Shown in pieces: positions 1 to 64,000 of a DNA stretch of 64,000 nt. Made by a program: the position numbers and the translations under genes. The DNA is from Candidatus Latescibacterota bacterium (GTDB lineage Bacteria; Latescibacterota; UBA2968; GCA-2709665), in assembly GCA_965219995.1 (NCBI GenBank), contig CBDCOX010000002.1, positions 3,008,001 to 3,072,000 on the forward strand. The letters are read 5' to 3'. Below the pieces are notes generated by a model. It was not told where the DNA came from. It saw only the letters and a list, made by a program, of their open reading frames with translations, and did not search any database. The number at the start of each line of letters is the position of its first letter. Position 1 is the first letter of the stretch.

Positions 1-553
1 GTCCCTGGACGTGGCGGACGCCGAGATCGATTTTCTTTCGGCCGACGCCCACAAATGGCTTCTGGGTCCGGAGGGAATCGGCGTCTTCTATTGCTCTTCC
101 CGCGCAAGGCAGCACCTGCGAGTGATGAATCTGGGCTGGGCGAACGTCGTGGATCCCAGGGACTTTCTGTCGTACGACGCCACGCTGTTGCCCGACGCCC
201 GTCGGTTTGAATGCGGCACGTTGAATACGGTTGGCATCCATGGGCTCGGCGCCGGTCTCGAACTCCTTCATCGCGTCGGCATCGAACGGATCGAAGCGAG
301 AGTGCTTTCGCTGACCGATCGGCTTTGTGCCGGCCTCGAGGAAAGAGGCTATGGCGTGCTCAGTTCCAGAGCATGCGGCGAAAAATCGGGCATCGTCGTC
401 TTCCGCCACCCCCGCATCGACACGGAAGCGGTTTTTCAGACGCTGTCCGACGCGCGGGTCGTTTGCGCGATCCGTGGGGGTCGCATCCGGCTGTCGCCGC
501 ATTTCTATAATACGGAAGAAGAAGCCGATCGCGTGCTGGATGCGATTCCGTGA
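1..553 (+). CDS. Class V PLP aminotransferase / cysteine desulfurase-like (5' truncated by window)
   Basis: SADAHKWLLGPEGIG PLP-lysine motif, RFECGTLN, C-terminal IRLSPHFYNTEEE. Confidence 0.85.
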   Translation, partial: SLDVADAEIDFLSADAHKWLLGPEGIGVFYCSSRARQHLRVMNLGWANVVDPRDFLSYDATLLPDARRFECGTLNTVGIHGLGAGLELLHRVGIERIEARVLSLTDRLCAGLEERGYGVLSSRACGEKSGIVVFRHPRIDTEAVFQTLSDARVVCAIRGGRIRLSPHFYNTEEEADRVLDAIP

Positions 554-561
554 AGGGGGAA

Positions 562-798
562 AGGCGGGGAGACGTTAGACGTAAGAGGGGAGATGATATG
601 AGTGCCCGTTCGGTATCATTTCTTGCCAGAGGCATAAAGGAGCAACCAATCGGGCAAAGATGTCATCTACCGTCTAACGTCTCCCGTCTCACCGGTTTTA
701 TTGCCCCGTGTGGTTTCATTTCTTGCCGGAGGCATAAAGATAGAACCAATCGGGCAAAGACGTCATCTACCGTCTTGCGTCTCACGTCTCACCGCCTT
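562..798. repeat. Heptamer-array bounded intergenic repeat with internal ~100-bp tandem duplication
   Basis: GAGACGT-type arrays at left, inverted ACGTCTC arrays at right; TCATTTCTTGCCRGAGGCATAAAG...CCAATCGGGCAAAGAYGTCATCTACCGTC occurs twice; inverted homologue at 60591-60822. Confidence 0.85.
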
Positions 799-842
799 TG
801 GCTGATCGCTGCTTTTCCTGGTGATTGGGGAGACTGGAGAGT

Positions 843-1262
843 ATGACGGGGAATGTCGCCGAAGGGGTCGAGGATGTTCTGGACGCATTGGAAAACGCCG
901 TGATCGACGGGGATTCCGATGCATTGGGAGAAATCCTGGATGAGGACGTCTGCGCGTTTTTTTCGGGTGGAGGTGCGCCGGTACGCGGACGGCAGGCCGT
1001 CCTTGCGACCTGGATACGACACTTCAGGCGCTGGTCTGACGTACGAATCCTGCGCAGGAAGACGGTGACGGAGACCCGAGGCACGGTGGCCTGGGGAGAC
1101 TTCCTGTGGGACGGCGAGGGCAGGATGAGCGGGCAACGCTACAGGCTTGAAGGCGAGCGGTGGACGGTGGTTCTGCGATGCGAGGACGGTTCCTGGCGGT
1201 TTGTACAGATGCATTCATCCATGCCATACAGGAATTGGGAAGCGCACCGGGTCAGCGGATGA
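843..1262 (+). CDS. SnoaL/NTF2-like fold protein
   Basis: GDSDALGEILDED, VRGRQAV, WTVVLRCEDGSWRFVQMHSS; GGAG RBS before ATG 843. Confidence 0.75.
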   Translation: MTGNVAEGVEDVLDALENAVIDGDSDALGEILDEDVCAFFSGGGAPVRGRQAVLATWIRHFRRWSDVRILRRKTVTETRGTVAWGDFLWDGEGRMSGQRYRLEGERWTVVLRCEDGSWRFVQMHSSMPYRNWEAHRVSG

Positions 1263-1339
1263 AAAAGCAGTAGATAGTGGTCAGTGGTCGGTGGATCGCG
1301 TCCGGCGTCGTCGAAGACGGATGATGAAAGAGGGCCTCT

Positions 1340-2458
1340 GTGGAGGAATTGCCGGAGACGATTCTGCAATTTGGCGGAGGCGGCTTTCTCCGGGCGTTCG
1401 CCGATGTCTTCGTACATGAAGCGAATGCCGGCGGTGAGGCCGTGGGGCGGATTGTGGTGGTTCAGTCCACCGCGGGCAACCGCGCCGCGCTGCTGAACGC
1501 GCAGGGCGGGCGCTACCACGTCGTTGTGAGGGGGTTGGCGGGCGGGGTCGAAATCGACAATACGCTCGCGGTTCGGAGTATCAGCAGGGCGCTGCTGGCG
1601 AAACGCGAATGGGACCGGGTGATCGAGGTCGCCCGGACGCCGTCCCTGCGCATGGTGATCTCCAATACGACGGAAGCGGGATATTCGCTGGTCGCCAACG
1701 ATGGACCCGAAACGCCCCACTCGTTCCCCGCCCGGCTGCTCTGCGTTCTTCATGCGCGGTACAGGGCCGGCCTGCCGGGACTGGCGGTGCTTCCCTGCGA
1801 GCTGGTGGCTCCGAACGGCGAACTGCTTCGGGACCTGGTGCTTTCCCAGGCCGACACCTGGCGTCTGGATGCGGGGCTTAAGGACTGGATCCGACGGGAC
1901 GTGCGATGGGTGAACACGCTGGTGGATCGAATCGTCAGCGGCAGGCCGGAAGCGCATCCGCTCCTGGAATCAGACGGTTTGCTGACGGCAGCGGAGCCGT
2001 ATGCGCTATGGGCGGTCGAGGCGGAACCGGGCGATCTCTTTCCGCATCCCTGTGTCCGGTTCGTCCGGGACGTGCGACCGTTTGCATTGCGGAAGGTGCG
2101 CATCCTGAACGGCGCGCATACGGCGCTGGTGTGCAGGGCGCTGCCGGAGGGATTGCGGACGGTCCGGGAGGCGGTCGGGAATCCGGTGGTCGGGCGGTGG
2201 CTGAAGCGCCTGGTTTTCGAGGAAATCGTACCCACGCTTCAGGACGTGGTGGAAGATGCGGGCGGGTTTGCCGAACAGGTGATGGAGCGATTCGCCAATC
2301 CCTTCCTGGACCACCGGCTCGAGGATATCGCGCTGCACCATGAAAAGAAGGTACGCGTCCGCCTGACGCCGACCTATAAGGCGTTTCTGAAGGCATTCGG
2401 GCGGCCGCCGGAGTTGCTGGAAAATATCCTTGCCCCGTTCATGAACACAAGGCGATGA
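1340..2458 (+). CDS. uxaB: Altronate/tagaturonate oxidoreductase (mannitol dehydrogenase family)
   Basis: ILQFGGGGFLRAFAD, ISNTTEAG, PCEL, NTLVDRIV, KVRILNGAHT, RFANPFLDHRLEDIAL. Confidence 0.8.
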   Translation: MEELPETILQFGGGGFLRAFADVFVHEANAGGEAVGRIVVVQSTAGNRAALLNAQGGRYHVVVRGLAGGVEIDNTLAVRSISRALLAKREWDRVIEVARTPSLRMVISNTTEAGYSLVANDGPETPHSFPARLLCVLHARYRAGLPGLAVLPCELVAPNGELLRDLVLSQADTWRLDAGLKDWIRRDVRWVNTLVDRIVSGRPEAHPLLESDGLLTAAEPYALWAVEAEPGDLFPHPCVRFVRDVRPFALRKVRILNGAHTALVCRALPEGLRTVREAVGNPVVGRWLKRLVFEEIVPTLQDVVEDAGGFAEQVMERFANPFLDHRLEDIALHHEKKVRVRLTPTYKAFLKAFGRPPELLENILAPFMNTRR

Positions 2459-2557
2459 TAGAGAGGAATTGGTATCGCCAGGCCGTATCGTTATCCCGGT
2501 TTAGCTGACGGCTGATTGCTGACAGCTTGACTCTGGATCAAGTCAAAGGAGGTGTTA

Positions 2558-3787
2558 ATGGATAACGCGGCACTCCTGGGCGGAACCCCCGTCCGGTCCG
2601 AACCGTTTCCGTCCTGGCCGCAGTCGGACGGACGCGACCTGGATCATTTGCGCGAGGTCCTGAAAACCAGCCTCTGGGGAGGCACGATTCATGGTCCGAG
2701 GGTGACGGCGTTCTGCGATGCTTTCGCAGAGTATTCGGATGCACGGCGCGGCGTGGGGATGGGCAGCTGTACGGCCGGGCTGGAGTTGTCCCTCCGGGCA
2801 TTCGGCGTCGGACCGGGTGACGAAGTCATCGTCCCGGCCTACACATTCATCGCAACGGCGCTGGCACCGCTGGCAGCGGGAGCGGACGTCGTCTTCGTGG
2901 ATATCGATCCCCGGACGCTCTGCGCAACGCCGGAGACCATCGAAAGCGCGATTTCCTCCCGCACCAAAGCGGTGATTCCCGTTCATTTCGCCGGTCACGC
3001 CGCGGACGTGGAAGGCATTCGGGCACTGGCCGACAGGCACGGGCTGAAGGTCGTATGGGACGCGGCCCATGCCCACACATCCGGATGGCGGGGCCGGATG
3101 CTGGGCGGTCCGGGCGACGTGGCGGTTTACAGTTTCAATCACGCCAAGAACCTGACGTGCGGCGAGGGAGGGATTGTGACCACCGACGACGAAGCGCTCG
3201 CGGACTTCCTGAAATTCACGCTTTCGACGTTTGGAAGGAAGAAAGGCCGGCCCTGGTACGAGCATCACCATCTGGGATTTTCCGATCCGCTGACCGAGTT
3301 TCAGGGCGCGATTCTGCAGGCGCAGTTCGAACGGCTGGATGAGCAGAGTCTCAAGCGCGAGGAGAATGCGAGGCTGCTGATCCGGGGACTGGCGGAGGTT
3401 GACGGCATCGAACCGCCATACGTTGCTCCGGACGTCACCCGCCACGGCTGGCACGTGTTTGTGATGCGGTATGACGCAGACGCCTTTGGGGGGCTTCCGA
3501 AGGAGACCTTTCGCAGCGCGCTCGAAGCGGAGGGCATCCCGAACGGCGGGTATACGTATCCGTTGTACGACAACCCCATGTTCAACCTGGAAACGGGCGA
3601 GGTCGCCGGCGCACAGGGCAGGTGCCGCGCGATGCCCTGTCCGGTGAGTGAATGGGCGTGCCGGGACGGCGTTTTCAATATCGCGCAATCGGTGTTGCTG
3701 GATGATCCCGACGGCATGAACGATATCGTGGCCGCCATCGAAAAGGTGAAAGCCAATGCCGACGCCCTTGTGGACTGGAAGGAGTGA
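2558..3787 (+). CDS. DegT/DnrJ/EryC1/StrS family aminotransferase
   Basis: GDEVIVPAYTFIAT, IPVHFAG, DAAHAH, SFNHAKNLTCGEGG; AAGGAGG RBS. Confidence 0.9.
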   Translation: MDNAALLGGTPVRSEPFPSWPQSDGRDLDHLREVLKTSLWGGTIHGPRVTAFCDAFAEYSDARRGVGMGSCTAGLELSLRAFGVGPGDEVIVPAYTFIATALAPLAAGADVVFVDIDPRTLCATPETIESAISSRTKAVIPVHFAGHAADVEGIRALADRHGLKVVWDAAHAHTSGWRGRMLGGPGDVAVYSFNHAKNLTCGEGGIVTTDDEALADFLKFTLSTFGRKKGRPWYEHHHLGFSDPLTEFQGAILQAQFERLDEQSLKREENARLLIRGLAEVDGIEPPYVAPDVTRHGWHVFVMRYDADAFGGLPKETFRSALEAEGIPNGGYTYPLYDNPMFNLETGEVAGAQGRCRAMPCPVSEWACRDGVFNIAQSVLLDDPDGMNDIVAAIEKVKANADALVDWKE

Positions 3788-3790
3788 ACG

Positions 3791-4606
3791 ATGGCGGAGA
3801 AGGTTGCTCTGACGTTATCCCAGCGCTTTCATTTCGACACGTACGGATACGTCCTGCTCGAAGACGCGTTGACCGCGAACGAGGTGGAACGGTTGAGAGC
3901 GGCGCTGTACCGCCTGAAAGCCAACCCCGCGGCCGCACCGCAGGTTTATACTCGACCGAGGGGCGACCACCACGTGCTGTTTGGAAATCTGGTGGAGTTC
4001 GACCCCGCCCTGCTGGCATATGCGGCCCATCCCGGGCTGGTTCCCCTGGTGGAAGAGGTGGTGGGCGGCGCCGTGCGGCTGGAGGAGACGGAGGCGATCA
4101 TCAACCGGCGGGACCCGAACGCGGATCTGGACCAACTTCGGAAACGCAGGACCAACCCCACGGGTTTCCACAGGGGAACGACGGCGACCTGGGGCTGCTA
4201 TACGGAGCAGGACCGGTACCACTGTGTCTTTGTGAAGACGCTTGCGTACCTGACGGACGTGGGGCCGGATGACGGCGGCACCTGTCTGATTCCCGGCAGC
4301 CACCGGCTGACGTGGCCTCGTGAGGAAATGGTCCTGGCGGCCATGGACGACGAGCGGCTGATCCATCAGGTCGAGGCCAGGGCCGGATCGGTGCTCCTGT
4401 TCGGCGAGTCGTTGATTCACAGCACCACCGCGATTCGGAGCGATAAGGAACGGGTGATTCTGGTCGCGGGGTACACGCCGCCCATGCTCCGGGAGTGGAT
4501 GGGCAACGAAGTGAGTCCCGAATTCGTCGCGAGCCTGCCCGAATCCATACGCCCGCTGATTTCGGGCAGCGACAGCTGGAACTGGCGGCGGAACTACAAA
4601 CACTGA
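3791..4606 (+). CDS. Phytanoyl-CoA dioxygenase (PhyH) family protein
   Basis: FDTYGYVLLEDAL, YLTDVGPDDGGTCLIPGSH, AGSVLLFGESLIHS. Confidence 0.85.
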   Translation: MAEKVALTLSQRFHFDTYGYVLLEDALTANEVERLRAALYRLKANPAAAPQVYTRPRGDHHVLFGNLVEFDPALLAYAAHPGLVPLVEEVVGGAVRLEETEAIINRRDPNADLDQLRKRRTNPTGFHRGTTATWGCYTEQDRYHCVFVKTLAYLTDVGPDDGGTCLIPGSHRLTWPREEMVLAAMDDERLIHQVEARAGSVLLFGESLIHSTTAIRSDKERVILVAGYTPPMLREWMGNEVSPEFVASLPESIRPLISGSDSWNWRRNYKH

Positions 4607-4633
4607 TATCAATTCTTGCGAGGAGTTCTCACC

Positions 4634-5377
4634 ATGGCGGACGAGCGCGTATTCGTGGGGGATTTGACCCGGACGGAATTTCGAGAGCGGATGGAATCGG
4701 GAACGATTGAAGCGGCGATCGTCCCGACCGGCGCCACCGAGCAGCACAACGAACACCTGGAGATGATTCACGACGCGTTCCATGTGACCCACGTCGCGGA
4801 ACAGGCCGCCAGGCGGCTTCATCCCCGGGTTGTGGTGGCGTCACCCGTCAGCATTGGCGTATCGGAGCAGTGGATGGCGCACATCGGGACGCTGACGGTT
4901 CGGCCCGAAATCTTCTGCGAGTACGTTTACGACGTGTGCGATTCACTCCGGCGGGCGGGGATTCGGAACATTCTGATTCTGAACGGCCACGGGGGCAACG
5001 TGAAACCGATCATGCGCCGCATCGACGAGTACAGGGAGCGGCTGGGTGTGAATCTCCGGTTTCAGTCGTACTGGGACGTGTACGATCCCGCGCTGGTCTT
5101 TTCGACCATGGAGACCAGACGCCTTCCCGGACACGCATGTGAATACGAAACGTCGACGATGTTGGCGCTGGCGCCCGAACGGGTGCACGAGGCGGATATG
5201 GTCAATGAGGCTGCGGGGATGGCAACGAAGGAGAAAGGAGAGCGGCTGCTCGGTCCGGCGGTTGAGGGTGTTGCGGACGTGCTGAGCCGCATGATTGCGG
5301 GAAAGGCGGTGAACAGGCCACCGGTCACGTACGTGGACGGGCAGCGCATTCACATGGTAACCGGCGAACCGGTCTAG
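4634..5377 (+). CDS. Creatininase family protein
   Basis: IVPTGATEQHNEHL, ILNGHGGN, GHACEYETS, ATKEKGE. Confidence 0.85.
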   Translation: MADERVFVGDLTRTEFRERMESGTIEAAIVPTGATEQHNEHLEMIHDAFHVTHVAEQAARRLHPRVVVASPVSIGVSEQWMAHIGTLTVRPEIFCEYVYDVCDSLRRAGIRNILILNGHGGNVKPIMRRIDEYRERLGVNLRFQSYWDVYDPALVFSTMETRRLPGHACEYETSTMLALAPERVHEADMVNEAAGMATKEKGERLLGPAVEGVADVLSRMIAGKAVNRPPVTYVDGQRIHMVTGEPV

Positions 5378-5448
5378 TGTCCCATGGCGTTGCGCGGCAC
5401 GCCTGCACGCCTTGCCGACAGCGCGGTGGCGTGCGGGTATCCAAAAAA

Positions 5449-5523
5449 TGGAGCCGCCCGGGGGGTTCGAACCCCCGACCTACGGATTACAAATCCGTTG
5501 CTCTACCACTGAGCTAGGGCGGC
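5449..5523 (-). tRNA. tRNA-Thr (anticodon TGT), CCA encoded
   Basis: Reverse complement GCCGCCCTAGCTCAGTGGTAGAGCAACGGATTTGTAATCCGTAGGTCGGGGGTTCGAACCCCCCGGGCGGCTCCA folds as a cloverleaf with GTTCGA T-loop. Confidence 0.97.
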
Positions 5524-5608
5524 TTGAACTGACGACCTGTTTCGGCACATCTAAGCATTTAATGTGAGCGCCAGGCGGGGATACGGCCCGGACGACGCAC
5601 GCGATCCG

Positions 5609-7021
5609 TCATGAACGCTTCCAGACCGTCCCCTCCGGTGTGTCCTCCAGCGTGTAGCCCATTTCGGTGAACCGGTCCCGAATCTCGTCCGCCCGAGCCC
5701 AATTCCTCTCCTTCCTCGCGTGGTCGCGTTCCGCGATCAGCACCGCAAGGTCCTCCGGAAGTTCCTCTTCCCGGACATCGTCTGCAGCCCGGTCGAAAAC
5801 CCCCAGGACCTGATCGATTTCATCCAGAAAGCCGTCGACCAGGTCGGCGCCGTCCCGGTCCACTTGTCCCGCACGGAGCTGATCCTCCACCGCATTCACC
5901 ATCTCGAATACGGCGCTCATCGCACGCGGCGTGTTCAGATCGTCGTCCATAAACCTGACGAACCCCTCGCGAGCCGCGTCGACCTGCGACGTCACGTCCT
6001 CCCCCCCGCCCGTCCGGGTGACTTCGCTCAGCCTGCGCCTGAAGTTGTCCAACCTGCGCATGGTGCGCCGCGCGGCGTCAAGGACTTCCGCGGAGAAATT
6101 GAACGCGGTACGATAATGATTGCTCACCACCAGGTACCGGAACGCCCGCGCGTCATTGGGCGTATTCACGATATCCCGCACAGTCAGGAAATTGCCCAGG
6201 CTCTTGGACATCTTTTCGTCGTCGACGTTGATATGCGCGCCGTGCAGCCAGTAATTGACGAAGCGTTTTCCCGTGAACGCCTCGCTCTGCGCGATCTCGT
6301 TCTCATGGTGAGGAAAAATCAGGTCCACCGCCCCCGCGTGGATGTCGATGGTTTCCCCGAGATATCTGATGGACATGCACGAGCACTCCATGTGCCAGCC
6401 CGGCCTTCCCTTGCCCAGGTCCGTTTTCCAGAACACTTCTCCGTCTTCCGGTTTCCACGCCTTCCACAGCACGAAATCCCGCGCGTCTTCCTTGTTGTAT
6501 TTGTCCGTATCCACGCCGCTGGCCCCGGTCTGCAATCCTGAAACGTCCAGTTGCGCCAGTTTGCCGTACGAAGGAAAGCGCCGGATTGAAAAATACACGG
6601 ACCCGTTGTGTACGTATGCATAACCGTCTTCGATCATCCGCGAGATCATTTCCACCATTTCGGGTATGTGGTCCGTGGCCCGCGGCGTGTGGTCGGCCGG
6701 GAGGATGTTCAACGTCTCCATATCCTCGAAGAACGCGGCCGCGTATCGATCCGTGAGCGCCTTCAACGTAGTCTTTTCGTCGCGCACTTTACCGATAATA
6801 TTGTCGTCCACGTCCGTAATATTCATCACGTGGCAAACCCGATACCCCCGATAGGTCAGATAGCGCTTGATCAGGTCGAAAACGATGAATGTCTTGAAGT
6901 TCCCGATGTGGGAATAATCGTGAACCGTCGGCCCGCAACTGTAGAACGTGACCCTGCCCGGCCGGATCTCCTTGAACTCCTCTTTTTTCCGGGACAGACT
7001 GTTGAATAGTCGAACGGCCAT
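5609..7021 (-). CDS. cysS: Cysteine--tRNA ligase
   Basis: YSCGPTV, HIGN, GRPGWHMECS, DLIFPHHENEIAQ, KMSKS. Confidence 0.97.
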   Translation of the reverse strand: MAVRLFNSLSRKKEEFKEIRPGRVTFYSCGPTVHDYSHIGNFKTFIVFDLIKRYLTYRGYRVCHVMNITDVDDNIIGKVRDEKTTLKALTDRYAAAFFEDMETLNILPADHTPRATDHIPEMVEMISRMIEDGYAYVHNGSVYFSIRRFPSYGKLAQLDVSGLQTGASGVDTDKYNKEDARDFVLWKAWKPEDGEVFWKTDLGKGRPGWHMECSCMSIRYLGETIDIHAGAVDLIFPHHENEIAQSEAFTGKRFVNYWLHGAHINVDDEKMSKSLGNFLTVRDIVNTPNDARAFRYLVVSNHYRTAFNFSAEVLDAARRTMRRLDNFRRRLSEVTRTGGGEDVTSQVDAAREGFVRFMDDDLNTPRAMSAVFEMVNAVEDQLRAGQVDRDGADLVDGFLDEIDQVLGVFDRAADDVREEELPEDLAVLIAERDHARKERNWARADEIRDRFTEMGYTLEDTPEGTVWKRS

Positions 7022-7065
7022 TGACCTTCCCTCGTCCTTTCGTCCCGGAACCTTGTCGCACACGG

Positions 7066-8169
<1,104 letters not shown>

Positions 8170-8284
8170 CGACGAAACCCCGGATGACAATAGATTCTTG
8201 AGAAGCTGTTTTTAAATTAACGGCGAGTTATCGAGCGCGAACGAAAAAGCGGCGGTTGTAGGGCGCGAGAGACGCGCTCGGTCA

Positions 8285-8971
8285 TCAGGATCTGTCGGAT
8301 CCGGATTGTGTCGGCTCCCCGGGATCCTCTGGCGCTGCCCCGCGCTTCTTCCTTCGCCACAGCCAATACCCGATCCCGCCCGCAACCATCAGCACGAGAA
8401 TCACACGGTTATAGGCCCGCAGCACGTCGACCACGAGCCCCCAGTTTTCGCCCACCTTCAGTCCGAAATACACCAGCAGGCTGTTCCAGAGCAGTGTGCT
8501 GAGAACGACGTATACGGACATTCGAACCGGATGGATCCGGCTGATGCCGGCAACGATTCCGATAAATGCCCGTACGGTCGGCAAAAACCGGTTGAAGATC
8601 ACAATCCGATCGCCGTACCGCGAAAACCCCGCCTCCACCCGGGCCAGGTTCTTTTCCGTGAGAATCCGGGACTTGAAGCCCAGTAAAAACGCGCGTCCCT
8701 TCCAGTACGCCACCGCGTATACCAGCAGGCACCCCAATGTGCTGCCCAACCACATCGCCAGATACGCCGGCACCAGCCGGACAATACCCATACCGGCCAG
8801 ATACGCGCCGAATACGATCAGGGTATCTCCGGGAATCGGCGGGATCAGATTTTCCAGGAAAGCGCCGAGGAACAAGACAAAATAGATCAATTCCGGGGAC
8901 TGATCGTTCAGGAACGCCAGAAACTGTTCCCATACCTGCGAAAGGAAAGCAAGATCGAACGAAAAATCCAA
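8285..8971 (-). CDS. DedA family membrane protein
   Basis: FLENLIPPIPGD, RFLPTVR; TTG start at 8971 after AAGGAG (the longer ORF runs into a repeat). Confidence 0.85.
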   Translation of the reverse strand: MDFSFDLAFLSQVWEQFLAFLNDQSPELIYFVLFLGAFLENLIPPIPGDTLIVFGAYLAGMGIVRLVPAYLAMWLGSTLGCLLVYAVAYWKGRAFLLGFKSRILTEKNLARVEAGFSRYGDRIVIFNRFLPTVRAFIGIVAGISRIHPVRMSVYVVLSTLLWNSLLVYFGLKVGENWGLVVDVLRAYNRVILVLMVAGGIGYWLWRRKKRGAAPEDPGEPTQSGSDRS

Positions 8972-8993
8972 CCGACGCTCCTTGGAAGCTACT

Positions 8994-9245
8994 TGGCCTG
9001 AATCATTCACTGAACATGAACTTACATGGATGGACAGGATGAACAGGATAAAGACCAAGAGCAGGACAAATGCTCACGATTCCGAGCCAAACCGATAGAT
9101 CCTTACCTTGGTGGGCTACGAAACATCACCGTGACCAATCAACTTCGTAATTCATGAAATGCCGTCGCATAATACTTCGCTGAATTTATTGAAAAACAAC
9201 CCGTTATACATCAAAACCGTGGGTTTTCGTGAAGAATTCACCTTA
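8994..9245 (+). mobile_element. MITE-like repeat, family A (ACATGGATGGACAGGATGAACAGGAT type)
   Basis: High similarity over ~250 bp to 59597-59848; imperfect terminal inverted repeats CCTGAATCATTCAC / GTGAAGAATTCACC. Confidence 0.8.
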
Positions 9246-9401
9246 GCCCATTTAATTCAAAAAACGGAACTTACTATGGATGAACAGGAAATACCTGCAG
9301 GGTCACGCTGTTACGACACACGCCGTTTCGGTCCCATACCCTTTGTGTCTTTTGTGCTTTTTGTGGCCAATTTAACGGTTGCTTTTTTCGAATTGAGGTT
9401 A
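9244..9401 (+). mobile_element. Chimeric MITE remnant (family A left end, family B right end)
   Basis: Starts like 59351 (TTTAATTCAwAAAACGGAACTTAC); ends TTTGTGCTTTTTGTGGCC...CGAATTGAGGTTA like 24217 and 42034. Confidence 0.7.
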
Positions 9402-10604
9402 ACAGTCCGTTGACAGAGTTGCTGGGGAGGTCCCGGCGCCAGGCGAGACCAGCGCGACCGCCTGAGCGGCGATTCCCTCTTCTGCGCCCGCGAATCCAAG
9501 GCCTTCCGTCGTCGTTGCCTTCACCGACACGCGTTCCACCGGGATGCCGAGTGCACCGGCCATCTTCTTCCGCATGTCGATGATGTACGGAGCGAGCTTC
9601 GGGCGCTGCGCGATTATGGTAGCATCCACATTGACAATCTCGGCTCCGGCGTCGCTGACCAGGCCCGACACCCGCTTCAGGAGAACCAGACTCGAAATTC
9701 CGGCATACGCAGGGTCGGAGTCGGGGAAATGACCGCCGATATCGCCCAGACCCATCGCACCGAGAATTGCATCCGCAACCGCGTGAGAGATCACGTCGGC
9801 GTCGGAGTGCCCCTGAAGTCCCCGGTCGAACGGGACCCTCACCCCGCCCAGAATCAACGGCCGGCCGGCCGTCAGCCGATGGACGTCGTAACCCTGCCCC
9901 GCCCGCAGGTTCACGTTCGCGCTCCCGGCCCGGGATCTCAGGATCGATTCGGCCAACGCCAGATCCTCCTGCGCCGTAATTTTCAGATTGTCTTCCCGGC
10001 CGGTCACCACGTGTACCGGGGCATTCACCCGTTCGACGAGCGACGTGTCGTCCGTACCCACGTATCCCGATCGGGCCGCCGCATCGTGCGCCCGCCGCAA
10101 AATTGACGCGCGAAACGCCTGGGGCGTCTGTACCCGCCACATCCGCGACCGGTCCAGCGTCTGAAGCACGCGCCCGTTTTCGACCTCCTTGACGGTATCC
10201 GTTACGGGCGCGCCCAGCACCGCCGAGCCTTTGTCGCGCGCAAGATCGATGACAGCGTCGATCTGTCCGGGCAGTATCAGCGGCCTCGCGCCGTCGTGGA
10301 CCGCAATGACGCTCGCGTCGTCCGGCACCGCGCCGAGTCCCTGCGCAACGGAATCCTGGCGCTGGGCCCCGCCCTTCACGACGGCGGTGACCTTCCGGAT
10401 GCCCCAGCGGCGGACCATCTCGCGGCATCGGTCCACACGATCCGGCAGCGAGACAAGCACTACGCGGTCGACCTGACGCGCACGCTCGAATGCCGCCAGG
10501 GCATGGACGAGCACCGGACGCCCGGCCAGGCTCAGGAACTGCTTGGGCAGGACGTCCCCCATCCGGCGACCTGAGCCCGCGGCAAGCAGGATTGCGTAGA
10601 CCAT
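9399..10604 (-). CDS. ispDF: Bifunctional IspD/IspF
   Basis: AAGSGRRMG..PKQF, VHDGARP, QTPQAF; then GYDVHRL, GHSDADV, GDIGGHFPDSD, VKATTTEGLGF. Confidence 0.95.
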   Translation of the reverse strand: MVYAILLAAGSGRRMGDVLPKQFLSLAGRPVLVHALAAFERARQVDRVVLVSLPDRVDRCREMVRRWGIRKVTAVVKGGAQRQDSVAQGLGAVPDDASVIAVHDGARPLILPGQIDAVIDLARDKGSAVLGAPVTDTVKEVENGRVLQTLDRSRMWRVQTPQAFRASILRRAHDAAARSGYVGTDDTSLVERVNAPVHVVTGREDNLKITAQEDLALAESILRSRAGSANVNLRAGQGYDVHRLTAGRPLILGGVRVPFDRGLQGHSDADVISHAVADAILGAMGLGDIGGHFPDSDPAYAGISSLVLLKRVSGLVSDAGAEIVNVDATIIAQRPKLAPYIIDMRKKMAGALGIPVERVSVKATTTEGLGFAGAEEGIAAQAVALVSPGAGTSPATLSTDC

Positions 10605-10630
10605 AATGACCGACGATTCTTGATCGCACC

Positions 10631-11668
10631 TTATAGAATCAGCATCGCGTCGCCGTAGCTGTAAAACCGATATCGCTTCCGCACCGCTTCTTCGTAGGCC
10701 TGCAATATGAACCCCCGTTCCGCAAATGCTGAAACCAGCATGAGCAGGGTTGAACGGGGCAGATGAAAATTGGTGACCAGCGCATCAACAAGCTTGAACC
10801 GGTACGGAGGATGGACAAATAACCGGGTCCAGCCGGTTCCCGGATTCAGGGTCCAGCTATCGCGGGCACGCGACGCCGACCATTCGAGCGCGCGTACGGT
10901 CGTCGTGCCCACCGCCACAACGCGCCCTCCATTCCCCCGGCACGCGTTCACCTTCGCTGCGGTTTCCGAGCCGATCTCGAAGTACTCCGCGTCCATTTCG
11001 TGGCGCCGGGGATCTCGCACTTCCACGGGTTTGAACGTGCCGGGACCCACGTGAAGCAGCAGGGGAACGATTTCGATGCCGGACGACCGGATCCGGTCCA
11101 GGAGGTCGGTCGTAAAGTGCAGTCCCGCGGTAGGCGCCGCCACGGCTCCGGGGGTTCGCGCGTACACCGACTGATATCGTTCCCGGTCCGTCGGGTCCGC
11201 TTCCCGTCTGATATACGGCGGCAGCGGGATGCGCCCCAGGCTATCCAGAACCCTTTCCAGTGAGGGTTCGCCCTTGAACCGGACCATCCGTCGGCCGGAG
11301 GGCAGAACCTCCGTCACTTCCGCAACAAGGTCCGCGCCCTGAAAGGCCACTTCCGCGCCCTCCCGTAGACGACGGCCCGGACGCGCGAGAACTTCCCAGC
11401 AATCTCCGTTGCAACGAACCAGCAAAAGCTCCACGGCCCCGCCGGAGCCCGGTCGGTACCCGTTCAGGCGCGCCGGAAAAACCCGCGTTTCATTGACGAC
11501 CAGACAGTCTCCGGGACGCAGAAAGTCCGGAATCGACCTGAACACCGCATGGTCAATCCGCCCGGCACTCCGATCCAGCACCATCAAACGGGCGCCGTCC
11601 CGCTCCGAGGCCGGGTACTGGGCGATCAGTTCCTCAGGAAGCTCGTAATCGTAGTCGGCGAGGTTCAT
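10631..11668 (-). CDS. queA: SAM:tRNA ribosyltransferase-isomerase
   Basis: YELPEELIAQYP, PLPPYIRR, AAPTAGLHF, NFHLPRSTL, YRFYSYGDAMLI. Confidence 0.97.
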   Translation of the reverse strand: MNLADYDYELPEELIAQYPASERDGARLMVLDRSAGRIDHAVFRSIPDFLRPGDCLVVNETRVFPARLNGYRPGSGGAVELLLVRCNGDCWEVLARPGRRLREGAEVAFQGADLVAEVTEVLPSGRRMVRFKGEPSLERVLDSLGRIPLPPYIRREADPTDRERYQSVYARTPGAVAAPTAGLHFTTDLLDRIRSSGIEIVPLLLHVGPGTFKPVEVRDPRRHEMDAEYFEIGSETAAKVNACRGNGGRVVAVGTTTVRALEWSASRARDSWTLNPGTGWTRLFVHPPYRFKLVDALVTNFHLPRSTLLMLVSAFAERGFILQAYEEAVRKRYRFYSYGDAMLIL

Positions 11669-11683
11669 GCAACCCGATTGGAT

Positions 11684-11908
11684 TCAGCGGCGGGAAATGA
11701 GGTTCAGGACCACGGTCAGGACGATACTGACCGCAATACACGTCACGATGGGGAAATAGAAGCTGAACCCCTCCCGACGAACGACGATATCTCCCGGAAG
11801 CCGCCAGGGAAAGGTGATCCGGTTCCCGATCCACAGCAGGAAGCCGACCGCAAACACCAGAATCCCCAGAATCATCAGGATCCTGCCAAAGCCGGAAAAC
11901 TCGCTCAT
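11684..11908 (-). CDS. DUF2905 family small membrane protein
   Basis: RLPGDI...FYFPIVTCI motif; usual neighbour of queA. Confidence 0.85.
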   Translation of the reverse strand: MSEFSGFGRILMILGILVFAVGFLLWIGNRITFPWRLPGDIVVRREGFSFYFPIVTCIAVSIVLTVVLNLISRR

Positions 11909-12099
11909 GGCGACGACCCTTCAGAGAAGCCAAAACTTACAGAATTCTCTGCCCGGCGTCAACAGTCCCCTGGCAAAGTCGCTCTGCAGGCGATGCCGAA
12001 GACAAGGCGCGCGACCGACACACAATAAATAAAGACGTGAAACACGCCGCACCGCAGCGGTGGGCCGTTTCACGTCCGGCGTTCGGCTCGCGGCGATAT

Positions 12100-13134
12100 T
12101 CAAGGCGTGAAAACGACCTTCAACGCCTCCATATTTTCCGCTGCGGCAAATCCCTTTTCCCATTCTGAAAGCGGCAGCCGATGCGTAATGATGGGATCCA
12201 CGTCAATCTTTCCGTCGGCAATCATCCAGATGGTCTTGTCCCAGCTTGCATATTCCGTCGACATGTTGAAATAGAGCGTGACGACCTTGGTCATTGCCGC
12301 GTCCCAGTCCAGTTGCACGGGCCGCTTGCCGGTAAGGCCGATCGCGCAGATCCGGCCCCACTTGCACACAAGATCGACGGCCTGGGCGATGGCAGGCGGC
12401 GCGCCCGAGCACTCGATGACCAGATCGGCCCCTTTTCCATCGGTCAACGCCAGGCAACGCTCCACCGGGTCCGCCTCCGCGAAATTCACCACGTGGTCGA
12501 CGCCCAGCCTGCGCGCCGTGGCCAGGCGCAATTCCTCGTCTGCCGGCGCACCCACCATCATCACCTCCCTGGCGCCCGCGACCCGGGCGACCTGCGCGGC
12601 CAGCAATCCGATCGGCCCCGGACCCAGAACCACCACGAAATCGCCCACCTCAATCGCCTGCCGATCGATAATATCCGTAACCGTATTGGCCGCCGGTTCA
12701 ACCAGCGCGCCCTGCTCGAAACTCATGTGATCCGGTATGCGATGCAGCAGGTTCGTGGGATATTTCATATATTTCGTGAAAGCGCCGTCTATCCCCCACC
12801 CGGGGGATCTCTTCTCCAGGCAGTTCTGAATATGCCCTTTCCGGCAAAGGAAACACTTGCCGCAGTGCAGCGTATGCGGCTCTCCGACCACACGGTCTCC
12901 CGCTTTCCAATCCGTTACCGCCCGTCCGACTTCGACGATTTCACCTGAAAACTCATGACCCAGGACAACAGGCGGCCAATAAGGAAACGTGTCGTGTTTC
13001 ACGTGCACGTCCGTGCCGCAGATGCCCGCCGCCCTGATCTCGATCAGGACCTCCTCGTCCGTAATCTCGGGCTCCGGCACGTCGCGCAATTCCAGAAATC
13101 CGACGCCTCGTTCGGTCTTGACAACCGCATCCAT
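12100..13134 (-). CDS. Zinc-dependent alcohol/sugar-alcohol dehydrogenase (MDR family)
   Basis: GICGTDVH, LGHEFSG, CGKCFLC..C structural Zn site, GPGPIG. Confidence 0.9.
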   Translation of the reverse strand: MDAVVKTERGVGFLELRDVPEPEITDEEVLIEIRAAGICGTDVHVKHDTFPYWPPVVLGHEFSGEIVEVGRAVTDWKAGDRVVGEPHTLHCGKCFLCRKGHIQNCLEKRSPGWGIDGAFTKYMKYPTNLLHRIPDHMSFEQGALVEPAANTVTDIIDRQAIEVGDFVVVLGPGPIGLLAAQVARVAGAREVMMVGAPADEELRLATARRLGVDHVVNFAEADPVERCLALTDGKGADLVIECSGAPPAIAQAVDLVCKWGRICAIGLTGKRPVQLDWDAAMTKVVTLYFNMSTEYASWDKTIWMIADGKIDVDPIITHRLPLSEWEKGFAAAENMEALKVVFTP

Positions 13135-13290
13135 AATCCGCTCCTTTTCCAGGTTCAACTCCGCTCCGGACAGCGGTTTGAACGCAACCGTGGCACTGCG
13201 AAACGAATACCCAGGGACGGCGGGTTCTCACCTGAACCCTTCACATTGCAAAATCCCGCGAAAAGCACCCGTCCGTGACACGGATTCCCC

Positions 13291-13319
13291 TTGAATTTCG
13301 GGGTTCTATACTGTATAAT
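13291..13319 (+). promoter_or_regulatory. Sigma70-like promoter
   Basis: TTGAAT-N17-TATAAT; overlapped by palindrome TATAC-T-GTATA. Confidence 0.6.
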
Positions 13320-13330
13320 CCACAATCGAA

Positions 13331-13522
13331 TCAGCCGCAATCCAGACAACGAATCTCGTCAAAGATCCGATCCTGCTCATCCGGTTCGTCGATTGAAAAA
13401 TTCACGAGGCACCTTACGGCCTTGGAAGCGTCTTCCAGACGGTATCGGGCGGCGACCTCTTCCAGAAACGCCATCTGGTGTGTTTCCAGCAAGATTTCGA
13501 ACGTCTTCTTTTCCTTGAACAC
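13331..13522 (-). CDS. Small 63-aa hypothetical protein, possible ribbon-helix-helix fold, C-terminal CxxC
   Basis: GGAGG RBS 7 nt before GTG 13522; MFKEKKTFEILLETHQMAFLEEVAARY...SKAVRCLV...IRCLDCG. Confidence 0.7.
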   Translation of the reverse strand: MFKEKKTFEILLETHQMAFLEEVAARYRLEDASKAVRCLVNFSIDEPDEQDRIFDEIRCLDCG

Positions 13523-13742
13523 GCCAGGACCTCCATGCAGTTTCGGGCTCGCCTGCGGAGCGACTCTTCGACGGACTGTTGAGGACCGCAATATTCCCGC
13601 TTTTTCGACAATTCATGATAGGATTTCCGCAGCGCATTGTCAATGGAGATTCAACTTCCGGCGCCCGCTTTGTCAGGAACGGCCCGTACCCGACGCGACA
13701 ACTCGAAATCGAATCGACTGTTGATCGCCGCCTCCCGAATTC

Positions 13743-16601
13743 ATGTCTATCCTCAAATCCTTTATCGCGGTTGACCTCGAAACCACCGGGCTCGAACCAC
13801 CCGCTGCCGAAATCCTGGAAATCGGCGCGGTGCGGGTGGATAACGGTCTGATCGTCGATCGTTTCCAGACGTATGTCCAACCCATGGGCGTCATCCCGGA
13901 AGAAACGACGCGGCTCACGGGGATCACGGCGGCCACGGTCCGGGATGCGCAGCGGATCGACACCGCTTTCGAGAAATTCCGGAGTTTCGCCGCCGAACTG
14001 CCCCTCATTGCCCACCACGGACGCTTTGAGTCCCGTTTTCTAAACGCCCCGGACCGTATCCCCGTTGAGAATTCGGTACACAGCGTGCGCGATCTAGCCC
14101 GCGCCGCGGTGCCCACCCTCCACGATCACCGCGTTGAGACCCTCTCCGAAACCTTCTCGGTTCAGTGCGACACACCCTTTAAGGCACTTTCCGACGCGGA
14201 AACACTGGCGGGAATTTACCTCAATTTGATTGAACGGCTCCGATCCGTTTCTCTGGAACTCAAGCAACAGATGCTTCGATTGGTGCAGGGCTCGCAGTCG
14301 GGCCTGCTTCCCATCCTGGTCGAGTTGGCCGACGAAGGCGTGAAAAAGGAATTCCTGGCTCCCAAGCCGGGCGGGGGGCTGCCGGACGCCCCGTTGTTCA
14401 ACGCAGGCGGGGAGACGCCCAGGATTCATGGCGAGCCCTCCGACCATCCGCTTGACGTCAAGGCGGTCTGCGACATGCTCGAACCCGGCGGCTGCTTCGA
14501 GGAGGGGGTCCCCGGGTACGAATACCGTCCCCAGCAGGTCGAAATGGCAAAGGCCGTAACCGAAGCCATCAACAACGGGCGGCACCTGGCCGTGGAAGCC
14601 GGCACGGGCGTGGGCAAGTCGATCGCCTACCTCGCGCCGGCCATTCTGTATGCAATGAAAAACAGCGTAAGATTCATCGTGTCGACCAACACCAAGAACC
14701 TCCAGGAGCAGCTTTTCTATAAGGACCTGCCCGCGCTGGCGGCGATTCTGGACGTGCCCTTCCGTTATGCCCTGCTCAAGGGTCGCAACAATTACATTTG
14801 CCTGAACAGGTGGGCGTCCGTTCTGGACAATCCGGACGCCGCCCTCACGCCGAACGAACGCATCGGCGCGCTGCCGCTGGTGCTTTGGGCGGAAACCACC
14901 AAAACAGGGGACATCACCGAGAATACGGGTTTCAACCCGCAGCGGCTTGCAAGCCTGTGGACGAAAATCTGCTCCGACTCGGGCTTCTGCCGAAGCCAGC
15001 GTTGCCGCAACAACGGCCGGTGTTTTGCCAACAACATCCGCAGGACCTCCGCAAAAGCGCACCTGGTGGTGATCAACCATTCATTGCTCTTCTCCGATCT
15101 GGTCACCGAAAACGCCATCCTCGGCGAGTACTCCCACCTTGTCCTGGATGAAGCCCACAACCTGGAGAAGGTTGCCGCGCACTATCTGGGAACGGAGCTG
15201 AGTGTATGGCGGGTGAAGAACCTTACCGATCAGCTGTGCGGACCGGGTTCGTCGGATGCGGGGACTCTGCCTGCCCTGAAACACTGGATCGCCGCTGCGG
15301 ATCCGGAACCGGCAACGGTGAAAGCCTTTGACGCCGGCATCAAATCCGCGACGATTTCGGTTCAGGAACTCTGGCTCAGGGCGCGGACCTTTTTTGAGGA
15401 CCTCACCCAACACCTCCTTAAACAGGCCGGCGCGCCGGGAAGCGCGCACAGGGAGAAGATCCGCTATCGACCGGGGGAGTCCGCCTTCGAGGCCGTGGCC
15501 GAATCGCTGAACCCGTTTTCGCTCGCTCTGGGTGAGTTGTGCAGCCGCCTCAAGGACCTTTCGGACTGGCTTCGAGACCTGCCCGGGCACACCTTTATCA
15601 ACCCGGACGAGATCACTAACGAACTGGATGGGTGCATCGAGAACGCCCGGACCATTCTGGACGATCTGAACGACCTCGTTGCGGCAAACGATGAGAACGC
15701 CGTCTACTGGCTGGAATTGCCGGGGAAGGAAGGGAGCGCCGACACCCGCCTCTTTTCCGCTCCTCTGGATGTATCGGAGATGTTGAGCGGCGGGCTGTAC
15801 GAAGGCAAATCAACAATCGTCTTTACGTCCGCCACGCTGGGAATACGCGGCAAACTCACCTACTTCCTCCGGCGCATGGGCCTCGAAACCATGCCCGGAA
15901 CCCGCCTCCGGACCCTCTGTCTGGGCTCCCCGTTCGACTACGGGAGACAGGCTCTGGTGTGCACCCCGCGCTTTATGCCCTCGCCCAAATCGGCCGATTA
16001 TCAGCAGGCGGTGGACACGCTGCTGCACGAGCTTATGCTCAGGACGAAACGGGGCACGCTGGCCCTCTTCACCTCGTACAGGATGTTGAACCGCACCTAC
16101 GATACCATCAAGCCCGACCTGCACACCAACGGCGTACTCGTGCTGGGACAGGGTATTGACGGATCCCGCACGAATATCACCGACCGGTTCAAACTCGAAA
16201 AAACCGCCATGCTGCTGGGTACCGACAGTTTCTGGGAAGGTATCGACGTACCCGGCAACGCGCTTCAGGTTCTGGGCATCGTACGTCTGCCGTTCGCCGT
16301 GCCGTCCGAACCTCTTGTAGCCGCCCATATCGAGGAACTTGAAAAGCAGGGCAAGAACGCGTTCCTGAATTACTCCGTACCCGAAGCCATCCTGAAATTC
16401 CGGCAGGGTTTCGGTCGACTCATCCGCAACAGGACCGACCGGGGCGCGGTCGTCGTGCTGGACAGCCGGGTACTCAGCACCCGATACGGCCGGGCGTTTC
16501 TGGAAGCCCTTCCCGTGGGGCATCGTACTTTCGACACCAGGGAAGAGATGATCGGCGCCATCGCCGCCTGGTTTGACGAACCAAACGGAACAGACCATTG
16601 A
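13743..16601 (+). CDS. dinG: DinG family helicase with N-terminal DnaQ-like exonuclease domain
   Basis: VDLETTG; EAGTGVGKS; Cys cluster (NYICL, C..C..C..C); LDEAH; FWEGID; QGFGRLIR. Confidence 0.9.
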   Translation: MSILKSFIAVDLETTGLEPPAAEILEIGAVRVDNGLIVDRFQTYVQPMGVIPEETTRLTGITAATVRDAQRIDTAFEKFRSFAAELPLIAHHGRFESRFLNAPDRIPVENSVHSVRDLARAAVPTLHDHRVETLSETFSVQCDTPFKALSDAETLAGIYLNLIERLRSVSLELKQQMLRLVQGSQSGLLPILVELADEGVKKEFLAPKPGGGLPDAPLFNAGGETPRIHGEPSDHPLDVKAVCDMLEPGGCFEEGVPGYEYRPQQVEMAKAVTEAINNGRHLAVEAGTGVGKSIAYLAPAILYAMKNSVRFIVSTNTKNLQEQLFYKDLPALAAILDVPFRYALLKGRNNYICLNRWASVLDNPDAALTPNERIGALPLVLWAETTKTGDITENTGFNPQRLASLWTKICSDSGFCRSQRCRNNGRCFANNIRRTSAKAHLVVINHSLLFSDLVTENAILGEYSHLVLDEAHNLEKVAAHYLGTELSVWRVKNLTDQLCGPGSSDAGTLPALKHWIAAADPEPATVKAFDAGIKSATISVQELWLRARTFFEDLTQHLLKQAGAPGSAHREKIRYRPGESAFEAVAESLNPFSLALGELCSRLKDLSDWLRDLPGHTFINPDEITNELDGCIENARTILDDLNDLVAANDENAVYWLELPGKEGSADTRLFSAPLDVSEMLSGGLYEGKSTIVFTSATLGIRGKLTYFLRRMGLETMPGTRLRTLCLGSPFDYGRQALVCTPRFMPSPKSADYQQAVDTLLHELMLRTKRGTLALFTSYRMLNRTYDTIKPDLHTNGVLVLGQGIDGSRTNITDRFKLEKTAMLLGTDSFWEGIDVPGNALQVLGIVRLPFAVPSEPLVAAHIEELEKQGKNAFLNYSVPEAILKFRQGFGRLIRNRTDRGAVVVLDSRVLSTRYGRAFLEALPVGHRTFDTREEMIGAIAAWFDEPNGTDH

Positions 16602-18070
16602 ATCCACAGGGCGTGACATCCATCAAGGAGCCCCTGGAGAAGCTGCTCGCACAGGTGCCCCAGATTAACCACCCGCTGATCGGCCATGCGTATCACCTCG
16701 CAAACGCAAGCCACGAAGGACAGCACCGCGACGAGGGGCAGCCGTTTATCACCCATCCCATTGCCGTGGCGCTCATTCTGGCATCCGAACTCGGCTTCGC
16801 CAGAGACACGGACATGATTTCCGCCGCGCTGCTCCACGACGCAGCGGAAGACTCCGTGCTCACCCCGGACGAGGACATCCTGCCCACGTTCGGCGCGCGG
16901 GTCACCGAACTGGTAAAGGGCGTAACCAAAGTTGACGAACCCGGCACACGCAGCCGATCCGCGCGCCGTTCCGCTACGCTCCAGCGTCTCTTCACCGCCG
17001 CGCACCGCGATCCGCGAGTACTCATCCTGAAACTCGCGGACCGGGTACACAACATGCGCAGCATCACGGGGATCAAGGACACCAAACGACAGCATCGAAT
17101 CGCGCAGGAGACCATCGACGTCTACGCGCCGCTGTCCCGTCTGCTGGGCATGGACCGTATACGCAGGGAACTGGAAGACCGCAGCTTCGGCTGCCTGCAC
17201 CCCAGGGTCTACGACCAGCTTGTCCGGCTTACGCAAGGCGGCCCGCCGCAATCCTATCTCGACTTTCAGACCGAGATGCGCGATATTGTAACGAACAACG
17301 GTATCCGCACCCGCATCCGCCTTCAAATGAAGAGCCTGAGCAGCATCTACGGCAAGGCCATCGGCGCCCGAACGGACGAGTCGCCGCTTCCGGTAGACAA
17401 CGTCCATGACCGGTACGCCGTTATTGTGATCACATCCAGTCGTTACACCTGCTATCGAACGCTCGGAGTCATCCATCACAGGTTCAACCCCTTGATGGAC
17501 GGGATAAAGGACTTTATCGCCTTGCCGAAACGGAACGGCTACCAGGCGCTGCAGACAACCGTCATCCACAGAGGGCAGCGTTTTGAAGTGGCGATCCAGA
17601 CCCCTTCCATGTACAGAATGGGCGAACTGGGCGTCGCGACACTTCGCGGAGGGGAACTCCAGGAAGAGCGGCGGACCCGGTGGCTTCAGGAACTGGCCGA
17701 ATGGCACGAACACGGCGGTTCCGGCGTTCATTTCCTGGACGAAGTCAAACGTATGCTCTTTGTCCACGAAATGGCCGTTTTCACGCCGAACGGCGATCCG
17801 ATTATCCTGCCGGAGGGCGCCACCCTCGCGGATTTTGCGTTTGCCGTCCATACGGACCTGGGCCTTCACTGCATCGGCGGGCGCGTCAACGGCAAACCCG
17901 CGTCTCGCTTTTCGGTTTTGAACTGGGGCGATACGATTGAAATCGATACCACGCCCCACCAGCAGCTGAAACGCAGCTGGCTGCGATATGTGAAGACCTA
18001 CCGCGCACGCCGCCTGATCCGCCGTTACATCGCCCGTGCGGAGTCATCCGGCGAACAGATCATCGAGTAG
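16598..18070 (+). CDS. Short RelA/SpoT homologue (HD hydrolase, degenerate synthetase, TGS)
   Basis: HEGQHRDEGQPFITHP, LLHDAAED, KLADRVHNMR, FTPNGD..LPEGAT..DFAFAVHT; 490 aa, no ACT/RRM. Confidence 0.85.
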   Translation: MNPQGVTSIKEPLEKLLAQVPQINHPLIGHAYHLANASHEGQHRDEGQPFITHPIAVALILASELGFARDTDMISAALLHDAAEDSVLTPDEDILPTFGARVTELVKGVTKVDEPGTRSRSARRSATLQRLFTAAHRDPRVLILKLADRVHNMRSITGIKDTKRQHRIAQETIDVYAPLSRLLGMDRIRRELEDRSFGCLHPRVYDQLVRLTQGGPPQSYLDFQTEMRDIVTNNGIRTRIRLQMKSLSSIYGKAIGARTDESPLPVDNVHDRYAVIVITSSRYTCYRTLGVIHHRFNPLMDGIKDFIALPKRNGYQALQTTVIHRGQRFEVAIQTPSMYRMGELGVATLRGGELQEERRTRWLQELAEWHEHGGSGVHFLDEVKRMLFVHEMAVFTPNGDPIILPEGATLADFAFAVHTDLGLHCIGGRVNGKPASRFSVLNWGDTIEIDTTPHQQLKRSWLRYVKTYRARRLIRRYIARAESSGEQIIE

Positions 18071-18170
18071 CCGGAAATTCGCTTCCGTACGAATTGTACT
18101 CCGTCCGGCTCGCCGACTTCGTTCGAGCGTCCTTCTTTCATGTTGACCTGAATGCCCTGGGAGTCATGCC

Positions 18171-18512
18171 GTGAACTTCCGCCTCTTCCTCGTCGCTGCG
18201 CTGGTCGCCCTCACCGCCTGCGGCCGCGACGCCGAACGCCTGCAGACTGAGATCGCCGGGCAGAAAAAGAAAATCGTCGAGGCAAGGACCGTCTTTCAAC
18301 TCGAACAAAAGCGCATGGGCGAGTTACGTGACAGCCTCGAAATCAACATCCGGCGGAATGTCGAGCTGAAGTTGGACTCGACCACTGCCGCGTCGATCGA
18401 AAAGGAACGCCTGAAACTCCAGGGGACGATTGTCGAAGCGGCGAAACGCAACCTGCGCAGTCAGCAGGAATTCCTGGCCCTCCTGAAGAAACATCTCCAG
18501 GACCACCGATAA
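18171..18512 (+). CDS. Putative lipoprotein, coiled coil
   Basis: Signal peptide with lipobox LTAC followed by a charged helical region. Confidence 0.7.
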   Translation: MNFRLFLVAALVALTACGRDAERLQTEIAGQKKKIVEARTVFQLEQKRMGELRDSLEINIRRNVELKLDSTTAASIEKERLKLQGTIVEAAKRNLRSQQEFLALLKKHLQDHR

Positions 18513-18637
18513 TCCCGTCAGTCCGCGCGACGGTTGTTCCCTATATCGTCGCGCACGCCGCAACGGCGCAATCTGCTTTTGCGTAGCCGCCGTCCTTCAC
18601 TCCACGGTGTGGAATCGATCTTCGTTCGAGGTCCAAT

Positions 18638-20881
18638 ATGAAAATCCCGATCAAGGAAATCACGGTTGCGAACCGGTTCATCTATTATTACGCCAATTTC
18701 AAGGAACGCTTCTACGGCTACGTCCTCCGCCGGGACGGCCGCAACGTCCCGGACGAGCACTACGCGGGGCGCTTCAAGGAATCCGGGGTATCGACGCGTT
18801 CTCACCCCGGCAAAGTGTCATCCCGTCCCGGTACCCGACGCAGGTGGCGGGAACTTCGCCCTCCGCTGCCGCCGGAAGGACGGGAGTCCCTTGAGGAAAC
18901 CGAACCCGGAGAAATCGTGCTCTTTCTGTATCGCAAGCGCTTGATGCTGGGGGCGTTTTCTCATCGGGTCTGGGGAACACGGATCTGTATTGCCGCGGAG
19001 GACGGGAGGCGCCTGATTATTCGAAGAAACTCCCTGGTCTATCTTTCAGGCGTCGGCGTTACGGACAATCCCGATTTTCTGCGATCCTACGGGGCGTCGG
19101 TACGGGCGTTGGCAACACATATCGACCTCGGGGAGATCTGGAACGCGTTCAAAGACGACCAACCCGTTATTGAAATCTCTGACATCGGCGCGCTGTATTG
19201 GGGCGACGACCCCGACCCCTCACGCTGGCTTGCCCTCTTCATTCACCTGGAATCCGATTGCCCTTATTTCGTACGGACCAGACTGTACACGTATCGTCCG
19301 CTCGAAACGCATGAAGTCAAGAACCGGATCGACCTCCTTGCCGGCAAGGAGACGCTGACTCACGAACTGCAGGAATTCCTCCACTGGCTCGAAGAGGACG
19401 AGGAGGTTTACGATCCGAAGACGCTGACCGGAAGGCAGCGCAATTGGCTCGAACAGATCAGACAATACGCGCTGTGGGGGCCCGAGTCGGAAAGCGCCGG
19501 GAACGCGCGGAAGATGCTCCGCCGGATTTCCTTCGTGAAGGGTGACGTTCAGCGGCACGCGTTCGAATTGATGGTCAGGAAACGCATCTGGCGTCCGGAT
19601 GAGAACCTGGATCTCCTCCGGTCGGACCTCTCACCCGACTTTCCGTCCGATGTCCTGAAAGAGGCCGAGGCTGTCGACCTGTCGCGAATCCTGAGAGGCA
19701 GGCGAAGACTCCGCCGCGCGTTTTTCTGCCTGCAGACAGGCTCCGGGGACGATCCCGAACTCGCCTTTTCGCTCAGGCGCCGGTGGCGTGGCGGATACGA
19801 ACTCGGAATCCACGTTCCCGATATTGCCGCCTGCGTACCCGCCGGTTCCGCGCTGGACCGGTCGGCGTCGGACCGGCTGGCGACGCTCCGGCTACCCGAC
19901 CTCACGATACCCATGCTGCCGACGCGTATCGCCGACGAAGTCGGCCGGTTCGGTGTGAAGCGGCGTCGACCCGCGCTAAGCCTGTTCTGGAAGCTGGATC
20001 GAAATCTGAATTTCGGAGACATGAGGATCGTCCTCTCGTCGATCAGAATCCGAACCCGTCTTTCCGCGGATGAAGTCGAAAACATCGATGCGGGGGAACG
20101 CCATCCGCTGGCCGGCCGCCTGCGGATCCTGAGCCGCCTGACCGACTCCCTCCGTGAACAGCGTCTGCGCCGCGGCGCATTCGAAGACTTCGACCGCGCC
20201 CGGGTCGAGGCCGAAAGCGAAGAGGCTCCCATCGACAAGACGGACCCCGCCGACCTTGCATACAGAATTCACCGCGAACTGACCCTTCTTGCGGCGGCTG
20301 AAGTGGGGAAGTGGTGCGTTCGTCACGACGTACCGGCCATTTACATTGCCCAGGACGGCGTCGAAAACCGCCGCGAACTGGACGGAATCAGCCATCCGAT
20401 CGTACGCCGCCACGAAATCCGCCGCCAGTGCCCTTACCCGAAGTTCAGCGCCGAACCCGCCGCCCATTACGGCTACGGGATTCGAGCGTGCTGCGCGGCC
20501 GTCTCACCCGGCGATCGCTATCCGGACCTGATGGTCCAACGGCAGATCGTCCATCATCTGAAGATCGGGGGCCCGCTCTACACGGTCGATGAGCTCAACC
20601 TCGTCCGGTACCGGGCACAGGAAGAGCACGCGCGCCATGTCAGCCTTCGCTCCCGCCACGAACGTCGTCTTATCCTGAACCGGCTTGCGGCATCCGCGGA
20701 CCGCACGCTCTCGGCTGTCGTGCTCCATCCCCGGCGCGACGGGACGCTGGTTGAACTTACGGAATATCCTGTCAAAACCCTGGTCCAGGCGTCGAGACCT
20801 CTGAATCCGGGCGACGTCCTTCAGCTTCGGGTCAACGGCATCGACCGCTGGCGCTGTAACCCGCACTTTCTCGTATTGTAG
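18638..20881 (+). CDS. RNB (RNase II/R family) domain protein with degenerate active site
   Basis: LGIHVPD, LPDLTIPMLP, RPALS, HYGYG, SPGDRYPDLMVQRQI, C-terminal S1-like strands. Confidence 0.8.
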   Translation: MKIPIKEITVANRFIYYYANFKERFYGYVLRRDGRNVPDEHYAGRFKESGVSTRSHPGKVSSRPGTRRRWRELRPPLPPEGRESLEETEPGEIVLFLYRKRLMLGAFSHRVWGTRICIAAEDGRRLIIRRNSLVYLSGVGVTDNPDFLRSYGASVRALATHIDLGEIWNAFKDDQPVIEISDIGALYWGDDPDPSRWLALFIHLESDCPYFVRTRLYTYRPLETHEVKNRIDLLAGKETLTHELQEFLHWLEEDEEVYDPKTLTGRQRNWLEQIRQYALWGPESESAGNARKMLRRISFVKGDVQRHAFELMVRKRIWRPDENLDLLRSDLSPDFPSDVLKEAEAVDLSRILRGRRRLRRAFFCLQTGSGDDPELAFSLRRRWRGGYELGIHVPDIAACVPAGSALDRSASDRLATLRLPDLTIPMLPTRIADEVGRFGVKRRRPALSLFWKLDRNLNFGDMRIVLSSIRIRTRLSADEVENIDAGERHPLAGRLRILSRLTDSLREQRLRRGAFEDFDRARVEAESEEAPIDKTDPADLAYRIHRELTLLAAAEVGKWCVRHDVPAIYIAQDGVENRRELDGISHPIVRRHEIRRQCPYPKFSAEPAAHYGYGIRACCAAVSPGDRYPDLMVQRQIVHHLKIGGPLYTVDELNLVRYRAQEEHARHVSLRSRHERRLILNRLAASADRTLSAVVLHPRRDGTLVELTEYPVKTLVQASRPLNPGDVLQLRVNGIDRWRCNPHFLVL

Positions 20882-20920
20882 TCGGCACGGGCAGCGCGCC
20901 GCCATGGGAGAGGAAATAAA

Positions 20921-22486
20921 ATGAACGAAGACTCAGCATTGATCGCACATTGGAGACTGGACGGAGACTGCCGGGACCATGCAGGCGCCAACCACGGCGA
21001 GAGTCACGGCGTGACGTTTTCCCCTGACGGCGCCGGGTTCAACGGCCGGGGCGCCCACGTCCTGGTGCCCACCGGTCGATCGCTGGAACTCGGCGACGGG
21101 GACTTTTCCATATCGGTACACGCGCATACCGACGAAATCCTCGACGATGTGCCGGGAGACATCCTGAGCAAATACGACCCGGACACACGGACGGGCTTCA
21201 ACTTCGGGCTCGCGAACAACGCGGGCGTCACCGCGGCCCAGGCAAACTATCGCCACCTTCATTTCGGGATCGACTGCGGCCACGTCGGCGAATGGATCGA
21301 CTGCGGGCGCCCCGGCAACAACCTGCGCGTCTACTCCCTGTGCGTATATGATGGCGATCTGTACGCAGGTACGTTCGAAACCGGCGCGGACGAGTCGGGA
21401 GGCGTCTACCGGTACGACGGAGACGCGGGATGGATCGACTGCGGGCACCCCGACAGGTGCAACACCATGGCGTCGCTGTGCGTATTCAACGGAACCCTCT
21501 ACGCGGGTTCCTCCCGATACAAGGCCGGCGGGTCCGCCCTTCCGGAGTCCGAGAACCTGAACCCGGGGGGAAATATGTTCAGGTACGAGGGCGGCTCCGA
21601 GTGGACGCCCATCGGCCGCATGGAAGGCGCGGATTCCTGTGCCGGCATGGCCGTTTACCGGGGCGAACTCTATGCCATCCCCCTCTACAGCCAGGGCGTA
21701 TTCCGGTACGAAGGCGATGACATCTGGAGCCACTGCGGCACACCCGGACGGCGGATGATGTCCCTGGCGGTGTTCAACGGCGACTTATACGGGGCCGGGA
21801 ACGAAGGAGGAGGGGCCGGCGGCGTCTTCCGCTACGACGGCGGAACAGGTTGGGCGCACGCCGGCGGTCAGGAGGGCGTGACCCAGGTCTATTCCTTCGC
21901 CGCCCACAACGGAAGACTCCACGTGGGCACCTGGCCGGAGGGCAAGGTCTTCAGGGACGACGGCAACGATCCCTGGACGTGCGCCGGGCGCCTCGGCGAG
22001 GAAATGGAAGTCATGGCGATGGCCGTGTACAACGGCAAACTCTACGCCGGCACCCTGCCTCTGGGCCAGGTGTATCGTTACGACGGAGGCGACACGTGGA
22101 CCCTGACGGGCCAGCTCGACACGACTCCGGACGTCAAATACCGGCGCGTCTGGTCCATGGCCGTTTACCGGGGAAAGCTGTTCGGAGGCACCCTGCCCTC
22201 CGGCCGCGTCTACGCGCTAGAGGCCGGCGCGAACCTGAGCTACGATCACGAACTGGCGGCCGGATGGCGGCATCTCGCGGCCGTCCGGCAAGGCGGCCGC
22301 CTCCTCCTGTACGTGGACGGAGAGCAGGTCTCCAACTCGTCGACCTTCGACCCCTCGCAATTCGACCTTGCAAACGACGAGCCGTTGAAGATCGGCGCCG
22401 GCGCCGGCGACACCTTCAATGGACGGCTCAAGGACCTTCGTCTCTATGGCCGCGCGCTCAGTGCGGCGGAGATCGCGAATCTGTAA
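20921..22486 (+). CDS. LamG-like jelly-roll protein with inserted seven-repeat beta-propeller
   Basis: IAHWRLDG..D and WRHLAAVR..LYVDG..FNGRLKDLRLYGRALS flank seven (L/M)AV(Y/F)xGxLYxG-type repeats. Confidence 0.8.
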   Translation: MNEDSALIAHWRLDGDCRDHAGANHGESHGVTFSPDGAGFNGRGAHVLVPTGRSLELGDGDFSISVHAHTDEILDDVPGDILSKYDPDTRTGFNFGLANNAGVTAAQANYRHLHFGIDCGHVGEWIDCGRPGNNLRVYSLCVYDGDLYAGTFETGADESGGVYRYDGDAGWIDCGHPDRCNTMASLCVFNGTLYAGSSRYKAGGSALPESENLNPGGNMFRYEGGSEWTPIGRMEGADSCAGMAVYRGELYAIPLYSQGVFRYEGDDIWSHCGTPGRRMMSLAVFNGDLYGAGNEGGGAGGVFRYDGGTGWAHAGGQEGVTQVYSFAAHNGRLHVGTWPEGKVFRDDGNDPWTCAGRLGEEMEVMAMAVYNGKLYAGTLPLGQVYRYDGGDTWTLTGQLDTTPDVKYRRVWSMAVYRGKLFGGTLPSGRVYALEAGANLSYDHELAAGWRHLAAVRQGGRLLLYVDGEQVSNSSTFDPSQFDLANDEPLKIGAGAGDTFNGRLKDLRLYGRALSAAEIANL

Positions 22487-22582
22487 AACCCACGGTTGGA
22501 AGTTGCGGCCGGCATTCGTCCGTTCCGCCGCGGGGACAGGAGAGAAACCCGCGTACCAGCCGACACCTCCGGGAGAACCGCG

Positions 22583-23908
22583 ATGTTAAAGGCAGGCGCA
22601 TCCAGGGTCAACATTACCCCGTTTCTGGGTGGACCGATGGCGGGGTACGGGGCGCGCGACCGCGGCAGCGAGAGCATCCACGACGAACTTCACGCGAAGG
22701 CCCTGGTACTGGACGACGGAAGTACCGAAGTCGCGTTGATTACCACCGACCTCATCGGCATCGATCGGGAGTTCGCGGAAGAGGTCCGCGGCCTGGTGGA
22801 AGCGCGGGTGGGCATTCCTCCGGACCGGGTGTGGATGTGCGGTTCCCACACCCATTTCGGGCCGGCCGTCGGCTCGCGCCGGAAGGACGGGGACGATGCG
22901 GACGCTTATGACAGGTCGTACGCGGAGGTATTGGCCGCGAAACTGTCCACGGCCGTTAAAGTCGCGCACGACCGCCTTCGCCCCGCCCGGCTCGGCGCCG
23001 GCGCCGCCCGCGCCGAAGGCATCAGCTACAACCGGCGGCTCATCCGGCACGACGGCAAGGTGGAAATGAGCCTCACCCTGCCGCCGCCTTACGAGGGTCT
23101 GAAGTTCGGTCCCGTGGACCCGGAAGCGGGCCTGTTGAAAATAGAAGGCAACGACGACGGCGAGTCCATCGCATCGCTCGTCAACTTCGCCTGCCATCCC
23201 GTCTCCAGCACGGACCGTATGTATGAATTCACCGCCGATTATCCTGGTTACGCCATGGACCTGATCGAATCGGTGGAAGGCGGCATCTGTCTCTTTGCCC
23301 TCGGCTGCGCGGGCAATATCGTTCCCATCCAGCGGCGGGGCCGGTCCAAACGCCAGGTCGGCCTGTCGCTCGGCGGTTGCGCGCTGAACGCGCTCCAGTG
23401 GATACGGACGACCGACCAGATCCGCATCCGTGCCGCCAGAAAGTCGATCGAATTGCCCCTGCGCAGATTTCCGACACCCGCGCGAATGGAGCGGCAGATT
23501 GCCGAAGCGGAAGCCGCGCTCGCCAGTGCGCGCGAACGGAAAGCGCCGTCGCGTGAGATCACTGAATGCAGGGAGGCCCTGGGCCTTGCCAGAAGTCTGC
23601 CCCACTGGGCCGAACGATTCGACAGGCGGAAGACGCGTTCCACGGAAATCCAGGTGTTCTGGCTTGGCGACGTTCCGATGATCGGGCTGCCGGGCGAAGT
23701 CTTCGTCGAACTCGGACTCCGGATCAAGAAAGCCCTGGATGCCAATCCGGTCCTGGTTGTGAGTCTCAGCAACGACAGCGCCGGTTACATTCCGGTCCGG
23801 CGGGCGTACCGGGAAGGCGGCTACGAATCCAACGTATCGGCGTTCGCCCCCGGGTGCGGCGAACACCTCGTGAGGGAAGCGCTGGCCCTGGCCGAATCGA
23901 TTCGGTAG
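22583..23908 (+). CDS. Neutral/alkaline ceramidase-like hydrolase
   Basis: AGASRVNITP, HDELHAKALVL, SHTHFGP, NRR, NFACHP, ADYPG, PGE, GYIP..GGYE. Confidence 0.8.
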   Translation: MLKAGASRVNITPFLGGPMAGYGARDRGSESIHDELHAKALVLDDGSTEVALITTDLIGIDREFAEEVRGLVEARVGIPPDRVWMCGSHTHFGPAVGSRRKDGDDADAYDRSYAEVLAAKLSTAVKVAHDRLRPARLGAGAARAEGISYNRRLIRHDGKVEMSLTLPPPYEGLKFGPVDPEAGLLKIEGNDDGESIASLVNFACHPVSSTDRMYEFTADYPGYAMDLIESVEGGICLFALGCAGNIVPIQRRGRSKRQVGLSLGGCALNALQWIRTTDQIRIRAARKSIELPLRRFPTPARMERQIAEAEAALASARERKAPSREITECREALGLARSLPHWAERFDRRKTRSTEIQVFWLGDVPMIGLPGEVFVELGLRIKKALDANPVLVVSLSNDSAGYIPVRRAYREGGYESNVSAFAPGCGEHLVREALALAESIR

Positions 23909-23996
23909 CTTTTCTGTTTCATGCGAAATTTACATGGATGGACAGGATGCACAGGATAAGAACCCGGAGGCCGGATGGGATTTATCAGCCGGTTGT
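23906..23996 (+). repeat. Partial family A repeat
   Basis: TTACATGGATGGACAGGATGCACAGGATAAGAACC shortly after the upstream TAG. Confidence 0.7.
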
Positions 23997-24218
23997 TAGC
24001 CTTGATTCGTAGTTCTTCGGGAACGTTAATTCGAAATAACGCGTGTGAATAAAGGCGATTTGACGCCGGATTTCCACGATACTTCAGGTCACTGGACGTG
24101 AACGGAATAAACGTCCTTCCGGACGACCTTTTCGGTCCGTTTTGCAGCGATACCCTTTGTGCCTCTTTGTGCTTTTTGTGGCCGATTAAACGGTTGTCTT
24201 TTTTCGAATTGAGGTTAG
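23996..24218 (+). mobile_element. MITE family B with TTAG direct repeats
   Basis: TTAG-CCTTGATTCG...CGAATTGAGG-TTAG; core CTTCAGGTCACTGGACGTGAACGG shared with 41771-42035. Confidence 0.8.
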
Positions 24219-24234
24219 TGACAGGACAACGCTT

Positions 24235-25548
24235 ATGTCGATCATCACATTTCTGTTTCTCTTCGTAGTCGTCCTGATCGTAACGAGAACACGTGCGGCC
24301 GCCGCCGAAGTGTCCCTTTCGGCAGGCGCGGCCCGGACCGATATCACGCCCGACCCCGCGATGCCGAACTGGGTGGACGGCAGACCCTATGACGGCGTTC
24401 TGGATCCGTTGACGCTGCGCGGGCTCGTTCTTTCGGACGGGAAGACCGAGTTCGCCCTGATCTGCTGGGACCTCATCGACGTGACGGAGGAATGCGCCGC
24501 CAGCGTGCGCCGGGCCGTCCACGGCGCAACGGGCATCCCGGAAGCGCACGTCCTGATGGCCGCCTCGCACACCCACTCGTCGCCCCGGTCTCCATATGCC
24601 GCGTCCACGTTTCCCGGCCGCAAGAGCGAGCGTCTCCGGGGTATTCTGGACGATCCCGTATTCCGGGCATGGAGCGAACGCCTGCCGGGACAATGCGCCG
24701 ACGTCCTCAAACGGGCTCAGGGCCGCCGCCAGCCCGTCACTTTGAACATCGGACGCGCGAACGCCTCGGAATGGCTGTTCAACCGGCGCCCCCTCGATCC
24801 TGACGGCAACGTCGTTACCATGTTTCGTCCCAAAGATCCGCACACGTTGCCGGACGGCCTGCGATTCGGACCTCTGGACCCCACCCTGACCGTTCTCACC
24901 CTTCGGAACGCCGCCGGCGCGAACGTCGCCACCCTGTACAGCGTTCCCTGCCACCCCGTCTCCATCTATCCCCACCACCGCGGCGTGTCCGCGGACTGGC
25001 CCGGGCCGGCCAACGAGCGGGTCTCGGAAGTCCTGGGCGGCGAGACTTTCTTCCTGCAGGGCTGCGCGGGGGACATCGTCCCCGCAAGGCGAGGGGAAGA
25101 AGCGCGCGCGAAAATGGCCCGTTTCTTCGCGAAACGGACCATCGCGGCGGCCCGGAGTTCCCACTCCCTGCCGTCGTCGCCCCTGAGAATCGCAACCCGG
25201 GTCGCCGGCCTGCCGCTCGTATCCGACGCGCGAAAGCTGGCGGGCGCCGACGTCCGGCCGGTCGAACTCCAGGCGGTGGTGTGCGGACCCTTCGGCCTCG
25301 CCGTGATTCCCGGAGAACCCCTGAACGGGCTCGCGCGTGAGATTCAGGCTCGTTCACCCCTGCCCCACACGCTTGTCATCGGATATGCCAATGGCCGCGG
25401 GGTGAGTTACGTCGGCCTTCCCGGAGAAAAAGCCAGGGGCGGATACGAGGCAGGCGCCGGCCAGGGTACCGAAGAAGCCGGCGACTTCATCGTCCAGACG
25501 GCCGTTCGGCTTCTGCAGGAAACGGTTGACGGCACTTCAGAGGGTTAA
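24235..25548 (+). CDS. Exported ceramidase-like hydrolase (paralogue of the upstream gene)
   Basis: Hydrophobic N-terminus; AGAARTDITP, SHTHSSP, FNRR, PCHP, ADWPG, PGE, GGYE. Confidence 0.75.
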   Translation: MSIITFLFLFVVVLIVTRTRAAAAEVSLSAGAARTDITPDPAMPNWVDGRPYDGVLDPLTLRGLVLSDGKTEFALICWDLIDVTEECAASVRRAVHGATGIPEAHVLMAASHTHSSPRSPYAASTFPGRKSERLRGILDDPVFRAWSERLPGQCADVLKRAQGRRQPVTLNIGRANASEWLFNRRPLDPDGNVVTMFRPKDPHTLPDGLRFGPLDPTLTVLTLRNAAGANVATLYSVPCHPVSIYPHHRGVSADWPGPANERVSEVLGGETFFLQGCAGDIVPARRGEEARAKMARFFAKRTIAAARSSHSLPSSPLRIATRVAGLPLVSDARKLAGADVRPVELQAVVCGPFGLAVIPGEPLNGLAREIQARSPLPHTLVIGYANGRGVSYVGLPGEKARGGYEAGAGQGTEEAGDFIVQTAVRLLQETVDGTSEG

Positions 25549-26500
25549 ACGACGAACTCCCAGAGATGGCGTCGATCATCTCCATCGTCTTCACCGCGTC
25601 GTCCATACTGCAGGCCGGGAACGGAAGTGCGCCTCCATTCCCGACCCATCTCAAGAACGTGCGATCCTGCTGATAGAATCCTGGCTTGTACCGGCGATCA
25701 AAGTCATCCCCTTCGACGTTCTCAGGCTGTACATCCCTGCGTTTGATCGTTGCGGACTGCCCCGGAGCGGACGTGAAGGTTACCCCGTTGCCGCGCACTT
25801 CCACACGGTGCCCTCCCGGAGCGAACCAGTCCATAGAGGCACGCCCGACAGCCCCGCCCGCGAAGGTCAACAGCGCCGAACAGCAGTCCGGCATGGGACC
25901 TTCCACCGTGTGGTGCATCGGCTGGACGCTCGCCACGTCACCTCCGAAGAATCGCAACAGGTCCAGGGCGTGGATGCCGTTTGCTACGCTCCAGCGTTTC
26001 AGGACCTCTTCCGGAAATTTCGGGTTTACCCGGACCCGCTGGATATCTTCGTGGGCGTCAACAGTGACACTCTGAACCGGCCCGGATTCGAGGATCAGCT
26101 CCCTGCCCTTGAGAAGCGTGGAATAGAACCGGCGATTTACACCCACCATCGCCGGTGTACCCGCCGCTCGCGCCAGATCGGCCAACGCACGGGTCTGGGA
26201 CGTATAGAGGCCGGGAGGCTTTTCCAGAAAGGTCGGGATACCGGACCGAATGAAGTCTGCGGCGACCGCCGCGACCTGGAGAACACTCACGAGAACGAAG
26301 ACGGCGTCGGGCCGATCCCCTTCCAGAAGGCTCTCGTGCGAGTTCAGGCGATTCGGCACGCCGAACCGCGCTCCAGTCTCTTCCAGAACGCGGAGGTTGG
26401 TGTCCACAAGCGTCGTTACACGCCCCTCGCGAAGGTCGGTGAGTACTTCCAGGTGCCTCCGGGCGATGTTTCCCGCTCCGATGACCGCAATGTTCAGCAT
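25487..26500 (-). CDS. Gfo/Idh/MocA family oxidoreductase
   Basis: IAVIGAGNIA, LEKP, VGVNRRF, IHALD. Confidence 0.9.
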   Translation of the reverse strand: MLNIAVIGAGNIARRHLEVLTDLREGRVTTLVDTNLRVLEETGARFGVPNRLNSHESLLEGDRPDAVFVLVSVLQVAAVAADFIRSGIPTFLEKPPGLYTSQTRALADLARAAGTPAMVGVNRRFYSTLLKGRELILESGPVQSVTVDAHEDIQRVRVNPKFPEEVLKRWSVANGIHALDLLRFFGGDVASVQPMHHTVEGPMPDCCSALLTFAGGAVGRASMDWFAPGGHRVEVRGNGVTFTSAPGQSATIKRRDVQPENVEGDDFDRRYKPGFYQQDRTFLRWVGNGGALPFPACSMDDAVKTMEMIDAISGSSSFNPLKCRQPFPAEAERPSGR

Positions 26501-26566
26501 CTCGTCCCGTTTCCTGTTAGCATTGCATTCTATGATGCACTGTTTAGGTGACCACCGGTCGCTTTG

Positions 26567-26806
26567 AGGCGGTGAGAAGGGAGAGGGGAGACGGTAGATG
26601 AAGGCGGTGAGACGTAAGAGGTTAGACGGTAGATGATAACGTTACCACAGTGTTTTTCACGCTAACCGTGCTTGTTTCTCTACCGTTATCGTAACAATCA
26701 AGAAAAACCATAGGGCACTGATGTCATCTCCCGTCTACCCTCTACCCTCTCCCCGCTCTTCAGGCACTGATATCATCTCACGTCTCACGTCTTACGTCTA
26801 CCCGCT
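26567..26806. repeat. Heptamer-array bounded repeat (relative of 562-798)
   Basis: Two GAGACGG/GAGACGT...AGATGA arms and two inverted TCATCTC..CGTCT arms. Confidence 0.75.
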
Positions 26807-26831
26807 TCTGAGGGGTTGGGGGTGCGGCCGC

Positions 26832-26984
26832 TTATTCATCCTCAATTCGATGCTGGCGGTCGATGGAATCGAAGAGGGATCTGACGTCGAAGAACCCGCC
26901 GATGCCCACGACAACGGTGACCACCGCGAAGATGAGCAATCCGAGAAGGAGCACGGCCCCCCAGAAAGGAATCCAGAATGCCAT
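26832..26984 (-). CDS. 50-aa single-pass membrane protein downstream of the symporter (absent from ORF track)
   Basis: MAFWIPFWGAVLLLGLLIFAVVTVVVGIGGFFDVRSLFDSIDRQHRIEDE*; GGAGG RBS in symporter 3' end. Confidence 0.75.
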   Translation of the reverse strand: MAFWIPFWGAVLLLGLLIFAVVTVVVGIGGFFDVRSLFDSIDRQHRIEDE

Positions 26985-26987
26985 GGA

Positions 26988-28535
26988 TCAGGCCTCCTCT
27001 TCGCGGCGTGCGGTGTCGGGGAACAGGAGGGAACCGAGAACCATCAGGACCAGCGCCAGCACGGTCGCGCCGAGGCCGATGTGCGCGCCGGTGAACGCGT
27101 CCAGCCCCAGTGCCCTCTTGACGGGCGTCAGGCCGGCGACGGCGGCGGCGCCCGCGACAAGCGCGAGGTATGCGCCGGCGGTGCTGGCGCGTTTCCAGTA
27201 GATCCCCGTGAGGAGCAGGGCGAACGCGCCGGTGAAGTAGATCGCGCCGCTCACCAGCATATAGTCCCAGAGATCCTGCCCAAGCTCGTACCACAGCCCC
27301 CACACGAGCAGAAAAGCGCCGATGACAAAGATGAAGATCCGGGACAGCGTCAGTCGGGCGCGGGTGGAAAGGGTATCGCCGGTGGCGGGGGCGACCACGT
27401 CGTGGGTAAGGACCGACGACCAGCAAAGCAGATAGCTGTCGTGGGTGGACATGAAGGCCGCCAGCAGTCCCGCCCCGATGAGGCCGATAAGACCGGCGGG
27501 GAGGATCTGGCTGAGGAAGACGGGCATGGCCAGAAGGGTGAGGTCCGCATTCCCCGTGGGGCCGCCGCCCGGAGAGAAGAAAACCCCGCGGGTCACCTCG
27601 TCCTGGTAGAGATAGACAAAAGCGCAGATGCCCAGAAACTGGGGCACCATGAACCGTACCAGAAAACCGATGGAGGACCAGGCGTAGAGTTTCTTCACCA
27701 CGGACGCGCTCTCAGCGGCGCAGGCCCTCATCACGGCGGTCTGCCACACGGCGCAGGAGACGATCCCGGCGGTGAAGATCATCCAGACGACGTACGACGG
27801 ACCGAATCCTCCCCCCTCGTGAAGCGGATTGAACCCGGGCTCTCCGTGTATCGCCGCGACGGTATCGACGATTGCCGACCATCCGAGCCTGTCCACGGCG
27901 ATCCCGCAGGTGAGGATAACACCCACGGATAGCACGATAAACTGGACGTAATCGGTGATGACGACCGAAACCATGCCCCCGAGTATGGTATAGCACAGAA
28001 CCAGCAGGAGCATCACGGTCATGATCAGGGCGACGGACGTGGGATTCGTGATCCCGGTCAGGCCGGCGACGAAGATCGCGCCCGCCTTGAGGAACAGGCC
28101 CATGTTGAGGATGCCGGAAAGGGCGAGCAGCAGGCCGCCGAAGATACGGACGCCGCGGCTGAATCGTCTTTCGTAGAACTCGGGAATCGTCATCACGCCC
28201 AGCTCGCGCAGCGGGACCACGATAAATCCGGTGAGGCCGATGATCAGGGTAACGATGCCGGCGATCAGGCCGATGTGAAAGGCCGCAAACCCGCCGGTGA
28301 ATCCCTTCTGGGCGGAATACATGACGGTCACGAGCCCGAGTTCGCTGCCGATCATCGTGGCGACGGCCAGGTACGGTTTCAGCGAACGGCCGGCGACAAT
28401 ATAGTCGCTCATGTTGCGGATGTACCGGTTGGCATACAGGCCGATGGCGACGGTGCCGAGCATGTACAGGGCGACAATCGCCCAATCGACCGTGCCGAAA
28501 TTGGAACTGACGCCGGTCAGGAGATCGGATGACAT
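26988..28535 (-). CDS. Sodium:solute symporter family protein
   Basis: DYIVAGRSL, TIPEFYERRF, GGMVSVVITDYVQF, AAFMST; many TM segments. Confidence 0.9.
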   Translation of the reverse strand: MSSDLLTGVSSNFGTVDWAIVALYMLGTVAIGLYANRYIRNMSDYIVAGRSLKPYLAVATMIGSELGLVTVMYSAQKGFTGGFAAFHIGLIAGIVTLIIGLTGFIVVPLRELGVMTIPEFYERRFSRGVRIFGGLLLALSGILNMGLFLKAGAIFVAGLTGITNPTSVALIMTVMLLLVLCYTILGGMVSVVITDYVQFIVLSVGVILTCGIAVDRLGWSAIVDTVAAIHGEPGFNPLHEGGGFGPSYVVWMIFTAGIVSCAVWQTAVMRACAAESASVVKKLYAWSSIGFLVRFMVPQFLGICAFVYLYQDEVTRGVFFSPGGGPTGNADLTLLAMPVFLSQILPAGLIGLIGAGLLAAFMSTHDSYLLCWSSVLTHDVVAPATGDTLSTRARLTLSRIFIFVIGAFLLVWGLWYELGQDLWDYMLVSGAIYFTGAFALLLTGIYWKRASTAGAYLALVAGAAAVAGLTPVKRALGLDAFTGAHIGLGATVLALVLMVLGSLLFPDTARREEEA

Positions 28536-28593
28536 AAGCAATACTCAGGGGTAGCCGGAAGAGTACACCGCCCTGGGGCGCTCTTCTTACACC

Positions 28594-28845
28594 CAGGGTG
28601 GAGGATTCACGCAAACCCGCGGTTCTGTCGTATAACCGGTTGTATTTCCATAAGTTCAGCGAAGTATTATACGACAGCATTTAAAGAAATACGGGTTCTG
28701 ACTTGTCACGATGAAATTGCGTGGTTAGAAGGGATTCGGAGTCGTCGTCTTAGCGCGGTAGAGTGAGCATTTGTCCTGCCTTTGGTTCTTATCCTGTCTA
28801 TCCTGTCCATCCATGTGAGTTTGGGCCTTTGAATTAGAGAGGCTA
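28594..28845 (-). mobile_element. MITE-like repeat, family A (inverted copy)
   Basis: Reverse complement has ACATGGATGGACAGGATAGACAGGATAAGAACC, GGACAAATGCTCA, ATAATACTTCGCTGAA, CGTGAATCCTCCACC. Confidence 0.8.
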
Positions 28846-29460
28846 AGGCCAGGTGGGGCGTTCCATTGAGAAAGAACCGTCGACGCAAACGTAGTCCAGG
28901 TACCCGAGACGCCCAACGGGTCTCAATGCCACGGTGTCGACGTGGCCATCCTTTATTGCCCAATCGGCTATGTGAATGCCGATCACCTGACCGAAAACGA
29001 CCGTGTTCGGATCGTCCTGAACGTCGGTCGGCAGGTCCACGGTCCGGGTGTGAATACACTCCAGATGGACCGGGCTTTCGGCCACGCGGGGAGGGTTTAC
29101 GAGTTCTGACGGCGCCCGCGTGACGCCCGCGTACTCGAATTCGTCGACGTGTCGGGGCGCGGGCACGGCAGTGGCGTTCATCTGGGTGCGAAGCGCCCAG
29201 GTGGCGAGGTTGACCACGAATTCGCCGGTTTCCCGGGCGTTCCTTATCGAATCCTTCAGCCCGCCATGGGAGTGCGTGGTCGTTGCGGCGAACATGACCT
29301 GTGGGGGCCTGTAGGCCACCGCGTTGAAAAACGAGTACGGGGCCAGGTTGACCGTACCCCGCGCGTCGATGGATGAAATCCATCCGATCGGTCGCGGCAC
29401 GACGATGGCGTTGAAGGGATCACGGGGCAGGCCGTGGTCTTCAGACGTCCTGTAAAACAT
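28843..29460 (-). CDS. Flavin reductase-like FMN-binding protein
   Basis: PRPIGWISS, NLAPYSFFN, KDSIRNARETGEFVVN, RLGY. Confidence 0.88.
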   Translation of the reverse strand: MFYRTSEDHGLPRDPFNAIVVPRPIGWISSIDARGTVNLAPYSFFNAVAYRPPQVMFAATTTHSHGGLKDSIRNARETGEFVVNLATWALRTQMNATAVPAPRHVDEFEYAGVTRAPSELVNPPRVAESPVHLECIHTRTVDLPTDVQDDPNTVVFGQVIGIHIADWAIKDGHVDTVALRPVGRLGYLDYVCVDGSFSMERPTWP

Positions 29461-29473
29461 GCCCGGGATCTCC

Positions 29474-30475
29474 CTATTTCCATCTGAAAACGACGCCCAA
29501 TGCATCTCCGGGATCGTCGGCGAGCATGGTGTAGACTTCCTGGCACTGTTCCGGATCCGCGACGTGGGTGATCAGGTCTTCCACGGGCAACCTGCCCTCT
29601 CCCATCAGGCGCATCACCAGCGCCCGGTCCCGTTCCTTCGCCCACCGGTAGTAGATGTGATCGGCCTCCGGCGTTTTGGGCTGGTGGGCGCCCAGGATGC
29701 TGACTTCCCTCAGGTGTACGTCGGCCAGAAAATCCATGTCGACGGTACCGCGCGGGGAACCCAGTGCGACCACACGCCCTGCCGTGCACGCAAGCCGGAC
29801 GGCGGTGGGATAGACCGCGGGTTTTCCAGTCGCTTCGATCACGACGTTGGCGCCGTCTTCCACGCAGTGTCCGCCGACCGCGTCCCTGACGTCGTCCACG
29901 TCTCCGGGATTGATGCAGAACCCGGTACCGCGGCGACGGGCAACGTCCAGGCGGAAGCCGTCCAGGTCGACGGCGATGACCGGGAGGGCGCCGGAGAGCC
30001 GCGCGAGGGTCGCGGCGAGCTGACCGACAATTCCCAGGCCGATGACGACCACCACCTCGCCCAGTTCGATGCGCGCCACGCGGATTCCGTGGATGGCGAT
30101 TGCGCCCATGACCATAAAGGCGGCGGCCTGGGACGACACGGCGTCCGGGACTTTCCGATGGAACGACCTGGCGCCCGAGATGACGGAATGGCTCGCGTGG
30201 TTCCCCTGTCCGGCAACGCGGTCGCCGGGGCGGATGCCCTCAACCTCCCTGCCGACTTCCAGGACCGTGCCGACGTTGCAATAGCCGGTGCCGCGGGGGA
30301 AACGGACCGGGTTACCGGGTTCGCCTCCATGCGTCCAGCCGTGGATCTCCGTTCCGACGCTGACGGCGGTGTACTCGTTTTCTATGAGGATACCGTCATC
30401 CGGTACAGGCCCCGTTTCGAAGGATGCGACTTCCATCCGGCGAATGCCGGGAATGAGAAGACGTCTGGCTTTCAT
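29474..30475 (-). CDS. MDR-family dehydrogenase
   Basis: VSVGTE, GYCNVGTVLEVG, GLGIVG, IEATG. Confidence 0.85.
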   Translation of the reverse strand: MKARRLLIPGIRRMEVASFETGPVPDDGILIENEYTAVSVGTEIHGWTHGGEPGNPVRFPRGTGYCNVGTVLEVGREVEGIRPGDRVAGQGNHASHSVISGARSFHRKVPDAVSSQAAAFMVMGAIAIHGIRVARIELGEVVVVIGLGIVGQLAATLARLSGALPVIAVDLDGFRLDVARRRGTGFCINPGDVDDVRDAVGGHCVEDGANVVIEATGKPAVYPTAVRLACTAGRVVALGSPRGTVDMDFLADVHLREVSILGAHQPKTPEADHIYYRWAKERDRALVMRLMGEGRLPVEDLITHVADPEQCQEVYTMLADDPGDALGVVFRWK

Positions 30476-30561
30476 CTGCAAGTCCTTTCCTGTTGCTCGA
30501 CCGCGGACGCGACGGGAACCCGTGACGGGCGCAGGACCCCGCCGGGCGGCGGGCGCGGTTT

Positions 30562-31599
30562 CTACGCCTGCCCGCGGTCCAGGGTCTCGCGGAAGAGTCG
30601 GAGGAAGTTGCCGCCCCAGACCTTGCGGATTTCGTTTTCCGAGAGGCCGCGGGCGAGCATGGCGCGGGTGAGCCGCACGAGCTTTGAGACGTCTCCGAAA
30701 ACCGGAGTGGCCGAACCCATGCCGTCGTAATCGGAGCCGATGGCAACGTGGTCGATGCCCACCAGGTCCGCCACGTAACAGATATGGTCGACCATTCGAT
30801 CCGCGGAAGGGTTTTCCGGATCGATAAAGCCCGGGAGAAACGCAATGCCCATCACCCCGCCGGCCCCGGCCAGCGCCCTGAGTTGATCGTCGGTCAGGCA
30901 GCGCCAGTGGTTGCAGACGGAGAAGGCCGCGGTGTGGGTCATCGTTGCCGGGAGCGAAGACCGCTCCAGAACCTGGTAGAAAGCCCTGTCGTTAATATGG
31001 GCCAGGTCCGTGATGATGCCCAGCCGGTTGCTCTCCTCAAGTACGGCTCTGCCGAAGTCCGTCAACCCGACGGCGCTTCCGCGTTCCCGATCGCGGTCTT
31101 CAGGCGAGCACGGCCCGAACGGACTTCTGCTGCCCTGCAGGAGGGACGGGTCGTCACCGCCTTCGCCGTGGGTGATTCCGATGCAGCGAACCCCCAGGCG
31201 GTAATAAAGACGCAATGCGTCCATCTCTCCTTCCAGCCAGCGTCCGGCGCCTTCGATCGTGAGCAGGATGCCGATCTTGCCGGTTTCTTTCGCCCGTTCA
31301 ACATCCCGTGACGAGAACACCAGCATCAGGTCGTCGGGATAAAGCTCCACCGACGCAAGGGTTTGCTCCAGGGTAACCCGGACGTTTGCCGTGGGGCCGT
31401 TGCCGATCACGAAGAAGCCTGCGTCGAACCCGCCCTCCTTCATCCGGGGAATGTCCATATGGTAGGCATCGTCCGGTTTTTTCAGGTCCATCGGACGTTC
31501 GCCCCGGTGCACGCGCTCCACGGGCGTGTCGTTGTGGCCGTCGACGATCAGGCACCTGTCGTGGACCGCCTGCGCTTCTTCAAGGGTGATTTCCGGCAT
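30562..31599 (-). CDS. Membrane dipeptidase (peptidase M19)
   Basis: DGHND, MDIPRM..GG, IEG, GLTDFG, DLAH, GSDYDG, GGNFLR. Confidence 0.9.
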   Translation of the reverse strand: MPEITLEEAQAVHDRCLIVDGHNDTPVERVHRGERPMDLKKPDDAYHMDIPRMKEGGFDAGFFVIGNGPTANVRVTLEQTLASVELYPDDLMLVFSSRDVERAKETGKIGILLTIEGAGRWLEGEMDALRLYYRLGVRCIGITHGEGGDDPSLLQGSRSPFGPCSPEDRDRERGSAVGLTDFGRAVLEESNRLGIITDLAHINDRAFYQVLERSSLPATMTHTAAFSVCNHWRCLTDDQLRALAGAGGVMGIAFLPGFIDPENPSADRMVDHICYVADLVGIDHVAIGSDYDGMGSATPVFGDVSKLVRLTRAMLARGLSENEIRKVWGGNFLRLFRETLDRGQA

Positions 31600-31669
31600 G
31601 ACGATTTTCCTCTGCTGAACGTGAACGGTGAGGTTCCGGCGGGTGGGTCATGCGCCGCTGCAGTACGGA

Positions 31670-32992
31670 CTACGGCGGATCGACGGGCACTTTCTGACGC
31701 TTGCGGACCAGCGGATCGTACGTGAACCCGTCAGAGCGTTTTTCGAACTCCGCGCGCGCCTTCTTCAGGAGATCCGGATTTCCGCAGAGATCGATCGCGC
31801 TTCCGGCAAAAACCTTGGCGGTCTGCCGGACCGCGCGCTCGGCGAAAGGCAGGGCGGCCTGCGCGGCCATGTCCCGGTGGTGTCCGGGCGTACCCTTTGC
31901 GTAACAGACCATCTCGAAGCGACCCAGGGGCGCCAGCCATGAAACATTGTCTTCGTCGGTCGACCCCCTGCCCTGAGAGCCGCTGCCCTTGCCGATCTTC
32001 GTATTGAATCCCTTCTTGTATCCCAGGGCTTCGGCGCGCTCCCGGTCGGCTTCCGTGGGTTTGGGCGGCCCGAAGCGTTTCAGGTTTTCACGTACGATCT
32101 CACACATCGCCCTGTTGGGCAGACGGGGGTATACGGCGGTGATGCGAGACCATTTCATCTTCGTGTCCGTGGCTCTGGCGGCGCCCCGTGCGCAGGCGGT
32201 GAGACGCTCGCGCACGCCGTCGACCTGCTTGCGGTCTTTCCCCCGAACGAAATACCAGATTTTCGCATAGGCCGGCACCACGTTGGGTGCGTCTCCTCCA
32301 TCGCGGATCACGGAATGGATCCTGACGTTTTCGGGGACATGCTCCCGGAGATAGTTGGCGGCAATATCCGTGAGCATCACGCCGTCCAGCGCGCTGCGGC
32401 CCCGGTGGGCCGCAGCGCCGTGGGCGGTACGGCCGAAGAATTCGTAGACGACGGAGTCCAGCGACGACCCGCCGAAATTATTGACGCCGGAAGAGTTTCC
32501 CGGATGCCAGGCGAGGCAGGCGTCCAGGTCCCGGAACGCGCCGTCGCGGGCCATATAGACTTTGCCGGCCAGCGTCTCTTCCGCCGGGCAGCCGTAGTAG
32601 ACGATTTTCCCGGATGTGCCGGTTGATTCGAGAATCTTCGCAGCGGCGACCGCACCCACGGCCGGGGCAACGCCCAGGAGGTTGTGGCCTCAGCCGTGAC
32701 CCCATTGCCCCTCCTCGGAACCGCAGTTGGGCAGCGCGTCGTATTCGCCGAGCATTCCGACCGCCGGCATGCCGGCGCCACTGGTCGCGCGAAATGCAGT
32801 GGGGATATTCTTGAACGGGAACTCGACGTCGAAGCCGCGCGAGGCCAGGTAGTCCGCGATAGCCCGGGAGGATTTGACCTCCCGGAAGGGGCGTTCCGCC
32901 CAGGCATGCACCCGGCCGGAGAGGTCCCTGGCCCGCTTCGACTCGGCAGCGACGGCGCGATTGACGAGACGCTTTTTTTCTTTCTGTTTCAT
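31670..32992 (-). CDS. AbgB-like M20D amidohydrolase with in-frame TGA at the metal-ligand Cys (candidate selenoprotein)
   Basis: ORFs 32690-33160 and 31670-32659 share a frame; joined they read EYDALP...GHG*GHNLLG...GCPAEE...WHP...STD; AGGAG RBS before ATG 32992; 440 aa. Confidence 0.85.
32654..32689 (-). promoter_or_regulatory. Candidate bacterial SECIS hairpin
   Basis: After UGA: GGCCACAACCUCCU-GGGC-GUU-GCCC-CGGCCGUGGGU; apical loop begins GU after an 18-nt spacer. Confidence 0.5.
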
Positions 32993-33041
32993 GATTTTCT
33001 CCTGTCCATCCATGTCTATTCCGATTGCTGAGTGAAATGGG

Positions 33042-34130
33042 CTAGACCCTCGCGACGGCATCGGCCACCGCATCGCCCGCCTCACGCGTCCCGGCGGCGC
33101 CTCCCAGGTCTGCGGGGTGATTCTTCGGACTGTCCAGCGTTCGATCCACGGCGCGGTCAATCGTCTCCGAGGCCGCGGCGGCTTCGGGATCGTTGTGGCG
33201 CGCGCCCAGCCAGGACAGCATCATCCCCGAGGACAGGATCTGGGCCATGGGGTTGGCAATTCCCTCCCCCGCGATATCGGGGGCGGTTCCGTGGGACGGC
33301 TGGAAGACGCCGTAGCGGTCACCCACGTCCGCGGACGGCGCCATCCCCATCCCGCCGATGGTGGCGGCGGCCAGGTCGGAGATGATATCCCCGAACATAT
33401 TTTCCGCGACGACGACGTCGTACCAGCCGGGGTTGCGCAGCTGGTACACGGTGAATGCATCCACGTAGGCGTAGTCCCGTTCGACGTCGGGATAGGTCGC
33501 CGCAATCTCGTCGTAGATCTGACGGAAGAACGCCATGCTCTTCAGAATGTTGGCCTTGTCGACCGAGGTGACGCGAGTCTTGCCGTCGGCGGGCGCCCCC
33601 TTCCGCTGCCTTGCGATTTCAAAGGCGTACCGGACGATCCGCTCGGTGCCGGCGCGGGTGATCACCATGTTGTCCACGGCGAGGCTGTCACCCACGCGTA
33701 CCCCCGCGCCGCGGGAGGCATAGAGGCCCTCGGTATTCTCACGCAGGATGACGTAATCGAGCGGCGGATCTCCATCGAGAAGCGGCGGCACGCCGCGATA
33801 CTTCTTGATGGGCCGGATCCCGGCGTAAAGGTCCAGTTCGAAGCGGAGTGTCAGTTGGGGTGCGATTTCCGTGCCGTCGGGAAAACGGACGTCCGGATCG
33901 CCGGCCGAACCGAAGAGCACGGCATCGGCCTGTTTGCAGGCTTCGAGCGTGGATTCCGGGAGGTCCTCGCCGGTTTCAGCGTAACACCCGGCGCCCACCG
34001 GATGTTCGGAAAACGTGAATCGAAGATCGGGATGCGGCTCCTCCAGGGCGAGGAGCACTTTGAGCGCTTCCGCGACGACTTCCGGGCCGACGCCGTCTCC
34101 GGGGAGCACAGCGATGTTGTACGTTGGCAT
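33042..34130 (-). CDS. Isocitrate/isopropylmalate/tartrate dehydrogenase family protein
   Basis: LPGDGVGPEV, RENTEGLY, VDKANIL, ENMFGDIISD, HGTAPDIAG..IANP. Confidence 0.9.
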   Translation of the reverse strand: MPTYNIAVLPGDGVGPEVVAEALKVLLALEEPHPDLRFTFSEHPVGAGCYAETGEDLPESTLEACKQADAVLFGSAGDPDVRFPDGTEIAPQLTLRFELDLYAGIRPIKKYRGVPPLLDGDPPLDYVILRENTEGLYASRGAGVRVGDSLAVDNMVITRAGTERIVRYAFEIARQRKGAPADGKTRVTSVDKANILKSMAFFRQIYDEIAATYPDVERDYAYVDAFTVYQLRNPGWYDVVVAENMFGDIISDLAAATIGGMGMAPSADVGDRYGVFQPSHGTAPDIAGEGIANPMAQILSSGMMLSWLGARHNDPEAAAASETIDRAVDRTLDSPKNHPADLGGAAGTREAGDAVADAVARV

Positions 34131-34155
34131 TCCCGTCCTTTCTGGGTACGAAGCT

Positions 34156-35319
34156 CTACGAACCGCGGCGTGGGCGCTGGCGATCGCGGATCCCGATACG
34201 GAATCCGCCCGCGGACTTCACGCCTCGTTCCAGTACGTCCGATTCGACGTCGAATCCGGCGCCGGGCGTTTCAGGGACGACCAGCCTGCCGTTTCGCATC
34301 CGCCATCCGTCCAGGACGATGCCCGGCATGTCCGCGGGGGCCGCTTCCAGGAGGCTGAAGTTGGGAATGGAAGCGGCGAAATGGGCATGGGCGTACCGTT
34401 CGATGACGCTGCCCCAGCAGTGGGGAGCGCACTTCGCGCCCCATGGTTTGATCCGGTCCGCGGTGGCTTTCCACCAGGTCAGCCCCTTGTAGCGGAAGTC
34501 GTGCTGCACGATATCGATCCATCCTTTTTCCACCATGTCGAAGAAGCCGGGCGGAGGCGGCCCGGATTCACCGTCGGCCACGAGCGTGTCGTAGCCTCCC
34601 CGGTCGATGGCTTCCTTAAAGGCCTCATTGAACGCCCGGTCTTCGGGAAACGGCTCTTCGAACCAGTAGATCCCCGCGTCCCGGCATCGTTCGAGAATGT
34701 CCAATGCGATATTGAGCGTGGCGCCGTTGTTGGCGTCAACGAGAATTTTCGCGTCCGGTCCCGCGGCTTCGCGGACCGCGTGGATCACCAGCACGTCCCT
34801 GTCCGTACCTTCGCGAACCGGCATCCAGCGGGCGCCGCGCCCGATTTTGATCTTGAAATTGCAGTAGCCGGAATCGCGGCCGGTCCGGACTTCCTCGCGG
34901 AAGATTCGCCGCGCCTCGTCGTCGGTGGTGCCCAGATCGTCAATGTAGATGGAACCGTCGTAGAGTTCCACCTCACGGGCGCCGCGCGCGCCAAGAAGTC
35001 GAAAAAGGGGGATCCCTTCACATCTGGCGGCCAGGTCCCACAGGGGCAGGTCGATTGGAGCGCCATCGGCAGTCGACCCGCCGGGAAGTTCGAAGAGCGC
35101 CGAGGGGCGCATTCCGAGCAACGCTTCGGCGCGTTCCCTGCCAATGGCAGACCAGCCGATGCCCACGGCGCCGCCCGTGGTGCAGATACGAACGACCGGA
35201 TCGGTGACGGCGGGACCATGGACGCCGATGCGGGCGTTGGATCCCACGACGCGCGGGCGCTTTCCGTGCAGTACGACTCTTTCGATCCTGGCGATCGGGT
35301 CGGAAAAGGCACTTGACAT
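34156..35319 (-). CDS. Mandelate racemase/muconate lactonizing enzyme family protein
   Basis: DLPLWDL, FKIKIG, VDAN, WFEEP, ADGE, PH, PGAG. Confidence 0.85.
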   Translation of the reverse strand: MSSAFSDPIARIERVVLHGKRPRVVGSNARIGVHGPAVTDPVVRICTTGGAVGIGWSAIGRERAEALLGMRPSALFELPGGSTADGAPIDLPLWDLAARCEGIPLFRLLGARGAREVELYDGSIYIDDLGTTDDEARRIFREEVRTGRDSGYCNFKIKIGRGARWMPVREGTDRDVLVIHAVREAAGPDAKILVDANNGATLNIALDILERCRDAGIYWFEEPFPEDRAFNEAFKEAIDRGGYDTLVADGESGPPPPGFFDMVEKGWIDIVQHDFRYKGLTWWKATADRIKPWGAKCAPHCWGSVIERYAHAHFAASIPNFSLLEAAPADMPGIVLDGWRMRNGRLVVPETPGAGFDVESDVLERGVKSAGGFRIGIRDRQRPRRGS

Positions 35320-35440
35320 GAAGGGTTTCCGGGATCCGGGACTGAACGGTACGATCCGATAAAGTAAGCCAAAAACCGGTGGTTGGAAATCAAAAAAGCC
35401 GGCGTTACAGGGCCCCTGTATTGCACACGGGAATTAGGTC

Positions 35441-35469
35441 TTGACGGACGCTACAAGATGTAGTACTTT
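35441..35469 (+). promoter_or_regulatory. Sigma70-like promoter upstream of smc
   Basis: TTGACG-N17-TACTTT in a divergent intergenic region. Confidence 0.55.
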
Positions 35470-35706
35470 TCAGACACCGCAACGGATTATTCCCCAATCT
35501 GTTGCGTATTCCTCACCTCCCCATCTATCCCCGTTTCGTTTTTATATTCGTGATTCCGAATAAATAGCGAACGTCCGCGCGGTCCGGGCGGCGACACGGC
35601 GGACAGGAACGGTTGTCGTTCCTGCCCCGCTGTTGTGCCGTTCCGTTTCCCTAGCATGCGTGCGTACCGGCCGTCCGGATGTTCGGGCTTTTCAGGGGGC
35701 GGAACC

Positions 35707-38700
35707 TTGCACCTTTCGCGACTGACGGCATTGGGTTTCAAATCCTTCGTGCAACAGCTGGACCTTTCGCTGCAGAAAGGCATCACCTGCGTTGTCGGCC
35801 CCAACGGATGCGGCAAATCCAACGTGGTGGACGCGCTGCGCTGGGCGCTGGGCGAACAGCGGGTCCGGTCGCTGCGCAGCAACAACATGGAAGACGTGAT
35901 TTTTTCGGGTACGCGAAACCGGAAACCGCTCGGCATGGCGGAGGTATCGATCACCATTGACAATGCGGAGCGGGTTCTCTCGACCGACTATTCCGAAGTG
36001 ACCGTGACCCGCCGGCTGTTCCGGTCCGGAGACAGTGATTACCTTTTGAACAAGGTTCCCTGCCGGTTGAAGGACATTCAGAATCTGCTGATGGACACGG
36101 GGCTGGGCGCACACGCCTATTCCGTGATCGAGCAGGGAATGATGGACGAGATCATCAGCGACAAACCCGAGGAACGTCGGCGGCTGTTCGAAGAGGCGGC
36201 GGGTGTGACCCGGTACAAGGTACAGCGTCGGGCGGCGTGGAACCGTCTTGAGTCCGTCCGGCGGGACCTGGAGACCGTGGATGCCGTGATGGGTGAAATC
36301 GAGCGGCAGGTGAAGTCACTCGCCCGTCAGGAACGGAAGGCCCGCCTCTACCGACAGCTTGCAGACCAGATGAAGGACCTCGACGTCCGGCTCGGACGCC
36401 ACCGGTTCTTTCAGATGTCCGAAAGGTCCCGTCCCATCGCGGACGAGATGGCTTTTCTGAATGAGGACGTCGAAGTGGCCGCCGGAGATATCGCCCGCCT
36501 GGAGGCGCGGCTGGAAGCCGTCCGGGCGGAACTGGCGGAGCGCGATCAGGCGCTGGCGGACGCGAACGCGGAAGTGAGCAGACAGAGCCAGCTCGTGCAT
36601 CGGAAAGAGACGCATATCGCGGTCGCTCAGGAGAGAATCCGATCGATCGACGCCTTCCTGGAGCAGGCCGACCGGCGGCAGGAGGTCATGGCGGCGCGGC
36701 TGGATTCGGCTCGCAGGCAATCGGCGGCGGCGAAGCGGCAGGGCGCGGAGACCCGGGAAGCATTGCGGCTGGCGGAAGGGGAACTGAAGACGGAACGGGG
36801 CGAGCTGGAAGCGACCAACCATGCGCTCGACGCAAGGCGAACCCGCGCCGACGAGCAGAAAACCCAACTGATAGCGACCCTGGGTGAAATCAACAAGGGA
36901 AGCGGCCGGTTGGAACGCGAACGGGCGAGGCTGGAGGGAATCGCGCAACACCAGGCCCGCCTCGAAGCCGACGCAAAGCAGTCGGCGCTCCGGAAAGAGG
37001 AGGCGGACGACTCCGGACGGGAGGCGGAACGGCAGATCGAGCGCCTGGAACGCGAGTTTGAAGAAAAGAGCCGGCTGAAGGAGACATACGCCGCGGAATA
37101 CGGGCGGCTGCTCGAACAACAGCAAGACTTGAACGGGGAGCGCAGCCGGTTGCTGGCCAGAAAAGAGGCCGACGATGCGCGGGTTGGACTTCTGAAAAAG
37201 CTTCGGGAAGGATTCGAGGGGTATTCGAGCGGCGTCCGCGCGCTGGCGGTGGACTCTCCGTTTACGGATCGCGTGCGCGGCGTGGTTGCGGACCGGATAG
37301 ACGTGGACGCGCGGTACACGATCGCCATTGAAGCCGCCCTCGGACGGGCGCTGGAATGTCTTCTGGTGGATGAACCCGCCGACGCGTTGAAGGCCATGGA
37401 CTACCTGCAATCGGGCGACCTCGGATCGGCGGCGTTTCTGCCGCTGGATTCGGTTTCGAACGGTCACGAAACCCCCTGGACGCAGCCGGATGCGGACGGC
37501 GTGACGGGCAGGGCGTCGGACCTGCTGCACGGCCAGGATTCTCCGGTACACGCGCTGCTTCGCCGCACGCTCGTGGTGAACAACGCCGAAACCGCAATTG
37601 GGCTGTTGGAAGAAATGCGGACTCGCGGCATCGACGTGGTTACCGAGAACGGCGAGTTGTTCTCGGCCGACGGCACGATATACGGCGGGAAGGCAGCCGA
37701 CGGCGGCACGGGCCTGATCGGGCGCCGAAACGAGATCGAAACGCTGGAAGCGAACCTGAGGGCCGCCGGTTCCGACATGCAGGCGCTGGATGCGGGACTT
37801 GAGGAAACCTCCGCATCGCTGGACGAGTCTCAGGCTCTTATCGACACGACGGACGGGATTCTGGCCGACCTGAACAACCGTTTGGCCGCACATCGCCGGG
37901 AGCTTCAGATCGCGCAGGCCGAAGAGCAGCGACAGTTGCGGATGGAGGTGGACCTGCGGGATGAAATCGCGGCGGCGATGAACGACGAAACGGGCCTGAG
38001 AGATGCGATCTCTTCCGAGGAGGCGGAACTTGGCGTGCTTCAGAAACGCCGGGAGCAACTGGAAACGGCGACGCGCGAGGCCGACGCGGCGCTGCGGGAG
38101 CGCGAACGTCAGCAGCGGGCCGAGCAGGACGCGGTCTCCGGGAGGCTGGTGGAGATCGCTTCACTGAAAGGCAGCGTGGACCGGCACGAACACGAAGGGC
38201 AGGCGCGGACCCGGGACATGGTCGAAACCGACCGGGAAATAAAGCGACTGGCCGCCGACTGCGAGGAACGCCGAAAGGAAAGGCACGACCTGGAAGAGGC
38301 CGCGGAGGATTCCGGGAAGGAACTGGAGCGCCTGCATCGCACGCAGGACGAACTGGAGGCGAAGCGGGACCGGCAGGCGGAGCGGCAGCAAGCGCTGTTG
38401 ACGGATGCCCGGAAGCTGGAAGAGGAAGCGCGGGACAAAAACCGCCGGGCGAATCAGAACCGGGACCGTCTGGTTCGACTGCAGGGCGAGATGGCGGAAC
38501 TGAAGACGGGATCCGAGGCGTTGCACGCTCGAATACTGGATGAATACGAGGTGGACGTCAGGGACGCGGGCGCATTGGAAGATCCGGAATTCGATGAAGA
38601 CGCGGCCGAAAGACGGGCAGGTGAGCTGCGCGAACGGCTCCGCCGGATGGGTCCGGTAAATCTCGCCGCCGTGGAAGAGTACGAGGACCAGAAGAACCAT

Positions 38701-39303
38701 CTCGAGTTCATGGCCAAACACCGGGGCGATCTGCTTGAAGCGGCCGAAACCCTTCAGCGGACCATCTCCCGGATCGACCGCACCGCCCGCGGCCGGTTCA
38801 TGGCGACTTTCGATGAGATCAAAGAGAATTTCCGGAACACGTTCACGGCGTTCTTCGAAGGAGGCCGGGCGGACCTCCTGATGCCCCCGGACGAAGACCC
38901 GCTGGAGGCGCCGCTGGAGATTATCGCCCGGCCCAGAGGCAAGCGGCTCCAGCACATCAATCTGCTTTCCGGGGGAGAGCGGGCGCTGACCGCGATCGCG
39001 CTGTTATTCGCGATCTACCTGGTCAAGCCCAGCCCGTTCTGCATCCTCGATGAGGTGGACGCCCCGCTGGACGACGCCAACGTCACCCGCTTCGTGCGGG
39101 TGCTCAAACGGTTCGCGGCCGACACGCAGTTCATCGTGGTGACCCACAACAAGGTCACGATGGATGCGGCCGACTGCCTGCATGGCATTACAATGGAAGA
39201 GCCGGGGGTCTCCAGGCTGGTATCGGTCAGACTGGACCACGAAACCCCGGGCGGCAACGGACAGGCGAAAGCGCTGGCGGAAACCACGGCTGCGGACGAT
39301 TGA
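35707..39303 (+). CDS. smc: Chromosome segregation protein SMC
   Basis: GFKSF, GPNGCGKSN, FEEAAG, hinge, LSGGE, LDEVDAPLDDAN; TTG start inferred. Confidence 0.97.
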   Translation: MHLSRLTALGFKSFVQQLDLSLQKGITCVVGPNGCGKSNVVDALRWALGEQRVRSLRSNNMEDVIFSGTRNRKPLGMAEVSITIDNAERVLSTDYSEVTVTRRLFRSGDSDYLLNKVPCRLKDIQNLLMDTGLGAHAYSVIEQGMMDEIISDKPEERRRLFEEAAGVTRYKVQRRAAWNRLESVRRDLETVDAVMGEIERQVKSLARQERKARLYRQLADQMKDLDVRLGRHRFFQMSERSRPIADEMAFLNEDVEVAAGDIARLEARLEAVRAELAERDQALADANAEVSRQSQLVHRKETHIAVAQERIRSIDAFLEQADRRQEVMAARLDSARRQSAAAKRQGAETREALRLAEGELKTERGELEATNHALDARRTRADEQKTQLIATLGEINKGSGRLERERARLEGIAQHQARLEADAKQSALRKEEADDSGREAERQIERLEREFEEKSRLKETYAAEYGRLLEQQQDLNGERSRLLARKEADDARVGLLKKLREGFEGYSSGVRALAVDSPFTDRVRGVVADRIDVDARYTIAIEAALGRALECLLVDEPADALKAMDYLQSGDLGSAAFLPLDSVSNGHETPWTQPDADGVTGRASDLLHGQDSPVHALLRRTLVVNNAETAIGLLEEMRTRGIDVVTENGELFSADGTIYGGKAADGGTGLIGRRNEIETLEANLRAAGSDMQALDAGLEETSASLDESQALIDTTDGILADLNNRLAAHRRELQIAQAEEQRQLRMEVDLRDEIAAAMNDETGLRDAISSEEAELGVLQKRREQLETATREADAALRERERQQRAEQDAVSGRLVEIASLKGSVDRHEHEGQARTRDMVETDREIKRLAADCEERRKERHDLEEAAEDSGKELERLHRTQDELEAKRDRQAERQQALLTDARKLEEEARDKNRRANQNRDRLVRLQGEMAELKTGSEALHARILDEYEVDVRDAGALEDPEFDEDAAERRAGELRERLRRMGPVNLAAVEEYEDQKNHLEFMAKHRGDLLEAAETLQRTISRIDRTARGRFMATFDEIKENFRNTFTAFFEGGRADLLMPPDEDPLEAPLEIIARPRGKRLQHINLLSGGERALTAIALLFAIYLVKPSPFCILDEVDAPLDDANVTRFVRVLKRFAADTQFIVVTHNKVTMDAADCLHGITMEEPGVSRLVSVRLDHETPGGNGQAKALAETTAADD

Positions 39304-39478
39304 CCGGGGCGGTTGGAAATCGCGCAACGGTTCCCGAGGAAACGTTACGGCATCCGGATGAAAAACACCAAAGGATCGGCCGCACTGCGCTGCCGATCCT
39401 TTTCTTTGCGCGGTTCACTCCGGCGAAGGCATCCACCGCCCTGATCCCGACGTCAGATTTTCGGCCAACCCGATGGCT

Positions 39479-41554
39479 TCAAACGGAGCCCAGGCTCTTG
39501 AGGATCTTCGCGACAATGGCATCCGTGTCGCGGATTCCGACTCCGGACAGCCGCTCCAGGATCATCCCCTGCGGGTCCACCAGAAAATAGGCCGGAATCC
39601 CGCGCACGCTATAGGCGCTGGTCGTCTTGGAACGCCATGCCCCCGCACGCACGTGCACCCCTTCGATCCCGTGTTTTTCGATGGCTTTGCGCCATGCGGC
39701 GTCGCTCGAATCCAGTGAGAGGTTGAGGAAAACCACCGGCTGACCGGCGGTTTCTTTCTTTATCTTTCTGAGATCGGGCAAGTTGCTTATGCACGGCCCG
39801 CACCAGCTTGCCCAGAAGTCCAGCAGCACGACCTTGCCCCTGAACTGGCTCAGCGATACGGGCCTGCCGTCCAGATCCTCCAGCGTGAAATCCGGGGCCG
39901 GACGTCCCGGCTGGAGGGCCATCGCCTTGTCCAGCGCCGCCTGGACCGGCGCGTTGTATTCGGGATAGGGATTGGTCGTCCGGTAGTCCCGCCACTTGCG
40001 ACGGACCAGTTCAAAGCTGTTGCCGCCGTACTCGAAACTTCGGATCAATTCCCCTGCCAGGAACCAGTAAAGCACGCGCCCATTCAATTTCTTCTCGGCC
40101 AGCTCAATCCTGTGTGGAAGCCTGGGCATGGACCGTTTCCTGATTGCATAGATCGAATCCAGCTTCGCCTGCACCGCCTGCGCCAGACCCAGACTCGTGA
40201 GGTCCAGCTTCCGGGACAGGCTGAGCGGCTGACGATTTTCGTACAGGGAGTCCAGATGCGCGACAAACTCCGGCGACGGGTCCAATTCCGACAGATCCAC
40301 CATTTCCGACAACCTTTGCGTCTTGTGGATCGAATTCAATTGCCCTTCCATGTCCTTGCCTTCTTCTACGGGCAGCCGGAGAACCAGCGAACCGCCTGTG
40401 GTATCGATTTCCGGTTTTTTCAGCTTGCTTGAAGTCGTGATCCTGTACGATCTGCCACTCCTTTCGTAGAAGGAGTCGAGACGGGCGTGAGCTGCCTGGG
40501 GGACGCCCAATTTCGGCAGATCGATGATGTCGGACAGTGTGGATTTGCGCCTGTTGTCATACAGCGAGTCAAGTCTGCCCGCGACAGGTTTCGGCAGATC
40601 CGACGCACCCAGACGGATCATTTTTGACAGTTTCGGATGCCACCCGTACCGCGCGTAGAGTGAGTCGAGACCTGCGACGGTCTCCTCCCGAAGATCCAGA
40701 CTCGACAGATCGTATTGATCGCTGAGTCTGTTGGACGGCGGCATCCTCATCATTTCCAGGTCCAGCGTCCGGATGAGGTAGGTACTATACGTACCCATAC
40801 CAATTGCCTTTTCGTCCACCAGCGGGACCCGTTTCAGGAAGTCGTGAAATTCAGGCGGGATATCCGGGTTCTCGCGGCCGGTGGCGCGCCGGTAATTTTC
40901 CGGGTATGAAATCTTCAGAAAGGCATACGTGTAGTTGAAAAAGCGCGTCGCGTACTCGACGAATTCCGGCGAGAACGCGTATCTCGTTCGCCGCATCTCC
41001 AGGAATTCAAGCTGGTCCGTGCGCCACCCGTCCGCCAGGCGGGCGAAGGCTTCCGCGTCCATTTTCCTGGAGTCCCTGACTATCTTCTGGAAGTCCTGGA
41101 ACCGGGGGTACCATTCGACAACAAACCGGCTGTTGTCCGCATTGTTTCCGCTGAACCGGAACGAGGTGTGGAGACGGCCGGGGTGGATTTTGATATGCAG
41201 GCTGTCGCCGGGTTCGACAAAGAAAACCAGCGGACCGGGCTTGAAGGCATACGACACGGCCTGCCGCACCCATTTCCATGGGACGCTTCTGGTTTTGAAA
41301 CTTCCCCTGACGAGGGTCCCGCGGACGACGGGAATCTCGAGCGCGAACCGGTTCCGGCCGTCCAGAGCCACGCGCTGCTCGGATTGTCGACCCAGTGCCC
41401 AGGGCGGGTCGTAACGGAACGTGATCTCACGCGACGTGGGGTTGCGTACTTCGCCGGTGATGATCGCGACCGATGGCGGGCCGGTTTCTGACGCCGAGGC
41501 GAAAGTCGACATCGTCATGAAGGCCGCGAGGGTACTGACGGAAAGGCTATTCAT
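39479..41554 (-). CDS. Exported TlpA/ResA-type thiol-disulfide oxidoreductase with internal repeats
   Basis: Signal peptide; APDFTL, LDFWASWCGPC, GIP..FLVD at C-terminus. Confidence 0.85.
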   Translation of the reverse strand: MNSLSVSTLAAFMTMSTFASASETGPPSVAIITGEVRNPTSREITFRYDPPWALGRQSEQRVALDGRNRFALEIPVVRGTLVRGSFKTRSVPWKWVRQAVSYAFKPGPLVFFVEPGDSLHIKIHPGRLHTSFRFSGNNADNSRFVVEWYPRFQDFQKIVRDSRKMDAEAFARLADGWRTDQLEFLEMRRTRYAFSPEFVEYATRFFNYTYAFLKISYPENYRRATGRENPDIPPEFHDFLKRVPLVDEKAIGMGTYSTYLIRTLDLEMMRMPPSNRLSDQYDLSSLDLREETVAGLDSLYARYGWHPKLSKMIRLGASDLPKPVAGRLDSLYDNRRKSTLSDIIDLPKLGVPQAAHARLDSFYERSGRSYRITTSSKLKKPEIDTTGGSLVLRLPVEEGKDMEGQLNSIHKTQRLSEMVDLSELDPSPEFVAHLDSLYENRQPLSLSRKLDLTSLGLAQAVQAKLDSIYAIRKRSMPRLPHRIELAEKKLNGRVLYWFLAGELIRSFEYGGNSFELVRRKWRDYRTTNPYPEYNAPVQAALDKAMALQPGRPAPDFTLEDLDGRPVSLSQFRGKVVLLDFWASWCGPCISNLPDLRKIKKETAGQPVVFLNLSLDSSDAAWRKAIEKHGIEGVHVRAGAWRSKTTSAYSVRGIPAYFLVDPQGMILERLSGVGIRDTDAIVAKILKSLGSV

Positions 41555-41589
41555 ACCTCAAGCCCTCTCTATTCAGATCCGGACATCAG

Positions 41590-41774
41590 CCAACCTCAAT
41601 TTGCATAAACATGCAATCGACAACCCGGTCAGATACGAAGAAATGGGTCATTTCGACTCTGCATATCCGGTTATAGCCGGTGATTGTGGAAATCCCCAAT
41701 CTGCGACATCGATTCGCCACTGATCTCGTGTGTAAATTCAATTTCGCCAAAAAACAGAAACGAATCAAGGCTAA
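41590..41774 (-). mobile_element. MITE with family B terminal repeats, inverted orientation
   Basis: CCAA-CCTCAATTTG...CGAATCAAGG-CTAA. Confidence 0.6.
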
Positions 41775-42035
41775 CCTTGATTCGTCATTTTTCAGAGACG
41801 TTCATTCGAAGTTACGCAAGTGATTAAAGGTGATTTAACTGCTGAATTCTATGATCCTTCAGGTCACTGGACGTGAACGGAAGAGATGTCCTTCCTGACG
41901 ACCTTTTCGGCCCGTTGAGGAAATAACTTCAGGGTCACGGCGTTACCACACACGCCGCTTTGCGCGGTTACTTTTTGTGCCTTTTGTGCTTTTTGTGGCC
42001 AATTTTTCGGTTTTCTTTTATCAAATTGAGGTTAA
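41771..42035 (+). mobile_element. MITE family B
   Basis: CTAA-CCTTGATTCG...CAAATTGAGG-TTAA; similar to 23996-24218 and to the 3' part of 9244-9401. Confidence 0.8.
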
Positions 42036-43156
42036 GGCGTGAAGATGAAAATCTGATCCGTAATCGACTCAGGAGAATGACCGCCATCCGTCGTCTTCAA
42101 TCCGCCGGCGATAACGACGCGGCCGTCATCGAGGAGCGTAACGGTCGCACCGTGTCGCCACTGCCCTACGCTATGTCCCGTAGGTGAAAATACCCGAGTG
42201 TCCGGATTATACAGTGCGATATTGCCGTTTTCATTGTGGATGAAAAACACCCGGCCGGACGGCAGCAGCAGGGCGGCTAACGGATCCATTGCGGAAGTTC
42301 CGGCGGGCGAGAAGGTGTTTGTTTCGGGGTCGTAGATCTCGGCCGTCTGTACCTGAGGCCCGTTTTCGGGAAAGCCGCCAACGATCAGAACCCTGCCATC
42401 CTGAAGGAGCACGGCAGTATGGCCGAAGCGGTCGACCTGCAGATGACCGGCTTCCGTAAATTCATTCGACGAGGGATCGTAGATCAGATTCCGTCCGGCC
42501 AACTCGACTCCACGGAATGTGTGGGCTCCTCCAACGATCAGCACGCGGCCGTCCTTCAGCAAAGTCGCCGTATGGCCATTTCCGGGATGGTCCATCGCAA
42601 TTGTGTCGGAAAATGTGCCTGTAGCGGGATCGAAAACGCGCCATCGTCCACCCGCGGGTGACCCGCCGATCAAAAGGACCTCTCCGTTGGGCAACAGGGT
42701 GGCAGTGCTGGTCCCGAATGTCAAGGGCCCGTCTGCAACGGCGTCGAATCTGCCGGAGTGAGCATCGTATCTCTCAATGGGCAGTTTACCACCATAGCTG
42801 GATATCATCAGAACCCGACCGTCGGGAAGCAATATTCCGTGGTCCCTGTGGCGACTGACAGTCAGGTCTCCGGTAGGCGTTGAGATCCCGGTCTCAGGAT
42901 CGAAAATCTCAGCGCTGTCAAGATAATCGGACTCCCAGACACCACCTCCTGCGGGAGGTAGCGCCGCATTGCCCCCGGCAATGAGGACCTTGCCATTCTG
43001 CAGTCGTGTCGCGACATGCAGATTTCGGGGTCGAGTCAGATTTCCAACCTCGTGCAGTCCCCGTTCATGGTCCGGCATCATCACCGAATCGCTACCGCAA
43101 GCGCAGAAGCTCGTGACGACAAGCAGCGCCTTAGGGAATCTGGCAATCATTTCCAT
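42032..43156 (-). CDS. Kelch/galactose-oxidase repeat protein, probable lipoprotein
   Basis: Repeated HxAxLLxDGRVLIxGG..AEIYDP; CACG lipobox-like site. Confidence 0.85.
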   Translation of the reverse strand: MEMIARFPKALLVVTSFCACGSDSVMMPDHERGLHEVGNLTRPRNLHVATRLQNGKVLIAGGNAALPPAGGGVWESDYLDSAEIFDPETGISTPTGDLTVSRHRDHGILLPDGRVLMISSYGGKLPIERYDAHSGRFDAVADGPLTFGTSTATLLPNGEVLLIGGSPAGGRWRVFDPATGTFSDTIAMDHPGNGHTATLLKDGRVLIVGGAHTFRGVELAGRNLIYDPSSNEFTEAGHLQVDRFGHTAVLLQDGRVLIVGGFPENGPQVQTAEIYDPETNTFSPAGTSAMDPLAALLLPSGRVFFIHNENGNIALYNPDTRVFSPTGHSVGQWRHGATVTLLDDGRVVIAGGLKTTDGGHSPESITDQIFIFTP

Positions 43157-43642
43157 TCTTCTGTTTTTAGGAGTCTGTGAGCGCGACATCTACGCGACAG
43201 GGCTGGCGATGCGGGCAGACAGGTATGTCCGCCTGCCTGCGCTGCAGGCAGGCCCAACCTGCACACAGGCCTTCCTCACTACTCGCGTTGGGATTCGATC
43301 CTGCCGTCCTCTTCGCTGACGTCGATTGGCGTGTATCTCCTGAATCCCGTAGAGCGGTTGGTCCGTCTCTCGCTGTACGACTTTTTTTTAGCCCGCTGGA
43401 TCCATCAGCCTTCTGTAACTCGCGGTTGTCGTCTCTCCAGATTCCGGCGAACCGTTGCGGCGTACACGAAGCCCCTCCAGGATATCCATGAATAGATCGA
43501 GCTAACGCCGCTACGCATAGATAAACGACTGCCGGCCAGCCCTCCAGATCTTAACCCGCCCAACCATGTTTGTTCGGTGGTTTGAATTAGCCGGGGCCAA
43601 AATCGAAATTCCGCGGGATGTAATTTCGCAGTAGCTCTTGTG

Positions 43643-45472
43643 CTACTGCGAACGATACTCGGATATTTTCTCCTTCACGAGATCTACCAGTCGTTCGCCG
43701 CGCAGGTTTTTCGCGATGATCTCCCCATCGGGGGCAATGAGAAACGTGGTTGGCCACGCCACGATACCGTAAGCTTTTTCAATCTTCTCGGTGGAAATCC
43801 CGTTGGCATACGGGATTTCATGAATCCTTATGAAATCTTCCAGGTCTCTTGGATCATTGTGAGCCAGACCAATGATCGTGAGTCCCCCGTCCGGAAAAGA
43901 CTCGTGAAGGTTCTTGAGATTCGGAAGTTCGTTTATGCAGGGACCGCACCATGTCGCCCAGAAGTCAAGAAAGACAAACTTCCCTCGATAATCGGAGAGC
44001 CGCAGCGAGTCTCTACCTGCGGCCGGCGCCACGAATTCGGGTGCGGCACTTTCTTCTCGCAGGTTCAGTGCATTCGACATCCGTTCAACGCCGCTGCCCT
44101 GGACCGTCCTGGAATTCGGATATTTGCGAATCAGATAATTCAGAACGTTGCGCGCGGCAACTGCGTTTCCGTAATCCCGGAAATGTTGTGCCGCACGCCA
44201 GAGCACTTTTTCCCCTTCACGTGAATCGGGCGGCAGGTTTCGTTCCTTCGCCACCAGAATGCCGGTAAAGAAAAAAGGCGGAACGTTGTATTTCTCGCCG
44301 AGATCCGGTGCGTGTTGTAGCCCTTCATCGAGGCGCAGATAGGTGATTGTATCGTACGTCCTAAAGAAAATGGAATTCGGATCCATTTTCTTTGCCAACT
44401 GCGCCATCTGGCTAAAGTAGCTCTCGTAGACCGTACTCTGATAGTGCTCCCTTCTCTTTTCTTCGAACTCCTGTTTATTGTGTCTCAGACTTTGCAAACC
44501 CTTCATCGCTTCAGCGTGGGGATGAAATCTTTTCAGGAATTCAAATCTAATTTTTACGAAGAGTTGTTCGAAATAAGCGGGGTATCGATTCGCAATTTCC
44601 CGGAATCTTTCTTCGCGCTCGATAAAGGCGGAAACGTCGCTCTCTGAGGATTGGGTGGTGTCGCGTTTGCTGAACAGAACCTGCATGTTTTCTTTTTGGA
44701 AAGTGTAGATTTCATCCACAAGACTGGCGAAGGCAGCCTGGTGTTCCCCGCCTGAGAATTCGGCTCTTGAGTCCCTCTTCGGCCGGACATACTGAGACGG
44801 ATCGAAGATAACCTCTCCACCTTCGTAGATTGAGTTGAATGTAACGAAACTACGAGGGTTGGGAATTGCACGGGAATGACTCAAGTCATAAACGTCGCTA
44901 CCACCGTTACTTACAATAAACCGATATCCACCGCCGACTTTAACGGGACTATCGCCTGGCAAAACCCACACGCTGTCTTTCCTCACCATTTCAATCGCGC
45001 CCCACGGCCGCCATCGACAAAAGTCACCCCACAGTTTGACCCATTCTATACCGGGCTTCAGACCGAAAGGTTCAAGATAAGCCGTCACATTTGCGTGAGT
45101 GCCGGCGTCAGGAACAAGCACTGACGTTTTTAACGTCTCATAACCGAAGGCGGAGATAACAAGCGTATACAGCCCGGGTTCCACGTCGAAAGTGAACTCC
45201 TTAGTGTCTAGCGACCGGGAGTTTTTCGGCCTGACGACAAATGGTCTCCACGTCAATTTCAATTCTTCTATCCCCACATAAATTGAATCCGGAATCGCCT
45301 TTCCATTTAACTTGATCGTCCCTGAAATAGTCGATCTGGAGGGTCTTTGCTCGTCGGGTCGTCCCGAGATTTCCAGATCCGGCTGTTGGACAACAGACAG
45401 CATTGAATCTGTTGACGCCGATACGTCGCCGGGAAGGAACAGGAAAAGTGCAGTCGCGATTCTCAAATTCAT
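43643..45472 (-). CDS. Exported multidomain TlpA-type thioredoxin protein
   Basis: LDFWATWCGPC, AWPTTFLI..G.I..KNLRG; N-terminal beta-rich region (PGLYTLVISAFGYE). Confidence 0.8.
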   Translation of the reverse strand: MNLRIATALFLFLPGDVSASTDSMLSVVQQPDLEISGRPDEQRPSRSTISGTIKLNGKAIPDSIYVGIEELKLTWRPFVVRPKNSRSLDTKEFTFDVEPGLYTLVISAFGYETLKTSVLVPDAGTHANVTAYLEPFGLKPGIEWVKLWGDFCRWRPWGAIEMVRKDSVWVLPGDSPVKVGGGYRFIVSNGGSDVYDLSHSRAIPNPRSFVTFNSIYEGGEVIFDPSQYVRPKRDSRAEFSGGEHQAAFASLVDEIYTFQKENMQVLFSKRDTTQSSESDVSAFIEREERFREIANRYPAYFEQLFVKIRFEFLKRFHPHAEAMKGLQSLRHNKQEFEEKRREHYQSTVYESYFSQMAQLAKKMDPNSIFFRTYDTITYLRLDEGLQHAPDLGEKYNVPPFFFTGILVAKERNLPPDSREGEKVLWRAAQHFRDYGNAVAARNVLNYLIRKYPNSRTVQGSGVERMSNALNLREESAAPEFVAPAAGRDSLRLSDYRGKFVFLDFWATWCGPCINELPNLKNLHESFPDGGLTIIGLAHNDPRDLEDFIRIHEIPYANGISTEKIEKAYGIVAWPTTFLIAPDGEIIAKNLRGERLVDLVKEKISEYRSQ

Positions 45473-45566
45473 GGCACAACCCTTACGGACTTGGACTTCA
45501 CTGTTAGACTTCTGCGCAAAGTGCGTTCATGTTTATTCATGCTATCAGCCACCGAATGGCGTTGAA

Positions 45567-45693
45567 ATCCCCCCACCGCATCAGCCGTCGCCGGCACTTC
45601 GACCCTTCGACAAGCTCAGGGGCCGAGCTCAATGCAGGCATGCTGAGGGGAGCGGCTCGGCTTCTGCGACCCCCCCTCAAGGGGGGAGTGATT
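45567..45693. repeat. Composite palindromic repeat with nested CCTTCGACAAGCTCAGG unit and CCCCCCTCAAGGGGGG hairpin
   Basis: Shares arms TCAGCCsTCGCCGG and CTCGGCTTCyGC with 50301-50450. Confidence 0.7.
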
Positions 45694-45778
45694 ACACCGT
45701 TGAACGCGTTGACGCGTTCACATTCACTGATTTGGCTGCGGCTGACTACAGCGAAGGCTCGCTGGGAATGAACTTGAA

Positions 45779-47872
45779 CTATTCCGATTTTCTTGGGTTT
45801 TCAAAGATGGCCAGGTGGTTGTTCAGAAGGGCATATATATGATCGCCCGCCGGGATAAACATATCGCGCCCCCGCGCGGCCTCTCGCCGGTCAGATCCAA
45901 AAATTCCGGCGCCGGTCCGATACGTCAACCGACGATCCAATCCGAGTCTCTCTTTGCGCTTATACGCGCCGTAGATGGTTTTGCCATACGTCTGAACCGC
46001 TGCGCCCCTGAGAGCGTAGGCAGTTTCTCCTTCAATCATCATCAACCGCGGCAGTCCGGTCCATGGGAGGTAATCCACCTCCACCGGCTTTCGTGGATCG
46101 CTGATGTCCAGAATCGCGATTTCCCTGGGGAGATGTCGTTCAATGTAAGCCCTGTCGTTCCCGATGGTCAGGGGCCCCAATCCGGGAGGCGCCGCAATCA
46201 TGTGGGACTGTAGCCCGCGGGACTCGAAAAAGCGCCAATACGCCGGCCCAAATCGGCCCCTTGCTTCTTCCAGTTTCTTCTCGATGCGTTCCCTGATCGA
46301 ACCGGAAGCCAGTCCTTCCAGGACTTCCCGTACCAAATTCTCATATTCGATCGAGCGACCGAAACGACGCAGCGGGGTCCGGCTCAGTACTTCGGGCCCA
46401 CCTGGATCGGACAGATCGAGTACCACGAAATCGTGTCCAAGAGTCAGGAACAGGCGAGATCCCGCAACCTGCATTGCCCACTCATTGTTCCAGACATGCT
46501 TGTCTGTTTCTGCGATTGAATACGCGTGGATGTTTGGAGGTGGACCCTTTTCCAGTACGTCGAAACTGTGCAACTTCAGAAAGTCATTACTGAGTAAACC
46601 GACGTATAAACGGCCATCCCAGACGCCCCATCCCACGAGCCTGGGAATGCGCCCCAACCACGGGGTTGGTCCCTCTTCAACCGCGTGCACCAGGTTCACT
46701 GCCTGCACGAGGGGACGGTCGGGCCGGCTGAGATTGAAGACGGCCACACCCACGCTGTCCCGAACCTCGCCCCATACATAGGCGCGGGTCGCAGACAGGG
46801 CCAACCGTTCGAACCGCCACCCGGGTTTCTCCGCCCGGCCGATCTCGGCGGGGGCTTGCGGATCCGATACGTCCACGACGCTCAGGCCCCGCTCGAGAAG
46901 CACGACAGCCATTCCATCCTTTAACGCCAGGTCCGCTACGTCCATCTTGTATGACACGCTGCCAATCGGCTGCACTGGCGGTTCAAGCATGCGTCCAAAC
47001 CGGGACCAGTAGACATCCATCCCAACGACTGCAATCGCACAGATCGCCGCAAGCCCCCCAACGACCCATTGAAAGCGCTTGCTGATCTGCTGTTTGAACA
47101 CTCTACACGTCAACAGCAGAATGGCGCCAGCCACGACTACGGCTACGACACCCCTGGTCAATAAAAGAGGTACGTCGAACGCCTTCCTGAGAATTCCGGC
47201 GTGGCCGTGCACGCCGATGGAAAACAGGAGCCTGAAATAGAATGCCACGATTGGGGGGCCCCAGTTCCACGCGATCCCTATAAATACGGTTGCTACCCAT
47301 GCGGCCATCAGGCACATCACCGCGGCTTTGAAGGGATGATCGGTAAGAGTCGAAACCAGTACGGCCGCGCTGTACGGAATCAGAAAGGCCAGGAACCACA
47401 ACAACAGTACCCGGGCGTACCCGACGTCCTCCAGAGTCTCCTCTGCCGGGATAGTCGACCCCGTAAAAAAAACAGTCGTGCGGAACCCGCCTTCACCAAA
47501 GATCCAGCTCCCATCCAGTGACAGCCCGACAAAAATCCCGCCCCAGTACCCGGCCAGGATTGCCAGCAATCCTGCTGCACCCACAACGAACTTTACGATC
47601 AGCATCTTGCGGATTTCAAGGGGCCGACACAACAGAAACGGCAGCGTCGTTCGGCTACGTTCCCGCGCGATTGCATCCATCCCCATCAGCACCGCTCCAA
47701 TGAGCCCAATGAAGTGACCGACAGTACTGACGTCTGTGCCGAGGATGACGCGTTGGGGATACTCCCACAGATTGTATACCAGTCCCGCGATCATCGCCAG
47801 GCCGGCGCATGCGGCGACTTTGTAGGCGGATTCGCGGGCCTCCTTCCAGAACAGAGCGCCGATGGGGTTCAT
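45779..47872 (-). CDS. ABC-2 type permease fused to LVIVD-like repeat domain
   Basis: LFWKE, ARERSRTTLPFLLCRP, TM helices; then VVDVSDP, VLDLSDP, ILDISDP repeats. Confidence 0.75.
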   Translation of the reverse strand: MNPIGALFWKEARESAYKVAACAGLAMIAGLVYNLWEYPQRVILGTDVSTVGHFIGLIGAVLMGMDAIARERSRTTLPFLLCRPLEIRKMLIVKFVVGAAGLLAILAGYWGGIFVGLSLDGSWIFGEGGFRTTVFFTGSTIPAEETLEDVGYARVLLLWFLAFLIPYSAAVLVSTLTDHPFKAAVMCLMAAWVATVFIGIAWNWGPPIVAFYFRLLFSIGVHGHAGILRKAFDVPLLLTRGVVAVVVAGAILLLTCRVFKQQISKRFQWVVGGLAAICAIAVVGMDVYWSRFGRMLEPPVQPIGSVSYKMDVADLALKDGMAVVLLERGLSVVDVSDPQAPAEIGRAEKPGWRFERLALSATRAYVWGEVRDSVGVAVFNLSRPDRPLVQAVNLVHAVEEGPTPWLGRIPRLVGWGVWDGRLYVGLLSNDFLKLHSFDVLEKGPPPNIHAYSIAETDKHVWNNEWAMQVAGSRLFLTLGHDFVVLDLSDPGGPEVLSRTPLRRFGRSIEYENLVREVLEGLASGSIRERIEKKLEEARGRFGPAYWRFFESRGLQSHMIAAPPGLGPLTIGNDRAYIERHLPREIAILDISDPRKPVEVDYLPWTGLPRLMMIEGETAYALRGAAVQTYGKTIYGAYKRKERLGLDRRLTYRTGAGIFGSDRREAARGRDMFIPAGDHIYALLNNHLAIFENPRKSE

Positions 47873-48768
47873 GGCTGTCCTCCTGATTCCGGCTGGACGT
47901 GGGCGACGAAGGCCTCCTCGAGGCCGACGTCCATCACGTCCTCGATATGCCCGCCCTGCGCCTGGATGCGCGCGGCCTGTTCCTCGCCGTAGTCCACCAC
48001 GGTCAGCAGCCGCCGCGGTCCCTCCCCCTGCACCGAGCGCAGTCCTTCGATGTCCGTCATTCGATCCTCGCCTTCCTGCAGCCGTACTGTGACGCGCTTG
48101 ACCGACCCTTTCACGTCGTCCACCGAGCCCTCGCTCACCAGGCGGCCCTTTTCGATAATCGCCACCCGGTCGGCCACGCGTTCCACCTCGTGGACGAGGT
48201 GAGACGACAGGAAGACCGTGCGGCCTTCCTCCTGGATCAGTCCGATGATGCTTTCAAGAAAGTCGCGACGCACCACCACGTCCAGCCCCGATGCCGGCTC
48301 GTCCAGGACGAGCAGCCGCGGCTCGTGGCCGAGGGCCAGGGTGAGCGCCAGCTGGGCATTCATCCCTCGTGACAGGTGTTTGACCTTCTGCTCCGGATCC
48401 AGGCCGAACCGTTCGATCAGCCCGTCTACCCTGTCCTGGTTCCAGGTCTCGTAGAACTGGCCGGTGAACCAGACGAGTTCCCGTACTCTCATCCATCCGT
48501 ACATCACCCGGTTTTCGGCCACGTACCCCACCTGCCGCCGCAGCGCCAGGGAGTCACTTGCCGGATCCAGCCCCAGAACCTCCGCCCTTCCACCGGTCGG
48601 CCGAAGCAGGTTCATGAGAATCTGGATCGTCGTGGTCTTGCCCGCGCCGTTTCGGCCGAGGAATCCGCAGACCGTCCCCGCGGGCACCTCCAGATGCAGA
48701 TCGTCCACCGCTGTGAGTTTGCCGAAGCGGTGGGTCAAGCCCTCGATTGCGATCGCTGTATCGTTCAT
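47869..48768 (-). CDS. ABC transporter ATP-binding protein
   Basis: GRNGAGKTT, LSRGM, LDEP, SSH. Confidence 0.92.
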   Translation of the reverse strand: MNDTAIAIEGLTHRFGKLTAVDDLHLEVPAGTVCGFLGRNGAGKTTTIQILMNLLRPTGGRAEVLGLDPASDSLALRRQVGYVAENRVMYGWMRVRELVWFTGQFYETWNQDRVDGLIERFGLDPEQKVKHLSRGMNAQLALTLALGHEPRLLVLDEPASGLDVVVRRDFLESIIGLIQEEGRTVFLSSHLVHEVERVADRVAIIEKGRLVSEGSVDDVKGSVKRVTVRLQEGEDRMTDIEGLRSVQGEGPRRLLTVVDYGEEQAARIQAQGGHIEDVMDVGLEEAFVAHVQPESGGQP

Positions 48769-48793
48769 ATCGACTCCCTGTGTTCTGTCCCGG

Positions 48794-49183
48794 TCACTCA
48801 TTGTTCCGAAAGCGGTCGAGCCGTTCCCGGATTACCTGCTCCATCTCCTCAGGAGACAGTTCCAGTTCGACGCCCTGCACCAGCGCCCGGTCGAGCAACT
48901 CCCTTACGATTTCCAGTTTTTCCTCCCGGGATATGGTGACGTCCCGCTCGGCGACGTACGTGCCCATCCCCCGCTTCTTGTAGATGAATCCCTCGCGCTC
49001 CAGCTCCAGATAGGCGCGCGCAACGGTGTTCGGGTTGATCAGGTACTGAGCGGCGAAATCCCTCACGGAGGGCAACTCTTCGTGCGGCTTGAGCACCCCC
49101 CGCGCCATCTGATACCTGATCTGTTCCATCATTTGCAGGTAGATGGGCACGCCGTTGGCCGAGTCTATGCGCAAGGGCAACAT
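48794..49183 (-). CDS. GntR family regulator, YtrA subfamily
   Basis: PIYLQ, LPSVR, INPNTVARAY..LEREG..RGMGTYV; 129 aa; first gene of an ABC operon. Confidence 0.92.
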   Translation of the reverse strand: MLPLRIDSANGVPIYLQMMEQIRYQMARGVLKPHEELPSVRDFAAQYLINPNTVARAYLELEREGFIYKKRGMGTYVAERDVTISREEKLEIVRELLDRALVQGVELELSPEEMEQVIRERLDRFRNNE

Positions 49184-49209
49184 GGCTGTGTTCCTGTGCC
49201 AAGAGTATT

Positions 49210-49265
49210 ACTGTATGAGTGAACCGATACAGTGACATACTAACAAAACCCATCCGGAAATGCAA
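49210..49265 (-). promoter_or_regulatory. Promoter and probable autoregulatory operator of the GntR-ABC operon
   Basis: TTGCAT-N17-TAGTAT with extended TG; inverted repeat ACTGTAT-N10-ATACAGT (49210-49233) just downstream. Confidence 0.7.
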
Positions 49266-49317
49266 GTGCTTTTTTCGAATCGGAGAAAAAGCGGTGCGGT
49301 GAACTTCGCGGAAGGGC

Positions 49318-49343
49318 GGGCGCCCACAAGGGGCGCCCCTACA
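49318..49343 (-). repeat. GTAG-type REP-like palindrome
   Basis: Reverse complement TGTAGGGGCGCCCCTTGTGGGCGCCC. Confidence 0.7.
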
Positions 49344-49665
49344 ATCACGGGTAGCGACGGCAGGGTGATGGCACGGGGGAATTGCCCACACCCAAGTCGC
49401 AGGAGATGCTTCGTCAAGTTCCTGGGTTTTCGGGGGACCGGCACACATTTTGCAGCCATTGACACCAGGCGCGACTGCGAGTTTCGGTTTCGCTGCAGAA
49501 TCTCGGAGCAAAGGAATTGCGTTCGGAAAACCTCACGAAAGACATCGTTGTGCGCCGCATACTGAAGTTGGTTTTTTTGCCTTTGTCATTGTTGCATTTC
49601 CCATTGACAGCGCGCGATCTTTATTCTTAATTTTATTTCATTGGCGCAAGAAGGGAGAGGCCCGA

Positions 49666-50103
49666 GTGAAGTGGGTGTCCATTTGGAGCGTCAAGGAATC
49701 TGACAGGATTTTGTTTGGAGTTTTGTCGGTCCTGGTGTTCATCATTGGTGCGTTGGATCTGGTTTCCAGAAAGAGCTGGTCCGGCCTTTATTTTTCCGAA
49801 GACGTAGTCATTTTGGGCGCCTGGTCGGTCACTTTCGCCTACTTCACAATAGGAGCAATTGACATCATGGGTATGTTCGTTGGGACGATGACTGAATACG
49901 TGGCCGAATGGTATAAAAACAGGGTTCTCGAAAACGCGCGCGAAGAGATGCGGGAACAGGTTCGTGAGGAAGTCCGAGAAGAGATTCGAGAGGAAATCCG
50001 GGAACAGGTTCGTGAGCAAGTCCGAAATCAGGTTCGAGAGGAAGTCCTTCAGGAACTTCGGGAGGGCAGTCAGGACAAGACAGATGCTGGTGAAGTAAAG
50101 TGA
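49666..50103 (+). CDS. Hypothetical membrane protein with RE(E/Q)(V/I) tetrapeptide-repeat tail
   Basis: Two hydrophobic segments then REEMREQVREEVREEIREEIREQVREQVRNQVREEV; GGAGAGG RBS. Confidence 0.7.
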   Translation: MKWVSIWSVKESDRILFGVLSVLVFIIGALDLVSRKSWSGLYFSEDVVILGAWSVTFAYFTIGAIDIMGMFVGTMTEYVAEWYKNRVLENAREEMREQVREEVREEIREEIREQVREQVRNQVREEVLQELREGSQDKTDAGEVK

Positions 50104-50183
50104 ACATCCCGTTCCAATAAACCTGATAAACTGCAACTTCCAGACTGTGTTGGTATTGGATTTCCTGTAAGAGTGTCATTCGG

Positions 50184-50272
50184 TATAATTACAATGTGGC
50201 AAGCATATTGCCCCCCGGAGGATAGCATTCTCCGGCCGACGCTCCTGTCCGCAGCAGGGGCGTTTCTTTTTC
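50184..50272 (+). ncRNA. Candidate structured RNA/attenuator, copy 1
   Basis: TATAAT, then CCGGAGGAT-AGC-ATTCTCCGG hairpin, then GC hairpin with T tract. Confidence 0.55.
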
Positions 50273-50300
50273 AATGCGACGGTTTTCGTGCGATTGACAA

Positions 50301-50450
50301 CACCCCGCCGCGTCAGCCCTCGCCGGTCCATCGACCCTTCGACATTTCGACACCCTTCGACCCTTCGGCAGGCTCAGGGCAACGCATGCTCAGGGAGCGA
50401 GGTCGATGCAGGCAGGCTCACGGTACCGACTCGGCTTCCGCTTGACACCC
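50301..50450. repeat. Multiply nested TTCGAC...GCTCA palindromic repeat
   Basis: Successive (C/T)TTCG(A/G)C left halves followed by successive GCTCA(G/C)GG right halves. Confidence 0.7.
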
Positions 50451-50552
50451 ATATTGCAGGTTGTTAAATTACAATGTGCTAAGCATATTGCCCCCCGGAG
50501 GATAGCATTCTCCGGCCGACGCTCCTGTCCGCGGCAGGGGCGTTTCTTTATT
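50442..50552 (+). ncRNA. Candidate structured RNA/attenuator, copy 2, with promoter
   Basis: TTGACA-N17-TAAATT; 50481-50549 matches 50201-50269 at 68 of 69 positions. Confidence 0.55.
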
Positions 50553-50652
50553 ATGCAACATCAAGCATACCGCGTACCAGGAAAGTGATTCGCCTGATTG
50601 TGTCAAGTGTCCGATGCCAGTCTATGTGTCAGCCTCATAGGAGCAGGATGTC

Positions 50653-51330
50653 TTGTTGACCTCGGAAGAATGGATGGTTCTGGCCCTGTCGCTGCGCGTG
50701 GGGCTGGTCTGCGTGCTGTTGAGCCTGCCCGCGGCGGTGATCCTGGGTTGGGTGCTTGCCAGGCGTGAATTCCGGGGCAAAGTGCTGCTTGACGGGCTGT
50801 GCCACCTGCCCCTGGTGCTGCCCCCTGTGGTGACCGGGTACGTGTTGCTGTTGCTGTTCAGCCGTCGAGGTTTTCTGGGGGGCTTTCTGGAACAGGCGCT
50901 GGGATTTCAGGTGGCGTTTACCTGGAAAGGGGCGGCGCTGGCGTCGGCTGTTGTGGCATTCCCCCTGGCGCTGCGCGCCATCCGGCTGGCCATCGAGGCG
51001 GTGGACCCCAGGTTGGAACACGCGGCCCGCACATTGGGCGCGGGACGGCTCAGGGTCTTCCTGACGGTAACGCTGCGGCTGGCCGCGCCCGGGCTGCTGG
51101 CAGGCGCATTGCTGGCATTCGCGCGAAGCCTGGGAGAGTTCGGCGCCACGATCACCTTTGTGTCGAATATCGCCGGGGAGACGCGGACGCTGCCCCTGGC
51201 GATCTTCACCTACATCAACCGGCCCGGCGGCGACGCGGCCGTCGCCCGTCTGGCGATTCTGTCCGTCATCCTGTCCTTTGCGGCGCTGGTGGCCGGCGAG
51301 GTGGTGGCCCGGCGAATGAGGAGAACATGA
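50653..51330 (+). CDS. modB: Molybdate ABC transporter permease
   Basis: LPLVLPPVVTGY, LEHAARTLGA, FARSLGEFGAT, NIAGETRTLPLAI. Confidence 0.93.
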   Translation: MLTSEEWMVLALSLRVGLVCVLLSLPAAVILGWVLARREFRGKVLLDGLCHLPLVLPPVVTGYVLLLLFSRRGFLGGFLEQALGFQVAFTWKGAALASAVVAFPLALRAIRLAIEAVDPRLEHAARTLGAGRLRVFLTVTLRLAAPGLLAGALLAFARSLGEFGATITFVSNIAGETRTLPLAIFTYINRPGGDAAVARLAILSVILSFAALVAGEVVARRMRRT

Positions 51331-51331
51331 C

Positions 51332-52411
51332 GTGCTCTCCATCCGCGTGAAACGGTCGCTACCGGGATTTACCCTTGAAGCGGCGGTGGAATGTCCCTAT
51401 CCGGTCACCGCGATCTTCGGGCCTTCCGGCGCCGGAAAGACCACGCTGCTGGACCTCGTGGCGGGCCTGCACGCACCGGACGACGGCGAGATCCGTCTGA
51501 ACGACCGCGTGCTCTTCTCCTCCGAAACGGGCGTGAATCTGCCGCCCGAACAGCGCCGTGTGGGGTACGTGTTTCAGGAAGACCTGCTGTTTCCACATCT
51601 GACCGTGATGGAAAACCTGCGGTACGGTTACGACCTCCTGCCTCCGGATTCGCGCCGGTTCGAGGTGGGACCGGTTGTGGATCTGATGGGACTGTCCGGC
51701 CTGCTCGACCGGCGTCCGGCGCGTCTGTCGGGCGGCGAACGGCAGCGGGTGGCGCTGGGTCGGGCGATTCTGGCCTCGCCGGAACTGCTCCTGATGGACG
51801 AGCCCCTGGCGTCGCTGGATCAGGAACTGAAAGACCGCATCATCCCGTACCTGCGGCATATCAGGTCGGACCTGGGCATCCCGATTCTCTATGTGAGCCA
51901 TTCGGTCGCCGAGATCCTGGAGTTGACCGGACAGGTGATTGTCCTGAAAGCCGGACGCGTGCTTGCCCACGGGGACTTTTTTCACGTTGTCCATCACCCC
52001 GAGGTGCTGCCGCTGGCCGAGGCGCACGGGTTCGAAAACGTGCTGCCGGTGGAGGTGGTGGCGCAGGACGGGTCTCGAAGAGGCTGCCGCGTGCGTTTCG
52101 GAAGTCAGGAGCTTCGGGTGCCCCCCTGCGACAGGCCCGCGGGAAGCCGGATTTTTATCGGCATTCGTGCAAACGACATCATCCTGAGCAGGAAACAGCC
52201 GGAGGGGTTGAGCATTCGCAATGCGATGCGGGGCCGGATCCTCGACGTGCAGGACGTGGACGGCAAACAACTGGTCTACGTGGACGTGGGAAAACGGCTG
52301 GCCGTGGAGGTGACCCTGGAAGCGCTGGAGGAGTTGGGCCTGGAGGTCGGCGACCCGGTGTTGTGCCTGGTGAAAGCCCACTCGATACGAATCGGCCCGA
52401 ACGTGGATTGA
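51332..52411 (+). CDS. modC: Molybdate ABC transporter ATP-binding protein
   Basis: GPSGAGKTT, LPPEQRRVGYVFQ, LSGGE, TOBE/Mop tail (LSIRN...LVKA). Confidence 0.93.
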   Translation: MLSIRVKRSLPGFTLEAAVECPYPVTAIFGPSGAGKTTLLDLVAGLHAPDDGEIRLNDRVLFSSETGVNLPPEQRRVGYVFQEDLLFPHLTVMENLRYGYDLLPPDSRRFEVGPVVDLMGLSGLLDRRPARLSGGERQRVALGRAILASPELLLMDEPLASLDQELKDRIIPYLRHIRSDLGIPILYVSHSVAEILELTGQVIVLKAGRVLAHGDFFHVVHHPEVLPLAEAHGFENVLPVEVVAQDGSRRGCRVRFGSQELRVPPCDRPAGSRIFIGIRANDIILSRKQPEGLSIRNAMRGRILDVQDVDGKQLVYVDVGKRLAVEVTLEALEELGLEVGDPVLCLVKAHSIRIGPNVD

Positions 52412-52445
52412 AGGAGCCGGGTGACGGGGTCCGATCCGATGCCCT

Positions 52446-53402
52446 TCATCCCTGCCCTGATTCCTCGCCGTCATAGAGCAGCCTGAGAAGGGCAAGGAAG
52501 AGCCGGTCGCGCCGGTTTCGCGCCTGATCGATGGATTCGGGTGTGTATTCGTGGAAACCGCGGCCGGTCTTGACGCCGTAGTGCCCCGCTTCAACCAGTT
52601 TCTCGATGTTGCGAGGAAGTTCGGTGTCGGACCGGATGTCCTGAACGAGGATCCGGTAGACGAGAGCCGAGACGTCGAGACCGCCGAAGTCCCGCACGGT
52701 CAGGGGTCCGATGGCGGCCAGGCGGAATCCGACGCTGGCCCGGACCGCCCGGTCGATATCCTCGGCCTCGGCCACGCCTTTGTCGAGCAGGTCCCAGACT
52801 TCACGCTGCATGGCGACCTGGATGCGGTTGACCAGGAAGCCCGGGAGTTCCTTCTTGAGGGGCACCGGAACCTTGCCGATACGTTCCAGGACGTTTACGG
52901 CGGTCCTTACCGTCGACCCGGTCGTGCGCTCTCCGGGTACGACTTCCACTAGCGGCACCAGATGGGGCGGATTGAACCAGTGGGTAACCACGGCCCGGAC
53001 GGGATGCGAAAGGTCCCGGGAAATGTCGGTCATGGGAAAGGAAGAGGTATTGCTGGCCAGAATGGTCTCCCGCGAGACGACGGCTTCAACGCGGGCGAAG
53101 CATTCCCGCTTGACGTCCAGGTCCTCGCGAATGGCTTCCGTAACAAACCCGGCGGGTTCCACGGCGTCGCGTTCGCTGTTGAACACGGCGATGCGTCCAA
53201 GTGTCTTCGCGACCGTTTCCGGCGTGTCCATCCCCGCCTCAATGCGCTGCCGCAGGTTGGATTCGATCCGGCGGTGCAGAGATTTACGTGCCGTCGGGGA
53301 CTCGTCGTAGCAGCGGACCGGGTGTCCCGCGGCCGCGAATGCCTGCGCGATCCCGTGGCCCATCGTGCCCAGGCCGATGACGGCTATGGTCTGGAATTCC
53401 AT
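52446..53402 (-). CDS. 3-hydroxyacyl-CoA dehydrogenase family protein
   Basis: GLGTMGHGIA, EAIREDL, ASNTS, HWFNPP, PGFLVNR. Confidence 0.9.
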   Translation of the reverse strand: MEFQTIAVIGLGTMGHGIAQAFAAAGHPVRCYDESPTARKSLHRRIESNLRQRIEAGMDTPETVAKTLGRIAVFNSERDAVEPAGFVTEAIREDLDVKRECFARVEAVVSRETILASNTSSFPMTDISRDLSHPVRAVVTHWFNPPHLVPLVEVVPGERTTGSTVRTAVNVLERIGKVPVPLKKELPGFLVNRIQVAMQREVWDLLDKGVAEAEDIDRAVRASVGFRLAAIGPLTVRDFGGLDVSALVYRILVQDIRSDTELPRNIEKLVEAGHYGVKTGRGFHEYTPESIDQARNRRDRLFLALLRLLYDGEESGQG

Positions 53403-53411
53403 TTCGTTTCG

Positions 53412-54152
53412 CTAGATTGTCTTGCCGCCGTCCACCACCAGGACCTGACCGGTAACCAGTTCGTTGACGACCAGGCCCAGAATCGCATTGGCGATGTCTT
53501 CGGGTTCCGCGACACGCTGGAGGGGCGTGGCTTCACGATTCACGCGAACGAATTCTTCCCAACCCTTTACCCAGCGTGTATTTACGATACCGGGGGCCAC
53601 GGCGTTTGCCCGAATGCGGGGCGCCTGGCTGACGGCCAGGGATTTGGTGAGGGAGATCAGCGCCGCCTTGGAGGCGCAATACGCGATGGAACTGCCCTGC
53701 CCGCAGGTGCCGGCGATCGATGCCACGCTCACGATCTGCCCCCCGGCTTCGGGCATTCTGGCGATCGCCGCCCTGGCGCAGTAGAAAGCCCCCTTCACGT
53801 TGACGTCGAAGACGGGGTCCCAGGCGTCGTCGGTGAGGGCCTCGAGGTCGGCCAGGGGTACGAAGACGGTGGTACCCGCGTTGTTGACCAGGATGTCCAG
53901 GCGGCCCAGCTCCCCGACCACGCGGTCCACCATCTCACGCACGGCGCTCTCGACCGACACGTCGGTGCGGATTGCGATCGAGTTTCGGCCAAGCGCACGG
54001 ATATCGGCGGCCGTGGCTTCGGCTTCCTTCCTGGAACGCGAATAGTTGACGGCCACGTCGGCCCCTTCCGAGGCGAGCAGCAGACAGGTCGCCCTTCCGA
54101 TTCCCGTGCCGCCGCCGGTCACGAGCGCGACCTTTCCGTCCAAACGGCCCAT
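53412..54152 (-). CDS. SDR family oxidoreductase
   Basis: TGGGTGIG, NNAG, YCASK. Confidence 0.92.
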   Translation of the reverse strand: MGRLDGKVALVTGGGTGIGRATCLLLASEGADVAVNYSRSRKEAEATAADIRALGRNSIAIRTDVSVESAVREMVDRVVGELGRLDILVNNAGTTVFVPLADLEALTDDAWDPVFDVNVKGAFYCARAAIARMPEAGGQIVSVASIAGTCGQGSSIAYCASKAALISLTKSLAVSQAPRIRANAVAPGIVNTRWVKGWEEFVRVNREATPLQRVAEPEDIANAILGLVVNELVTGQVLVVDGGKTI

Positions 54153-54195
54153 ATAGGATCCTTTCGATTTGGTGTATGGGGAGTGTTCTCAAGAA

Positions 54196-55467
54196 CTACG
54201 AATCTGCAAACGGGATGGCGACGACGTCACGGATGTCTGTTGAGCCGGCAAGAACCATCAGCAAACGATCGACGCCCAGGGCGATCCCGCCTGCCGGCGG
54301 CATACCCGCTTCGAGGGCGCCCAGGAATTGTTCGTCGATCGGATAAGCCGGACGACCGCTGTCCTGTCGCTGCGCCGCTTCATCTACCAGCCGGGCCCTC
54401 TGTTCCGCGGGGTCGTTCAGTTCCGTAAAGGCGTTGGCGAGTTCCACGCCCGAAACATATAGCTCGAACCGCTCCGCGATACCGGGCGCATTCTGTTTCA
54501 ATCTGGCGAGAGCCGCCATCTCCGCGGGGTAATCCACGAGAAAGGTCGGGCGTCCCGCGCCGAGGCGTTTTTCCACGGCATCCAGAAACACCTTGAAATA
54601 GGCGATCTCAAACGCATCGCCGGAAACGACCGACCGGTGGCCCCTCCGGCGCGCTTCGCGAATGAACGCGTCGAGATTTTCCGCGGGATCGGAATTCACG
54701 CCGGCGTACCGTTCAAATGCTTCCCGCACGCTCAGGCGTTCCCACGGGGGGGTGAAGTCGACGGTTCGACCCCGGTACACGATGGATGATTTCCCGGTGA
54801 GTTCACGGACCAGGCCATGAATCAGATTCTCCGTGTCACCCATGATGGCGGTGTAGTCGGCGTAGGCCCGGTACCATTCGAGGAGCGTGAATTCGGGGCT
54901 GTGCATGGGTCCGGGCGGGTCCTGGCGGAACGACTTGCAGATCTGGAAGATGCGTTCGTACCCGGCCGCCAGGAGGCGCTTCATCGCGTATTCGGGTGAG
55001 GTCGGCAGATAATACTGTTTCACGTGCCCGTTGGCGCGGTAGTGGGTTTCGAAGGCGTCCAGATGGGGTTCCATGCCGGGGCTGCGAACGAGCAGCGGCG
55101 TTTCGACTTCCAGGAATCCCGCGTTCTCGAAAAAACGCCGCACGAATGAAAGAACCCGGGCGCGCAACCGCAGGATCCGGGATGCGGGTCCTGATTCGGG
55201 CGGCCGCAGAGCCGGCGCCAGAACCCGGTGGCTTCGGACCCGAAATGCCGGAGGCCGCCAGACGCCCCGTACCTCCACCACGTCTCCCGGCAGAAGATTT
55301 CCCGACGCCTCGAGGGGCGCTTCGCCCGACTCGTCAACCAGCCGCGGATTGTCCGGCCCCGCGCCGGCAACAATCCGGCCGGCCAGAATCGCATCGTCGC
55401 CCGGCGCAAGGTCCGCGACGCGATGGGTACGGGCGCACCCCGGAGGATATGGTTTGGATTCAGACAT
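54196..55467 (-). CDS. epmA: EF-P lysine aminoacylase (EpmA/GenX) with N-terminal extension
   Basis: FLEVETP, YLPTSPEYAMKRLL, HSPEFTLLEWYR, ERFELY..GVELAN, GIALGVDRL. Confidence 0.85.
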   Translation of the reverse strand: MSESKPYPPGCARTHRVADLAPGDDAILAGRIVAGAGPDNPRLVDESGEAPLEASGNLLPGDVVEVRGVWRPPAFRVRSHRVLAPALRPPESGPASRILRLRARVLSFVRRFFENAGFLEVETPLLVRSPGMEPHLDAFETHYRANGHVKQYYLPTSPEYAMKRLLAAGYERIFQICKSFRQDPPGPMHSPEFTLLEWYRAYADYTAIMGDTENLIHGLVRELTGKSSIVYRGRTVDFTPPWERLSVREAFERYAGVNSDPAENLDAFIREARRRGHRSVVSGDAFEIAYFKVFLDAVEKRLGAGRPTFLVDYPAEMAALARLKQNAPGIAERFELYVSGVELANAFTELNDPAEQRARLVDEAAQRQDSGRPAYPIDEQFLGALEAGMPPAGGIALGVDRLLMVLAGSTDIRDVVAIPFADS

Positions 55468-55701
55468 GCCAATGACCGTGGACCGGTTGGCGCCTGATGG
55501 CGCGGCAAAGATATGGAAAATCTGTGCGGGAACGGACATTCGGAATATAGGTTAACCGGTGTCGGGGAGCAACAGGCATCCGCGCGCGACGGGATTCCAT
55601 ATGGAAAAATCCCTTGCCGACGGTTCTTTTGCGGTCATATATTTCGGGAGTACATTTCTCCAAAGAAGCTTCTGTCGCGATTTCGGGAGGTCCCGACCGT
55701 C

Positions 55702-56283
55702 ATGAAACGCCGAACAGCCACCTGTGCGTTTTTCTGTTCACATGCCTTTATTACATTTACAATGCTCCTGCTTTGCTGCGTTCCGGCGTGGGGCGGCTCT
55801 TTCAAAGCCGGCGCCGGTATCTTCTTCAACAATAATGAACCCGGGGGAGGCGTATCCGTCGACCTGAGCGACGCGGGACTGGGGCTTTCCCCTTTTGCGG
55901 ATTATTTCGGCAACTCCGGGTCGAGCGTCTTCGGCGGCGGGCTCAATATCGTCGCAAAACGCGCCGGGGGCGAGCAGTCGCAACTCTATATCGGCGTGGG
56001 GGGAGGCATCGCCTCAGTGGAGGTCGAAGAATCGTCGGCCGGCATCACCGGTTCGGCGTCAAAAACACAGGCGATGGCAGACTTCGTGCTGGGCATCGAA
56101 TTCGACTTGCACGAAAACGTCGGGGGGTACCTTCAGGTGAAGTGGCTTGGGACCTTCGGCGGAGGCAGAGTAGACATTACGGGTGAGGTTGAGGGAAGGA
56201 CGGTTACGATACCGGACGCGATTGACCTGGAACTCAGAAGTTTCGCCGCCCAGGCCGGCGTATCGATCGGCTTCTGGAAGTGA
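55702..56283 (+). CDS. Small outer-membrane beta-barrel protein, paralogue 1 (start uncertain)
   Basis: Signal peptide; alternating strands SPFADYF, FGGGLN, YIGVGGG, YLQVKW, AQAGVSIGF. Confidence 0.7.
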   Translation: MKRRTATCAFFCSHAFITFTMLLLCCVPAWGGSFKAGAGIFFNNNEPGGGVSVDLSDAGLGLSPFADYFGNSGSSVFGGGLNIVAKRAGGEQSQLYIGVGGGIASVEVEESSAGITGSASKTQAMADFVLGIEFDLHENVGGYLQVKWLGTFGGGRVDITGEVEGRTVTIPDAIDLELRSFAAQAGVSIGFWK

Positions 56284-56511
56284 GTGCCAATGCTGGCGGG
56301 CGGAACGCGTTGTCGGTGATGATCTGAAACTGAACTTCCATCCCCGCGAAAAGATTTGGTGATTGGACACCGCCGGCCTGTCTCCAGAGATGAAGCCGGC
56401 GGTTTTTCGGTTGATTTCCAGCCCTGTTTTGGCGATTATTGATGTGGTCAAACCCTTCTTGAATCCTGATTTTCCAGAGCTCGACGCCGCACCAGACCCA
56501 GGGAGGCTTCA

Positions 56512-57117
56512 ATGCACGCGTTAACCCGCGCTCTCTTTGCCATCTGCGTTGCTGCAATGCTCACGACTTCCGCCGCGTGGGCGCAGCACGCGGTCAAGCT
56601 GGGCGCAGGCATACACTTTGACGAAGAAACACCCGGTATCGGACTCGCATACGACATCAACGCCTCGGAAGGGCTGGTCGCGTTTTCACCGTTTATCGAT
56701 TTCTTCACCAAATCCGAAAACACGGTATTCGGGGGCGGGTTGAACCTGGTCGTGAGACGTCCCGTGGGAGAAAAAGGCGTCTTCTATTTCGGGGGCGGTG
56801 GCGGCGTAGGCAGCGTGACTTCCGTGAGGGAATTCGAAATCGAGAGTGAGACCGAGACCACGGCGCCGGCCGATGAGAGGGTGGAAGCATCAAGAACGCA
56901 GGCAATGGTCGATGTGCTGGTCGGCCTGGAATTTGCCACGACCGAGAGAGCATCGGTTTTCCTGCAGGCCAAGTGGATCGGCATGTACAGCGGAGAACCC
57001 GAAGTGTACACGCTTTCCGATGGCCGGGAGGTCGCGCCCGAGCTGGACGTGAAGAGCTTCGCATTCCAGGTTGGCTTGTCGATCAATATCGGCCAGTCAG
57101 AATATGAAGGTTATTGA
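56512..57117 (+). CDS. Small outer-membrane beta-barrel protein, paralogue 2
   Basis: AWA signal site; SPFIDFF, FGGGLN, YFGGGGG, FLQAKW, FQVGLSI. Confidence 0.72.
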   Translation: MHALTRALFAICVAAMLTTSAAWAQHAVKLGAGIHFDEETPGIGLAYDINASEGLVAFSPFIDFFTKSENTVFGGGLNLVVRRPVGEKGVFYFGGGGGVGSVTSVREFEIESETETTAPADERVEASRTQAMVDVLVGLEFATTERASVFLQAKWIGMYSGEPEVYTLSDGREVAPELDVKSFAFQVGLSINIGQSEYEGY

Positions 57118-57177
57118 TAACACCCGTCGCGCGTGAAATTGCGATGACCGCGGGTGACCGCGCGTATTGGAGGCATA

Positions 57178-57681
57178 ATGAGAATTCGACTGGTAGCTTT
57201 GCTGTCCGGCCTCGCCTTACTGACGGCCGCGCCCGCCGCCGCAAGAGATTTCGCGGTGAATTTCGGGGGCGGCACGCTCTTCGACTCGACTCGGCCTGGC
57301 GGTCATTTTTCGTTCGAGATGTCGCTCAGCGACGAGTATCCCACCCACCTCGCCCCTTTCTGTGAATTTTACGACGATTCGGGCACAAGGATTATCCCGG
57401 TAGGCATTTCGCTGCTTTACAAACCGCCCCTTTCGGAATACGGCGGCACGATATATTTCGGCGCCGGCGGCGGCGCATTGCTTATTCGGGGACAACCCGG
57501 TCCCGGCCTTCCAACGGGAACGGACGGAATGATTACGGTGGCGGGCGGTCTGTCGTTTGGCGTGGGCACCCGCGCGGGCGTCTTCGTGCAGGTGCGCTGG
57601 TTCCGATCGTTCGAGGATCAGACCGCGGAGAACGAAATCGGCGTTCAGGCGGGCTTGCGTTTCTATCTGTCGGAAGGCTGA
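57178..57681 (+). CDS. Small outer-membrane beta-barrel protein, paralogue 3
   Basis: Signal peptide; APFCEFY, YFGAGGG, FVQVRW, VQAGLRFYL. Confidence 0.7.
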   Translation: MRIRLVALLSGLALLTAAPAAARDFAVNFGGGTLFDSTRPGGHFSFEMSLSDEYPTHLAPFCEFYDDSGTRIIPVGISLLYKPPLSEYGGTIYFGAGGGALLIRGQPGPGLPTGTDGMITVAGGLSFGVGTRAGVFVQVRWFRSFEDQTAENEIGVQAGLRFYLSEG

Positions 57682-57707
57682 TTACAATACAGCAAACGGG
57701 TTCACTC

Positions 57708-57746
57708 AAAAGCGCCGGAATCCCTCTTCAGGGTGCCGGCGCTTTT
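57708..57746. terminator. Bidirectional intrinsic terminator
   Basis: AAAAGCGCCGG...CCGGCGCTTTT between convergent genes. Confidence 0.7.
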
Positions 57747-57839
57747 CATTTGAACGATCCGGATCGCCATAAACGTGTGGCTGTCCAGGCGCGCTGCCAT
57801 AGACGGCCGGGCGGCAATCGAGCGACCGTCGCGGCGGCG

Positions 57840-59339
57840 TCAACCGCGGTTCCTGAGCAGATCAACCAGTAGACGCACGCCCACGCCCGTGCCTCCCTTG
57901 GGGACGTGCGGCAGGTCTTTTTGCGCCCACGCGGTGCCCGCGATGTCCAGGTGAGCCCATGGAAACTCCTGTACGAAGGCTTCGATGAACGCCGCGCCCG
58001 TGATGGCGCCGCCGGCCCGGCCGCCGGTGTTCTTGATGTCGGCAACGTCGCTCTTCATCTCCTCCCGGTGTCCGTCCAGAATGGGAAGACGCCACGCGAT
58101 CTCGCCCGTTCTTTCTCCCGCGGCGGCAATTTCGGAAGCCAGTGCGTCATCATTGGAGAATAGCCCGCTGGCCTCGTGTCCGAGGGCGATGACGCACGCG
58201 CCGGTAAGCGTTGCCAGATCGATGGCGGCAGACGGTTTGTACGCCGCGGCCCAGGCCACGGCATCGGCCAGGACCAGGCGGCCTTCGGCGTCCGTGGACC
58301 GGATTTCGATGGTTTTTCCGAGCAGGGACCGGATGATGTCGCCCGGCTTGAGCGCGCGGCTGCCGGGCATGTTCTCCGAGGCGGCCACGAGGCCGATCGT
58401 GCGGACCGGCAGGTTCAGCCGCGCCACCGCCTGCATGGCGCCGATGACCGCGGCGGCCCCGCCCATGTCGAATTTCATATCCCACATGCCCTCGGAGCCT
58501 TTGATGGAAATACCGCCGGAGTCGAATGTGATGCCTTTGCCGATAAGCACGACGGGCGCCCCTTCCGGATCCCCGCCGTCGTGTTCGAGAACGACGAATC
58601 TGGGGGGTTGCGCGCTGCCCTGCGCCACCGCCTGGATGGTGCGCATCCCTTCCCCCTCGATCCTCTCTTCGTCGAAAACCTCGCAACGGAGGCCTGTTTC
58701 GCGGGCCATCGTTTCCGCGTGATCGGCAAGTATGGCGGGCGTCATTTCGTTTCCCGGATGACTGCCGAGGTCGCGGGCAAGACAGACGGCTTCGGAAATG
58801 ATTCGCCCGGTCTCCGCCCCCGTTTCAATGTCAGCCCCTTTTTCCGCCTGGAATTCGACCAGCGTGAGACTTTCGAGTTCACCGGTTTCGTCTTCGTCTC
58901 GGCTCTTGTACGGTGTGAATCGATAGGTGCCCAGAATGGCGCCTTCGACAATGGCCTGGGCGGCCTCGGAAGCGTCCATCCCGCCAACCCCGGCCCCGTG
59001 AATGATCGAAGCCAGGTGTCCCGCGCCCAGGCTTTGCGCACGCTGCGACGCGACCGCGGAGACCTGCCGGACCCGGTCGAGGGTGAAGTCCTCACTCTTG
59101 CCCAGACCCACGAGAATCACACGCCTCGCAGCGATGCCGTCTTGTGGATAAAGGACGGCGGCCTGCTTGAACTTGCCGGTGAAGTCCCCACCGGAAATCA
59201 GATGCCGGATCTGGCCGTTCATGGCCCTGTCCGCGGCGCCCGTGGCGCCACCGGGCACGGTGACGCCCTCGAAAAGATTCACCACAATGGCATCCGCCTC
59301 GTACGCCGCGATGTTATCAATCGCAACCGATATGTTCAC
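57840..59339 (-). CDS. pepA: Leucyl aminopeptidase (M17)
   Basis: GKGITFDSGG, MKFDMGG, TDAEGRL, DLATLTGA, WAHLDIAG. Confidence 0.95.
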   Translation of the reverse strand: MNISVAIDNIAAYEADAIVVNLFEGVTVPGGATGAADRAMNGQIRHLISGGDFTGKFKQAAVLYPQDGIAARRVILVGLGKSEDFTLDRVRQVSAVASQRAQSLGAGHLASIIHGAGVGGMDASEAAQAIVEGAILGTYRFTPYKSRDEDETGELESLTLVEFQAEKGADIETGAETGRIISEAVCLARDLGSHPGNEMTPAILADHAETMARETGLRCEVFDEERIEGEGMRTIQAVAQGSAQPPRFVVLEHDGGDPEGAPVVLIGKGITFDSGGISIKGSEGMWDMKFDMGGAAAVIGAMQAVARLNLPVRTIGLVAASENMPGSRALKPGDIIRSLLGKTIEIRSTDAEGRLVLADAVAWAAAYKPSAAIDLATLTGACVIALGHEASGLFSNDDALASEIAAAGERTGEIAWRLPILDGHREEMKSDVADIKNTGGRAGGAITGAAFIEAFVQEFPWAHLDIAGTAWAQKDLPHVPKGGTGVGVRLLVDLLRNRG

Positions 59340-59350
59340 AAAACCTCCCT

Positions 59351-59599
59351 TGGCCCCTTTAATTCATAAAACGGAACTTACATGGATAGACAGGATGGGC
59401 AGGATAAAAACCAAAAAGCGCGAGAAAACCAGAAGGCACGACAAATGCACGAGAAAACGAGTAACGGCGGTGAACCAAACCATCATAGACCGCACGTCAT
59501 CACGCCGGCCACCGAGATCACTGAACATTCGCGGTTTTCCTTTGTCATACACTGAATTTTCAAAGAAAACGAACCGTTTTCGTGAATCTTTCACCATAG
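59351..59599 (+). mobile_element. MITE-like repeat, family A (diverged copy)
   Basis: GAACTTACATGGATAGACAGGATGGGCAGGAT...TTTCGTGAATCTTTCACCATAG. Confidence 0.7.
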
Positions 59600-59848
59600 C
59601 CTGGATAACTCACTAAACATGAACTTACATGGATGGACAGGATGAACAGGATAAAGACCAAGAGCAGGACAAATGCTCATGATTCCGGGCCAAACCGATG
59701 GATCCTTACCTCCGTGGGCAACGAAACATCACCCTGACCAATCAATTTCGTAGTTCATGAAATACTGTCGCAAAAACTTCGCTGAATTTATTGAAAAACA
59801 ACCCGTTATACATCAAAACCATGGGATTTCGTGAATAATCCACCATAG
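59597..59848 (+). mobile_element. MITE-like repeat, family A
   Basis: Close copy of 8994-9245; shares a TAG with the preceding copy. Confidence 0.82.
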
Positions 59849-59888
59849 AAGCTGTTTTGAAATCCCGGCGGTGACGGCATAACGGGAA

Positions 59889-60527
59889 CTACCATCCGCC
59901 CGAACGTCCCGCAAAGAAAGGATTGGTCGATTTCTCAGCCCCCACGGTGGTGAAGGGGCCATGGCCGGGATAGACCCTCGTCTCGTCGTCCAGAATCAGG
60001 ATCTTCTCCCGTATCGACCGGAGCAGAACGTCCGCGTCGCTGCCCGGCAGGTCGGTGCGGCCGATCGAGCCGGCGAACAGGGTATCGCCCACGATCGCGT
60101 GGCCCGGCCATTTGAGGGTGATATTGCCGGGTGCGTGCCCCGGCGTGTGGACAATCGCAAAGGTTTCTTCACCCATCCTGACAACGTCGCCTTCTTCGAG
60201 AAACCGGTCGATGCGCGGCGGCGGCTCCGCGTCCATGCCGACGGATCCGGCGATTTCGACCAGGTTTTCGACCCTGAGACGGTCGGCCGGATGGACCGCG
60301 AAGGGGGCGCCGGTTTCGCGGACGGCGGAGGACGCGTGTGCGATGTGGTCGTAATGCCCGTGGGTGGCGATGACTTCCACGATTCGGATGTCGTCTTCCC
60401 GGACGAGTCCCATGACGTCCGGGATGTTGTCGCCCGGATCCACGATGATGCCTTCGAGGGTCTTTTCGCAGGCCAGGACGTAGCAGTTCACCTGCAGGGG
60501 TCCGACGACGATCGATTTGAAAATCAA
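59889..60527 (-). CDS. MBL-fold metallo-hydrolase (glyoxalase II-like)
   Basis: GPLQVNCY, THGHYDH, HTPGH, GDTLFAGSIGRTD, PGHG; TTG start (ORF-track extension lies in a repeat). Confidence 0.9.
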   Translation of the reverse strand: MIFKSIVVGPLQVNCYVLACEKTLEGIIVDPGDNIPDVMGLVREDDIRIVEVIATHGHYDHIAHASSAVRETGAPFAVHPADRLRVENLVEIAGSVGMDAEPPPRIDRFLEEGDVVRMGEETFAIVHTPGHAPGNITLKWPGHAIVGDTLFAGSIGRTDLPGSDADVLLRSIREKILILDDETRVYPGHGPFTTVGAEKSTNPFFAGRSGGW

Positions 60528-60590
60528 GAAATACCCCTTCTTGGAAGGATGATCTTCGAGACTCCCTATATCGTCCTGACAGGTTGCCAG

Positions 60591-60822
60591 AAAGCGGTGA
60601 GACGTGAGACGGGAGACGGGAGATGACATCGTTGCTCGATCGGTTCTTCCTTTTTGCCTCCGGCAAGAGATGAAACCACAAAGGGCAACAAAACCCGTGA
60701 GACGCAAGACGGTAGACGGTAGATGACGTCCTTGCCCGACTGATTCTCGCTTAATGCCTCCGGCAAGAAGTGAAACTACACGGGGCAGACAATCTCTCAC
60801 GTCTCACGTCTCCCCTCTCCCT
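60591..60822. repeat. Heptamer-array repeat, inverted homologue of 562-798
   Basis: GCGGTGAGACGTGAGACG..., TGCCTCCGGCAAGA twice, TCTCACGTCTCACGTCTCC. Confidence 0.85.
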
Positions 60823-60826
60823 GCTT

Positions 60827-62152
60827 TTATGCCAGGCCTTCCTCCCCGGCGTGGATGGACGCGAGGACCCACGGATCCCGGGTTTCAACCCGGAACGCCT
60901 TTACCTTCCGTCGCATCGCCTCCGCGATTTCCGCCACGTCCGGATCGTGGATCAAATTGGTCGACTCCGCCGGATCGGCGTCGACGTCGAACAGTGCTTC
61001 CGCATCCTGATGCAGGAATCGTTCCGTGGGGCGCCGCCCCATCATCCCGATCCCCTCCGACAGGACCGCCTGCCACGTTGGGGACGCCCACAGATCGCCC
61101 GGTATCGGCGTGGTCAACTCGGGGTACAGGTTGCGCACGTATTTGTACTTTCTTCCCCTCAACACGCGATACGGATAATAGTTCGTCACCTCGTGGAACG
61201 AATGCGAAAAGAACGTCTCGTCCCATCCTTCCGGATGCGTCTCGTCCAGAATCGGAATCAGCGAGCGTTCGGGAAGCCCGTCCGGCGGTTTCACGCCACA
61301 CCACTCCAGAACCGTAGGCGCGATATTGCACCAGTTCACCAGCGCGTCGCACCTGACGGACGGCGCGTCCGGCCGGACCAGAATCAACGGGCATCGATGC
61401 CCGGAGTCGAACGACGACCCCTTCGCACCGGGAAACGGCATCCCGTGGTCGCTCATCACAACAATCAATGTGTCCTTCGCCCGGCCGGCGGCCTGGAGCG
61501 CATCCACCGCCATCCCGATCCCCCGATCCAGCCTGGATACGGACTGGTAATACTCCGCGAGTTCCCGCCGCACGGCGGGGTGGTCGGGCAGGAAATCGGG
61601 CACCACGACCTCGTCCGGCGAATAAGTTATCTCCTCCACCCCGGGATAGGTCTCCTGATTTCCGAAATTGCGATGCGGATCTCCGAATCCCATATGCAGA
61701 TAGAAGGGTCTGTCGCCGGTCTGCGCGAGAAACTCCCCGGCCTTTCCGGCCATCTCAGCCACGTTCCGCGTACCGCCGCGCACCCGTTCCGCGTTGTACG
61801 TCCATGGATAGACCGCTTCGGGCTGCACGTGCAGCTTGCCCACAATCCCGGTGGCAAAGCCCGCCGGCCCGAGGGCGCCGGTGATGGAGGGCATGGACAG
61901 CTGGGTATGAAAATTGTGGATCCCATGCGTATGTCCGTACTGTCCGTGGGTATGGCTGTAATGCCCCGTCAACACGCACGCCCGGCTGGCGGCGCACGAC
62001 GGCGTCGTACAGAAGGCTCCGCTGAACACCGTTCCACGAGACGCCAGCGCGTCCACGTTCGGGGTCCTGATCACCGAATTCCCGTAACACCCGGCAATCG
62101 GGCTCCAGTCGTCGGCAATCAACAGGAGCACGCTGCGATGTTCCGTCGCCAT
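60827..62152 (-). CDS. Sulfatase (sulfamidase-like)
   Basis: IADD, TPNVDALA, SCAASRA..LTG, GKLH, DPHR, SDHG. Confidence 0.9.
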   Translation of the reverse strand: MATEHRSVLLLIADDWSPIAGCYGNSVIRTPNVDALASRGTVFSGAFCTTPSCAASRACVLTGHYSHTHGQYGHTHGIHNFHTQLSMPSITGALGPAGFATGIVGKLHVQPEAVYPWTYNAERVRGGTRNVAEMAGKAGEFLAQTGDRPFYLHMGFGDPHRNFGNQETYPGVEEITYSPDEVVVPDFLPDHPAVRRELAEYYQSVSRLDRGIGMAVDALQAAGRAKDTLIVVMSDHGMPFPGAKGSSFDSGHRCPLILVRPDAPSVRCDALVNWCNIAPTVLEWCGVKPPDGLPERSLIPILDETHPEGWDETFFSHSFHEVTNYYPYRVLRGRKYKYVRNLYPELTTPIPGDLWASPTWQAVLSEGIGMMGRRPTERFLHQDAEALFDVDADPAESTNLIHDPDVAEIAEAMRRKVKAFRVETRDPWVLASIHAGEEGLA

Positions 62153-62216
62153 GACGCTCCCTCATCGAGTTCCGCGTGGGTGAATCGGCTTGTCAGGTGG
62201 GGCAGGATCACTTATC

Positions 62217-62657
62217 TTAGGATCCCGCCGCACGAACGGGGATCCCCAGCATCCTGTGTTTCAACGATGCGTTTTCCCCGTTCTTGATTCTCCACAGCAA
62301 AAATACCATCAGCAAAATACCGGCGCCGTCATACAGCACGTCGGTCCAGGTTCCCAAGCGCTCCGGAACGGCATTCTGATGGATCTCATCGGTCACGGCG
62401 TAACAGACGGAAAGCGCCGCGCTCCATGTCAGACATGGAGCGAACCGCCGCTTTTCCGTCCGGAGCGACCGCAGCCAGAGATAGGTCAGGATCGCATATT
62501 CGGTCAGATGGGCGAGCTTGCGAACCGCGTAGTTCAAGACGCCGAACCAAGCCTCCGTCGCATCCGCGGACATCCCGAATGCCATCCATCTGCTCGACAT
62601 CAGAAAGATCAGTCCCATCCAACCCGCCAGCGCGATTCGCCACCGTATGACCGTCAA
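62217..62657 (-). CDS. VanZ-like membrane protein (start uncertain)
   Basis: WMGLIFLMSS, VRKLAHLTEYAIL, YAVTDEIHQ..VP.R..DV..D. Confidence 0.85.
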   Translation of the reverse strand: MTVIRWRIALAGWMGLIFLMSSRWMAFGMSADATEAWFGVLNYAVRKLAHLTEYAILTYLWLRSLRTEKRRFAPCLTWSAALSVCYAVTDEIHQNAVPERLGTWTDVLYDGAGILLMVFLLWRIKNGENASLKHRMLGIPVRAAGS

Positions 62658-62795
62658 TCCGACCTCGATTCGCCTATAGCCAGTTCGCCAGATAAGTTGA
62701 ACTCTAAGATCGCCTTTTGAAAGAATCGCGTCAAGCACAAACCCGGCCGTCACGGGATTTCGCAGGCCGGGCGCCATTGATCAGGAGTTTCCTCG

Positions 62796-63470
62796 ATGCA
62801 AGCCTATCAGCAGGAGTTCATCGACTTCCTCGTCGAGACCGGCGCCCTTCGCTTCGGCGAATTCACGCTGAAGAGCGGGAGAGCGTCGCCCTACTTCTTC
62901 AATGCCGGGCAATTCAACACCGGTACGGAAATCGAGCGCCTCGGGTACTACTATGCCTGCGCCATCCGCGAGTTCGACGTAACGCCCACACTCGTCTTCG
63001 GGCCGGCCTACAAGGGCATTCCCCTTTGCATCGCCGCAGCCATCGCGCTCCGCCAGCGGTTCGACGTCGAGACCTGCTATGGTTTTGACCGCAAAGAGAT
63101 CAAGGAACACGGCGAGGGGGGCTGGCTCGTAGGAAAGGAACCCGACGAACGGGACCGCGTCGTGCTGGTAGACGACGTTGTGACCGACGGCGCCACAAAA
63201 ATCAACATGATCGACAGACTGAAGGCAGCCTGCAGCGCCCGGCTGTCCGGCCTGGTCATCGCTCTGGACCGCAAAGAGAAAAATGCCGACGGGGAGGACG
63301 CCGTAGGGGCCCTGCAATCCGTAACCGGCGTACCCGTGCGGTCCATTGTCACCATCCATGACATCCTGGAATACCTGCCCGGCCGCAGCATTCACGGCCG
63401 GGTCGCGCTCACCGCCCCCCTGAAGAGGCAGATCGAGACTTATCTCGACGAATACGGGATTCCCGCATAA
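62796..63470 (+). CDS. pyrE: Orotate phosphoribosyltransferase
   Basis: FGEFTLKSGRASPYFFN, FGPAYKGIP, RKEIKEHGEGG, VDDVVTDG. Confidence 0.95.
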   Translation: MQAYQQEFIDFLVETGALRFGEFTLKSGRASPYFFNAGQFNTGTEIERLGYYYACAIREFDVTPTLVFGPAYKGIPLCIAAAIALRQRFDVETCYGFDRKEIKEHGEGGWLVGKEPDERDRVVLVDDVVTDGATKINMIDRLKAACSARLSGLVIALDRKEKNADGEDAVGALQSVTGVPVRSIVTIHDILEYLPGRSIHGRVALTAPLKRQIETYLDEYGIPA

Positions 63471-64000
63471 CGGGACCCTTCGATTCCCACGGCCATCCCG
63501 ACTCCCCGCAGTACCCCGCCGCTGTCATCGCGTACACCCGCGCCACCCGCACCAACTCGTCCACGGACACAGCTTCGGACAGCGTATGCGCCCCTTTCGC
63601 GTCCGGACCGTGCGTCAGCGCCGGGATACCTGCGAGGGCCGCGTACGCATTGCCGTCGTCCACGAACGGTTTCCCGCCGACAGGCAGTTCTTTGCCCGAA
63701 ACCGCCGCGTGCGCCGACTGAAACGCGTTGACGATCGCGTCTTCGCGTGAGATCCTGAACGCGTCCCCCTGAACCTGGAAATCCACCGTCGCCGGCGTCC
63801 CGAACTCCTGCGCGAGCGTGTCAACCAGCGAACGAAACTCCCTTTCGATCGCTTCCGTACGGCCTGGCGTGACCCATCGCCTCGTGCCCCGAACAGTGCA
63901 AGCCACCGGCGCCTGGTTGTAGATCTCACCGGATTCCATGAACCCCACAAATACCGTATCGCATCCGGACCAGGGGTCGGTACTTTTTTCCAGCGTACGG
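63409..64000 (-). CDS. M20 (ArgE/DapE-like) peptidase, C-terminal part (5' truncated by window)
   Basis: SGEIYN, GTRRW, D.N.....GIPA..HGP....AH...E. Confidence 0.7.
   Translation of the reverse strand, partial: RTLEKSTDPWSGCDTVFVGFMESGEIYNQAPVACTVRGTRRWVTPGRTEAIEREFRSLVDTLAQEFGTPATVDFQVQGDAFRISREDAIVNAFQSAHAAVSGKELPVGGKPFVDDGNAYAALAGIPALTHGPDAKGAHTLSEAVSVDELVRVARVYAMTAAGYCGESGWPWESKGPVMRESRIRRDKSRSASSGGR

What the first reader, a model, noticed from the sequence alone, without database searches (positions are those of the whole stretch)
31670..32992. Candidate selenoprotein: AbgB-like M20D amidohydrolase with UGA at the metal-ligand cysteine and a SECIS-like hairpin
Seen: two same-frame ORFs are separated by a single TGA (32690-32692); the joined reading is GGT CAC GGC TGA GGC CAC AAC CTC CTG GGC = GHG*GHNLLG. 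The other family motifs (EYDALP, PAEE, WHP, STD) are intact, the product is 440 aa and the ATG has an AGGAG RBS. Directly after the UGA the mRNA can form a GGGC/GCCC stem, extendable by CC/GG and CCAC/GUGG, whose loop starts GU after an 18-nt spacer. Established: M20D amidohydrolases carry a GHxCGH-type motif whose Cys binds the metal centre; Sec usually replaces a catalytic Cys; bacterial SECIS elements lie just 3' of UGA with a G at the start of the apical loop. Inference: the UGA is recoded as selenocysteine, giving a non-redox hydrolase with a Se metal ligand, unlike the oxidoreductases that dominate known selenoproteins. A random nonsense change landing on this one codon is unlikely but possible (one TGC/TGT>TGA substitution). 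I cannot tell whether this family is already listed as a selenoprotein.
Basis: partly seen in the sequence, partly recalled or inferred. Interest (0 to 1): 0.92.

Follow-up and report, generated by a model that had tools for sequence, protein, structure and literature searches.

The report
Selenocysteine-containing M20D metal amidohydrolase gene
This gene encodes a metal-dependent amide-cleaving enzyme whose metal-binding cysteine is almost certainly replaced by the rare amino acid selenocysteine, a selenium enzyme type that is missing from the current published lists.

Summary
A 440-codon gene on the minus strand (31670-32992) has a single in-frame TGA (32690-32692) inside GHG-TGA-GHN.

The TGA is not an accident:
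- It sits at the same column in all 55 close orthologues (69-100% identity) among the 168 genomes of this phylum, mostly titled Candidatus Latescibacterota.
- The one close orthologue with Cys, and all distant homologues, carry TGC or TGT there.
- Both halves of the gene are under purifying selection.
- The 8 codons at +19 to +42 after the UGA have the lowest synonymous variation in the gene. They fold into a fully conserved hairpin with a GUU loop at +22, plus an adjacent second hairpin.
- The genome has selA, selB, tRNA-Sec and a Sec-type selD. selA was found in 54 of the 55 TGA genomes, and not in the genus that carries the Cys form.
- TGA is still the commonest ordinary stop codon.

The protein is an M20D amidohydrolase. 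Its nearest solved relatives are HmrA and human PM20D2, so it is not a true AbgB.

The family is absent from the 2026 inventory of 119 prokaryotic selenoprotein families. Databases store it as a truncated protein.

I conclude it is a genuine and apparently undescribed selenoprotein family. Selenium insertion and Se-metal ligation have not been shown experimentally.

The parts
31670..32992 (-). Complete coding sequence of the Sec-containing M20D amidohydrolase. It has 440 codons, starts at ATG 32990-32992 and ends at TAG 31670-31672.
   Evidence: Searches give the sequence and translation. TIGR01891 scores 184.3 bits against a cut-off of 153.75. PF07687 M20_dimer matches. The N-terminal 100 codons are conserved with a start codon 98-101 codons upstream of the TGA in 37 of 37 sequences.
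32999..33003 (-). Shine-Dalgarno-like AGGAG, six bases upstream of the ATG.
   Evidence: Read directly from the sequence.
32690..32692 (-). In-frame TGA at codon 101, read as selenocysteine. It occupies the Cys column of the GHxCGH motif.
   Evidence: Searches show it here. It is at the same column in 30 of 30 loci, in 6 more, in 26 of 80 loci and in 15 of 80 loci. Homologues carry TGC or TGT at this column.
32665..32675 (-). SECIS candidate hairpin A (+18 to +28 from the U of UGA). It has a GGGC/GCCC stem and an apical triloop GUU at +22 to +24.
   Evidence: All 4 pairs are invariant in 44 of 44 distinct sequences. The loop varies (GUU, GUA, and ACA in one sequence). The loop position matches the hairpins after the TGA of selD, FdhA-like and Prx-like genes in the same genome.
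32647..32664 (-). SECIS candidate hairpin B (+29 to +46). It has a 7-bp stem and an apical loop (A/G)GG(U/C).
   Evidence: RNAalifold predicts it. All cells pair, and every variable column is either in the loop or keeps the pair: C/U35 with G40, and G30 with C/U45, including one A30-U45 double change. It accounts for the synonymous invariance of codons 111-114. Covariation is not significant (100 of 500 shuffles score as high).
32651..32674 (-). Codons 107-114, the stretch with the lowest synonymous variation in the gene.
   Evidence: Mean codon entropy is 0.18 against a median of 1.12, the lowest of 435 windows of 8 codons in 36 Sec-form genes. A Cys-form orthologue with the same peptide LLGVAPAVGAV (L170) uses different synonymous codons here.
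33042..34130 (-). Upstream neighbour on the same strand, of the isocitrate/isopropylmalate dehydrogenase family.
   Evidence: PF00180 matches at E 1.6e-91. It lies upstream of the Sec gene in 22 of 26 Sec-form loci.
34156..35319 (-). Enolase-superfamily (MR_MLE) gene further upstream on the same strand.
   Evidence: PF13378 matches at E 1.3e-37. It is present in 16 of 26 Sec-form loci, one of them only partly.
30562..31599 (-). Downstream neighbour on the same strand, an M19 membrane dipeptidase family gene.
   Evidence: PF01244 matches at E 1.4e-79. It is present in 17 of 26 Sec-form loci.
29474..30481 (-). Zinc-type alcohol dehydrogenase family gene, further downstream on the same strand.
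   Evidence: PF00107 matches at E 1.2e-17. It is present in 20 of 26 Sec-form loci, plus one partial match.

Best explanation
The gene encodes one 440-residue M20D-family metal-dependent amidohydrolase or dipeptidase. Codon 101 (UGA) is recoded as selenocysteine by the organism's SelA/SelB/SelD/tRNA-Sec system.

Recoding is directed by a SECIS element that lies inside the coding sequence directly after the UGA. The element consists of an invariant GGGC/GCCC hairpin with its loop at +22 to +24, and probably a second adjacent 7-bp hairpin at +29 to +46.

Sec takes the place of the Cys of the GHxCGH motif. In a solved M20D relative that Cys bridges the two catalytic metal ions, so the enzyme would carry a selenolate metal ligand in a hydrolytic, non-redox active site.

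Shown here: the TGA and its conservation, the Sec/Cys alternation, purifying selection on both halves, RNA-level constraint after the UGA, the Sec machinery and its co-occurrence with the TGA form, and family membership.

Inferred: that Sec is really inserted, that it ligates the metals, which of the two hairpins SelB binds, and the substrate. The substrate is probably a dipeptide or an N-acyl amino acid, judging from the relatives and from the neighbouring M19 dipeptidase and enolase-superfamily genes.
For: 1. Conservation of the TGA. All 37 matches in the 41 genomes of the relatives scan carry exactly one TGA. In the whole phylum (168 genomes), 55 match rows at 69-100% identity each carry one TGA, and 23 rows carry no stop. 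The TGA is at the same column in 30 of 30 loci, 6 of 14, 26 of 80 and 15 of 80.

2. Cys at that column in homologues. This holds for the 67%-identical G154 orthologue and 7 distant ones, 48 of 80 genome loci, 61 of 80 metagenome loci, and 99 of the 102 full-length proteins among the best 120 database hits, at up to 77% identity.

3. Purifying selection on both sides. dN/dS is 0.08-0.34 upstream and 0.055-0.19 downstream of the TGA in 9 pairs (2 further pairs were saturated). A start codon lies 98-101 codons upstream in 37 of 37 sequences.

4. RNA constraint. Codons 107-114 are the least variable of 435 windows. Hairpins A and B are paired in 484 of 484 cells across 44 distinct sequences. A Cys orthologue with the same peptide lacks the nucleotide block (L170).

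5. Fit to the genome's own pattern. Six of 7 TGA-interrupted genes of known selenoprotein families in this genome, this one included, have a hairpin with GU in the loop at +21 to +23. Only 3421 of 143096 (2.4%) of all TGA triplets do.

6. Machinery. selA, selB and tRNA-Sec lie side by side, and selD has its own TGA. selA was found in 54 of the 55 TGA-form genomes. It was not found in G154 (the Cys form) or its congener G155.

7. TGA is not reassigned. It ends 1503 of 2654 long open frames.

8. Family. TIGR01891 scores above its cut-off. HmrA 3RAM matches at E 5.6e-44 with GHACGHN aligned to the Sec site. The fold matches HmrA and PM20D2.

9. Independent assemblies. DNA contigs from two other studies span the TGA with no difference listed there.
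Against: - There is no direct evidence of selenium insertion (no labelling, no mass spectrometry).
- Stem covariation is not significant: there is one compensatory change, and 100 of 500 shuffles score as high. The structure is therefore inferred mainly from invariance.
- Folding energy of the single sequence is ordinary (z = 0.49).
- One Sec-form sequence (L057, the same sequence as L085) has ACA instead of GUU in the loop of hairpin A, which removes the expected G/U.
- G30 can pair equally well with position 16 or with position 45, so the exact fold is unresolved.
- The hairpin pattern used for the 2.4% background was defined after I had seen the sequences.
- selA was not found in one TGA genome (G032; 91% complete, 430 contigs).
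- The AlphaFold model is poor exactly at the active-site loops (residues 84-104 have pLDDT below 50).
- The metal-ligand role of this Cys comes from a review passage about CsAga and from recall. The HmrA structure paper is not held.
- Table 3 leaves 35 rows unshown, and the RNA-library contig reaches only 25 nt beyond the TGA.
Confidence: 0.9

Rival explanations
1. The gene is a pseudogene, or the TGA is a random nonsense mutation or a sequencing error, so the gene is dead or the TGA is an artefact.
For: One substitution turns TGC or TGT into TGA. Gene callers split the gene, and databases hold only truncated products of 320-336 residues.
Against: The same TGA is in 55 species of the phylum, in 26 genome loci and in 15 metagenome loci. 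dN/dS is well below 1 on both sides. Contigs from two independent DNA studies span it.
Confidence: 0.01
2. The gene is split. Translation stops at the UGA and restarts downstream (for example at the GTG of codon 112), giving a 100-residue and a roughly 329-residue polypeptide that assemble without covalent linkage. The conserved RNA block would then serve reinitiation rather than Sec insertion.
For: An in-frame GTG exists 11 codons after the TGA (ORF 31670-32659). Database proteins start in this region. The conserved RNA could in principle be a coupling signal.
Against: The stop sits exactly on the Cys column, so the motif GHxCGH would lose its Cys and be cut in two. The restart codon is not fixed: predicted starts differ between orthologues. 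The form co-occurs with selA, and the lineage without selA has Cys. The hairpin loop position matches the other selenoprotein genes of the genome.
Confidence: 0.03
3. The UGA is read through without selenium, by near-cognate Cys-tRNA or Trp-tRNA or by Cys carried on tRNA-Sec. The mature enzyme then carries Cys or Trp, and the UGA acts only as a translational throttle.
For: Low-level UGA read-through is known in bacteria (recalled). Cys works at this site in all homologues.
Against: A mere throttle would not need a conserved hairpin placed like the genome's other SECIS elements. It would not track selA. It would not stay fixed over 55 species while Cys codons are one mutation away.
Confidence: 0.04

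Closest known systems
HmrA of Staphylococcus aureus (M20D peptidase, PDB 3RAM)
   Same: It is the best solved relative by sequence (E 5.6e-44; its GHACGHN aligns to the Sec site) and by fold (TMq 0.69). It has the same two-domain M20 architecture with a dimerisation domain. It is described as a Met-X carboxydipeptidase/aminoacylase (passages).
   Different: HmrA has Cys at this position, whereas this protein has UGA/Sec. Identity is only 26-27%. The present clade has a roughly 7-residue insertion before the motif and a different gene neighbourhood.
Human PM20D2 (beta-alanyl-lysine / Xaa-Arg dipeptidase; PDB 7YH4, 8ZEI)
   Same: It is the second-best relative by sequence and fold (E 2.4e-32; TMq 0.64-0.66). 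It has the same GHACGHN motif.
   Different: It carries Cys, not Sec. It is eukaryotic and about 24% identical.
CsAga, the N-alpha-acylglutamine aminoacylase of Corynebacterium (M20D, PDB 6SLF)
   Same: It belongs to the same subfamily and shares the fold. [quoted passage not shown] This passage is the basis for assigning a metal-bridging role to the Sec column.
   Different: Identity is 17%. It carries Cys. I did not verify residue by residue that its bridging Cys aligns with residue 101.
AbgB (p-aminobenzoyl-glutamate hydrolase subunit B; Klebsiella homologue PDB 3IO1)
   Same: It belongs to the same broad M20D/TIGR01891 group. JGI names several homologues 'aminobenzoyl-glutamate utilization protein B'.
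   Different: 3IO1 ranks only 23rd in the fold search, at 18% identity. No AbgB-specific model matched. The neighbours are IsoDH, M19, ZnADH and MR_MLE genes, not abgA or abgT-like genes.
Formate dehydrogenase alpha subunit and [NiFeSe] hydrogenases (selenoproteins with Sec as a metal ligand)
   Same: In these enzymes Sec directly coordinates a catalytic metal (Mo/W or Ni; review text read). They use the same UGA/SECIS/SelB recoding.
   Different: They are redox enzymes. This protein belongs to a hydrolase family, in which the metal acts as a Lewis acid.
Bacterial SECIS of the E. coli fdhF type
   Same: The hairpin lies directly 3' of the UGA inside the ORF, with G/U in the apical loop about 20-25 nt after the UGA. 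The fdhF details are recalled. The same layout is seen here after the TGA of selD and of the FdhA-like gene.
   Different: The stem is only 4 bp and the loop 3 nt. A second conserved hairpin follows immediately, and one natural variant lacks the G/U in the first loop. SelB binding was not tested.
Predicted non-redox selenoproteins in the 2026 inventory (UshA-like, CTP synthase C-terminal-related, methylated-DNA-protein-cysteine methyltransferase)
   Same: They show that Sec outside classical thiol oxidoreductases has already been predicted (Table 1).
   Different: None of them is an M20 peptidase or amidohydrolase. None has Sec at a dinuclear metal-bridging position of a peptidase fold.

Membership tests
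Bacterial selenoprotein gene (UGA recoded to Sec by SelB/SECIS) | The in-frame UGA is conserved at one column among orthologues. | tested here: met
   55 of 55 close orthologue rows carry one TGA. The column is identical in 30 of 30 loci, in 6 more, in 26 and in 15.
Bacterial selenoprotein gene (UGA recoded to Sec by SelB/SECIS) | Homologues carry Cys at the same column. | tested here: met
   TGC or TGT is at this column in 8 of 14 loci, 48 of 80 and 61 of 80. Cys is there in 99 of 102 full-length database proteins.
Bacterial selenoprotein gene (UGA recoded to Sec by SelB/SECIS) | Coding sequence on both sides of the UGA is under purifying selection, in one frame. | tested here: met
   dN/dS is 0.08-0.34 upstream and 0.055-0.19 downstream. 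The N-terminus and start codon are conserved.
Bacterial selenoprotein gene (UGA recoded to Sec by SelB/SECIS) | A SECIS hairpin lies shortly 3' of the UGA, with G in the apical loop. | tested here: met
   Hairpin A is invariant with its loop G at +22. Hairpin B is 100% paired. Synonymous variation is at its minimum here. The loop position is shared with 5 other TGA genes of the genome. Caveats: covariation is not significant, one variant has an ACA loop, and SelB binding was not tested.
Bacterial selenoprotein gene (UGA recoded to Sec by SelB/SECIS) | The genome encodes selA, selB, selD and tRNA-Sec. | tested here: met
   Scores are 558.9, 366.8, 359.9 and 73.4 bits, all above their cut-offs. 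selA was found in 54 of the 55 TGA-form genomes.
Bacterial selenoprotein gene (UGA recoded to Sec by SelB/SECIS) | Selenium is physically incorporated at the UGA position. | not testable with these tools
   This needs 75Se labelling or mass spectrometry.
M20D peptidase / amidohydrolase (TIGR01891, MEROPS M20D) | The family profile matches above its curated cut-off. | tested here: met
   TIGR01891 scores 184.3 bits against 153.75 over residues 24-373. PF07687 scores 30.5 against 21. PF01546 did not reach the reporting threshold for this protein, although it is precomputed for many homologues.
M20D peptidase / amidohydrolase (TIGR01891, MEROPS M20D) | A two-domain M20 fold with a dimerisation domain. 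| tested here: met
   The AF2 model (pLDDT 75.7, pTM 0.79) matches 3RAM, 7YH4, 6SLF, 4EWT, 1YSJ, 3IO1 and 1XMB. The active-site loops have low confidence.
M20D peptidase / amidohydrolase (TIGR01891, MEROPS M20D) | The metal-ligand set: Cys-x-His motif, Glu of PAEE, and further His residues. | tested here: inconclusive
   The motifs GHG(U/C)GH, PAEE (E138, E139) and WHP (H163), together with H371/H372, are invariant in the alignment. That these residues are the ligands rests on recall and on the CsAga passage. No coordinates or metal were examined.
M20D peptidase / amidohydrolase (TIGR01891, MEROPS M20D) | Hydrolytic activity on dipeptides or N-acyl amino acids. | not testable with these tools
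   This needs an enzyme assay.
AbgB (p-aminobenzoyl-glutamate hydrolase subunit B) | Orthology to AbgB and an abgA/abgT gene context. | tested here: not met
   No AbgB-specific family matched. 3IO1 ranks only 23rd, at 18% identity. The neighbours are IsoDH, M19, ZnADH and MR_MLE genes.

The most novel reading that the evidence does not exclude
This would be the first metallopeptidase-fold hydrolase with a selenolate as the bridging ligand of its dinuclear metal centre. Sec would then tune metal choice, Lewis acidity or resistance to oxidative inactivation, rather than performing redox chemistry.

It arose once in Latescibacterota and reverted to Cys several times, including in a lineage that lost selA. 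Nature therefore supplies matched Sec/Cys enzyme pairs (up to 77% identical) for asking what selenium contributes to a non-redox metal site.

Its recoding signal may also be an unusual tandem two-hairpin SECIS.
Probability: 0.55. Interest if true: 0.78.

Novelty: new variant of a known kind. Interest (0 to 1): 0.68.

Why it matters
Almost all known selenoproteins are oxidoreductases. Where Sec binds a metal (formate dehydrogenase, NiFeSe hydrogenase), the chemistry is redox. A Sec that bridges the metals of a hydrolase would widen the known uses of selenium in enzymes. It would also make the question 'why Se instead of S' testable in a Lewis-acid site, using natural Sec/Cys orthologue pairs.

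There are practical consequences too:
- The gene is mis-annotated as a truncated 'peptidase dimerization domain-containing protein' in public data. An annotation model for this family would repair dozens of genomes.
- The family is a marker for the Sec trait in Latescibacterota from sponge and marine metagenomes.

Tried and rejected
- Single-sequence folding of the 66 nt after the UGA gave an ordinary energy, so I dropped it as evidence.
It pairs in 64% of cells, and its two middle pairs are broken in 29 and 23 of 44 sequences.
- Covariation statistics for the two-hairpin model are not significant, because the block is nearly invariant. I therefore built no covariance model.
- The AlphaFold2 model has low confidence at the active-site loops, so I could not use it to place residue 101 at the metal site.
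- I tried to read the HmrA structure paper (not held). I also looked for ligand statements in a hippurate-hydrolase preprint and a bile-salt-hydrolase preprint, and searched for a PM20D2 structure paper. None gave the ligand list. Only the CsAga sentence did.
- Genome-wide reassignment of TGA is rejected.
- Gene context as a guide to substrate is weak. The neighbours are conserved only within the Sec clade, and none of the four neighbour genes was found next to the 20 Cys-form loci compared. Flanks were at most 3 kb and some contigs were short.
- RNA evidence: contigs from two metatranscriptome libraries cover parts of the gene. One covers 32553-32717, but it reaches only 25 nt beyond the TGA, DNA carry-over cannot be excluded, and contigs give no expression level. 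I do not count this as proof of transcription.
- Literature searches for a published Sec-containing M20 enzyme or amidohydrolase found nothing relevant.
- Table 1 of the 2026 review, read in full, has no such family.
- Word searches for amidohydrolase, peptidase, M20 and hydrolase found nothing in deep-Sep, BSepDB, Haft's 2022 preprint, the 2022 review, the GOS paper and the 2016 ISME paper.
A listing of this family in a supplement or in the BSepDB database itself cannot be excluded.
Full report
**What is in the sequence.** The feature is a gene on the minus strand of the window.
- The ATG is at 32990-32992. An AGGAG lies at 32999-33003, six bases upstream.
- There is one in-frame TGA at 32690-32692 (codon 101). 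The real stop is TAG at 31670-31672.
- Read through, the product has 440 residues and reads ...EYDALPNCGSEEGQWGHG-U-GHNLLG....
- Under table 11 the gene falls apart into a 100-codon upstream frame and a 329-codon ORF that starts at a GTG.

One caveat applies: folding this single sequence is no better than folding shuffled versions (z = 0.49).

**Is the TGA real and conserved?**
- In the own genome plus 40 relatives, 37 of 41 genomes have an orthologue at E <= 1e-40, and all 37 carry exactly one TGA.
- In all 168 genomes held for the phylum, 75 have a match at E <= 1e-50. Of the 78 match rows, 55 (69-100% identity) have one TGA and 23 have no stop. Those 23 are one row at 67% identity and 22 rows at 35-45%.
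- I located the stop in 30 of 30 fetched loci at the same column, WGHG*GHNLLG. In 14 further loci, 6 had TGA there and 8 had Cys.
- A scan of one genome per species across all prokaryotes gave 80 loci: 26 with TGA, 48 with TGC or TGT, and 6 where my motif pattern found nothing.
- A scan of metagenome contigs gave 15 TGA, 61 TGC or TGT and 4 without the motif.
- The TGA forms come from MAGs titled mostly Candidatus Latescibacterota.
- The Cys forms come from Kiritimatiellae, Planctomycetota, Lentisphaerae, Armatimonadota, Aminicenantes, Clostridia and Alphaproteobacteria.
- Contigs of two independent DNA studies span the TGA, and no difference is listed at 32690-32692 (35 rows of that table were not shown).
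- TGA is not reassigned in this organism. It ends 1503 of 2654 open frames of at least 400 codons, and it ends three Pfam-supported genes in the window.

**Is the gene alive on both sides?**
- A start codon lies 98-101 codons upstream of the TGA in 37 of 37 sequences, with a conserved N-terminus.
- Pairwise dN/dS is 0.08-0.34 for codons 1-100 and 0.055-0.19 for codons 102-440 in nine pairs. Two more pairs were saturated at synonymous sites.
- A pseudogene or a strain-specific nonsense mutation is excluded.

**Sec machinery.**
- The genome has selA (558.9 bits), selB (366.8 bits) and tRNA-Sec (73.4 bits) side by side at C2:1802582-1806100. It also has a selD that itself contains a TGA.
- Across the phylum, selA is above its cut-off in 131 of 168 genomes. 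Comparing that table, 54 of the 55 TGA-form genomes have selA. The exception, G032, is 91% complete in 430 contigs.
- The only close orthologue with Cys (G154, 86% complete) has no detectable selA, and neither does its congener G155 (90% complete). This pattern is what a Sec codon predicts.

**The RNA signal.**
- In 36 Sec-form genes, codons 107-114 (nucleotides +19 to +42, counting the U of UGA as +1) are almost invariant at four-fold degenerate sites. The flanking codons vary freely.
- This is the lowest of 435 eight-codon windows in the gene: 0.18 against a median of 1.12.
- Among 77 retrieved Sec-form copies there are 44 distinct 60-nt sequences. Positions +17 to +21, +25 to +29, +31 to +34, +37 to +38 and +40 to +44 never change.
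- A Cys-form orthologue that encodes the same peptide LLGVAPAVGAV (L170) uses other synonymous codons here. The constraint therefore goes with the TGA and not with the protein.
- RNAalifold predicts two adjacent hairpins. Hairpin A is GGGC/GCCC at +18 to +28 with a GUU loop. Hairpin B is a 7-bp stem at +29 to +46 with an (A/G)GG(U/C) loop.
- All 484 pair cells are standard pairs. Every variable column is either in a loop or pair-preserving. There is one A-U double change, but the covariation is not statistically significant.
The CC/GG extension is compatible (pair 16-30 holds in 44 of 44 sequences, pair 15-31 in 34 of 44). The CCAC/GUGG extension is not conserved.
- As an independent check I looked at the other TGA-interrupted genes of known selenoprotein families in this genome: selD, three Prx-like genes, an FdhA-like gene and a CMD/AhpD-like gene.
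- Six of the seven genes, this one included, have a hairpin of at least 4 bp whose loop holds GU with the G at +21 to +23. Only 2.4% of all 143096 TGA triplets do. I defined that pattern after seeing the sequences, so the figure is indicative only.
- One natural variant (L057, the same sequence as L085) has ACA in loop A. This argues that loop A's GU is not indispensable, or that hairpin B carries the SelB contact. Which hairpin SelB binds remains open.

**What the protein is.**
- TIGR01891 (amidohydrolase) matches above its cut-off, and so does the M20 dimerisation domain.
- The best solved relatives by sequence are S. aureus HmrA (3RAM, E 5.6e-44) and human PM20D2 (7YH4, 8ZEI). Their GHACGHN aligns to the Sec site.
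- An AlphaFold2 model (pLDDT 75.7) matches the same entries and then CsAga, 4EWT, YxeP, the Klebsiella AbgB-like 3IO1 (rank 23) and ILL2.
- A review I read in passages places HmrA and CsAga in subfamily M20D and says the two zinc ions of CsAga are bridged by a cysteine. My recollection is that this is the Cys of the CGH motif throughout M20D. I could not confirm it from a held paper, and the model is unreliable in these loops.
- The label AbgB is not justified. There is no AbgB-specific match, and the neighbours on the same strand are an enolase-superfamily gene, an isocitrate/isopropylmalate-dehydrogenase-family gene, an M19 dipeptidase and a Zn-type dehydrogenase.
- In the 26 Sec-form loci compared, the upstream dehydrogenase is kept in 22, the M19 dipeptidase in 17 and the Zn-type dehydrogenase in 20. 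None of the four neighbour genes was found in the 20 Cys-form loci from other phyla. A dipeptide or N-acyl-amino-acid substrate is the best guess, and it is an inference.

**Evolution.**
- I built a maximum-likelihood tree of 136 proteins (36 Sec forms, 100 Cys forms) with the Sec/Cys residue masked.
- All Sec forms fall inside one well-supported clade of 71 rows, interleaved with Cys forms. The label needs 4 changes, at least 3 of them forced by supported branches.
- All Sec forms share the same RNA block. The simplest reading is therefore one gain of Sec followed by several reversions to Cys. This is an inference.

**Is it known?**
- The 2026 review that compiles 119 prokaryotic selenoprotein families and subfamilies has no M20, peptidase or amidohydrolase entry in its Table 1, which I read in full.
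- The words amidohydrolase, peptidase, M20 and hydrolase do not occur in the main texts of deep-Sep, BSepDB, Haft's 2022 preprint, the 2022 review, the GOS paper or the 2016 ISME paper.
- Five full-text searches found no paper that describes such a selenoprotein.
- NCBIfam release 20 has no selenoprotein-specific model that matches it.
- In the protein collection the Sec forms appear only as truncated products of 320-336 residues. One is named 'peptidase dimerization domain-containing protein'.
- Supplements were closed and the BSepDB database itself could not be queried, so an unindexed listing cannot be ruled out.

**Verdict.**
- This is a genuine selenoprotein gene with high probability (about 0.9). 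It belongs to a family not in the published inventories.
- The recoding mechanism is the standard bacterial one. What is new is the host family and the position: a hydrolytic M20D metalloenzyme, with Sec at the position of the presumed metal-bridging Cys.
- I rate it a new variant of a known kind, with interest 0.68. New bacterial selenoprotein families are found regularly, which tempers the surprise. A non-redox Se-metal site with natural Cys counterparts is nevertheless an attractive experimental system.
- Selenium insertion, Se-metal ligation, the SelB-binding hairpin and the substrate all remain to be shown.

Noticed in passing
G000:C2:1802582-1806100 (outside the window): selA, selB and the tRNA-Sec gene lie directly next to each other on the minus strand, as a compact Sec-decoding cluster.
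   Followed up: partly
G000:C2:2652925-2653848; C2:3765042-3765533; C2:439894-440163; C2:5157666-5157893; C2:899386-900126; C2:78589-78744 (outside the window): Six further genes of known selenoprotein families carry one in-frame TGA: selD, three AhpC/TSA-type peroxiredoxin-like genes, a formate-dehydrogenase-alpha-like gene and a CMD/AhpD-like gene. Five have a hairpin with GU in the loop at +21 to +23. The CMD gene has its hairpin loop further away, at about +28 to +33.
   Followed up: partly
window 39479-41554 (-) and about 43715-44047 (-): Two large open frames (691 and about 627 residues) end in AhpC/TSA / redoxin / thioredoxin-like domains and have no internal stop. The large N-terminal parts have no assigned family.
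   Followed up: no
L057 (same sequence as L085), 60 nt after the TGA: One Sec-form orthologue has ACA (Thr) instead of GUU (Val) in the loop of hairpin A, while both stems are kept. This is a natural test case for which hairpin matters.
   Followed up: partly
genomes G154 and G155 (genus g29 of the phylum scan): No selA was found in either genome of this genus (86% and 90% complete). G154 carries the only close Cys-form orthologue. This looks like loss of the Sec trait together with Sec-to-Cys conversion.
   Followed up: partly
window 32999 (RBS region), run X7: A contig of a related strain carries a 9-base insertion directly behind 32999, next to the Shine-Dalgarno sequence of the Sec gene (table 4).
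   Followed up: no
G000:C1 (9612 bases): The assembly has a small second contig of 9.6 kb of unknown nature (plasmid, phage or unplaced piece).
   Followed up: no
window 28706-29383 (-), 27712-28680 (-), 24235-25548 (+): Three open frames of 225-437 residues near the cluster have no Pfam match at E <= 1e-5. In a genome with 61% G+C, some may be spurious frames.
   Followed up: no
G000:C2:631549-632559 (outside the window): The genome holds a second, distant M20D paralogue (30% identity over residues 7-314) without any internal stop.
   Followed up: no
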